Shown here: piece after piece, positions 1-64,000 of the stretch
Layout of the letters: each line of letters begins with the position of its first letter
Numbering within the stretch: position 1 is the stretch's first letter
Assembly (NCBI GenBank): GCA_951406725.2
Contig: OX597818.1
Coordinates: 9,300,001-9,364,000 of the forward strand
Direction of reading: 5' to 3'
Source: Octopus vulgaris
Taxonomy: Eukaryota
DNA length: 64,000 bases
Notes under the pieces: generated by a model
Told to the model about the DNA's origin: nothing
What the model saw: only the letters and a program-made list of their open reading frames with translations
Database searches by the model: none
Made by a program: the position numbers and the translations under genes

Positions 1-2978
<2,978 letters not shown>

Positions 2979-3043
2979 TAACATCGAAAATAGCATCGAA
3001 AAGTACCTTAGAAATGAGAACCCAGGTTCGCAATTTCCCCCAA

Positions 3044-3089
3044 GACACCTGATGAAGACTGGTGGTTATATCAACCGAAACGTTGTGTT
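3044..3089 (+). ncRNA. Minimal type-I hammerhead ribozyme motif in a short repeat (~2978-3140)
   Basis: gacac-CTGATGA-agactggt ggtt atatc aacc-GAAAC-GTT-gtgtt. Stem I is gacac/gtgtt. Stem III is the loopless palindromic ACGT. Confidence 0.6.
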
Positions 3090-3745
3090 AACAAACATGA
3101 AGGGGACAAATATCCGTCACATGTAAATAATGTGAATAATGACCATTCATATACTGACAGTTGAAAAATACAACTGTAACTTGTATGCCATTTTGATTGT
3201 TTAATAGCACATAAACATATCTTGTATTTTTTTTAAATAACTCAATTGTTACATGCTCTGAAATTGAATGTTACACAGTTTCTCTCTTTCTATGCTCATA
3301 ATGCCGCACAGCGTATCACTTTCTACGCACATAATGTTAAGGTAAAACAATATATTCTTGGGATATTGTTGGCGCTTTATTCTTATCTTGAATCTAGAAA
3401 GTGAAATGCCTGTGGGATAAAAATCATGATGATATTGTTTCTCTATCAGGGAAAATTAAATTGACCCTTTCTTGCACGACAATTTGCCACAAAACCTTCT
3501 GGGAAGTTTGCTTTTTTCTTGGATATTTCTGCTTAAATAATCGTGGAAATGATTTAATGTCAATTTCAATTGGATTCTACTGTAATGTTCCACATTGGTA
3601 TGCCTCTAAAATCTCTAAATCAACAGAAATGAGCATTTTTCAACACCCATGTAGCCTATTATTGTTCCGTTGATTAATTTTTCTACAATGATATCAATTA
3701 AGAATGTCTCAAATGTTCTTCATCAGTGACTCATTTGGTATTTCA

Positions 3746-3941
<196 letters not shown>

Positions 3942-4574
3942 TAACATCGAAAATAGCATCGAAAAGTACCTTAGAAATGTTATCTTTTGGTATTTCTCAC
4001 TCTCCTTATTTTCCCTGCACACTTGTATTTTCACCAGGAAGTTCGGGTTTAGCTTTTTGGTTGATCTAATCAAAATCATATCAAATATATGGTAGAAAGT
4101 GGGAAAGTGACGGGTTTAGTTTCCTGTATTTGGTAAGTATAATATGCTATTTTTGAAGAAATTTGAATATTTCGCGTAACTTTCACAGAAAACCATTTTA
4201 GCATATGAGTATCGGATTATGTATTTATATGATTGTTTACATTCATGTAAAATACTTAGAGCATTGTTTATTTAATGGCAACTAAGGAAACTGAATGTTT
4301 ATTATAAATTGCTTTGATTTATTTGTAAAATAAATATATAGAAATATAATTGCATCGTTGTCAATCGCATATCGCATGTTATATCTGATCTGCTCACATA
4401 AAGAATTAAATTACATCTCAAACAAAGGATATTACTGAAATACAACACTACCACTGAAATGATTTGCACTCATTTTTTCTTCGTATCTTCTAAAATGACA
4501 ATGACGTGTAAAGATGTTAAGATGTTAGAATTGTCTGTCTCATGTTGCAATTTCTATTTGTTTAATGACTTTGT

Positions 4575-5270
4575 CATAGGAGATATGTCAGCGCCCATGA
4601 CAGTTTTCAGTGCCCCTGAGACTGCTGGGAAGAAGGGAAGAAATAAACTTTTGAATGGAGACCAGGTCATACAGATTGTAACACATTGACATCTGCTAAG
4701 GCTACCCAAACGCCTGCTGGTAGCTTTCAATTGCACAGGGCGTACATTTGCAATGCGAGAGCGATATCATCTTTCTGGTAAGTTTTCACATACTATCCTT
4801 CAAACAGAATCTGCTGAAATATCTAGAAAGTGAATTCGACCTAATGAAATCCTAAACAGCTTTAAGACAGTTGACTGCAGTGGAAAAGCCAATAACCATT
4901 GGCAAGACCTAGATGTACGCAAAAGCAACACCATTGTTACAATGCATTATTTCACGTGACGATGTTGCACACGAGTTTGACAGTAGGATATCCTGGTCAA
5001 CGAGCAGCAAGTAAATGATTGTTGAAGATTTCAAACTAATACAGTCATCATCCACCATCACAATTCTTAATTGTAAGGGAATGACATCTACTTGTTCTCT
5101 AGAAGCTTATACTTCGCTGCCACGATAGCACAGAAGACTAGAATTAGAGTGAGTCCTTGCTCGCTATGTCGGTTTAAGCCTCCGAGGAAAATGGACGCTC
5201 AGTCTTATTTATAGATTCGCTGCAAGAAGTGTCCTACTCTGTACCATTAGACACTACCTTGCATTATAGT
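4575..5270 (+). mobile_element. Possible highly decayed Helitron Rep/helicase remnant
   Basis: Short peptides in shifting frames resemble Helitron motifs (RYVSA, R-LL...FKTVD, YVGLS). Many stops. Confidence 0.25.
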
Positions 5271-8200
5271 CCACCACACTACACAACTCTCTCTGAGGTG
5301 AGAAATGAACATTTGTAGATTCTCTACACATACTTGAATTACCGACCAAACGTCTCTCAAATCCTAATTCATCGAGGTTAAGAAAAGAAAGAAGCATTAT
5401 ATAATATAATCTGAGGTAATAAACTAACAAAGGTAAAGACGGGATAGATTCTGCTGAAAAAGAAACCTTTCATGGAAATTCTATTGGTAGAGGTGGCTAA
5501 CAACAACAAAGCTCTATTCATTTCATTGGCAACAATCGCTCTAACCGATTAACTGTTAAGCAAAAATAATAATGTTAGTTTATATAAATATAATTAATGC
5601 AGAATGCTTTCAGAAATTTGTGGTTTTTCCATCACTACATCAACTACAACAATAACAAACAGGGAATAAGCAACAACAGCAATAATGACAATAGTAGACG
5701 CACTAGAAATAGTTGTGAATCTCTACTTAATCAATTGGTTTCTTACAAATAGCAGCCATATTTCCACTAAGTACGCCCTCTCCTAAAGAAGGTTATATTG
5801 AATAATGTCGACCCAAATAGATTCTTCCGGACAAAAGCTGAGTTGAATGCCGTTGAAACGCGTTTTATAAAATATTTGTTCGATCGACTATGAATAGCGG
5901 CTAAAGAGTATTCCTACAGCCAAAGATATGCATATGATTGCTAGTAATAGTAACTGCGTAACACTCAGCCACCATTGAAAAGGAAGGCCTAATTGAGTAA
6001 TGAAATCAAACATACACTATGTCAGAATAACAATGAGGATGGTTACGGATAGAACAACTATCAAGACAGTTCTGCTAAATGACTGCTGAATTAAGAGCTA
6101 TAGAAGATTAAAAGTGGTGTCTTTTTTCTTTGATGAAGATCAAAGAAACCTAACGTTTACCGCCAAAACGGAAATATAACCTGTGATGTTTTTGCTAACA
6201 TTTCACTGAGAGGTTAAATTTTTATCTCTTTAAAACATGTATACATATAGATGATATAGCTTTAAAAAAGGCCATGTTTTACCCTATGCATTGATATGCG
6301 GGCATATGTGTCTGAGTGTTATGGATGTTTCTCTTATTTTAACACTGATTTTAAGCAGAAATGAAAAGATTAATGTGTGATTGTCATTGCTTTGCCTTTA
6401 CCAAAGTTTGATACGCATCAGATTCTTGTCCCAACCTCAGAGTCTCATGATTTTGTGAAATAAATTTGAAATTTGTATGGCATTGTTAGTGTACCTCCTG
6501 GAGTTGAAAATATTAGCTACAGGAATAATATCAGAGGAAGTTTTCAAATACTTTGGCTTAGATAATACAGTCATTAACTACTACAATCAAGGAAGGCATA
6601 ATTCACTAAAACAAACTATTATCTTTTAACAATTACGACCTAACTTCTTGAATTGCTTTTAATACATATATGCTTTCCCATCTGCCCAATATTTCTACGT
6701 CATTAAGATTATTTCTATTGCTTCTAAAGCAAAGATTGTCTAAAGAGGACTTAGTAAAACTGAAACAGAAATAATTTCAAATAAACACGATAATGAAGTT
6801 ACTGCAGTTAAACGAACTTAGTCTCTATAGCGAAGTTGAATAATAAAAGGGAAATGGTAAGGATAAATTCTAGCTTTTACTGCAGTCCAATTCAATTATC
6901 TTTCAATGGCAAATGTGTCAAGCAACAGAAGCTGATTAGAGCCAAAACGTATAAAGCATCTTCTAAGACAGTTTCAATCACATTAACTGACCAGTTTCGC
7001 TGTGTTCTAGTTTGAATATGCTATAAATAGCGAAAAGCTATTAATCATTCTGTGGACAGAAGATGGGTAACTTTTGAAGATTAGAAACAATTCAAATCGA
7101 TCCCATTTGTTCTCCCTCACCGACAGATAAAAATCTGTGGGGCAGCAGCTTGGGTTACATTCACGGGGAGGCGGAAATCAAATGTTTGTTTTTTAAAAAA
7201 TGGAATACGTTACATTGCATTTCACACCGTACAGTGCTATAGCAGTTGAGAAATTAATTCACGTTGTCAGTGCATTGAGATATTAGACTGCGCAGTTTAG
7301 CTAAATTCTAGATTGTGTACATTGTACAGAGAGATATAAGCTACGATTCTCTGTGTGGATATAACATAGACACCGATTGATACAGGTCTAATAAATGACT
7401 ATGTTGGTCCCTCCCTTGCGTTCATCTGGCACTTTTCTTCACCGTATCATGCATGTCACAATGTCGGAGATTTCTACCAATTTCTCAGGTTCTTTTACCA
7501 ATATAATGATTGAACATTTTCTCTTTTTTTTACCCAAATTCTTTTACTTTACTTACCTTCACAAAATTCAAGCAATTTTCTCTCACATAAATTTTAACCT
7601 TCCCGTCTCTGTTTTCAATCGCTTGCCCAAACAACGTCTTCCTACATCCGAGTCGTTTTATTATGCACTTGCATACACATCAACTACAACATCCATCTAC
7701 CTCTTGCCATACCATATGCTGCACTTCATCAATACTTTATTCATCTTCTAACACACGCACATATGCACACACATTTATCACCTGACACACTCTTTCATAT
7801 TCTCCTCTTAAAATTACACACACACCGACATCCATAACTTCTGGCCTACGCTGCAAAACTATATTTCCGGATAGTTATACGCAATCATACGCTACATTAC
7901 CCACAAACCATTTACTGTCCGCTTCAAATGATAGATAAACTGTGATACACACCTACCTCTTCCAACCTTCTTACCACTATCCCATATACAATCACTCCCA
8001 CATAGCTTCTAACCCTTCGCCTGCCTTGTGCGTACTTCATGACTCTCTATATCTCACTCGCCTCATGCTTTACTATTTGTTTGGTTCTGACGAAGTACTA
8101 ATATCCAAAACGTTGGGGCACGAACAGAGATTCTCACTCTCGGCATTAATATGTGAAACTATTGATATAATTTTCAAAATTTGCTGCTCCTGTGCTGTCA

Positions 8201-8348
8201 TTTCAAATATTTACTGTCTACAAAATATGTGTATATATGTGTGTGTATGTGTGTGTGTGCTTGTGTGTGTATGCTTGTGTGTATATACATATTCATGAAC
8301 ATAAAAACATGCATACATGTACACTGATATGCATACGCATCTATGCAT

Positions 8349-8381
<33 letters not shown>

Positions 8382-8404
8382 CATACACACGCACAGATAT
8401 GTAT

Positions 8405-8446
<42 letters not shown>

Positions 8447-8804
8447 GCGCGTGTGTATGTATGTATGTATGTATGTATGTATGTATGCATATGTGTATAT
8501 GTTTATGAGTGTGTATATTCTGAGTTCTATTTATGTCTTTTAATTCTATTCTTGTTATAACTCCTAAACATTATCTACAACGATCACCCACCCCGCTCTC
8601 TTGTAAATATCACACAAGTGTAAATTGTTTTCGCTTTAGTGCGGATACCAATAAATATTCTAAGCATATAAATTAATCTTAAATGTCCTCTTTAATAAAT
8701 AATTTGTCTGAAGTTACTTTCGGTTACGATAATTTCTATAAAATACACAGAAACAAGAACAACAACAATGCCAAAATCTCTTCTTGCTTAGTCAGGCATA
8801 AAAA

Positions 8805-8851
<47 letters not shown>

Positions 8852-9580
8852 AGAAAGTATGACAGATGATACATTCTAAAAGAGTTTCGTAGGAAGGATA
8901 AAGAGTATGAATATATTTTACTTTAGAAAATTCCTAGTCCATCTGACATTTAATATGTCTACTAACTCCAGTGGAAAATTATACAAGTTAGTAGAGGCTG
9001 AAATTAATTAATGTATAGGAAACTTACACCTGCTGACATTCATATATTTAATATATATTCTCACTGACCCCAACTTCCTAAGTATATTGCTTCAATTTCA
9101 CTGGTAGTGTATCTGTTGGTAGGGGGTATCTGTTCTAAATTACCTAAACAGCTCACACAGCAAATGGACTACAAAGGTCATCAACTCCAATTAGGTGATG
9201 TAGTACATGGCGAGGAAACATCAAGGCTGTAATAGGCAGGAAATGACATAAAGGAAATATAAATTTCGTTATTTATAATTTGTGTACTGTTAAGTGATAG
9301 AGAATTAATTAAAAAAATATAAAAGCAGGTGTTAGAGAGATTCCAGAGTTATCTGCACCACAGAAAAGTATATTTTATCATTTAAACATTTAAGAAAATC
9401 GAGGAAATAAGCAAAAAGCAATATAGAAACTCAAACAAAAAAATGTAAATGCGATGTTTTGTGTTTTATCGTTTTGTTTATTATTGTGTTTTCGTTGTTT
9501 AGTTTCAAATTATCCCTGAATTAAAAGGCTTTTTGCTAAGGATTTCCAATCTTCACCATCCACTCTTGTTTGTCTTGATG

Positions 9581-10828
9581 TATTGGACACTCCCAAAAAT
9601 AATGGTATTTTTTTTTATACTTCTTTTATTTTTCAATCTAAAATATACTCACCTTCATTTTCTACAATGCTTTTCTATCTATCTTGTTGACTTGCAAGGC
9701 CCTCTCTTCCAAAATTCATCTATCCGTGACGAAAAATATTCCTTCAGTACTGTTCTGATCTCGTCTACCGAATTCATATTTCTTCCGTCCAAATGATTTT
9801 GAAGACTGCAGAATAAATTATAATGAGGTGGGGAAATGTCCGGCGAATATGGTGGGTGGGGCATCGTTCCCCATTCAAACTACTCCAGCCTTTAAAATCT
9901 CATTCTCGCTGCATGTGGCCGAGCATTATCTTGATGGAAGAACACCTTTCGTCTTGAAACCAAAGATGGTCATTTTCCTTCGAGCGCTGACTTAATCCGC
10001 TCAAGCTGCTTGGTAGTAGATCTCCTTTGTTTTCGTTTGGTTTGGGTTTAAAATTTCAAAGTCAACTAAACCTTTCATATCCTACCAAATAGATAACACC
10101 TTCCGTCGTGAAGACCTTCTTTAACCTGGGGTGCCGGTGTTTCTCCTTTTCCTACCCACTGTGTTTGCCACTTGACATTTTTATAGAGAACCCATTTCTC
10201 GTCACCAGTCACTATTCGGTCCAAAAAAGGGTCATTCATGAGGTGTGACTGCTAAGAAGAGCACACATTTATTCTCTGCGGGCGATCTGACTCGGAAAGT
10301 TTGTGAGGAACCCATTGACCTAATTTGTTAACTTTTCCGATGGCACGCAAGTGTCGAAGAATGGTTGAATGACCAAATCCAAGCTTCTCTGCTAGTTTAT
10401 CAGCAGTTACAATGGGGTTTTCATTCTCCAGGGTCTGCAACGCGGCCTCATCGAGCTCTACAGATCTGGGATAGGCTCATCTTCTAGGCTGTTGTTTCCG
10501 GCTCTGAATTTCTGGAACCACTGTTTATGCTAGCTTACGCTTATTGTCCGATGTCCATATACTGCATTAATATTCCTCGCTTTTTCAGTTGCGTTGTTGC
10601 CTTTATTGAAGACAATAAGCGAAATAGGCTGAATATGCTCCTTTGTCATTTACATTATAGCTTTGAAAACATAACTGTTAAAATTGAACTGCACTCTTGA
10701 AAACTTGTATTGAGAATAAGGACACAGTTAAAATTACTTCCTACTTTTATAGCAGGTAGTTTAACCCGTTCACCTTCGATTGTTAGTTCATGCAATTGAA
10801 AAATAGCCTTCTTTATGGGATGACAATA
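9581..10828 (-). mobile_element. Mariner (DD34D) DNA transposon, degenerate, with imperfect TIRs
   Basis: Minus-strand transposase fragments: KEHI...NKGNNATE.ARNINAVYG, WVPHKL, VTGDEKWVLY, DNARPH, HPPYSPDISP. Ends are tattggacactcccaaaaa and the reverse complement tattgtcatcccataaaga, both beginning with TA. About 1.25 kb. Confidence 0.88.
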
Positions 10829-10889
10829 CATTACCAACATTTTTTGATTGCAGTATATTACCGTGTTATACATAACATAGCAGGCCTAC

Positions 10890-11925
10890 TTATTCCCCTC
10901 CAAATTTCTGGTTTTGTGCCAATATTTGAAAAGGAAGCAGTGAGCCGCGAGTGCCTACATCTCTACTCACCTTCCCCTTCAAATTATATTTGAAGAAATT
11001 AATGACGTCTTTACCAGATAGGAATGTGCCTGTCTTTAAACCACAGCCACTAAGAAGAGAAAGATCTGCCTTCCATCTTTCCAAAGAGAAGGTAGTACGT
11101 CGACCTTCACTATACATTCGGCAGACAGCCGAATTCGTCTTACACGCTACAACAGCTGCTCCACTTAATCCCACAACTCCCTAATGTGCGGACACGAAAT
11201 TATTGCGCGCAGGACAGTTCCGTCCCGCAGCGGGCATCTCGGGCAGGTTTGGCTGTTGGCACTTGCAAGCCTGAAGTGCTTGTCTCGAACGGGCAATGCT
11301 CCTCCATGTTACTGCCAAGCCAAAGACTTGTTATCGTTGATGCCTAGATTTAATCCTAGGCAATTATCACTCATATCCTCAACTAGCCCCCTATAGAAAT
11401 CTTGGGTTTTTATCCCCGCTACTGGTACAATGGTTCTTTTTCCCGCTACTGGGCCACTGGTACAATGTAGTGGGCGCCTGGCAACATTCTAGAAGCCAAC
11501 CACTCAACTTTGTTCTACGTTTGACCCATGAATGCAGCTCTGTCTATGCGATAAGCTGCGGAAAGTCCTGTCGGGTGAAAGACGCCAACACGAGTCACCC
11601 TTATTTTCGTCGTCATCGTCGTCGTCGTCCACATCATCACAGTAAGTTAGGTATTCCTGTAGGTGGGACAGCTTCAAAGCGTGACGCCGCATCATTAAGT
11701 ATGGCATCCCAAGACGGCTATGGTGTGGGTGTTGACAGTAGATTGATTTTCTGACCAGTGGAACCTGACCCTTCTATAAGTATAGGAAAAGCAAGCGCTC
11801 CACTCTGATCAGAGTTTTCTTATGACAAGGTACGTCGGTTAGGCGGTAGTACGCTACCGAGGCAATATATGCATTTGCTACTTCCGCCCGGTCTTTCAGA
11901 GATATCTTCCTTTCTCCCACAATAA
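10890..11925 (-). mobile_element. Tx1/L1-like LINE ORF2 C-terminal remnant
   Basis: SLKDRAEVANAYIASVAYYRLT...VERLLFLYL, LGMPYLMMRRHALKL, KSLAWQ..GALPVRDK...TCPRC zinc-finger region. Frameshifted. Confidence 0.7.
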
Positions 11926-11984
11926 TAATAATAGCAACCACAACGACAACAAAAACAGCGATAATTATAATGATTTCTTTATCT

Positions 11985-12335
11985 GACACAGTGTTTGCAT
12001 GAAGAAAAACACTAAGGACGATACAGACGGGACAGGACTATACAGTGTAAGTTTTGTCGTGTAAAATGTCATAAAACGAATAAATATAAAATAATTCAAA
12101 ATAACTTTCTCATGGCCACCATGCAGATATAAACTGCCGGCATTTCTCGGCTAAAGGAAGGCAGCATGGTTTTCTTCACGATTGGCTTAGCGGATAGTTT
12201 GATCCGTGCTATACGTGACAGCAGGTTTTCGACATGAAGTAATATATAAGCAATGCTCGGACAGTGCACGAGTGTGTGAAGGACGGTTTCGTCGCCCTGC
12301 GCGAATCTTTGACAAGCGCAGCTGACAGCACTTCA
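11985..12335 (-). mobile_element. Second Tx1/L1-like LINE 3' fragment
   Basis: Minus-strand C-x2-...DETVLHTLVHCP zinc-finger remnant followed by a 3'UTR-like segment. Confidence 0.55.
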
Positions 12336-12480
12336 ATGTGTGTAAAAATACTTATGTCATCGACCCCAGAAGCTGAAAAGCAAAGACGACTCGACGGAAT
12401 TTTAACTCAGTAGGTAAAAACGGGTGAAATACCGTTAAACATTGTACCCGTTGTGCTAAGGCTTCTGCCATCTCACCGCT
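12335..12480 (-). mobile_element. tRNA-derived SINE family B remnant
   Basis: Similar to 13645-13858 and 58955-59145 (tcatcgacccc-gaa...aaag...gac-tcg-cgg-att-aactcag). Confidence 0.55.
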
Positions 12481-12524
12481 TTATTATTATTATTATCATT
12501 ATTATTATTATTATTATCATTATA

Positions 12525-13644
<1,120 letters not shown>

Positions 13645-13646
<2 letters not shown>

Positions 13647-13858
13647 ATGGCTTTGAATTTTGCCACAAAGGCAGCCATTTTGGGAGAGAGGATGTGTCGA
13701 TTACATTAACCCCAGTGTTCAACTGGTAAATGATGCATCAACCCCGAAAGGATGGACGGCAAAGTCGACCTCAGAGAGATTTAAACTCAGAACTTAGCAA
13801 CGCGCGAAATACCTCTAAGCATTTTGTCCACCGTGCTAACGATTCCGACAGCTCGCAT
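13645..13858 (-). mobile_element. tRNA-derived SINE family B
   Basis: B-box-like gttctgagtttaaatc on the minus strand. Body shared with 58955-59145 and 16630-16850. Confidence 0.6.
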
Positions 13859-13997
13859 CTTTAATAATAATAATAATTATTATTATTATCATTATTGTTG
13901 TTGTTGTAATTATCATTATTATCATCATCATAATTATTATTATTATTATTATTATTATTATAATTATTATTATTATTATTATTTTTTTTTTTTTATT

Positions 13998-14553
13998 GAG
14001 TGAGCGAGCAGAGCATGCCATCAAAGTGACACTGGGGTAAAATATATGAAGCCCAGTATACCCATCATGACTACCTGTCTGATAAGGGTACACCATGCAC
14101 ATGCATCACAACCATATGTGCGCGACATGGTGATCTCATATCAAGATAAACAGCACATGACCTTGCAGGTGGAGCCCAGTTAGAATTTTCTTCAGATCGA
14201 GTAACCCATCCCGCTCAAAAGGTCCCTGAATAAGGGTTGTTTAAGGACGTTGAACGAAACACCCATGTTTCCAGAGGTGAATTATTCAAACCTCAAAGAA
14301 TCCTTCTCAACACATGGCTATGATGCTCTCCCACTACTTCTGCTCGTGATCAGAGATGCACATATCGTCAGCCACTAAGGGACATGCTCAACTGGTTAAG
14401 GTCAAACAACTGACAAGCAAATCTGTGGTATTGAGCAGAATATTTGCTGTAGCCCATCTTTTATACCAAGACAAAACAATGTACATGATAACACTTCCAA
14501 TCAGTTAAGATCAGAAGCCATGAGAGCCACTGCCTGGTACTGCATCAGGGCAT

Positions 14554-14554
<1 letters not shown>
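13998..14554 (-). mobile_element. ~555-bp non-coding, (TAA)n-flanked interspersed element (putative non-autonomous R4/Dong partner), copy 1
   Basis: The reverse complement aligns end-to-end with 59232-59787 (roughly 90% by eye). TTA tracts on both sides. No meaningful ORF. Confidence 0.85.
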
Positions 14555-14870
<316 letters not shown>

Positions 14871-15195
14871 AACTCTTATCAAAATATATGTAAACAATGG
14901 AATAAGTAATAAAATTTAATGTTCAAACAAGAGCAACAAATAAACATCTGTGGTGAAGGGAGCGGCTGGAATAACCAGTCGGAGACAAAACATCAAATAT
15001 AGGACAAGCAATAACATCAAAGTAACAAACAAAGCCACATATGAATACAGATTCATCAATGTAAACAGGGATATAAATGTAGCATTTTGATGTACACTTT
15101 TTTCCTATTCAAAAATATTCTTCAACTGGCATTGTTTCAATAAAATAATTATGATAATAAAATGAAATAAATAAAAAAATAACGATAAATAAAAC

Positions 15196-15350
15196 AGGCG
15201 TGGCTATGTGGTAAGAAGTTCACTTCCCGGCCACATGGTTCGGGGTTCAGACCCACAGCGTGACACCTTGGGGACGTACGTGTCTCCTACTATAGCCTCG
15301 GGCAGACCACAAGCTTGTGAGTGGATTTGGTAGAAGGGAACTTAAACACC
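15196..15350 (+). mobile_element. tRNA-derived SINE family A (head); related 3' part at ~15660-15850
   Basis: A-box tggctatgtgg and B-box ggttcagaccc. Body ctactatagcctcggg..cttgtgagtggatttggtaga is repeated elsewhere in the window. Confidence 0.75.
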
Positions 15351-15460
15351 GTCATGTATTGCCCAGGTGTCGAATCCATAATGATATCGGTGGGGTAGCT
15401 GATGATAGAAGTATGTTGGATTGTTGGTATGGCTATTTTGTATATGTGGAATAGTGTTAT

Positions 15461-15527
<67 letters not shown>

Positions 15528-16629
15528 GTGTGTGTGTGTATGTATTTATATTTATATATATAAGTTCAGCATATATATATATATATGTGTGTGTATGTGT
15601 ATGTGTGTGTGTGTGTGTGTGCATGTGCGTATGTATATCTGTGTGTGTGTGGCTGAGTTTTTCCCCATCACCACCACCTATCAACGGGTGCTGGTTTATT
15701 TACGTTCCCGTAACTTATCGATTCGGTAAAAACAGACCGATATAATATATATCAGCAAAAATAGAAAATAGTACAGGAGGTCCAAAAGTTCTTCCATTCG
15801 GTGCGAAGCATGGCCGCTGTCTAATGACTGAAAAAGATAAAAGATAAAACAAATTATTAAAAGATCCCCGCAGCCATTGAGCAAATGGAAATAAGAGTTT
15901 ACTTCAATTTATTTGTATTTTTATCGTTAATTCTGTAAGGGAAGTGTTCATAAGCCTAATTTTCTCCTTTTGTAGCGCGTCCAATCATAATGAATTCTAA
16001 GAAAGAAGCTATCCACACAAGACATACTTATGACGATGTGATTGTTTTAAACCAGATTATGTATTTAGCCTATCACCATAGAACTCGGAGCACAATGTCT
16101 GCTAAAATGGGTACCATAAGGGATTACTTCTGATTCAACAACCCCAACATCTGCGGACTTTGTTTTATCTACAACGAAAGGATGAAAACAAATGTGATCT
16201 CGACAGTATTAGAAACGCTGTTTTGCCCTACTCTATTACTTCGCTGTTAATTCACAAATGGCAGCTAAATCGCCCTCAAGCAACATCTTATCATCGTACC
16301 AACAGCCACGTTGGACTATATGATTCTGTCGTTCCTGTATGAAGGAAAATGACTAGACAGTATCACTTGGCATGATCAGAGCTAAAAATGGGAGTAAACA
16401 AGGACAATAACTCATGGCATAACCGTTCCGTGGGAAATAATCTATATGTTTTTTTTTCTGACATGCTGGAAATAGAAGTACATGTCCCTCAAATTGCACA
16501 CTACTACCGTATATGAAAATACACCGCAATAGACAGTATGAACAGAATAACTCAGAGAGCACGGGATGGTCATGCCTTTAATGCAGTTGATTTTACAATG
16601 TTTGGAGATAAAGATGAGCAAACAATGAT

Positions 16630-16850
16630 TTCTGACTCTAGCACAAGGTTAACAGATTTGAAAGAAGAATTATTAATTGTATTGATCGCAGTACTTGACT
16701 GTTAATTTATTTTATTTACTCCAGTGAGTGAATGGGATGAATAGCAAATTTCACCTCGATAAGTTTTGAACTTAGAAAATAAAGAACCAAAAGGAAAAGC
16801 GCAATAATGTTGTTGACACCCTAATGATTATACAAATTCTCTGCCCAGAA
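16630..16850 (-). mobile_element. SINE family B, old copy
   Basis: tctagcacaagg...gcagtacttgactg...tttgaacttagaa, similar to 58955-59145. Confidence 0.4.
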
Positions 16851-18157
16851 TCAAATAATTTTACGACCTAAAAAGCAGTACTGAAAATTGCTGGAAATAA
16901 CATCTTGATTAGGCTCAATCAAACCATAGCTTCTGAAAAATAGCAGATCATGGATAATTGAAACAGTTCTTGAAATAGGAAACCAGTTAACACAGTCTTT
17001 AAGCGAATTAAATCTCACCCTACTATTTTACCAAACGAAAAACTACTTAGATATTATGTTTCTAAATATGATTATGGCAACAGAGAATGGAATGATCAAC
17101 TGGCTCCCTGTTAAATCCCTGATCGAATTCCATTTCGATCAGAATTCAACTAGTGTTAAACAAAAAGCAAAAAATAAAACTGTTAATAAGAAAGTGCTAT
17201 TTTATAGTTTCTCTGGTTTCAATCGTTTTTGTAAAATCTCAGAAAATAATTAAAAATTCACATCAGTTGGAAAATATTCTTCTAAAGTGACACCTACTAT
17301 AGAAGGTTAATTCCTTTCTAAGGGCTTAAATGCAACAAGGACAGTATGTATAAATATACAAATAGTCTCTACACACAGTAAACTAAATGTCAAGTTATTC
17401 CAAACAAATTATTCCAATAGGCACAGCACGAGTAGTAGCTCATTCTGTAGCTATTATCTTATTATATGCAACAATATTAATATATTCCCCAGATACAGTT
17501 ACACTAAAGTACAGTACCCACACATTTCTATTCATGCTTAGATGTACAATCACTAAAAGATATACAGCAGAAAACTGAGATAAGCAGGCACATATTCACA
17601 TAGCAGGCACATATATGCAGAAACAAAATTCCTCATCAATCATCTCAACTAAATAATTATAATTACTTTTCGGCAATGTATCAAAATATATGTTTAAGGC
17701 GAACATGTCACCATTATTTTGTGTCAATGAGGGAAACACTCTACCGGTGCTATATGTGCTAGAAATAGTAACCACTTACTAATGCTGTTAGATAAAGACT
17801 AAACTCAAAGACTATAGACAATCGGTCTCCTCAGTCAGGACTGATACAGAACTGACATGAAATTCTATTATAGCCACAAAATAAATAATATAAGCCGAGA
17901 AGGTAATTTATTAGGGGATTATGACCTGCAAGAAATAGCAGCCAAAACCAATTTACGTAATTCATACTTCTATATTGGAAAACAACAATCAACTTTGATA
18001 ATGAAAGGTGTGTATGTATGTTCGTACGTATTTAATTATATGTGAGTGTGTGTGTATGTGTGTATGTGTGTGTGTATGTGTGTGTATGTGTGTGTGCGTG
18101 CGCCTGTGCGTTTGTGAGATTGCAAACATATACAATCACAATCACCATTCTACTTTC

Positions 18158-18290
18158 GACCAAATTCACGCACATCGCATCGGTCAACCAAAGCTATGGT
18201 AGACGACACTTGCCAACTTGGTTGCACAGTGCGACTGAAGCAGAGTCCGCATGATTTCGAACCAAACTTCATAACCAAGTAATTGCGCTT
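18158..18290 (-). mobile_element. SINE family A, old copy
   Basis: caaattcac-caca...ctat-gtagacgacacttgcc...gcacagtg-gactgaa, similar to 21457-21624. Confidence 0.5.
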
Positions 18291-18898
18291 ATCTCGGCAC
18301 AAACTAATTTAAGAAATAAAACAAATCCCGTTTTCTCTTTCTTGTCATTCGAAATGCGTTGTAAATCTGGGACTATAATGATCCAATGAGTTCTCTCCAT
18401 TTATGAAAGAAAAACGAATAGTTTCACAGTGGCTTTGCTCGTAACTATAGCAGGTCATGGGCACGAGTACACGTCCCTCGTTGGCACACTCTCACCTACT
18501 AATTTAATTGAGGATTTATTGCTTTCTGTTTTACTTTCACAAACTGTCTAAATCTGTGTTTATGCAATGAAAATAGTATCGGAGACTTGCCTGTCTTCAA
18601 ACATTTTATTATTTTTCAGTGACGCCTCACTTCTTCAACAATTAGAAATAAAACATCACAATAAAATAATATACTGTGCGTTGTTGAGGGAATATTACTT
18701 ATTTTGGAAATACATTCTGCAGTGTAATTTACATATGTCACTGATTGTCAAAACTCGTTTGCTCTTTTATTACCTACATTAATAAGTAGGCGTTTTTCCA
18801 AGAACAGCACACGAAGCAATACATACACACATGTACACAAATAGACACTCAGGTATTCTCACACTCATATTATGCATTAATATATATAAGTATATGTA

Positions 18899-18946
<48 letters not shown>

Positions 18947-19816
18947 TATGTGTTTATATGTATATGTGAACACACACACACACATATTTGCATGCGAGCA
19001 GTTATTCATACACATATCTACATATATAAACACACATCACACGGACATACGAAGCACGCGCGCCCATACGAACATACATTCACATGCATACAAGAATCTC
19101 TTTGTTAGTACCTATGAGTGTGGACATGAATATGTGTTCTTACTATGAATTTCAGAAAGAAACCTTCTGGGATAATTTACTTTTGCTTTTTCTGTTCGTT
19201 ATATTTTTTTAAACCTCCTAATACAAAATCATTGAAGAGCTACACACATTTCTCCCAGCTGAATAACCATCCTAGCGTATGTTTTGCATCATTAAGCATT
19301 GCAAATGTGTTTTAATTATATTCTGAAAATCAAAATAGCGAAAATTTCAATAGAGTTTATTTTTGTATATTAGCTATAAAATATATATTTCTTTCTTTAA
19401 CCACAAAATGTAATTTATAGTGCAGCAATGGAAGGGTATTCTATAGTAAGAGAAACTATACACGTACCCCCCCACACACACACATTCATATATATACATT
19501 TGTACATATATATATATATACATACATACATATATATATATGTACATTTATACATATGTATGTGTGTGTATGTATATATATATATATATATATACAAATA
19601 AATGCGCATACGCGTGCATACACACACGCACGGAAACACATGTACACATATGCGTTCCTGTTTATGTCTATCTGTGTTTGCATGCGTGTGTCAGAATGAT
19701 TTAGATGCCAATAGAATTATTGCATGCAAAGTTCCTCATATAGATGAGCATTAACTATTTAGAAAGCAAGGAAGCAACTGATGTGTACACGTATATATGT
19801 GTGTGTATGTGTGTAG

Positions 19817-19874
<58 letters not shown>

Positions 19875-20005
19875 CATAAATATATATATATATATATATA
19901 TGTGTATACATATATATATGCATATACATAAATATATATACATAAATATATATAAATATATATATATATATATTAATATATACATACATATATACATATC
20001 CATAA

Positions 20006-20043
<38 letters not shown>

Positions 20044-20852
20044 ATACATGAATTTACATAAATATATACAAATATACACATAAACACGCTCTGATATATT
20101 GTGTTAATTTATATGTTTATGTATGGTATGTATATATGTCTATATTCGTTACCTATACTTTAGTGTTTATGTGTTCGTATATTTCAGATATATATATAAT
20201 ATACATGGTAAATGCATAGGATATATAACATTTAATGCTTTCTTGGATACGACTGTTTATCCACACATCCACACACCACCGTTATCATATATATAGATTA
20301 TATAAATACACGCACATAGATGCGCACACACTCGCACGACACACATATATATAGTGGCGGGAAGAGTACGGAGAAAGAATGACAGGGAGAAAATATATAT
20401 ACGAGTTTGTGTGAATGTGATCTTTATATGAAGAAAACATTTTCTTAAGTATATTTAGTTTCCGTATTTAATATCTTATTTCTAAAGAGTGTTTAAATTA
20501 GATGAGTTTATTCCTTCGTTGCATACATGATGATTTCTTACACGCATGATTACATACATCATCTCTATTCATACATATATGCACGTATGCGCACGCACAC
20601 ATTAGCACACACATAGGAATTAATAACGTAACATACGTGTGCGTGTTTCCATCATGCACACATGGATGTGTGTGTATGTGTACGTACTTGTGTGTGTGTC
20701 TGCCTGTCTGTGTGTATGTGTATGTGTGTGTGTGTGTGTGCATAGATAGAAAGATAAATATAATATCAGTTGTCAAGTTTACCATAATGCTATACTTGTG
20801 GTCGTGGGTTCGAATCTCAGTGGAACCTTCTTTTGTCGTTATAAGTTTATAG

Positions 20853-20995
20853 ATGGCAGTTGTGGTTGTGTGGTAAGTAGTTTGATCCCAACACGTGGTT
20901 TTGAGTTTAGTCCCACTGCAAAGCAAATTAGCAGTGTCTTCTACTCTACCATCGGCTCGACCAAAACCTTGTACCGCTGAATCCTTGGTATCATG
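20853..20995 (+). mobile_element. SINE family A, diverged
   Basis: tggttgtgtggtaagtag...gagtttagtcccactgc...gtgtcttctact. Confidence 0.55.
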
Positions 20996-21012
20996 TTTTT
21001 ATTTTGATTAAT

Positions 21013-21051
<39 letters not shown>

Positions 21052-21202
21052 GGCAGAATATAATTGATATATATATATATATGACAGAATATAATATAAT
21101 ATATATATATATATGACAGAATATAATATAATATATATATATATATACATATATATATACATATATATACATATAGATATACACACACACATACATATAT
21201 AT

Positions 21203-21416
21203 TACTCTTTACTCTTTTACTCTTTTACTTGCTTCAGTCATTTGACTGGAGCACCGCCTTTAGTCGAGCAAATCGACCCGGGACTTATTCTCTGTAAGCC
21301 CAGTACTTATTCTATCGGGCTCTTTTGCCGAACCGCTAAGTGACGGGGACGTAAACACACCAGCATCGGTTGTCAAGCAATGCTAGGGGGACAAACACAC
21401 ACACACACACACACAC

Positions 21417-21457
<41 letters not shown>

Positions 21458-21624
21458 TACGACAGGTTTCTATCAGTTTCCGTCTACCAAATCCACTCAC
21501 AAGGCATTGATCGGCCCGGGGCTATAGCAGAAGACATTTGCCCAAGATGCCACGTAGTGGGACTGAACCCGGAACTATGTGGTTGGTTAGCAAGCTACTT
21601 ACCACACAGCCACTCCTGCGCCTA
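21203..21624 (-). mobile_element. SINE family A, near full length, interrupted by (CA)n(TA)n
   Basis: Minus-strand head ggcgcaggagtggctgtgtggtaagtag...ggttcagtccc (A and B boxes), with a (aagagta)n-type tail at 21203-21230. Confidence 0.8.
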
Positions 21625-22038
21625 TAAATATATATACATACATGTATACATCTATATAGATCATGCCCTCTATCCATGTATATGTATCATACACACGCTC
21701 ACCCACACACACATACGCGGTGCGGGGAAGAAGAGAGAAAAGAGAATATGCAGGCACATGCATATTTTTTTTAATGATACAGTTTTATACGAATCTGAAA
21801 ACCCTTCTATACATCTACGAATGTATATACAGGATAGATTAGAACATTTGAAAAACTATTGTTAAAACGTACGATTAATATCCAACTTAAAGGACTAATA
21901 TACTAAAATACATGCATAAATACGCATACACACTCACCCCAACACACAAATACATAGACATACTCACAGAGGCACGTGCATACACAAACATACAAACACA
22001 CACACAAACGTGTGCATGCGCTCACGTGTGCATGTCTA

Positions 22039-23306
22039 CGAGGGACGTTCAATAAGTAATGCCACTGACCCACTTCCAGGTGTTTGATCTAGTTGAAATT
22101 TTGCATGTGCAATTACGTATATCTCTATAGATTAGGTGGCAAATTACAGCTCTGAACTAATTATGGTTTCTGATCTACAGGTGTTTGAACTGAGTCAAGT
22201 GTGAAATGGAGCCTGTTGAGTGTCGAGCAGTGATCCGGTTTTTGTATTTGAAAGGACGCACACCACGGGAGACTTTTGATGAAATGAAAGTAACTTATGG
22301 TGATGATGCCCCATCATATGACCTTGTAAAACGCTGGCATAGTGAATTCAAACATGGTCGGAACTCTGTGGAAACAGCTCCCAGATCTGTTCGCCCCACT
22401 TCTGCCATTAATGAGGCATCTGTCCGCCAAGTTGAGGCTGCCATTTTGGAACATCGACGCATAACTATTCGCCAAATAGCCCATGAGGTCAAGATTAGTA
22501 CCGGGTCAGTGGAAGCTATCATTCATGACCATTTGCATATGCAAAAGTTGTCTGCCAGATGGATTCCCAGGTTGCTCACACTTTTCCAGAAGCAAGAACG
22601 CGTCGAATGCTCGAGGATGAATTTGGAGACGTACCAAGAAGATGAGTCAAAATTTTTGAAAAGACTGATTACACAGGATGAAACCTGGGTCCATCACTAT
22701 GATCCAGAGACCAAAGCCCAGTCAATGCAGTGGAAGCACCGTGACTCACCTTCTCCAAAGAAGACAAGAGTGCAGCCCTCCGCTGGCAAGGTCATGCTCA
22801 CAGTCTTCTGGGACCAGGACGGAGTAGTGATGACAGATTTCCTGGCAAAGGGTACCACAATTACAGGAGCCTATTATGCTTCACTTTTGAGGAAATTAAG
22901 AGAAGCTATCAAAATCAAGAGGCGGGGAAAAATCAGCGAAGGTATCCTCCTCCTGCAGGACAACGCTCCGGTCCACAACTCGCGTGTCGAGGCGTGCGGC
23001 TATGAACTCCTCCCCTATCTCCTGACCTTGCACCCTCTGATGTTCACCTCTTCCCAGCCATGAAGTTGTTTTTGAAAGGAAAGCATTTCCCAGATGATGC
23101 GGCCTTGATTTCTAAAGTCACGGCGTGGATGGAGGACCAGGCTGAGGTATTTTACAAAAACGGTCTCCAGAGCTGGATCAAACGATGGGAGAAATGCCTA
23201 ACTCTGAGTGGTTCCTATGTAGAAAAAGACCAATAACTGTGCCAAGTTCCATTGCTCTACTGGTATGGGAAGTGGGTCAGGGGCATTACTTATTGAACGC
23301 CCCTCG
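22039..23306 (+). mobile_element. Mariner DNA transposon with ~39-bp TIRs and TA target duplication
   Basis: TA|cgagggacgttcaataagtaatgccactgacccacttcc ... ggaagtgggtcaggggcattacttattgaacgcccctcg|TA. Length 1268 bp. Confidence 0.95.
22206..23236 (+). pseudogene. Mariner transposase, frameshifted just before the PDLAPSD motif
   Basis: HTH N-terminus, WIPRLL, ITQDETW, LQDNAPVH. The C-terminus PDLAPSDVHLF...RWEKCLTLSGSYVEKDQ* continues in another frame after small deletions near 22985-23020. Confidence 0.9.
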
Positions 23307-23684
23307 TACATGTTTTTTTGGGGAGCCTCCATGAAGTTGTTTTTGAAAGGAAAGCATTTCCCAGATGATGCAGCCTTGATTTCTAAAGTCACGGCGTGGA
23401 TGGAGGACCAAGCTGAGGTCTTTTACAAAAACATAACTTCAAAGGCAGTGCGCAGGAGCTTTCACATGAGCATTCATGCACAAAAACATATATGCGTATG
23501 TGTGTGTGTACCACACATTCTACACACATATCAGTCACATACATGCACTCATACACACAGTCACATATACGAAAAAACACTCATATAGGCCATTTTTGTG
23601 CTCCCCTACCTTCAAAAACGAGCGTCGCTGTGTTTGTCCCCTCCCGGTTAATTACTTTTCATTCTTTGGATTTCTTCCTCGTTC

Positions 23685-23722
23685 CCGTTTCTGATGAGGA
23701 TCCATACTGGAAACGTCACGTT
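23685..23722 (+). ncRNA. Degenerate hammerhead motif in a Penelope-type terminal repeat (~23590-23765)
   Basis: gttt-CTGATGA-ggatccatactg-GAAAC-GTC. Stem II is poorly paired. The flanks resemble the reverse complement of 41685-41890 and 42620-42790. Confidence 0.45.
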
Positions 23723-23849
23723 GCTTTTTTTTTTTTTCACTTTTGCAGGTTTCCGTGCTTTTGCTTTTAATTTTGATTTTGATTTGCCCATATGTATATA
23801 TGTTTGTGTGTGTGTAAGTATGTATGTATGTATGTATTTTTTTTTTTTT

Positions 23850-23923
<74 letters not shown>

Positions 23924-24418
23924 GCATATACATATAATTATAAAACATGAAGCGTATGGTTATTTTCATGAGATAATCATTTATTCCTTTCCCATCACTT
24001 TTTATTATTACCGCTCTGTAGTCGAATGCCCTTCGGTCTGAAGCACACGTTCCCTTTTACCACTATCTTATTTTCTAATCCTTTCTCCAATCTCTCCTTC
24101 TCCTCTCTCTCTATTTCCTACACCCACACACAAATCCCATTTATGTCCATCATAATTTCCCATTATATATACACTCCAATATGTCTTTATGGGTATGTTT
24201 TGGATAAAGGTTAATTAGCGCTATTTACGACGAATCCGGTTATACTTAACTACTAGTTTTATTTACTTATTTATACACCCTGGTACCCATAAAGAAATAT
24301 TAACCCACTAATTATTTTTCTAGTTTATTCATTTGTTCATCGATATATATATATATATATATATCGTTTTTGGATTTGGTTCGCAAGATTATTTATGTGA
24401 GTTTGAGTGTTGAAGCAT

Positions 24419-24688
24419 ACTCTGTCGTATCTAGGGAGAGTCATTTTCTTTTTGAGCCTTATAATTTAACACACTCACCGGTAAAATTTCCACTTATTTC
24501 CTATTTTTATTTTCCTAAAATTTTCGTTGCGTCTTCCATCTTTTCAATAGTCTTGAGAGTCAAGACTACTGAAAAGATTGCAAGACGCAACGAAAGTTTT
24601 AGGAACATAAAAATAAGTGGAAATTTTACCGGGTGAGTGTGTTATATTATAAGGCACACAAACAAAATGATAATCCCCAGACACAACA

Positions 24689-24692
<4 letters not shown>
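24419..24692. repeat. Fold-back palindrome (~135-bp arms, 3-nt spacer at 24557-24559)
   Basis: ...gccttataatttaacacactcacc...tttcgttgcgtcttcc..tagtcttga GAG tcaagacta..gcaagacgcaacgaaa...gtgagtgtgttatattataaggc... Confidence 0.9.
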
Positions 24693-24733
<41 letters not shown>

Positions 24734-24736
<3 letters not shown>

Positions 24737-25400
24737 TGTGAAAATTAAAAGGGTAGAAAATTTTGAAAAATTTCATACCAGTGGCTAGCATGCGTAATAA
24801 AAGTGAATAGACTACATATTTTCATATATATAAAATGTATAGTATTTATACACTAAAAGAGGCGACTGATTACAGAACTCCTTACATGCTAGTGCGGGCA
24901 GCCAAACTCAAACCACGAAGTAATTTCAAAAAGAATGAAAATAACAATTATTTACAGTTAATCTCAAATTCTAGTTTCTGTATTAATGAGCAAATAAATT
25001 AATTTATCGTCAATACTTCATTAGGAGGATCGCCTAAGTAATAGATGATTATGCAGTACATCGCAGCGAAATTCCATGTGCGCTGCATACTTTTATATTT
25101 ATGTTTTCAAATCAACCGCGAAAGCGCAGTCAAATTTTCAGTAGCAAGTGATAAAATTAATACAGCTTAACAAGCTTTGAAACTATGAAAATTTTACTGT
25201 CAAAATTAAAAGGGTAGAAAATTTAGAAATATTTCAAACCAATGACTAGCAAGCGTGATAAAAGTCAATAGTGTATGCTAGAGAAGGCAGCCAAACCCAA
25301 ACCACGGAAGTAATTCTAATTTTGCTGCCCTCTCTAGCATGTAAAGTGTCCTGTAAAGGGTTGCCTCTTTTAGAGTATAAATGCTATACACTTTATATAT
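24734..25400. mobile_element. MITE-like/rearranged element with ~78-bp inverted repeats (24826-24904 vs 25322-25400) and direct repeats (24734-24810 vs 25196-25272)
   Basis: Visible alignment of the stated segments, plus a local hairpin at 25274-25341. Confidence 0.6.
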
Positions 25401-26992
25401 ATATATATATATATTGAATGCAATATAAAAAATGATAATAACAGCAATAATAAGATGTGATTGCACGCCTAAATAAGCATTATATAGTCATATGTTTAAA
25501 ATGCATATGATAAAGGCACACGAATGTGCCTGCGTACTAGACAAAAGAGTTAAAACTCTCATTAAACCACCAATAATAATATTGAAAATTACAGCAGAAA
25601 ACGACGTTTTTCGGGCAAACGGATTGAAAAGATCTTTCACATCCCTATTTAGCAGAATGCTATAAATTCCTTGGCATTAGTATACGTGTTGACCGGTTTC
25701 TGGTTTGATATAAATCGATTATTGGCTATATAATGGTTATGCAATGCTAATTTAGGCCTGCAACCATTTATATTATTATTGCTATTATTCTCAATTATTT
25801 ATATTGCCCTTGATAATAATAGCAATAATAATATCTATATAAATATTCACTCCTGAATATTTGCTCCGTATTGACTGGGCGCAAAACACTTCCAAGGGCC
25901 AGCAGATTTCAACATAGCGGGTTGAGAAGATTTATATATATGTGTGTGTGTGTGTGAGTGTGTATGTGTGTTGGTGTGTGTGTGGGGGGTATGTATGTAT
26001 GTATGTATGTATGTTTTGTGTACTGTTCCGTGAATATAAGGTCAACAAAACAAGTACTCCGTCTCTATTATTTAATAGAGAAATATATATTTTATGTGCT
26101 ACTATTAGCTTCATGCGAAATTGTAACTTATCAGTGTCGTTGGAAAAGTCTGTTGGCAATTTCGCTTCATCACAGTTTTTAGTTTCCTTCAAAATAATAT
26201 TACAAACACCAAATGAATTCACAATAACGAAGTTGATATCCTTACTAGCTTAAACATGCCACTGGTTCCTTAAGATAAACCTGCAAATATTGTTTCCAAA
26301 TCAAGACTGATTGCGGACAGATTTCTTTTTAAACGTCTACTTAATCTTCAATATCTTCTTATCTCTGCAGTCCAGAATGTAAAAGATGTGTGTATATTTC
26401 TGACCGAATGTCTGTGAATAGAAAAAAATGTATATGCATCTAAAGGACTACTAGACACGATTTCTTTTAGTCACTTCACAAATCATTTTTTATTCTTTTG
26501 TAAGTTATATTGATATAAGATCATCAGCGCCAAATGAAGACTATTCTTCGGTAAAACTAAGCTTTTATCTGAGATATCGTTTCAAGTAAAAGATCTAGTT
26601 ACTATCGCTTTCCTGATACAGCCTTGAATGGCAACTAATTTAAATCCCATTTCTTCTAAATTTTCAATTTATTTTTCATAAGGGTTACTTTCAGTCACAC
26701 AATTATTTTAGAAAAAGGTTCATTTATTTCAATTGTAAATAGTTTTTGTGAAATGTCATTCTGCAACATTTAATATGAGTAATAAACAAAAAACAAATGT
26801 TGAACCACACAAGTATTTTAAAACGGTCATGCAATTTTAATTAGGTTTCAATCACAATGTCATTAATTTCTGGATATAGAATGCAGTAGCATTCTAACTT
26901 TTATTTTTTTGTAAATTTTCCCAAAAAATCACCATGCAAGGATCCACGGAATGTTACCGCAATACGCGCAAACACATACACACATTCACACA

Positions 26993-27051
<59 letters not shown>

Positions 27052-27253
27052 GTATGCTTGTATAAATGTATGTACACCCGAGTAAGCATATAAATGTGAA
27101 ACATGGTGGGAGAAAGTAGCACACGAATACCAGTGGTAGAGTAATACGCCTTATTGTTAAAGATGCAAAAATGTCACCAAAATAACAACAAAAAAAAACT
27201 GCTGTTCTGAGTTTCACGTTCCCGTTCTGTGATGTTTTTGAAGTTTTAATAAA

Positions 27254-27300
<47 letters not shown>

Positions 27301-27327
27301 TATATAAATATATATGCAGCACGGATT

Positions 27328-27377
27328 TTTGTCAGTGAACAGGTCGCGGATTTTAGCGACGAAAATATTTTGACAAA
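27328..27377 (+). ncRNA. Minimal hammerhead motif, G3-C8 core variant
   Basis: tttgtca-GTGAACA-g-gtcgc ggatttta gcgac-GAAAA-ta-TT-T-tgacaaa. 7-bp stem I, 5-bp stem II, palindromic stem III region AAAATATTTT. Confidence 0.55.
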
Positions 27378-27649
27378 TTAAACTTAAATGTTGAAGTGAA
27401 TCGAACGGCTTTTGTGTGTTTCTTAAATGGCTTATAAACACCTCCCACGCTGCAATTGTTTTCGTTTCAGCACACGATCTCAGGTCAAACTACTTGCTAT
27501 GAGAGTACATCTCCGTAATATATATATATATGTATATAAATATATATATTTATTTATTTATGTATGTATGTATCTGTATATATATATAGATATGCATGTA
27601 TATATATATATATATATACATGCATGTATATATATATAGATATGCATGT

Positions 27650-27735
<86 letters not shown>

Positions 27736-27739
27736 TGTG

Positions 27740-28965
27740 TATTCGAAGTCTTGTTAAATCGCCCGTCCACTGCTTCTGAAGACCCGCTGAAGAACATTCC
27801 TCAACACCCTGTCAGATCGGAACTTTCACTTCCCCCTTCCCATATCGAATTCATGACCGCTTTCAATCAAATGAAATCTGACAAAGCTCCCGTGCCTGAC
27901 AACATCCCCTTTGAACTGATCAGAGCGAGTGGACCTGCTCTTCGGGCAATGCTGATTCTCCATATCTGGGAGAAGAAACAGATTCCTCAAGATCTCAAAG
28001 ATGCAGTCATTGTCACCATCTTCAAGAAAGGGGATAGGAGCCTTTGTGGTAACAATCGTGGCATCTCTCTGCTTTCAATCGCAGGCAAAATCATTGCTCG
28101 AATCTTGTTACAATGTCTCCAAGTAGTAGCTGAGTCAGTCTTTCCTGAGTCAGAGTGTGGTTTTAGAAGGTCAAGAGGTACCATCGACATGATATTTTGT
28201 ATAGTCAGATGCAGGAGAAGAGCCGGCCGCAGCAGAGACCTGTCTTTTTCTTCTTCTACGACTTGAAGAAAGCTTTCGACAGTGTCCCAAGAGATGTCAT
28301 GAGGGATATCCTGCATCGTTATGGTTGCCTTGGAGGTTTCATTTCGCTGATCACGGGTTTCCATGATGACATGAGGGTAAGAGTTCTTTATCAGGTTGAC
28401 ATCTCTGAAGAATTCAAGATCACATGGCCTGAAGCAGGAATGTGTTCTTGCTCCAACCCTGTTTTCTTTCTACATCGCTGCCATGCTCTCCGAAATTCCA
28501 ACTGACAACCCCGGAGTGGAACTCAGATGTAGATTTGATGACGGACTTTTCAACATTTTCCCGATCAAGACGTCACTGTCGAGAGCACAAGATCACTGAG
28601 CTTCAATACACTGATGATAACGCAGCCCCAAGATCAGTCTCTACGGTGAACTGTCTGAAGAAAAATGTCCTTGTGGAGTCCCTTGAGACGGTACAAGGAC
28701 TACCTCAAATCAACCCTGAAAAGCACAAACATCGACCCCGCACACTGGGAAGATATCTCGGCAAACAGACCCCTCTGGAGACACACCGTCAAAAGGGTTC
28801 CTACGGACTTCGAGAAAGCCCGTGTCGCAAGAGCTGAACTCAAGAGCCTGGAGAGAAAGCAGCGCTTCCCAAACCAGCCCCTTCTATCCCTTGTCCACAA
28901 TGTCCCCGTATATTTCATGCAACCCTTAGATTGCGGAGCCATCTGCGGTTCAAACACCCAGGAAA
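27740..28965 (+). mobile_element. RTE-type LINE RT fragment (frameshifted, internally deleted)
   Basis: IPQDLKDAVIVTIFKKGDRSLCGNNRGISLLSIAGKI, ESECGFR..RGTIDMIF, DLKKAFDSV, GLKQECVLAPTLF, LQYTDD, RYKDYLK, and a terminal CPQCPR..H zinc finger. Confidence 0.88.
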
Positions 28966-29091
28966 ATGAACTGGATTGCAAGCTCGGAAGCACGATACGC
29001 AACCAACAACATATGTATATATATATATACACTTGTATATATTTAATGTATATATGTATGTATATATGTATGTATATATGTATACACACAC

Positions 29092-29135
<44 letters not shown>

Positions 29136-29519
29136 GTATATACATATATATATGTATATATATATATGTATATATATGTATATAGATATATAGATATATA
29201 TATGCACATATATAAATATATATATATAGGTGTTTGTGTCTGTGCATTATTCTTAAACATTAATGTTGTTGGCAGTACTTCAAAGATTCGGCCGGTTAAG
29301 ACATCGCCACACGAGTTTCACGGTGGGTTAAATAGCCGAGACTTTTAAGTCAGTGTAAACAACATTATTGTTGACGAAAAGAATAATAATTTGCATTCCA
29401 CGAGAGTATAGTGAACCTATCTGATTCACTTCATGTAAAATTGTTTTTATTTTCATAACTAGACGTAAAAGCTCAAAACAAAAACAAAGGAAAGAATATA
29501 TATGTGTGTATATATATAC

Positions 29520-31400
29520 AGCAAAATTTAGATTCAGATGAATATGGTACTACTTAAGTCAAAGGCACCAGAATTTTGTATGTTAATATCCATATAAATT
29601 CATGGGGTGATTACAATTAAAATAAGCAACAAGTATATCCGAGGTAATATGGTACGATCGTTTCGTGCTACTTCATTTTATTAAACACTGTAAGCATTAC
29701 ATCAGTTTTAAAATGTCGAGCAATCTTCAGCCACCTTTTCAGATTTTCCAATCAAACGGACAATGCATATTCTTATCCCTATTTCGTTTGCCAACATCAC
29801 AAAGAGGGTAGATGTACAGACAGAGAGATTGATTTCATTCTTAAGAACATTATAGTATCATGTTAGAACATGATACTGTCATGTTAGAAGATGTATGGGT
29901 AGCTGAAGATGTATGGGTAGCTGAAAAAAGTGATCCAGTGCTCAAATTCATACATAATCCAGAGAACAAATTCATAGTTATCCTACGGCCGTTTCGGGAG
30001 ACTTATTTCACAATTTTCTTGTGTTTCTGTAAATGTATTTCGGAAGTTTCTTGTGTTATTTTGACGTACTTACTTCACACCTGTAAACTACATTTTTATT
30101 TTCAAACACAGCCCTTTTAACGGGAAAAATTTGGGGGATTGGCAATTACAATTGTTTTAATGCAATTCAGATTACTACTCAATTGACTTCGTTCCATGGA
30201 CTACTTTCCCGTGTATTATTCTTAAGTTTAAATCTATTATTAGCCTTAATTAGGTGGTGTTGAATATGACAACTTTAAACTAGATTTGTTAATGATGGAG
30301 TGATATTTATATTCGTGATGTGAGTTGATTTCAATTATTTTTGAAGAATAATTCGAGGAGATTTTTAACTTATAGTGAAAAAGGTGGGGTAAACCAAATT
30401 TTTGGCAGTTTACAAGTATGGTTATTCAGAACCTGCCTATTTCTTATATTGTAAAGTTATAACTAAAAGGTTGATAAAATATTTTATTATATGGGGAGTC
30501 CGTTATTTAACAGGGTCACTTACTGACAGAATGTCAATATCTAATTTAGTTAAGCATGGATAGAGTCTACCAAGTTTAGTTTCAAATATTGGATCTCTTA
30601 TATAAAATGTTCTCATGGAAACCACTATTCTTTAGTGCTGTGTTACATAATAATGCGTGATTATTGAAAATTCTTTCATTAGCTGAAAGATTAGATATTC
30701 TTATAGGCACACTTTTAATTATCCCATTTGTAACACTTCGGGGGTGATTTGACACTGTTAAGACACTGTTTTATTTGGTTTAGAATAAACCACTATTGAA
30801 ATTTAAGGTAACATCCAGAAAGTTTACTCCTTTTCTAATATATTCGTCTGCTATGTAAATTAAATTCCTTTAAAAAAATTATCAAAGCTTTTTAGTCCTG
30901 TTCGCAAAGGGTAGCCAGTTAATGCAAATAATACATCATCACTATATAACCCTCCTTTAATGTTAGGGAACGTTTTCTTTATTTTTGAAAGCAGAAATAA
31001 GCCGACCAAATCTGTAACCTGTGTTGAGTTTGATGATCCCATGCTTACATCAAAGATATCCTGAAGGCCATTTCGAGTCCAGTTCTTATCCCTAAAAGAT
31101 ATCAATGTTTTCCTGGCAGTTATTATGTCTTTCTCCAATGGGGAGATATCTTCAAACATTTGAGCAAATGCAATTGATTTATCCAACACATTCGGTGACA
31201 TAGAGAGATAATAATTACTTATATCAAATTGTAGGAAATATGCTTTTCTTCTTTTATTTAATGAGCAGAACCAAGTGATCGTGCCACCTGTACTACTCCA
31301 AAGTGGTAAAATGACATTACTCTTTACGCAAGGGAGAACCCCTACCAATAATAGATTTACTTATTCTACCAAGATCGGAGTTTTGAAAGCAAGCCCACTG
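29520..31400 (-). mobile_element. Penelope-like element remnant (RT resembling the Naiad/Chlamys type) with 3' terminal repeat
   Basis: QFDISNYY, FDVSMGSSNSTQVTDLVGLFLL, GGLYSDD, GVNFLDVTL, HPRSVTNGIIKSVPIRISNLSANE. Hammerhead-like motif at 29653-29705 on the same strand. Confidence 0.75.
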
Positions 31401-32569
31401 TTCAACTAATATGCCAATCATTGGAAGGGAAGATAACTGTGGTGTGACTAAAGTAGAGCGCGCAATCACGTGTGTATATCTCAGGACGATGTGCATCGTC
31501 GAACGCGTTTGTCTCTATGAGTGGGTGAACATAAGATGATTTGAGCCTCTGCGTATAGGAGCGTGTGTATATGTGTATAAGTAAACAGTACGTGCGCTAT
31601 GTAGAGTGAGGTATGCTCAGTGTATTTATATGTGTGTTTGTGAGGCTAGCAGATATGTAGTTTGTATGTATGTGTATATTTATATGTGTATACATGTATA
31701 TATACATGCTTTTATACACACGTATATATGTATGTGTGAAAGATGTGCATGTGTGAATGTGTGCGTGAAAACTGAGTATATCAGCGTTTTAAGTAGGATA
31801 TGGAGAGTTATTTATATGCATGTAGACAAAATTCTAAAATGTAACAAACAGTTTTTCAAATCTGTCAACGCTTTAAAATCATTGTTGTATGCTAAATAAT
31901 CAATAAATCGAAATAAGATACTATCTAAAATACCACAAAAGAAATTACGATCGCGTAAATAAATTTAAACAGAATATAAATCTTTGATAATTTGCGTCTC
32001 TGTTACATTTTTTCGCTTTTGCTTAAATTATTAGAAAACATCGTTCAGGTGTATTTAACATAAATCAACAAATGTTATTTCTGCTAACTTAGCTAGAAGG
32101 AAACAATAATGTTCAAATTGCATAGAGCTTCAGAAATGAATATGCGTTAACGTAGAAAATTATTTTTTTTATGCCATCAGTGATGGGTGTGTATGCATAC
32201 ATGTAAGTATTCATATATGTATGTATGCACGTATGTGTGTATATATGTGTATGTATGTATGTATGTATGTATGCATGCATGTATGTATGTATGTATGTAT
32301 GTATGTATGTATGTATGTATGTATGTATGTATGTATGTATGTATGTATGTATGAATGTAGGTATGTTTGTGTGCATATGTATGTATGTATGTATTATGTG
32401 TGTATATGTAGGATAGAAGCCATTCTAGGTGTGGGGCGAAAAACATACAGAGTAAAAATGTATAAGAGCATTCTTTCATTCTTTTACATGTTTCGGCCCG
32501 AAAGATGTGGCCGTGTTGGAGCACTGCCTATAATGTAAATTATATTAAGTTTGTCCTGTGTGACATCAA

Positions 32570-33500
32570 TATATTTATGTGCAGACTCAGCAGCCTCACA
32601 TATGTGATAGTAATATTCACAATTCAGCTTATTTCACAACGTAAGCTTGGCATTGTGAGGTTGTAGGAGGGTTAAAGATTTTTGTGATTTCGGTGAGTGA
32701 CGAATATTGATATATATGAGTGTGGGGTACAAACCCTAATCACTAGAGAAGACCTGAGAAGCGAATGAGAGGTGTGTTAGTGTCAAGTTACTCAACAATA
32801 GTGCGATCTGATTGACAGCTTTCGGTCCATTAGATTAAAATCAGTTGAAGGCCATTGGTAGATAGTTTCAATATGATATTTCCATGCCAGACACTACTGA
32901 ACGCTTTCCTACTGTCAAGGACAGCAATGTGGCTTTCACTATATTTTTCTAAATCGATAGCAAGCTGTTGACATAGTATGGCACATCACCAGGTGATCAA
33001 TGCATTCGGGATCCATAAGATACTCTTTAGGTCTAAAGGTAATTCAAGCTGTTAGATATCTTTGTTATAGTCTATGTGCATGAACGTAGAGATTATAGGA
33101 AGTGAATCCAATATAACGATATATTGCTTGTTCAAAAAAGTTGACTTTATTGGGAATGAGACACACTGAGATACGTTAACAATGACCGATGCAGATCCTT
33201 GCAAAAATGGTGCAATAAAACAAATAGGTGAGAATCAGGAGTAGTTCTGTGGTGCAATGTATTTGCCTAATGGAACATATTTTTTCACTGCTCTTGTTAG
33301 TTTGAGCCCACCAGAATAAACTGTGTAATTGGCGTTTGTGTATTCAAGGAAACACCTTATAGTGTGGAAGAGGATAGATTTGGAGGGACTCTGCAAAGTT
33401 TACTCAGTGTGGATTTGGTTGCAAATCAGGTGCTGAAGGTAGGAGCTTCATTCGATTATTTTGTTTTTCAAATTCGTCACATATTACTAGTTTCTCGACT
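32570..33500 (-). mobile_element. Heavily decayed LINE RT remnant (Jockey/I-like)
   Basis: Minus-strand fragments resembling D..KAF.SVWH, Y(A)DDLAI and VTLD. Many stops. Confidence 0.4.
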
Positions 33501-36500
33501 TCCTCATAGTTAATATATGGACAAAAGGTATCGAGCGCATTGGAGTAGAAAAATAGCATTATTTTTCATTTTTGTTTTATCCGTGAGTTGATCCGTTTCT
33601 GATCTTACTTCAAAGAGTATCATCTAATGATGGCTTTTACGCCGACGAACTTTTTTCTTTGTCGATATCCACGGCTTTTCCTCTCCGGCGGGATTTTCTT
33701 CAGTTTCTTTGTCTTTACTACATTTTCAATTTTGGGTTCGTCTTATGATTTCCTTAGCTTTTCAAAAGAATTGTCTTTTATATTGGTTCCTAGTTTTATG
33801 GATACCCAAAAGTCTTTGTTTTATTTTGTTTCTTTATTATACTAATCAGTTTAGATTTCCTTGCTTCGAAGAGATCTTGTCATCCCCAGCAATAATACTT
33901 TATTTTTATGAAGCTCCGTACTCTAAGCATGCTGCACAGATATATTTTTACTATATAGGCTTTACTATCGTGAGACATTCATTCTTCATAATTTCCTTGT
34001 TCTTCTGTGTTCTTCATTTCACTTAACTTCGAATATGTTATGCTGAATCTGTTGTTTAAAACATGATTGCTACTGTATTTATAGCTTTTCGCCTTCAGCA
34101 TTATCCTAACTCTTATGTAGACTTTTACATTTCTATGGGTTGTAATTTCTTAGATTCATGTAATCTGAAATATTTGAATCAGCAGTTCTGTTCTAATTTT
34201 CAAATATCTGTGTCTAGCTGAAAATGTATTCAGTCTTATTTAATTTGTCTCTATTATTCTAGTTTTACGATAATTTTCATATCAAGTTGAATACATAAAC
34301 AACTTCAACAGGACACCTACAGCGTGCTTTATAAACAGTTGTAAGTTATGTATACGGAAAAGATGTATTATTAATTAGAGTTTAAGATTCATAAACATTA
34401 ATGTTGATTAGCCGTTGTTATCAGAGCTAGGCAGATGTAGAAGATATAAGAGATTTTTCTAGATAGATTCACACTTGTGTGGATAAAGGGCTTGTTTTGC
34501 TCACCTTTCCATTGCCTGCCATGATTAATGCGCCATATTTGTATTGATGATATTTTAGTCACTTGGAATGTTTGCATTATTCAAGAGTTTCGATATCAAA
34601 TGGGGTTTCAGTAAACCATACATGCCATGCTAATTTTACATCTTTTTCATATATAGCCTGGTTTTCATATATAGCCTGGTTTCCCAAAAATTCAGTTTTA
34701 GACCAATTTATCCCTTTCTGTCAAACTTTCAGCTTTTATGATGAAAGAATATATATGCCAGTATTTAGCTTACTTTACAGTCTGTAAATTAATTAAGTAC
34801 TGTGTAGGTTATTCACATACAACTTGTAATCGAGTAACATTTGCTAGACGGTTTGTCGTATTCTGGTGACCATTAACCCAGCCATGAATGGTCTTAAATT
34901 CACCTTTTCTTTCCTCAGCCTCAGGTCAGCTCTGATAAAGCAGGAATAACATAAAATGTACTTTCTGCAAGACCACCACTACTTATTTCTTTAATGCGGC
35001 GGAGTGAAGATGGATTCGCTTCTGGTAGTCACAGTGAATACCCCACCACCATGAGAAAACTATTCTATCTGAAATGTGAGCGAATTTTTGTGCGTGCTTT
35101 ATCCACTAGAATCAATGCCATGAACAATATCTACTTGAAAACCACATTTTGAATCTTCCACAGATCTTGCGGAGAGTAGTGGAACATACAGGCTTGACCA
35201 GCTGGAAGTATGTAACTGCAAATTTGCACGTATGCAATTTGGAATATTGGTCGCTTATTTAGAAATCGCTACGATGGATTGATTCAGTAGGAGCTCGAAT
35301 GGCAGATCTTTCCCGGCACAGTACAGCTCATCTGTTGATTAGGTAAATCAAGAGAAGCTGGTTTAAGCAAAAATTTTCTAATTTTGGAACTGGCCGTCAG
35401 TATTGACTCTGGTTCTTTTCCCTTTAAGGCCCATGTGGCCATACTCGAATTTAATATGCTTTCTAAAGTATATATATTAAATATATACATTTGTGGGACA
35501 TGAAGGGATTTGTGCTTTTCTTTGTATTTTTTAAAAACCTTTTCTATAAAATGTGTTGGTTTCTAAACTCCTGAAAATACACATCTCCATAATACCAATA
35601 AATACTGAACTCTCAGAATATGAGTTACAAGTTCTCCTTCTTTGAAGAAAAGCTCAAATTTTCCAGGCTGTTACTTAATATAATCAAATGTGCCCATGTA
35701 AATATTCATCTTGTAAGGTAATTTGTATGTTTGGAAAAAGTAAAGTATATATGTTCTCATTTCAAATAATTTTAATATAATACTATTACTGAGAGGTATA
35801 GGATTCCACAGCGATAGCTACGTTTTCAAACATGCCTGCTGTGTTTGCATTCCAAGTGCCACGTGATGTGAGAATCACAAAAGCAGTATATGTTACAGTT
35901 CTCTGCACATTGGCATCCTTCTGAAGCTGCTACTCAGAATGCAAAATTTGTTATGAAGATTATGAGGAATGATTTCCACCGATAATGCAATAGGAGATGT
36001 CCAGTAGGAATGCTCGGGAAATCATCGGAAATTCAATGAACCTGATAAGATATTGCTGAGATCCCTTTGGACCACGTGGGTAAGGCACTTAATTTTGTTG
36101 AAGCTGTTTAACTAATGCTTTCTGAGGGATAGTATGTGACACACAAAAGGAGCTATCACATATATTAGGCCTTACTCCTCTTTGTTTCCAGTGAATGAAA
36201 ACCTGGATGCGTGTGTTTAATTATACATGTATCTATCAGTGTGCATGAACAAGAAATGAATAATAAAAGAATATAGAAAAGGACATATCGATGAAATATA
36301 GCCTAATCAATGCTAATTAGATAATACCACAAAGCGTATCAATAAATAAATCGATTATCATTTTCATACACGAATAAATGACTAGCATTGTTCTGGAATA
36401 AATATCTAGTATTGTTCCTGAATAAGTCTAGGCTCGTAATTCGTGGACTGAACATTTGGACCTAACGTTGAAATCTTCGCTCAACCTCAATACTTCCAGT

Positions 36501-37317
36501 ACAATGCTATTACTCTCAAGCTCTCTGTCTATATACTAGTTACTAATACGAATAAATCATCTAGTAGTTCTAGGAGGAAAATGATATACGACGAAGTAAA
36601 ACATAAATCAAACTTACATAAAATATTTTCAGCATTGTTGTAAAATAATTTATATTCTCAAAATTACATAAAAACAGCTCAAAGTATATATTCTATATAT
36701 AACATTCATTTGTTAGTAACTATTTAACTAGCTGGGACTGCATCTATCTTCAGCTAAAGAGATTGAGGCAAGCATATTAACGTTCTTTTGACATTAGTAG
36801 AAACATACGATGACTTACATGATGGTTTGAAATCATGCACATTTTTGTCAGTGTGTATTATTCTTGCTGGTTCAGAGAATATTTTACTAGTAGACTTGTC
36901 AATGTAATTCTCATAAAAGATTTTCACCAACAAATAAGCAAATTCAGACGAATTCTATCGGGAATTTGATTTCGGTCCATCTTGTTCAGATGTCGGGCTC
37001 TGAAAGCATTAAAAGAAAATATGATCAATTCATAGAGATAGTTGGTATTTCACATACCAATATTGAAACATGGAATATATTTTTCTGTCAAAGAATAATA
37101 ACTATCTATATTTATTGAATGTTGTTTATGATATTGAGGGTAGTCATAAAAGAAGTCAATTGGGTCATCTTGATAACATGGGAAACTTCTCGAAAGCAAA
37201 ATCTATATTGATAAATAATACTCATATATACAAGTATACGAGTGTTTACATATATGTTTGTGTAAGTATGTGTGTGTGTGTGCGTGTGCGCACACACACA
37301 TATGTATATATATATAT

Positions 37318-37440
37318 AGGTGCAGGAGTGGCTGTAAGGTAAGTAGCTTGCTTACCAACCACATGGTGCCCGGTTCAGTCCAACTGCATTGCACCTTGGG
37401 CAAGATTTGGTGGACGGAAACTGCAAGAAGCCCGTCGTAT
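37318..37440 (+). mobile_element. SINE family A head
   Basis: ggtgcaggagtggctgtaaggtaagtagcttgc...ggttcagtcc. Confidence 0.75.
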
Positions 37441-37539
37441 ATATATATATATATATAGGGAGAGAGAGAGAGAGAAAGAAAGAGAGAGAGGGAGAGAGAG
37501 AGACGGATAGACAGACAGACAGAGGTTATGAGAGGTAAT

Positions 37540-37770
37540 GCTGTCAATAAAACCCTAAGCGATGTTGGGTGGGGGGACAAACACAGACGCGCATATATAT
37601 GTACATATATACCACAGGCTTCTTTCCGTTTTCGTCTACCAAATCCACTCACAAGACTTTGGTCGGCTCAAGGCTATAGTAGAAGACACTTACCCAAGAT
37701 GCTACGCAGTGGGACTGAACCCGGATCCATGTGGTTCGTAAGCAAGCTACTTATCACACAGCTTCTTCTA
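37540..37770 (-). mobile_element. SINE family A
   Basis: cgtctaccaaatccactcacaag...gcagtgggactgaacccgg...aagctactta, matching 21457-21624. Confidence 0.75.
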
Positions 37771-38101
37771 CGCAAATATACAGACGGAAGGGCAACTAGT
37801 GTTACACTGATTAGTTTAAACCTGAGGTATCAAATGTATATACCTGCCACAAATACATATAAGTATACAGATTTAATAGTAATTGTTAAACCAGTACGAG
37901 CGCTTATTATTGGCATAATGACCCAACTGAAATACAAAAAGATTTGTTTCATAATACGAGTTCACATCAAGGATCTTGCAAACCAAATACAGAAGCGAAG
38001 TATTATGTTACGCATATATGTATATATGCAAGTGTGTAAATATATATGTGTAGATATATACATTCAAATATTTGGACACACACGCACGCGCGCGCGCGCA
38101 C

Positions 38102-38184
<83 letters not shown>

Positions 38185-38356
38185 CGGAAAGATAGACCGA
38201 TACAGAGAGCATGTGGATGTCATCGCAGATAAGGAAATTGTGATAAAATTATATACATGTGTATGCTTAGGTATATGCATATGTGTAATATATGTATATA
38301 CATAGACATATGCTTATATATATGTATGCGTATGTGTGTATGTGTGTATTTATATA

Positions 38357-38426
<70 letters not shown>

Positions 38427-39311
38427 TACTTACATACGCATATACATACATACGCACATACATCCATGCATGCCTACTGACCTGTACACACACATATATT
38501 TGCGTGTATGTATTCTCTCGCGCTCTCTCACACACAGATATGCACACAGACGTGATTAGCTGCGAGCACGCAAATGTCTGTCATCGTAGATAACGGAACC
38601 AGAATTAGTAATGTAGCTAAAGTAAATGAAAGTAAAATTAATTTATTGTTATCCTTTGTCTTCTTTTGTTTCATCTTCTTATATGCTTATATAGCTATTT
38701 CAAATAACTCCTTTTGTATCTGCCTAAATCTTATTTCATGTTGTAATGTCTAGACATGAATGCATCATATCAGCCTGCATCTAATGTTTTCCTGTAAAGT
38801 CAGTATACCATATAATCTTAAGATCAATGCACAATCACACACTAACGTAAGTCAAATCGACTCAAACAATAAACAACAAACTAAACAGTGTCAGACACAT
38901 TGAGCGAAAATGAAAGAGAAAGTGAAACAGAAAATAAGCGAAAAGAGGAAAGAAAAAAGGTATGTTTGAGAAACAACGCTAAAACTGGAGATCAATAGAA
39001 GATATCGTAAACCCTGTAATTTAATAAGTTTATTATCTCACTCAATTTAGCAGCTCTAAACTTGGCTTAACATTTCAATTTTACTCAGATGTTTCTTTAG
39101 GTGATGGTGTACCTCATGTAATAGGTGTGTTGATAATACTATTATCCCGGCTTATCTTGACCATAATTTTCTTATACATGCATGTATCTTGCTATATACT
39201 ATACAATTACTGTCTTCCTGCTTATGCTCCCTGCATGCATATATATACACACAAAAAGCATACATTTATGGAGAGATATAAATATATATGATGCAAACAA
39301 TTTATACATAT

Positions 39312-39381
<70 letters not shown>

Positions 39382-40698
39382 ATGATGTATGCATATGCAT
39401 ATGAATAACTTTATACAAGCATACACTCGTATATATATGCTCTGTGATATATGTATCTATATATGCATACATCTTACACTCAAATACTCATTCATACAAA
39501 CACATACACACACATACAATTATATATTAAAATGTGTGGCTGTACGCGAGCGTGTGTACACACATACGTGTTTAAGTGGGGATGTACATGTATAAAAGTA
39601 TGCTATTTTCCTTGTTCTATAGTTACTGCATTTTATATACTGAATGCTAAATCCAAATGACTTGCATACAAAGTAGCAACCCTGGATTATATGATGAGGG
39701 AGTAAGTTGTGTGCAAATGGGTAAACTAAACTTTTACGTGACAGAAGGAATTTATATAAAATCCTTTTTAATTTCCGGTAATGTGCTCCTTAAGGAAGAT
39801 GCTTAGCTTGCGTCTTGGATATGATGGCCATTGTTGTTTCCTATTTTAAGAGCAAGATGAGTAAGAAGATCTGTATTTGAATGATTTGTATGTGCGTTTA
39901 CATCTATATCTATAGAAATATATACCTGCGTGTATATTTTATGAAACATCAATAAGTGTTGAGTAAAAATAAGAATGTGAAGAGACTTTCTATTATAATT
40001 ATGTGGGAATGGCAGTAGGAATTACTCAGATTCTGTATACAATCAGTACCACAAACGGTTAGCACATTGGAGAAGGTAGCCTGGTTTGGGTACTTGTGCT
40101 TTTGACGACTCGTCACTGATTAAACATTAGCTGTTTGTGCACTAAATATATCACTCGTAAATTTATTTATTACACAGCTTTGGATGAAATAAGATAAGAG
40201 TATATAGGCACATTTGCTTCATGCTTTTGATATGAAGGGAAATGGAATCTCTTTGATGAACGTTTCACAATCCTTTCAATGCTTCTCAAAGAATACTTAC
40301 TGCTGAATTTAAACCATTGTTAGGCGTTATATTCATACTTACACTATTTTTTGTGATTACTGCTACGTTATCTTGAAGTAAATAAAGTTTAAGTAGTGAT
40401 AAACTGTCAAAAAAAAAAATATTCAAACATTGTTATACTATTCCTAATTAAAGATTGTTTTACCAGCGAGTGATCTATAATCAGAGAAAGGGAGATGATA
40501 TATATAAACATAAAAGTCAATACATAATGTAATAATTCGTATGCTTCAACTGTACTTTCAGTTGATTAGAAAGGATATTTTTGTTTATATTCGTTAAAGT
40601 ATTTAACTGAAGCATTGCTTAATCTTCCTAAGTCTTCGTTTAATTACGCACCACAAAATGTGTTGTGTGTGTGTGTGTGAGTGTATGTGTGTGCATGC

Positions 40699-40744
<46 letters not shown>

Positions 40745-41684
40745 GAGTGTTTGTGTATATGTTTGTTTATTTGATTGTTTGCGTGTAGCGGTGCGCGCGT
40801 GTGTGTGTGTCTGTGTGTGATGGCAGAAGAACGTAGAATAAAAATATTATCTAAAACCCAGCTGTGCCATTCTACTTTCAGTTTTTAGAAATAACTTCGA
40901 GGTTCTTTTAACTATTTTCTCCAACATGTGAGACATTAATTGATGACCTATATTTTCTCCTCTCTTGTAAAGGTATACGAAACTTCGATTTCATTCAAGT
41001 TTACATTTTATTCTCTACTGCCCTGAACTGACTTCATTCCATAATTGTAATAATCTAATTGTTAAGTATGTTATCTATTTAGACGTATATATAAATACAC
41101 ACGGATACGGTTGCACATACCTACATAAATACTTATAAATGTGTGTGTGTGTGTGCTTGTATAGATTCCGAACAGGCAAAATTATGTCATATTTCTCACA
41201 TATTTTTGAAACAGCTGCCCTTACATGCATTTTCCGTCTGCAGAGACATGTGAATTTCTGTAGCAGCTGATGCTTCAATAATTATTAATATACATGTTAT
41301 TGTTTTTCCCATTGTTTCTGTCATAGTGAGTTTTGATCTTCATATTTGTCTCTATGTTTTTCATTTGACCAGACTTTCAGATATAGATATTCGAATGCAT
41401 ATGCAGTCATTCCTTTTATTAAAAATGGGATCCACGGATCCACATCGGGAAAAATAAGTCACATATCTCTAACTGATAGCGCTTCAAAATCTATAACCAT
41501 GTATGTATGCATCTATCAATCTATCTATTTATTTATCTCTCACGCTATGCATATATATATATATATATGGTGTGTGTGTATGTGTGTGTATGTGCGTGTC
41601 TGTGAGCGTGTGTGTATATTCATATATATATATATATATATATATATGTGTTTGTATGTATGTATGTATGTATATATAGTTAAT

Positions 41685-41890
41685 CCAAACATGAACAAAG
41701 AGAAAACACAACAATGCGAGGACGTGGAACAAGTATAGTATTATTGGACGCTCAGGAAAGAAAGGAAAGAAAGAGGATTTAACGTTTCGAGCGGATCACT
41801 TCGTCAGAAACATAGAAATAGGAAGGGTTCAAGGAAGGGAAGACGGAGAAAGAAAATCGCCAACGATACACACGCGATCACATATTGAAA
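41685..41890 (-). mobile_element. Solo Penelope-type terminal repeat with hammerhead motif (41777-41811)
   Basis: Reverse complement reads gttt-CTGACGA-agtgatccgctc-GAAAC-GTT-aaat. Homologous to 42620-42790. Confidence 0.6.
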
Positions 41891-41910
41891 TATGTATGTC
41901 TCTCTCTCTC

Positions 41911-41961
<51 letters not shown>

Positions 41962-42161
41962 TTATATATTTATATATATATATGTGTGTGTGTGTGTGTG
42001 AGGTATACTTGCCATCTCAATATGGCTAGTCACTAAGGGTGGGTGTTACTCTAGCTTGTAGCCCCAGGAGAACATCGTCTCCAGCCGGGTATTGACACAT
42101 ATTCTGTGCCCTATCGGTCATCCAAAAGGAGGTCATCCTTCCCTCGTCAACCTAAGTGATA

Positions 42162-42206
42162 CGCACGGACTGCAGTTTCTGGGTCTTGACCCGTCATCAG
42201 CGTACG
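42162..42206 (-). ncRNA. Minimal type-I hammerhead ribozyme with GUC cleavage triplet, in a ~210-bp element (42005-42215)
   Basis: Reverse complement reads cgtacg-CTGATGA-c-gggtc aa gaccc-a-GAAAC-tgca-GTC-cgtgcg. 6-bp stem I, GC-rich stem II, palindromic stem III ACTGCAGT. Confidence 0.78.
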
Positions 42207-42490
42207 ACAATCACCGGTGTGTGTATCTGTGTGTGTCTATGTTTATATATTTATCATTTCAAACGATTCATTAACGCTCGTGGCACATGGATGTGTAAGG
42301 TACAAGCAAATAGGTAGATAGACTAACACCACAGTGAGATTCTCCACCGGCATAAACATATATTCTATCTGATGGATATTGTTGCGAGAAAATTCTGAAG
42401 TCCAGTTATTCCTCAGTGAGCTGTTGGACGGTGTAAGTATAATAAGTAACAGGCGAATAGATGTTTATATACGCGACAATTTTGGTAGAA

Positions 42491-42550
<60 letters not shown>

Positions 42551-42619
42551 GTGTGTGTGTGTGTGTGTGTATGTATATAGGTATGTTTGTATGTAGGTAT
42601 ATACGTGTGTGTATGTAAC

Positions 42620-42822
42620 CCCCCCCAACAAAAAAACGAACAAAAACACAAGAAAAACAGCAACGCGAGATCGTGGTACACGCAAAGTTTTAGCAGGCGC
42701 TCAGGGAAGGAAAGAAATGCGGTTTTACGTTTCGAGCAAAGCTCTTCTTCAGAAACAGGAGACAGAGGAAAGTCCAGGAGAAAAGAAAGAAGTGTATGCG
42801 TGTGTATGTGTGTGTGTGTGTA

Positions 42823-42875
<53 letters not shown>

Positions 42876-44117
42876 CGTTATAATTTTGATGACATCTTTC
42901 TGGTGATTTTAGGTCAGAAGATAGATTTGATTTTGGCATTAGTGCTTTAGCACTAATGGTTGGTTAGTTGGCTGGTTCGTTGGTTGTTTGGTTGGCTGGT
43001 GGGTTGGTTTTTTTATTGATAGTAGATTTCGTGACATCACCTTATTTTGATAATTTTGATAATGAACCTGTTTTTCTTTTGGTCAAGTTTAGCGTTCTGC
43101 TTGGCTGACTTTCCTTTAGGATCTCGATCATTAGTTTTTGCCTAATGGTTATCAACCTTTCCAGTTGGCTGATTTTCTTAAGGAATCAGTTTTTCTGAGG
43201 GTTCGGTTCTGATCGGAGGTAAAATTTCTTTGGTCTAGTGAGAAGGGAACAAGAGAAATGATGTTTGAGAATGTGTATGGTGTTATTGTATAGTGATTTG
43301 GAGTTGGGGTTTCAGAACACAGAGGGGACCCAGTTCCGAAAGTTTTAAAATTATGTCTGTTGTACTTGGTATTTTTTTTTTGTGGAAAAACTGAGTTTCT
43401 TTCATCTTTTTAGTATGTTATTAAAGGATATTTCGTTGTAGTTTTCATTTTTTATGAGCGTGATTTCTTTATTCAATTGGAATTGGGTTGAAGTGTTTCC
43501 GGTGCATTGATAGAGAGGCATTGATAGGTGTTTGCTGACGGGAATTTTCCTCGTCGTGGGGCCCCGGATTTGTTGCCTGTGTACCGTGAACAAGGACAAA
43601 CTAGTTTGAACTGTGAATTTTCCATCACATCCCACCACATTTGAGGACATAGATTAAGTTCTTCAATGCACATGTAAAATCATTATTTTATGGTGAAAAT
43701 TTGACCTGACTTAAATTTATATGTTGAACCCTCCAGGGGGTAGATGCAAGTCCCGCAGTTAGGGCGGTTGAATATTTTGAATTGTAGAGTTGTATTTCTG
43801 GTGGGTAATTTGCAGCTGGTAAGTAACCCCTTTAGGGATTGCGATTGTCATTTTTAATTATTGTCTTTTCGGTGCGTTTTGTACCAGCAAGTCGTTCATC
43901 GATGGATGATATTGTATGCTTTAATGTTCCTCGGATTGTATGTTGATACGTAAATTAAAGTTTTAAAGTGTGTCATGTTTTCTTGTTTTTCATAACTCTT
44001 GGATGTGTGTCGTCTTTGCACGTTCTATACCGATTTTGATTAAACTAGTCGGATATTTTCCTTCTAATAATGTTTTTTTAAGTACTTAGAGAGTTTATTT
44101 CTGGTTTGCCAAGTTGA
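42620..44117 (-). mobile_element. Penelope-like element 3' part: linker + GIY-YIG endonuclease remnant + terminal repeat
   Basis: Reverse-complement peptides FNRPNCGTCIY and FTCALKNLIYVLKCGGCDGKFTVQTSLSL..TVHRQQIR, typical of the PLE GIY-YIG context. Hammerhead at 42722-42756. Confidence 0.78.
42722..42756 (-). ncRNA. Minimal hammerhead ribozyme in the PLE terminal repeat
   Basis: Reverse complement reads gttt-CTGAAGA-a-gagc ttt gctc-GAAAC-GTA-aaac. Stems I and II are paired; stem III is the loopless ACGT. Confidence 0.7.
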
Positions 44118-45944
44118 GAGTACATTGATATGCAGGAAGACAGACACACACATACACACAAATAGACAGGAAATCAGTCATATACATATATATATGATAT
44201 ATATGACAGTGTGTCTGTTTTTAACGCGCGTCCAGCATTCTAATCAGCGAGCAAACCGAAAGCCCAGTGCTCTTAAACGAATCAATAGTTTGTCTTTGGG
44301 GATGCTACAATCAACAACACTTCTGTATATCATTTGCTACATTATAAACCTAGATATATACATAACGACTTATATCCTTCGGGAGCTCAACAAAATCATT
44401 CGATTTGTCACTAATATAACATTCAGTCCGTTTCAAAAATAAAAGAAATGACAAACATTTCTGATGGTCAAAGCTAAAATGCCTTTGATCATAGATCTGC
44501 TCAAATAGGGATGGGTCGGGGTTGTATTGGATAACAAAAATTAAACAAACAAATGTAATTAGTTAATTCAATTAAAGCAGACAAATATTCTGTATATGCG
44601 CGTGGATATTTAATCAATATCTCTTAATGCAAGATACTTATCGTCACATTGGTACTTGTTTTTTGGAATCAGATCTTAGTCATAAAAAGAAAATACTGAA
44701 GCAATATTTCGATCAGCGCATTCTTGATTCTATGTTTCCACAAACTGTGATCAGTTAATATCGTGAAAGTTACTACAGCGAAATGTGTTGCGATAACATT
44801 TCTTCTTTTTCGCAACACATTTTGCTATTCAGGATGTTATTCTTTCATCATTATACATCCCTAAAGAAGACTGATTGAAATGATTTAGGACTTCAAATTT
44901 AAAATACTATATGAATGATGAATGATGAGGATGATGACGACGACGACGAAGAAGAAGAAGAAGAAGAAGAAGAAGAAGAAGGAGGAGGAAGAGCAGGAAG
45001 AGAAGGAGGAGGGGAAGAAGGAGGGGAAGAAGGAGGCTGACAATCATTACCGCCCCCCACCACCACCATGACTTCGACAACAACAACTATAAAGATAACG
45101 ATGGTGACGACGACCATGAGAATGGTGGTAGTGGTGATGGTGATGGTGATGGTGGTGGTGGTGGTGGTGGTTGATCAAATCATTGAACATTGGTGATTAC
45201 GCAGTGAGTGTTTGTCTTAAAACAAGACCTATTTGCTACATCACACTTTATCTCCAGAAACTATACTTCATTTTGATTTTTTCCCTTTAATTTTCTTTAT
45301 TTCGCTGCTCCTCCGAATATTCAACCACACCACATTTCGTCCTTAATGTCATCATCATTATCTTGATTCCTATTACAATAAATCAAAGGCAAGAACGAGA
45401 AACTTCATTCCTCAGAGATTGTTTTCTTCTCCTCAAAGTTGTTATCAGGGACTTCTTAATGTATTAAACACACATTTATGCAAATAATATGAGTATTTTG
45501 CATGTAATGCATAGATTTAGCTAAATAATTTACATTTTCCTTTTGCGTATTTCTCGAAAGTATTTAATTTTTATGTTACGCTTGTATTTTATTCGGCTAT
45601 TGTTTGTGAACAAATAAATGAATTGACAATATTGTAAATTGCAGAGGGAAAGTTATAAAACACAAAGGTTTCGAGTTCCATAATCTGTGAACATACACAG
45701 CACAAAAGCACAGTCACAGCTAATATGAACAAACATATTTGAATGTAATTTATCCGTTTGTTACAATGCACATTTAGAATACTTGAAGTTGCTACTGATA
45801 ATGTAGCTAGAAATTTACGTTGTAATTCCCATATGCATCAGATGGACACAAAATACCCAAAGATATCCGAGGTAAAGATATATGTTTTATGTGGATCACC
45901 TAGAATACTTAAAACACACAGTGAAATAATACTTTCCTCTCCGT

Positions 45945-46240
45945 AACGACGTTGCTTTTTCTACACTCCACATCGCAGACTGCATCCAGAAACATGGCAT
46001 CCCAAATGACTACTGCTCGTCTACCAATACTTTGCAGCTTTGGTCCGCAGAAATGCTGTCTCACTCCTCGTCTATTGGTATTGAAAAATCCATTCGACAC
46101 ACGCATTTCTGCCTTTGCGGCAATACCCAGTGTGTCTCCCAAAGATGAGTACAAACCAAACTCTTCATACCGTTCTCCACTGAACCGAACGCCTCTAGAA
46201 TTTTATCCATCAACAGTGTACACACCATTTAAGGGATAGT
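45945..46240 (-). mobile_element. Possible Tc1-like transposase remnant
   Basis: Weak motif resemblance only (..AVVIWDAM..). Confidence 0.25.
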
Positions 46241-46364
46241 CAAACCAATCAGCTACTAAAACGTGGGACACCCTAGAAATCTTTCTGGGTTTTTTTTAAT
46301 ATTTAATAGACAATTCTTTGGAATCGGTGTATATCTTCTGGGATTTGTACCTTCATTAACAATG

Positions 46365-46575
46365 TTAGTTAGTTAATTAGTTAATTTTTTGGCTCAAAAA
46401 GCAAAAAGCAAGGTCATGTAGGGGTACATGGAGTTATGTACAGGGTGGTGTTCATGTAAAGAGTTTAGGCCACTTGAGGTCAAGGGAGACTTTGAACAAA
46501 GCGGTCGTCGGCATCTTCACCATCTCGTCTGGCAGCTTGTTCCTCGGATCCGCAACCCGGACGGAGAAAGCCGTG
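46365..46575 (-). mobile_element. CR1-type LINE 3' end with (TAAC)n tail
   Basis: Reverse complement AFSVRVADP.NKLPDEMVKMPTTALFKVSLDLKW, then a short UTR and a (taac)n tail. Confidence 0.75.
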
Positions 46576-47228
46576 TGGTAGATTATATTATCGTTTGTAT
46601 GACACTACGAAACTGGAGCTAATAGCAAACTGTCATTATAGAGGATTAACAGTCCCAAATAGTTTTAATTCACGCTTGTGAAAAGCGAAATAGTGTAGCA
46701 AAATTTTAAAGCACGTGTTGCTGATTAAATATTAGCTTGTTTATTTTTCATTACAAGGAGGTTATGAATGTTAGTATCAGCCACATATACAGTTAATTAA
46801 ATAAAAAAAAATCTACAAAACAATTTAGCCTTGACATAAGGAATGCTCTGGTGTAAGATATAATTCATGTTCATTGTCGTTGGAAACGAAAGGTAGTCTG
46901 CCCATTCAAAACTGCTTCCGGTTTCAATGATATCCACTCTTCCTTTTTTTCAGCACATAATTTGATGTGTATGCTTATTTTATGTTCAGGAACTGTCACA
47001 CCAAAAGATTGATTATTGAAAAACAAATGACAACGCATACAAATGTGTCTTTCATATTTTTTTTATACATATATGTGAGTTTGTTTTTGAGAGAAAAAGA
47101 GAAAAAAAAGAGAAAGAGAGATAAACTAAAACAGAAACGACCAAACTGTTTTTGATTTTGTATCCATAAATTGAAAAAAGCAAAAGATTTGTCAAATCTA
47201 TAACCGTGCTAAAGTGGCACCATTATAT

Positions 47229-47296
<68 letters not shown>

Positions 47297-47884
47297 TATA
47301 CTAGCGACGACAAATTGATTTTACATTGTGTATAGCTCACTTCGTTATTTTATAATTTTCATGTTAGCACTTAGCTGAAACAGCCATAAATTCAGCGGGT
47401 GAATTCATATTGTATATACAGACAGTCATGATTTAGCCAAACCTTCCAATGACGGAATATTCACTACTGATAACTTTCTAATTTGCAAACGAAACTAGTC
47501 TAGAATAATAATGTAACTACGCTCTGGGCGGTTATTTCCCCTGTCGGTATATGAAAACGTGCCTTCCTGCGCCACCAAGGGGTTTTTAACTATTATTTCT
47601 AGCAATATAGGTGCTGCACGGCACCGTCAGACATAATTAGTGACAATTAAATTCTTACTTTGTTGTTATATATATATATATAGAGAGAGAGAAAACAAAA
47701 GACGGAGGCAGGTTTAGACCCTACGCTCTTCAATAGAAAGGGACACGAGAAATATGCGGAGAGAGAATATGTATAGTTTGTGTGTGCGTGTGTGTGTGTG
47801 TTTGCAGATATGTATGTATATGCATAATTTGATATATTTGTACTACTTCTATTTCTGTATCAACATAACCCTTCTCTCGTTCAA

Positions 47885-49099
47885 CTTTAAACTTTTAGAA
47901 ATCACCTACACAAACAATGGTGCCAGAGGTACTATCATCTCTACCAACACTACCATATTCGACAGTAACCACGTCATAATTTTCTACAATTATTCTTGTT
48001 AACAACACTCTCTTTCCATTGTCATCACCAACCATGACCAATTTGTCACAGAACTACACATCCTCCTTCCCTACAAATGACACTGTTTCTGCTGCAATAC
48101 ATATTAATTTCTTTCCATTTCCACACTCCTCACCAGACCCAATCACCTTTAGTTCTATATCCATGAAACTTCTTGATCTGTTGCTCTGCCAATATGATTC
48201 ACTATTTTAGCGCTCCCTCTACAACGTGTACAATCAATATTTGTATCAACTAAACTCTACATTATTCCACAGCAAAACAGAAATTCCATTGCCTCCATTG
48301 AACAGACTGCAAATAGAAACAACTATGTTAAATCCTAAACAAGTTTCTTATATTTGCTTAATACATCTGAAAATTTGTAGATTTCGTTGATTAGTAATTT
48401 CCCAGGTTAGTGTGCTAATCTTAGGAGATATAATTGAGCGGAGAGAACAATAATCGTTTTCCCCATTCTTAACGCTTCTTTATTCTTCTCCAATTAATTT
48501 CTTTCACCAGACGTATAGTGTCTTGCAGCATGAAGGGATGAGGAGGGCATTCCTATGGATATAGCGGAATAATGTTAGGGAATAGATGGCTCTCGGGATG
48601 GAGATCTTTGTAGGGATACAGCATTTGTGATGGCGATAGTTGTTTTTGTTTTGCTTGAATATAGAGGTGATGGAGAGTGAAGTTATGATAATGATATCTT
48701 TTCGAAACAGGCAGCGGTGTCAGAGGTGCTAGTGGTGGTGGTAGCTGCAATATTAATGACCATGCTGCTGGTTGTGATTCCATGATGGTGATTACAATGA
48801 TGGTAAGTGGATGGTAGGAAAATAAATAGTGTATTTATGTATGTGATATGTAGTGGTAGTAATGATGATGTATATATGAATAATAGTGATGTTGGTTGAT
48901 AGAGGACAATGGAAGAACGAGTTGACACGGAAATAGGGAGTGGTGGTCATGGTTAGTGATGACAATGGAAAGAGAGTGTTGGTAACCGGGAGAATTGAAG
49001 AACATTATGACGTGGATACTGTCGTATATGTTGGTGTTGTTAGAGATGATAGTACTTCTGGCACCATTGCTTGTGTAGGTGATTTCTAAAAGTTTAAAG
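47885..49099. repeat. Inverted pair of ~156-bp repeats (47885-48040 and 48944-49099)
   Basis: ctttaaacttttagaaatcacctacac...ccattgtcatcaccaaccatgacca is present on both strands, roughly 88-90% identical by eye. Confidence 0.88.
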
Positions 49100-51289
49100 G
49101 TGGAGATCATGCAATAATGGTAAGAATGGTTGTTAAATTTTTAGAATTTGAAAACGTCGGGGAAATTTTGGTGACAGATGTATTTCATGCGAAAGATATT
49201 AGGGGGTCGGCATGATACTTTTAATTTTCAAATCATCTTTGAATAAGCAGATTTTTTTTATCGACGAATGTTTCAAATTTGGTATTTAAACATTGTCAAC
49301 GTATTTATTTAAACATTTAAATATTTATTTAAACATTTAAATATTTAGACTTGTCAACTTCTTTTAAACTATAGAGATGATAGGTGATTTTCTGCCATTT
49401 TTTATAAGTAGTTTCTTATATGAGGGGGTTACATCGAAAGGAATGCAAAATTGGATATAAGATTTTTATTAACTGACAAGCATCGTTCAAATTTCACGCG
49501 AATTTCTTACCCTGTTGTAGACTTACTTATTTGACTCAATTTATTGAATACGTTAGCTCCCACATAACTAGATGTTTTTCATATAAACGTCGTTCCTGGG
49601 TGAAAATATCCAGCTATATTTTATAGTGTCATGACGTCCATATACATTGATTCAAAATCTTTATATTTTTCAGACACATACTGAAAAAGCTATGTATCGG
49701 AGAAATCTAGTAATGGTCACCGTACTTGCTTATTATAAATCTCTCCCATTCTATTCTTTACTAATTTAGATTTCAAAATGTCCTCCTTTGTCTCTTTTCA
49801 CCATAGTAAATCATTTTGACATGTAAAATTTTGGTATGTTGTTTAATTGGCCGTCTTCAGTATTTCTGTCTCCACTTATCATGCTTTGGATGATTATTCG
49901 TATGTTTCCTAACTGGCTCACGTCTAAAATCCAGCTTCACTTATGTCATATTGTTTCGGCAAAGTCGACTTCGGTTCAGATTCCATGGAGGTCGAATTTT
50001 CCTTTCATCCATAAAATAAATACCAAATGGACTCCATTGACGATGCAATTAACTTAAACCCTCGCAAAAAATGGAAACAAATATTGTTTGGAATAAATCA
50101 AATTTATTGACTTCCCCACATGAGGTTATTTCTCCAGAGATGGAAACTATTGTAATAGTTCAGAAAAACAAACAAAAAAATAATAATCTATCAGAAGAAT
50201 AGCGAATAAGGACGCAATTCTTTTGATAGTGTGAATAATGGCAGAGAAAGACATTTGATTCCTTAATACAAGATCTTAAACTAATTTGACATTCCTGTAG
50301 CAAAACATTACTACTGTTTCGTGATGCTATGTACTTAAATAGAGTTTGTTGTTTTTATGATTTTTTTTTATATTTTCGTTTAATATTTATTCTCCATCAA
50401 GTACTTCTAGAGGATTTGGAATTAGTTGCTTGTTATATTTAGACAGAAGGTCATCTGTCAATCTTGTCTTTCACAAGGCTCCTATTGATCAAGGTTCGTT
50501 GAGGATGGAAACAGTTTTACAGCTGACTGAACAGAGTAGAATGTTGTTTGTAATAATTGTCATACATTGAAGATGGAGGGATACAAGTGAAGAACAATAG
50601 GATGGTATTTGTAAAGGTCTATCAGTTCACGTCAAACAATAAATGGTACGTTTAGCTGTTTCAAAAGTAAATACCCGCTAATCATTTGCAGCTTCATAGC
50701 GTACACAGCTGGAATAAGAACTTTGTAAAACGTAGTTAAATAAATTCCTCGTAGATGGATACCGATATTTCCATATATATGAGACAAATTCGAATTGGAG
50801 AGAGTGAATGGTAAAGAAAGCTATAGAGAGATAAAGAGTAAAATGTAAATAGATAGAAAGTGCGATGTGGAGAGACATATATAGAAACAGATATATTAAG
50901 ACGTGGCTGAGTAATAGAGAATTGTAAAGAGTAAAATAGACACAGTGAGAGATGAAAAGATAGAAATTAAAAGAGAAGGTAAAGAGAAGAGGAAGAACAA
51001 TAAAGAGTAAAACGAAGAAATCAAAATGTTGATAAAGAAAAAGAGAAAGGTGAGGAGATATAGCATGTAAGTTAATTCTTAGGGAATATAATAATGAGAA
51101 ACTATGTTGAGAGAAGAGAAAACGAAAGAAATATGTAGAGACTTTGATATTTGCACGCACAGACGCCTACACATGCAGCTGCATCCATTCACAAACACAC
51201 ACATATAGATGTGTGTGGGTGCGTGTGTGTGTGTGTGTGTGTGTGTTTGTGTCTGTGTGTGTGTGTGTGTGTGTGCGCGCGCGCGTGTG

Positions 51290-54130
51290 TGTGTCCGGTC
51301 ACAAAAGCCAGCTTCCTCGATCATATCTCAGTACGTTTGCAGCAGATACTGGAATTCGAAACGATGTCGGTGGGAGAAGTATTAGATAAGACGTGAGGGT
51401 TGACGCAAAACAACGCACACGACTTATCGGTAGAAGTGAGAGCAGATCGGCGGCGAACAGTGGCAACAAGAGTATGGTGAGACAAACGGCAAAGGGACAA
51501 TGTTTTAGATGCTGCACTACGCACATGGCGAGGGAATGTACAGAACAAAAACCAATGGTGGTGTATTACCGATGTGCCCAGCCTGGGCACGTAGGAAACT
51601 ATAGCAAGCAAGGAAACACGGAGAGGGGAATTGCAGTGCCGCTAGTTAAACCACCCACGACCCCATCATCACCACGACAAATTGAAGGCGCACTACATAT
51701 CGTTGCCTGTAATGACGTTTCTGGGGGCGTGGTGAGGAAAGCACGATCCCTTGTGGTGAGGAAAGCACAAGAATGGTCGAGAGCTGGAGAGGAAACATCA
51801 ACCCCAGTGGGGTAGAAGACAGTGAAGTGGGACTGGAGATATAGGAGTCAGTGTTGAAGCTACAGGTGACTGTAGTTGATGAGGTGGTGGACGGCGTCGA
51901 TCAAACGTTTGGGTGGAGTGACAAAGCAGGAGTAACATTTGGTGATCGGTGCGCTGCGTGCTATGAGCGAGGAACGGAGGAAGAAGGCTGTAGGAGTGAC
52001 AGCACGGAAGTCTTCATCTTCAGTTGTGCCTATGGTATCCCCTCTCTCTCCCATGCTGAGTGCTCGACAGTGAAAGATGGACGTAGGAGTAATATTGGAA
52101 AGAACATCCCACCCAGTCCCGTACTAAAGGCACACCTTGAAAGGAGAAACCAGGTTCGGGTTTGAGAGAGAGAGGAACAAATGGATAGAGCGATGAATTT
52201 TGATACCATGGAGAAAAGAGGCGATGAGCGGTGTTGATGGCTGTAGTTGAGCCGACAATGAAGAAGGACCGACTGGTGCTGGACTTTAGGGAGTTAAATG
52301 AGCACGTGTCCTGTCATATGGACTGCAAGGTAGCGGATGTGTGTGAGGAAACCTTACGGGAAGATAGGTGATTGGCAGCGGTAGCTACGATCGTCAACCT
52401 CAAGTCAGCTTATCTGCAGCCACACGTGTCCGAGAATTTGGGGATGTGCCAACTAGAGAGGTAAAAGGGAAAAACATACTGCCTAACTCGACTGGGCTTC
52501 GGCCTGATTTCACTAAAGCTCATGGTGAAGATCCTCAAAGCAGTTTTGGAAATTCATACATTGATGACATCCTGGTAGATGAGAGCGTGGCATTGACAGT
52601 GAAAATCGTGAGTAATTCTTAGGAGGTTCAGATTAGTGACAAAGCAGCCAGAGGCTCTAGAAGAAGGTATGGCGCTTTGGCTCGATAAGGATAAAGCGGG
52701 TAGGCATGTGTTTCGCAGAGGAAACGAGCCTAAATCAGGATATGGATAGGCCAGTGTTGTTCTTCATGTGACAATCTGGTGGATCACTACCCTGTTGCAA
52801 GACGACCCAGGATGACATGTAGCTATATCAAAATGTGAGCAAAAGGAGTGAGCAGGAGTGATAAAATGGGAGAGAAGGCAAATGTGATGACGCGAGATGT
52901 CATGGAGAGTGCGAGCGAAAGATCCAGTGAAGAACAGCTGGCATGTTCCTGATACAAAATTGGGATTGTGCGGTGTGGCGCGAGCAGTATAGCGTTGGGT
53001 GTCATTCTGGAAATACGTGGTTTTGAGGTGGAAGATGCGATGTGGCTCGGGAAGAAGGACGACTACAACCACACCAATGTAGCTGAACCGGATGATGTAT
53101 TAAAGGGCGTGCATAAACACGCCTGAGACCAGGACTGCGAGCTGTCGAGATTCGGATTGATTCTGTCACGGTTCGTGGATGGGTGGTATCAGTGATCACC
53201 AACTAGAAGACGATTTGCCAAAAATGATCACCAACTAGATGATTGGCCGAGATGGTGATTAAGTGAGGGAGTTAGCCGCTGAGTTCGGCTTGGAGTTGCA
53301 TGTACTATTCGTGCCCTCAGAAAAAAATAAAGCGGACGTTCTAATCAGAGTAAAAAAATACTCTGGTTGAAAAGAGCAGAAGAAATTCTGAGTGAAGTAG
53401 CTGCAGTTTGTCGGCTGGAGGGCACAGAATTGAGGAGATGCACAACACGCATCAGACTGGAGTTGATAAGATGTTATTTTAGCTTAAGACGTTCGTCTCC
53501 GATGTCACCAGGGAGAGCGTTCGGAATGTAGTGGGGACAATCCATCGACCCTACACCGAGTGAATACGAAAAAAGGTAAATTTCGGGTGGAGGAAGCCTA
53601 GAAGCAGCAAGGCCATACATGACGCACTATCGAAGAAGGGTATATCTCTCAATATTCGACGGTGGGCCAGGGCGGATGACTATTTTGAGAGAGACCAGGG
53701 TGAAGACTGCTGCCGAAATCGTGTAAGTGATGAATGCAATGTTCTCTGAAAGCTACTGTTGGACAATAGCAAAATTTTTTCGCTCAGAGCAGCTGAGGGA
53801 GATGCTCGAACTGAGGAGTATAAGACGCTTATTCAGGCCTGCATACAGGTCTGGTGGAAAGGGGATTTTGGAACGGCGCCATCGTACCCTCAAAGCAATG
53901 GCTGCGAGGGGATGAATCTCTTACATGGAGGCAGTCATCCGGGGTAGGGCAAACCCAAGGGTCAGTTCCGCAATGGACAAATGGAGACACCCGAACGTGG
54001 TGTTGCAGCAATAAGAGGTCGAAGGGGTCACGTTCCTACAAGTGGTAGATGAAGTGTGAGTGGAGACCCCGAATGCTCGGTGCACAACGCTGTGGGAAAA
54101 GGGAATTATGCATCAGTGAATGGAATGCCA
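51290..54130 (+). mobile_element. Decayed Ty3/Gypsy LTR retrotransposon internal region (gag-PR-RT-RH-IN order); LTRs not identified
   Basis: Twin zinc knuckles CFRC..HMAREC and YRCAQPGHVGN, LVLDFRELN, SYIDDILV, RNase H ASSIALGVILE, integrase RPAYRSGGKGILERRHRTLK. Confidence 0.85.
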
Positions 54131-56306
54131 TTACTGCAAACAGCTCAAAATAAAACTTAAATTCTAATACTTGGATACCTGTACACACGGACAAAAGTTA
54201 ATAAGAAAAATCAATCAGTTGTCCCCATTTTTCATTTAATGTAAGCTCATCATTTGATTTCTCAAGCCTGTCTACATGTACTGCAGTCTTCCCACTATCC
54301 ACAATTCTACCTTTCCTTTTCTACCAAGCAGCTCTGTCTTCATTGTGTAATCCACCTTTCAAGGGATGTTTTTGTAAACAGTACCACCGCGCAGAACGTT
54401 TCCACATTTGGCCCTTGCCTTGTATCTAACTCCACATTGCAGATAATGCGTAAACCCTCATCAAAACACTCTACACGCATTCTAATTTACTACTACACAA
54501 ACATATAAGCCATATATGAAATGACGGCATTGGGTCTGCCAATAGCCATCTCATTACCACCCAACCATCCAACTGAACTTCCCAGATATAGGCTCATACT
54601 CACCTCTCTTTGTCTCTCTCTCCCCCTCTCTCTCTCTTTCTCTTTCCATGTCTTTCTCTTTCGTTCTGTTGAGATTTATCATGAGACCTGGAAATATACC
54701 ATAACGTATCCGAATTCCAGAGAAGAGCAATCTTTATGACCTTATCAAAAAAGCTATTTTGTTTTATCACTTCCATTTGAAACATCTGAAAGTTGAGGGG
54801 GATAATCAATAACATCAACCGTCTCCATCATCGAAATCCCTTCACTACTTAGTAACTGGCATTACGACTTTCGTATAATCAGCTCTATGCCAAATCTACA
54901 ATGGCAATCAAAAGAGTATGTTTACGAAATTCTCCAGAAATTCATAAACACACTGTTGATACCCTCAATATCGTTAACACTTGCGTTTTTAACAGACAAT
55001 CATATAAGCAGGAAAACGGTGACTCGAGTACTATCCGTCTTTCATCTCATGGGCCAGCAGCTTCTTCCAGAACCTATCATTTTATCCTGTGTTACTCGAA
55101 TCTCTATCAAATCTAGTGTGATACACAATGAAGGTCCCTCACCACACATATATACACTCTTCTTTTAAATCAAGAACAACGTATGTCTCGTGGTCTACAA
55201 TTCTTTCTATACTTATCCAAGTAACACCTCCCTTTATTAGTCTGTTGTTTCTCTCTCTCTCTACACCTCTTTCAGATGCAATCCATGAACAGATATCACG
55301 GAAATATACTTAATCATGGTAATTGTTCCCACCCCACCCCCGCAATTGTACAAGGATAGAATCACAATAGAAGTGATTAACCATCTCGCTCTCTGGTAGA
55401 GTATCATCTTGCTCCAAGGAGATAACCGATTTCGTTTTACTTCTGATCAAGTATTTCCTACTAGCTGAAGTTGCTCATCCTGTCACCAACCCCAGACACC
55501 GAAGTGATTAATACAAAATCTTCCTCTACAGATTATACTATTCTGGAATTTTCTAACTGTACATGTTTATTTATACTTTTCTACAGACGAATTGAAAATC
55601 CTTAATGGAATATTATTCGTTTCGATATTGCCGGTCTCAGAGCGAATTCGAAATTCATGGGAATATCACCTTTCTCCGCATGAAGCATACTAAAAAAGAA
55701 GAAAAACATCTTAGCTGCCTTGACAACTAGTGTATTACATCTATAGAAGAATGGGAATGATCAATACATGTTTTGACCAACTGGCATATTTAAGAGATTT
55801 ATCAGTGGAAAAGGATGATTTTAGTAATAAAATGGTCTAAGCCACATGACTATATATGTGCGCGAGTGAATGTGTGGCTTTATGAGAGACAGATTATGTG
55901 TACATCGATAAAGTGTTCCCTTTTTCGTTCTTGATATATGTCTCTGTGTGTGTGCGTGTGTGTGCACATACACGTATATGTACGTATGTGTCTGTGTGTA
56001 CACATACACGTATTTGTACGTACGTCTGCGAGCGCGTACATACACACAAACACACGCAGGTGTATGAGAATTTATGTTTCAGTTACTGATAAACCCAAAC
56101 CCTGGTTTCTTCTCGGTATCTGGTTGGATATAAACAATAGGTGGATACGAGGGGTCGAAGGTGAATTCTTCTTGGATTTATATTCACCGGAATACGAGCA
56201 TTAAATCATGATATGTTTTTCATTGTATACGTGTCTAAAGTATAATTACATCTACATCACGCTCCGCACGTTTCTTTCCTGAAATAGTTTTAGAAAGAAA
56301 GAAGAT

Positions 56307-56360
<54 letters not shown>

Positions 56361-58954
56361 TGTGTGTGAATGTGGGGTGTGCGATGTTTATGTATGTGTG
56401 CGAATGTGAATGTGTATGCATGTGCAAATGTGTGTTTGGTTTGGACTTGTGGGTATGCTTATGCAGAGAATACATTTTTGAAATATCTTTATACGAAACT
56501 TACATGCATATGTACAAGCTTATACATATACATATATATATGTGTGTGTGTGTGAGTGTGTGTGTGTGTGTGTATGTATTTATTTATGTATATATATATG
56601 TATATATGCATATATGTGTATATACATGTGTGTGTATGTACGACAGTATATTCAAACGTTTGTGTATGTGCCTATTTGTATCTATATGTGAGTGTATGTG
56701 AGTGTATGTGTGGGAGTGTTATTGTTTTAGTAGGTTTTGGGCAAGTATACCTAGAATATGACTTGGTTATGTCAAAGAGAGTCAAATACTTTTAATAATA
56801 AATATTATTATATAGTTACAAAAGCACCACAACATCATCAATACGGAGCCAATACAGGAGAATTTTACCTGGTCGCTGGAACTGCTAGACATAGCAAAGA
56901 AACAGCCCCGAAAAGCACATAAAGAAGCTAATTATAAAGGATAATTTAATAATTATAACGTATTTCCTTACTAATACAGGCGGATCATCTCCTCAGAGAA
57001 GTTGGGCATAGTCTGCTCGGCCAGACTGATCAAACCAACCAGAGCAACATCAAAAACAATGGCAACGACAGCGACAACGAATAGCAACACCGACAACAAC
57101 AGCACCAAACACGTGAGGAATTTCTCTTAAAATAATCTGGAACTTACTAATTATAACTTCTGTATTAGATTTTGGGCAAAACTGAATAAAACAAAAGCAA
57201 ACAAATATATAAAATAGAAAAAAAAATCAAGCATTCTTGGAAAGTCTCCTCTCTTGTAATGGCATTTAATTCCTGACAGCCACAGTGTTAGGAATGTTAC
57301 AGAAGTAACCTTTTAATTTCAATTTCAGATAGAGTAAATAGTTTTCTGGAGCCATTTCAGAAGAATTTAGATACACTGAGTGAAAGGGAGGAGTGAGAGA
57401 AAGAGAGAGAAAAAGAGAGAGAGAAGAAATGAGGAAAAGACATATAGTCTAAATGTGTGCTTGTGCAGACATGAGAGTGTATGTATATGAGGGTCATCGT
57501 GTGCAAAGATGGAGGTATGTGTCATTTTCTGAATGCGTAAATTCATTGGTATGATTAGTCGCAGTGCGTGCGCATGTGTATGATTTTACGTGACTGCATC
57601 GAAGTTGTCTCAATCAAATAAGTCTGTACATATACGTGTGCGCCTCATTGTGTATACTTTTATGTAAATCAGTATAAATGTGTGCTTGTACGATATGCAT
57701 ATATTTAGTCATATGTTAGGATCCTTAAGTGTAAGCGTCTACGTGTTTCAAGACTTGAATTAGTATATATCTTCCGCGAGTGTCTGTATGTTCGCATATG
57801 TATATGAGTGTCTAAGTTAGTGTAATTATGAATGTATGTGTATGTTTCTGTGTGTGTGTATGTGTGTGTGAGTGTGTGTTTATGTGTGTATATGTGTGTA
57901 CGTATGTGCGCGTGAGTGAGTGTATGTGTGTGTGTGTGCGTATGTGTGTGTGTGCGTATGCGTGTGCGTGTGAGTGTATTCGCGTGCTTATATATGCGTT
58001 GTGCGCAACAGTCTGAAAATCTGTAAGTACTTGATCTATACAAATATGCATCCTTGTATTTGCATTCATAAATACGAATCACTCGAATAAGCATATATGC
58101 TTTTTTTTATTAATTTATCTCCTATACAACTGTGTGTGTGTCTGCTTCAGTGTGTATGCGCGTATGTGTGTGGAGGGTGTGCATTTATATAGATATGTAT
58201 GTGTGTGTGTTTGTATGTGTGTGTATATATATATATATATATGCATGTGTGCGTGCGTATGGGTGTGTATGTGTGCGTGCGCGTGTTCGTGTGAGTGTAA
58301 TATTCACACTTATATGTACATAAATGGCTTGCAACTTCATTTTTAGCTAAAATCTCTCCATCTTTAACATTTTTACATGCAAACGGTGAGAAACCAACTT
58401 GGCATAGTTTTGGGGTAATTATGGAGATTATTGATCGTCTTCCTTTTCTTGGCATCGTTCTTGGTGTAAAAGAAATGAGAAAGGTAGGCAGGCTTCGCCG
58501 CGAAATTGTCATAATCTTCATTTAAAATTATTTTTATATATTATGTCTTTTTTTTAATTAGATAGGTTACATATTTGAGTCGCCCAGAGTTTGCAAGGGT
58601 GATATTTTCATTCATTCTTCTGGAGTCTTCACCTCATTTCTAAATATAGCCATAAAGACATGGCGATTTCATACACAAACATACATTCACATGAACACAA
58701 ATGCGAACACGTAATTTATCTAAAAATTCTTCAGGGATTATTATTATTATCATTTTTTTTTAACAAGTTGCTAAATACCTTGTTATACGTGAGTGGGAAA
58801 AGAAAGAGTGGGATATAGGAACTTTCACTATCTCCCTTCTCATTCTCAATTCTTTTCAGCACAAAATTCTTAATACGACATGGCAAGATCATAAATCTTA
58901 AAACTAAAAAATAACACTACTCAAGAACAAAAGTCAAAACTATTAACATTAAGC

Positions 58955-59145
58955 ATTTCTGCTACAGGCACAAGGCCTGATATTTTGGGAGAGGAAGTTG
59001 GTCGATTTAATCTTCACCACTGTAATTAGTTCATCAACTCCTGAAAAGAGAAAAAGCTATGTCGACACCAGTGGGATTTGAACTCACAACGGCGGGAGGG
59101 AATAAATACTGGCTGACATTTCATCCGCAGGGAAGCTAATCTGTT
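58955..59145 (-). mobile_element. tRNA-derived SINE family B
   Basis: B-box gagttcaaatccc on the minus strand. Body shared with 13645-13858. Confidence 0.6.
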
Positions 59146-59158
59146 GATGATGATGATG

Positions 59159-59231
<73 letters not shown>

Positions 59232-59233
<2 letters not shown>

Positions 59234-59787
59234 TACCCTGATGCAGTACCAGACAGTGGCTCTCATGGCTTCTCATCTTAACTGATTGGAAGTGTTATCA
59301 TGTACATTGTTTTGTCTTGGTATAAAAGATGAGCTACAGCAAATATTCTGCTCAATACCACAGATTTGCTTGTCAGTTGTTTGACCTTAACCAATTGAAC
59401 ATGCCCCTTAGCAGCTGACGATATGTGCATCTCTGATCATGAGCAGGAGTAGTGGGGGAGCGTCATAGCCATGTTTTGAGAGGGATTCTTTGTGGTTTGA
59501 ATAGTTCACCTCTGGAAACATGTGTGTTTCGTTCAACATCCTTAAACAACCCTTATTAGGGACCTTTTGAACAGGATGGGTTACTCGACCAGAAGAAAAT
59601 TCTAACTGGGCCCCACCTGCAAGGTCATGCCTTGTTTATCTTAATATGAGATCACCATGTCGCGCACATACAGTTGTGATGCATGTGCCTAGCGTACCCT
59701 TATCAGACAGGTAGTCATGATGGGTATACTGGGCTTTGTATATTTTACCCCAGTGTCACTTTGATGGCATGCACTGCTCTCTCACTC
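59232..59787 (+). mobile_element. ~555-bp non-coding (TAA)n-flanked element, copy 2
   Basis: Full-length match to the reverse complement of 13998-14554. (TAA)n at 59160-59231 and 59789-59880. Confidence 0.85.
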
Positions 59788-59788
59788 G

Positions 59789-59882
<94 letters not shown>

Positions 59883-59908
59883 TGATGATGATGATGATGA
59901 TGATGATA

Positions 59909-60037
59909 AATGCCGTGATGCAATATCCGGTAGTGGCACTCATCGTAACTGATTAGAAGTGTTATAATGTTCATGTCTTGGTGTAAAAAATGGGCTACAG
60001 CAAATATTCTGCTCAGTACTACAAATGTGCTTGTCAG
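59909..60037 (+). mobile_element. 555-bp element, older partial copy 3 (5' part)
   Basis: aatgccgtgatgcaata..agtggcactcat..aactgatt-gaagtgttat..gggctacagcaaatattctgctca. Starts at the same 5' point, after a TAA/TGA tract. Confidence 0.75.
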
Positions 60038-60039
60038 AT

Positions 60040-60700
60040 ACTACACTAGCCATGAACAAGGTAGCACCAATAATCATAAAAAATATAAAGCATTCAAAGA
60101 AGCTGGATAGGAAGACAAGAGAGCTTGCAACAGTGCAAGGAGCACATCTTCCTTGTGCAGGCACAGATCGTCTATACATGACGAGAGGAAATGTAAGAAG
60201 AGAACTAAGTGCGGAAGGCTACGTACATATCGTGAATGAATGCTGTAGACTTGCTCCGAACCATCATAGATTGTGGCGACACGATGAGGTAGTGAAAGTA
60301 CTACAATGGAAACAATGCGAGTAGAGTCTAGAGAGAAGCAATACGTGGTATAAACATAAACCACTGAGAATAGCAAAGTCGGAGACTTGCAAAATTCTCT
60401 GGGATTTCCTAGTCCAAACAGCGTGGGTGCCGGAGGACAAGCTGGACCTAGTAGGTATGGACAAAGTGAACCTCTATAATTGTTGTTTCGCGCCCCTTTG
60501 ACCCACGATTAGTCAAGAAGGAAGGTGAAAAATTAGACATGTCCAGTCCTCTTATGTATGAAAGAGCCTAGCTATGGAAAATGAAGAAGTGAAGATTGTG
60601 CCAATTTTATGTTATGTCCTTGGGGACAGTATCAGAAGGCATCAAGAACATAAAGAAAATCAGAATATAATACCTTGTTGAAAACTTTATTATATTACAC
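60040..60700 (+). mobile_element. Decayed, internally deleted R4/Dong-like fragment
   Basis: LDRKTREL...TDRLYM, HIVNECCRLAP..WRHDEV, KILWDFLVQT. Homologous to ORF 1-2646. Confidence 0.75.
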
Positions 60701-60879
60701 AACGCTTGCCCCCATATCACGGCAAGAATAGTCAGAAAGCAATAGATAATTGAAAAGAATAGATGGGGTGGCTTCAAATAGCAAGCCCGTTACGTATGCA
60801 AGGCTCCAGGATTTCCAACAAAACTTGAGATGATAATAATAAAAATAATAAAAATAATAATAATAATAATAATAAACTA

Positions 60880-61401
<522 letters not shown>

Positions 61402-61725
61402 TAGAGGACGAAAAAGAAAAAGTACAATCCCTTAAAATACGAAATAAGAGGAATTTGGTGCATTAGAACAGTTAAGTTCGTGTCTAAAACAATTGATACG
61501 TTGGGAATAGTACGCAATGTTATAGACAAAATGGCTGAAAGAGATTGGAAGGAGAGTTCCTACAGAAAGTTTGTCTCTTACGGACAGTAAGAACTATCAG
61601 GGGGTTCTGAGCACTTGAAAGGCAGCTGAAATCTTGAGGATCCTTAAGGTTACAGGTGGTAACCTGCGCCCACATTAATCCTACCAGGAATACAACCGAA
61701 CTTAAGTCAAATCAAGCCAAAATAA
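61402..61725 (+). mobile_element. Another R4/Dong-like 3' fragment
   Basis: EK..SLKYEIRGIWC..TVKFV...LGIV...LQKVCLL.TVRTI remnant, plus a 3' hairpin at 61642-61665. Confidence 0.6.
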
Positions 61726-62439
61726 TACACATAAAAATGCTACTGATTAATTTATTAGTCAACACACGTCACACAAAATCAAAGGCATCACAGTCAAAAA
61801 TGTATGCGAAGATTTGAGGGAATATAGCGCTTCTCTCCCCACCTTTTTCATGTGAAACTTCAAAAGGATTATGAGGGCTGGGCCAGAAGCTAATGTATCT
61901 GTATTTAACCATTTCAATCTTGTCCACCATATAACGTCCTTTGCCATAACCACCAAAGAGATAAAAGTGTTTAGCCGTTGCGGCCAAAGTAGATTGACAG
62001 CCTTGACTGATCATGGACGACTAACTGAACGACTAACTGGATCTGTCCTATCAAACGCCACAAGATAGTGAAGTTATATCATCCTACGTGAACAGGTTCT
62101 ACAGGCACTCGATCACTGCTCTGGCAATGGACGAGTAGCTACAGAACAGTTTCGCCGTTCAAATGTATCTCAGACAAACAAAGTTGACGACAATTCAATG
62201 CCTGTACAGTTTATACCTTGTACTGGCAATACTATTCCGGACTAATTTTGGTTCCTATAACATATTATTTCCCTACAGTGGGACATTATTACGGTAACTC
62301 ATTCACATATACCGATTCAAATCTTTTACATCCGTATTCATGTGGGGTGCTCCTCAATGTCTGTAGTTTCCGCTGCATTGATTCTGTAGCCAGTATATGT
62401 ACAGGGTACGACAGATACAAAATTGATAATCTGATAGGC

Positions 62440-64000
62440 GCCTATTTAGTCTGACGATCGAGCAGATGACGCAGTCCAATGCAGCGAAACAACCCCTGAA
62501 AATGAGGGAAAAGATCGGACGTTCCGATGATCTCTAGTCGCAGACATAAACCTGTGTCTCCTGGGCCATAAACCCAAATGCATGGTCTTTGCTGCTTGTC
62601 ACACCTTCAGAAATAGTTTGCTTTCTGAATACAGGAAGATGGATTATATTGCAGGAGCCATACCTTGCACCCACCCGCCAAAAATAAATAAAAAAAAAAG
62701 CAGAAAATGTTTCCGGCAGACGTGTATATACGTACAACTCGCAGATCCCAAAATTGGACGTGAAGATACTTGCCTGACGAAATTCTTGCCTCACTGATAG
62801 CCTCCATATCTATGTCGATCGGCGTGAGATAAAAATTCCCTTCCATCATCCACTATTGTAGCCCTATTTCTTAGTAGACTTCAGGCTACATGTATTTGCA
62901 TTACCCATTTTGTGTAGGGTCATGTGAAATAAGTGAAACGAATCACTTACCTTATTCGTGCAGAAGGATAAACGTACCCTCCTTTCGGCTAATTGTGAAC
63001 GCTTTCTCGAGGATGTGTTTTATAGTGATTTGTTAATATTTCTTCAGAAACCTTGTATTCCAGCAACGCTGTTGTTTTTGAAACGTTTCTACATATTATG
63101 GGTTTTTCTATGCTATTTGTCCTTACGGTATATTTATCGTGTATAATGATTGTACATTGATATATTTAATTCGCTCCTTTTTCATTGTTTGTGCCCGTGG
63201 TCATGTTGATAAATTGTTTTTTTCTTTTTATGTTGAGGATGGTGTTCTTGCTGTTAGTGTGGGTTGATAGTGATTGTGATGCTGTTGTAGTTAGCCTTGG
63301 TACATCGACGCTCAAATTCATCTCCCAGGCTCATTCAAATTGTAAAATAAGTTTATTCTTCCATTTCTACTGTGCACGTTTTACCATTTATAGTATGCTT
63401 TGTCACCTTCATCACAGGACATTTGTTCGTGTTTCCGGATTACGAGATGCTTGTTTTTGGTGGGATTGTTGATTGTTGTTCTTTTTATTGATGTTTGTAC
63501 GGGTTGGGCTTTCGTGGTTATTGTCTCTGTTACTGTCAATAAGGTGGCAGTTGATTGCAGTATTTTTGTTGTGTTTGTTGTCGATGCTGTTATTGCTGTT
63601 GTAGGTGTTGCATCTGTTCTTGCAGCTAGTGTTGCAGTTACTTTTGCTGGTGTTGCAATTACTGCTGCTGGTGCAATTGTTACAGTTGAGGTCGCTGTTG
63701 ATTTTGTAATATTAACAGTAATAGAACCTTTCATCCAGCTGTCACGTTCTATTGTTGACTCAGAAAACCTTGAGAAAATCAGTATTTCTAGATTTGAGGC
63801 ATCTCTGACTTCTCGATTCTTCTAAAACTGCAGTTGCTACCATCCTGAGATTTCTGTTAGAACATTGATACTGTCCTTTCCGACCTTATATTTCTCTCGG
63901 AACCCTTTCATTTTTGGCAATGTGCTAAAGTTCTTCAACAAAACACATTTCGCACACCACACCTGGTGGTATTTCTATAAGTTTCAATGTCCTCATTCTC
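62440..64000 (-). mobile_element. Decayed Tx1/L1-like LINE 5' region (ORF1 knuckle remnant, Thr/Ala-rich linker, APE endonuclease start)
   Basis: Reverse complement: CF..HIAK near 63915-63945, a Thr/Ala-rich stretch at 63480-63720, and NTCSLKS...IDMEAISEARI resembling the APE N-terminus. Confidence 0.45.

What the first reader, a model, noticed from the sequence alone, without database searches (positions are those of the whole stretch)
59232..59787. Non-coding 555-bp (TAA)n-targeted element carrying the same 3' motif: a putative structure-mimicking parasite of R4/Dong
Seen in sequence: two full copies 45 kb apart in opposite orientation (13998-14554 minus, 59232-59787 plus) and one partial copy (59909-60037). 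All start at the same 5' point next to a TAA-type tract. There is no ORF, no clear tRNA B-box, and no primary-sequence match by eye to the Dong 3'UTRs. Yet ~54 nt before the 3' end they fold into the same motif: cctagcgtaccc TTA tcagac AGGTA gtc(a)tga t gggtatactggg (59688-59733; copy 1 at 14052-14096). Inference: a non-autonomous retroelement mobilised in trans by the Dong RT/RLE through RNA-structure mimicry, which would explain its microsatellite targeting. Together with the intact ORF at 1-2646, this looks like a complete autonomous/non-autonomous system within one window.
Basis: partly seen in the sequence, partly recalled or inferred. Interest (0 to 1): 0.82.

Follow-up and report, generated by a model that had tools for sequence, protein, structure and literature searches.

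The report
Headless retroelement parasitising Dong LINEs
A 557-base non-coding repeat with many thousands of copies sits inside (TAA)n microsatellites of this genome and likely spreads by borrowing the enzyme of Dong retrotransposons, whose predicted 3' RNA hairpin it shares in shape but not in sequence.

Summary
Confirmed and extended. The element is a 557-nt, ORF-less, strongly folding family: 8,101 exact genome-wide matches to one 31-mer, roughly 16,000-27,000 copies. In a position-ordered sample of 42 copies, 41 reach the fixed 3' end, 21 start at nt 1-10, 20 are variably 5'-truncated and 32 have AAT repeats upstream (background 1.5%). These are marks of targeted reverse transcription. It is not a Dong 3'UTR (control 791). 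It shows no sequence match to sampled Dong UTRs and no tRNA, 5S or Rfam head. A covariance model built from 11 Dong-tail hairpins alone finds the element's hairpin (E 0.007 within the element; top non-Dong hits in the window). Trans-mobilisation by a Dong family is likely. Whether the hairpin is convergent mimicry or old descent is unresolved, and the partner family is unknown. New here: heads ending at nt 138-141 form tandem arrays, and a MITE carries nt 104-273. Closest known: R2 SIDEs and EhSINE1.

The parts
59232..59787 (+). full-length copy of the 557-nt element
   Evidence: 94.4% to consensus of 87 full copies
13998..14554 (-). second full-length copy
   Evidence: 97.8% to consensus; alignment
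59232..59370 (+). head, nt 1-139: the unit of tandem head arrays elsewhere; predicted to end at the base of a hairpin (nt 107-139)
59335..59504 (+). nt 104-273, also carried inside a ~490-bp inverted-repeat element (MITE-like)
59689..59733 (+). 3' hairpin matching the Dong-tail model (outer stem, CTTA/TG internal loop, 6-bp stem with one bulge, NGGTA loop)
   Evidence: 15.2 bits, E 0.15 per 64 kb; fold z -5.0
14052..14096 (-). same hairpin in the second copy
   Evidence: 14.4 bits; fold z -3.0
59159..59235 (+). (GAT/AAT)n target tract upstream of the copy
59789..59907 (+). (AAT)n(GAT)n tract downstream
14554..14619 (-). (AAT)n tract upstream of the second copy
13876..13983 (-). (AAT)n tract downstream of the second copy
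59909..60037 (+). head fragment nt 1-145, 5' part of a likely template-jump chimera
   Evidence: 77.9%
60049..61237 (+). short Dong ORF piece (AMNKVAPIIIK) followed by the decayed 3' part of another Dong family, ending in its tail and an (AAT)n tract
61160..61203 (+). 3' hairpin of that Dong family (a training family of the model)
   Evidence: 31.3 bits
1..2646 (+). 3' part of an intact R4/Dong-type ORF (RT YMDD, CCHC finger, RHD, PD..D nuclease); candidate but unproven partner
2803..2846 (+). 3' hairpin in that element's 3'UTR (2647-2876)
   Evidence: 39.7 bits, training family
12605..13396 (-). 3' fragment of a third Dong family (50% aa) with its hairpin at 12605-12648

Best explanation
This is a 557-nt non-coding repeat family with a fixed 3' end, variable 5' truncations and (TAA)n tracts on both sides, likely copied in trans by the reverse transcriptase/endonuclease of an R4/Dong LINE that is predicted to bind its 3' hairpin. 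Steps: (1) a structured RNA starting at nt 1-2 is made, probably by Pol II (inferred; three T4 runs and no B box argue against Pol III; promoter unknown). (2) A Dong protein binds the outer-stem / YYDA-NG internal loop / 6-bp stem / NGGNW-loop hairpin (the motif is shown to covary across Dong families; binding is inferred). (3) The protein nicks a (TAA)n tract and primes reverse transcription at the RNA's 3' end (target preference shown; enzyme inferred). (4) Early stops give 5' truncations, and template jumps give 5' duplications and chimeras with Dong fragments (patterns shown; mechanism inferred from R2). The hairpin most likely descends from an old Dong tail whose sequence has drifted beyond recognition (my split: descent 0.6, convergence 0.4).
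For: Copy number: 8,101 exact 3' 31-mers and 4,713 exact 5' 32-mers, reversed-pattern controls 0. Sample of 42 motif-bearing copies from the first 40 regions on C1: 41 end at nt >=550, 21 start at <=10, 20 start at 42-408; AAT repeats lie upstream in 32 of 42, including 15 of 20 truncated copies, where they cannot come from the template; background 1.5%. The 3' junction has the phase CTC|AATAAT, like Dong tails. Dong hairpin: 13 of 14 pairs change on both sides across 11 family rows, 0 of 500 shuffles reach the covariation score, slid controls much lower. The Dong-only model finds the element's hairpin on the sense strand near the 3' end, E 0.0066 in 581 nt. The two window copies rank directly after the three Dong-family hits, and the anchor copy scores 11.2-16.8 bits in 19 of 20 loci. 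5' duplications and chimeras occur, also at a Dong 5' end (L047). An intact, recently active Dong exists.
Against: The model score is modest (11-17 bits against 31-40 for training families; E 0.15-0.27 per 64 kb). I chose the hairpin's columns after seeing the element, and the family rows are related, so the shuffles overstate significance. A loose descriptor hit 54 of 2000 shuffled tails, hit a second internal site at nt 321, and missed the abundant family B (0 of 28 tails). Common variants in the element show no two-sided compensation, and by my count only 17 of 28 paired variable sites keep pairing. Only part of the genome's Dong families was sampled (a published octopus annotation lists 51 Dong-R4 families; PMC13282606 supplement). 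Penelope-like and other repeats also border TAA tracts here. No transcript ends and no binding data.
Confidence: 0.75

Rival explanations
1. An ordinary short internally deleted element (SIDE) or bipartite derivative of a living Dong family that I did not sample, sharing its 5' and 3' UTR sequence.
For: Size and behaviour match R2 SIDEs (529 bp, central part of unknown origin; PMC3414825 passages). Only family A's whole 5'UTR (11 copies) and four other upstream regions were compared.
Against: No match to 88 Dong tails (best E 0.083) or to those 5' regions. No ORF-end signature within 10-70 nt of the element's hairpin core, or 8-68 nt before its start (0 and 0), against 791 for a real Dong tail. 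No coding remnant with a 26-sequence profile. A partner able to make about 20,000 copies would be expected among the tails seen.
Confidence: 0.12
2. A SINE with a much-diverged small-RNA head, for example U4 snRNA (SINEU-like): the 139-nt head would be a discrete RNA and the 557-nt form a read-through carrying the Dong hairpin.
For: The head aligns collinearly with the genome's U4 (138 nt) from both 5' ends: 43 of 2000 and 15 of 2000 shuffles under two scorings. Head fragments end at nt 138-141 in 20 of 31 independent places, at the base of a predicted hairpin.
Against: The window was chosen after the fact; over the whole element 224 and 115 of 2000 shuffles reach the score. nhmmer finds nothing. 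Rfam, which holds U4, gives no such hit up to E 10 even on the 144-nt unit. No U4 kink-turn by eye. A 5S match is no better: 449 of 2000 for the head, 10 of 2000 for a picked internal window, 209 of 2000 overall.
Confidence: 0.1
3. Mobilised by another TAA-associated retroelement (Penelope-like or RTE), with the hairpin resemblance due to chance.
For: Penelope-like ends with a hammerhead core adjoin TAA tracts in the window (2979-3150, read by eye). Animal retrozymes are reported as non-autonomous Penelope-like sequences (10.64898/2026.07.22.740005, listing and start of abstract only). Head arrays resemble retrozyme arrays.
Against: No Rfam hammerhead hit. The 3' end is precise. AAT tracts lie upstream of truncated copies. 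The best Dong-model site falls at the expected place and strand. Array neighbours share variants, as in DNA-level expansion.
Confidence: 0.07
4. Simply the 5'-truncated 3'UTR of an autonomous Dong family.
For: Half of the copies are 5'-truncated.
Against: 21 of 42 copies start at nt 1-10, mostly straight after a microsatellite. In some searches I found no copy continuing upstream into an ORF end. Pattern test 0 against control 791.
Confidence: 0.02

Closest known systems
R2 SIDEs (R2Dwi_SIDE; Eickbush and Eickbush 2012, PMC3414825, passages read)
   Same: About 530-560 nt, non-coding, not Pol III, site-specific, moved by an RLE-type LINE, 3' secondary structure kept.
   Different: SIDEs keep 64% (5') and 81% (3') identity to R2 and an HDV-like ribozyme. 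This element has no detectable identity to sampled Dong UTRs and no convincing ribozyme; it targets (TAA)n and has about 10^4 copies.
EhSINE1 of Entamoeba histolytica (PMC2996970, passages read; R4-clade status of EhLINE1 is recalled)
   Same: 500-600 bp, no identified small-RNA precursor, non-autonomous partner of an RLE LINE.
   Different: EhSINE1 shares about 70 bp of 3' sequence with EhLINE1 and inserts at T-rich sites with TSDs. Here only the fold is shared and the target is a microsatellite.
Dong (R4 clade) of Bombyx mori (PMC3774820, passages read)
   Same: Inserts in TAA repeats; the window ORF has RT, CCHC and PD..D motifs in that order.
   Different: Bombyx Dong self-cleaves at its 5' end with an HDV-like ribozyme. 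My loose descriptor found none in the ORF-proximal part of the family A 5'UTR, and its true 5' end was not scanned.
Stringent-type SINEs with LINE-derived stem-loop tails (PMC3747384, PMC3531059, passages read)
   Same: The partner is recognised through a 3' stem-loop whose stems vary and whose loops are conserved.
   Different: No tRNA, 5S or 7SL head, no Pol III boxes, and no alignable tail.

Membership tests
SINE (SINEBase definition) | shorter than 700 bp, non-coding, high-copy retroposon | tested here: met
   557 nt, longest frame 59 aa, at least 8,101 copies
SINE (SINEBase definition) | head from tRNA, 5S or 7SL with an internal Pol III promoter | tested here: not met
   ARAGORN 0 genes in 4 loci; no relevant Rfam hit; no B box, three T4 runs; 5S not significant
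SINE (SINEBase definition) | transcribed by Pol III | not testable with these tools
   only contigs of runs guessed to be RNA were available
SINEU (snRNA head) | head homologous to a U snRNA | tested here: inconclusive
   U4 15-43 of 2000 shuffles for the head, not significant over the whole element, no Rfam or nhmmer hit; other snRNAs tested through Rfam only
SIDE / bipartite non-autonomous LINE | 5' end identical by descent to the partner's 5'UTR | tested here: not met
   family A (11 copies) and four other upstream regions; remaining families not sampled
SIDE / bipartite non-autonomous LINE | 3' end alignable to the partner's 3'UTR | tested here: not met
   88 tails, best E 0.083; pattern 0 against control 791
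SIDE / bipartite non-autonomous LINE | partner's 3' secondary structure kept | tested here: met
   E 0.0066 with a Dong-only model; modest score
SIDE / bipartite non-autonomous LINE | 5' HDV-like self-cleaving ribozyme | tested here: inconclusive
   a loose descriptor gave 88 sense and 18 antisense parses, none canonical at the 5' end; no cleavage assay
SIDE / bipartite non-autonomous LINE | inserts at the partner's target site | tested here: met
   32 of 42 with upstream AAT against 1.5% background
Retrozyme | hammerhead ribozyme bounding tandem units | tested here: not met
   no Rfam hit; CUGANGA occurs at nt 184 and 360 without the stems, judged by eye
R4/Dong clade (window ORF) | single ORF with RT, CCHC finger and restriction-like nuclease; TAA target | tested here: met
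   AAT flanks
R4/Dong clade (window ORF) | RT phylogeny groups with R4/Dong | not tested
   no named references held; the clade name rests on motifs and target (recalled)

The most novel reading that the evidence does not exclude
A non-coding RNA of independent origin evolved the Dong 3' recognition hairpin convergently and became a microsatellite-targeted parasite with about 20,000 copies. It also releases a discrete 139-nt head RNA, by an unknown processing or termination step, which the Dong RT captures by template jumping and so seeds new tandem arrays. This would be a non-autonomous retroelement with neither a Pol III head nor LINE-derived sequence.
Probability: 0.25. Interest if true: 0.75.

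Novelty: new variant of a known kind. Interest (0 to 1): 0.5.

Why it matters
Kojima 2018 (PMC5786205, section 23 read) lists only the RTE, Ingi, Vingi and R2 clades as sources of ORF-less bipartite parasites. My searches found no description of a Dong-dependent one, though Repbase and Dfam could not be checked. The work yields a covarying 44-nt hairpin shared by most sampled Dong tails. That gives a concrete, mutable candidate for how R4/Dong proteins choose their RNA, and the element is a natural minimal substrate for insertion into (TAA)n. It also shows a route from a retroelement 5' junction to tandem arrays. The concept itself, a structured parasite of an RLE LINE, has precedents, so this is a variant and not a new class.

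Tried and rejected
5S head: a recalled likeness, not significant against the genome's own 5S. U4 head: weak, kept as a rival. tRNA and Rfam: nothing. HDV-like descriptor: too loose to inform. Self-cleavage at nt 139/140: not supported. 5'-truncation points at nt 123-153 are spread, with 6 of 39 distinct places (my count from the first 100 of 413 rows) at 139-142, and there is no indel excess at nt 135-143 in 194 copies. Rolling-circle origin of the arrays: not needed, because neighbouring units share variants in blocks. Internal dimer: 503 of 1000 shuffles. Older subfamily: a decayed copy's best 40 hits were 82-85%, so no separate subfamily was seen. Coding remnant: none. Expression: no RNA holder listed on record; contigs cannot show ends or strand. 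Earlier findings of the scan: three look-ups returned nothing. My first comparison with the Dong A 5'UTR began too far downstream; it was repeated on the whole UTR with the same negative result. Literature searches without a description of this element.

Full report
Observation. The source is a 2.8-Gb genome, G000, with the window at C5:9300001-9364000. I infer an octopus from its repeats; that is not a tool result. A consensus of 87 distinct full-length copies is 557 nt, has no frame over 59 aa and folds at -194 kcal/mol. The z-score is -4.5 against 60 shuffles, and -5.4 for nt 219-557.

Copy number and anatomy. An exact 31-mer in the 3' hairpin occurs 8,101 times and an exact 5' 32-mer 4,713 times; reversed-pattern controls give 0. 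The 3' 31-mer is exact in 7 of 23 and 15 of 29 full copies chosen on other grounds, which suggests about 16,000-27,000 copies. To reduce best-hit bias I fetched the first 40 regions's position-ordered list on C1; these are still selected for an exact motif. Of 42 motif-bearing copies (median 95.9% to consensus), 41 end at nt 550 or later, 21 start at nt 1-10, one at 11-30 and 20 at 42-408. Four or more AAT lie in the 30 nt upstream in 32 of 42, including 15 of 20 truncated copies, and downstream in 37 of 42. The window background is 1.5%. AAT upstream of truncated copies shows a target preference and not a tail. Twenty sequencing runs labelled with six organism codes hold the sequence.

Not a 3'UTR. 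I saw no copy running upstream into an ORF end among the tail-selected (30 loci) or position-ordered loci. A Dong ORF-end signature never lies within 10-70 nt of the element's hairpin core or 8-68 nt before its start. The same signature with a real Dong hairpin gives 791 matches. These patterns miss ORF ends with other residues and longer spacings. There is no nucleotide match to 88 Dong tails (best E 0.083), to the whole ~1-kb 5'UTR of family A (11 copies; the two strong hits are neighbouring element copies across a TAA tract) or to four other upstream regions. A protein profile of 26 diverse Dong C-termini finds no coding remnant.

The Dong side. The window ORF belongs to a 1268-codon open frame with RT, a CCHC finger, RHD and RPD..D motifs; its solved relatives are R2 proteins. 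The best 150 genome matches are 96-100% identical, so the family is young. Several other families at about 28-60% identity end in (AAT)n. I aligned 11 hairpin rows picked by hand from these tails, leaving out family B, where I found no such hairpin (0 of 28), and one anchored singleton. With the structure I named, 72.7% of cells pair, 13 of 14 pairs change on both sides, 0 of 500 shuffles reach the covariation score, and slid controls pair 34-49%. The rows are related and hand-chosen, so this is not a probability.

Does the element carry that motif? A covariance model from those rows only gives 39.7, 37.5 and 31.3 bits for three Dong tails in the window. Next come the two element copies at 15.2 and 14.4 bits (E 0.15 and 0.27 per 64 kb), then 14.0 bits at 61633-61677; the rest score 11.3 or less. 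The 14.0-bit site reads AAEILRIL in frame by eye, like a Dong C-terminus, so it is probably an untrained Dong tail. Within one element the hairpin is the only real hit (E 0.0066, sense strand), and the anchor copy scores 11.2-16.8 bits in 19 of 20 loci. The shape is therefore shared beyond chance, at the level of a distant Dong family. That supports recognition by a Dong protein but cannot separate convergence from old descent. Against: a loose descriptor also hits 54 of 2000 shuffled tails and an internal site, and the element's own variants show no two-sided compensation.

Head. No tRNA, no relevant Rfam family, no B box, and three T4 runs. The 5S likeness failed. U4 gives a weak collinear alignment (15-43 of 2000 shuffles for the head only), which I treat as inconclusive. 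A TATAAAAG at nt 90 and an ATTGG at nt 54 would point to a start near nt 120, which does not explain RNAs starting at nt 1. How the 5' end is made stays open; Pol II is my inference.

Head arrays. Junctions in which a head fragment ending at about nt 132-162 is followed by nt 1 occur 328 times. The first 100 rows collapse, by my count, to 31 independent places: 20 end at nt 138-141, 7 at 132-134 and 4 at 152. The neighbouring window (about nt 99-128) has 9 matches genome-wide, all at about nt 121-125. Twenty fetched places show (TAA)n-[1-139]xN-[1-557]-(TAA)n and variants of it, with N up to 25. Junction letters are constant within an array and differ between arrays, and neighbouring units share variants. 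I read this as a template jump onto a 3' end at nt 139, followed by DNA-level expansion. Nt 139 closes a predicted hairpin (nt 107-139; z -1.9; the whole head z -0.4). No matching excess of copies starting at nt 140 was seen. A discrete 139-nt RNA is thus suggested, not shown. The window's partial copy is a similar chimera: head 1-145, a short Dong ORF piece, then a decayed Dong 3' end.

MITE link. Loose ends in public contigs led to a second family of at least 672 matches. It is about 490 bp with ~100-bp imperfect inverted repeats and CACTGTGTAAC termini, and carries element nt 104-273 at 96.5% between consensuses, with 25 of 25 copies hitting at 75-93%. The segment's predicted partners lie outside the shared part (helices 220-228/548-556 and 232-244/437-449), so capture from the retroelement is likelier. 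If so, the family is older than most of its copies (inference).

Known systems. It works like an R2 SIDE (PMC3414825, passages) or EhSINE1 (PMC2996970, passages) but fails their sequence-sharing tests, and it fails the SINE head test (PMC3531059, passages). Kojima 2018 (PMC5786205, passages and section 23) names no R4-derived ORF-less parasite. An octopus annotation (PMC13282606, parts 1-2 of 3 and its supplement) lists 51 Dong-R4 and 1,279 unclassified SINE families without describing them; its library is on Zenodo and was not visible to me, so the sequence may already sit there or in Repbase/Dfam unnamed. PMC9115989, PMC8967140, PMC4824008, PMC11481361, PMC3774820 and PMC3747384 were seen as passages only. 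Eight searches gave no description of it; subscription journals are largely missing from that library.

Verdict. A real, high-copy, TAA-targeted non-autonomous retroelement, likely dependent on Dong (0.75). Partner family, promoter and origin of the hairpin are unresolved. New variant of a known kind; interest 0.5.

Noticed in passing
G000 C7, C16, C27, C28, C29, C30, C34 (L092, L181-L186, L197-L199): Tandem arrays of the element's 138-141-nt head, up to 25 units before a full copy and inside one TAA tract. 228 of 328 junction matches lie on C30 or later contigs.
   Followed up: partly
L033:2450-2980 and L201-L225: A ~490-bp element with ~100-bp imperfect inverted repeats and CACTGTGTAAC termini, often flanked by TA (Tc1/mariner-like by recall), carries nt 104-273 of the element; at least 672 matches.
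   Followed up: partly
window 2979-3150 (partial copy from 3942): Repeat next to a TAA tract with a minimal hammerhead core (CTGATGA...GAAAC), read by eye as Penelope-like.
   Followed up: no
window 61460-61720: Probable decayed 3' end of a further Dong family; its hairpin scores 14.0 bits with the Dong model although not in the training set.
   Followed up: partly
L091:6840-10000 plus window 1-2646: Intact 1268-codon Dong frame. The family's 5'UTR is about 1 kb, with its own GAT-rich tract and a repeated ACTGACAGATCC; this copy lacks about 300 nt of it.
   Followed up: partly
Dong family B tails (for example L016:1290-1400): A very abundant Dong family lacks the shared hairpin descriptor (0 of 28 tails), suggesting another recognition fold.
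   Followed up: no
L137, L149, L039, L154, L190: Some copies sit in or beside (GAA)n tracts, so target choice is not strictly TAA or the tracts have turned over.
   Followed up: no
L074:1430-1500: A full copy directly follows a 5S-derived sequence without a TAA tract.
   Followed up: no
window 22194-23063 and 27640-29348: A mariner-type transposase frame and RTE-like RT fragments, named by recall from the translations.
   Followed up: no
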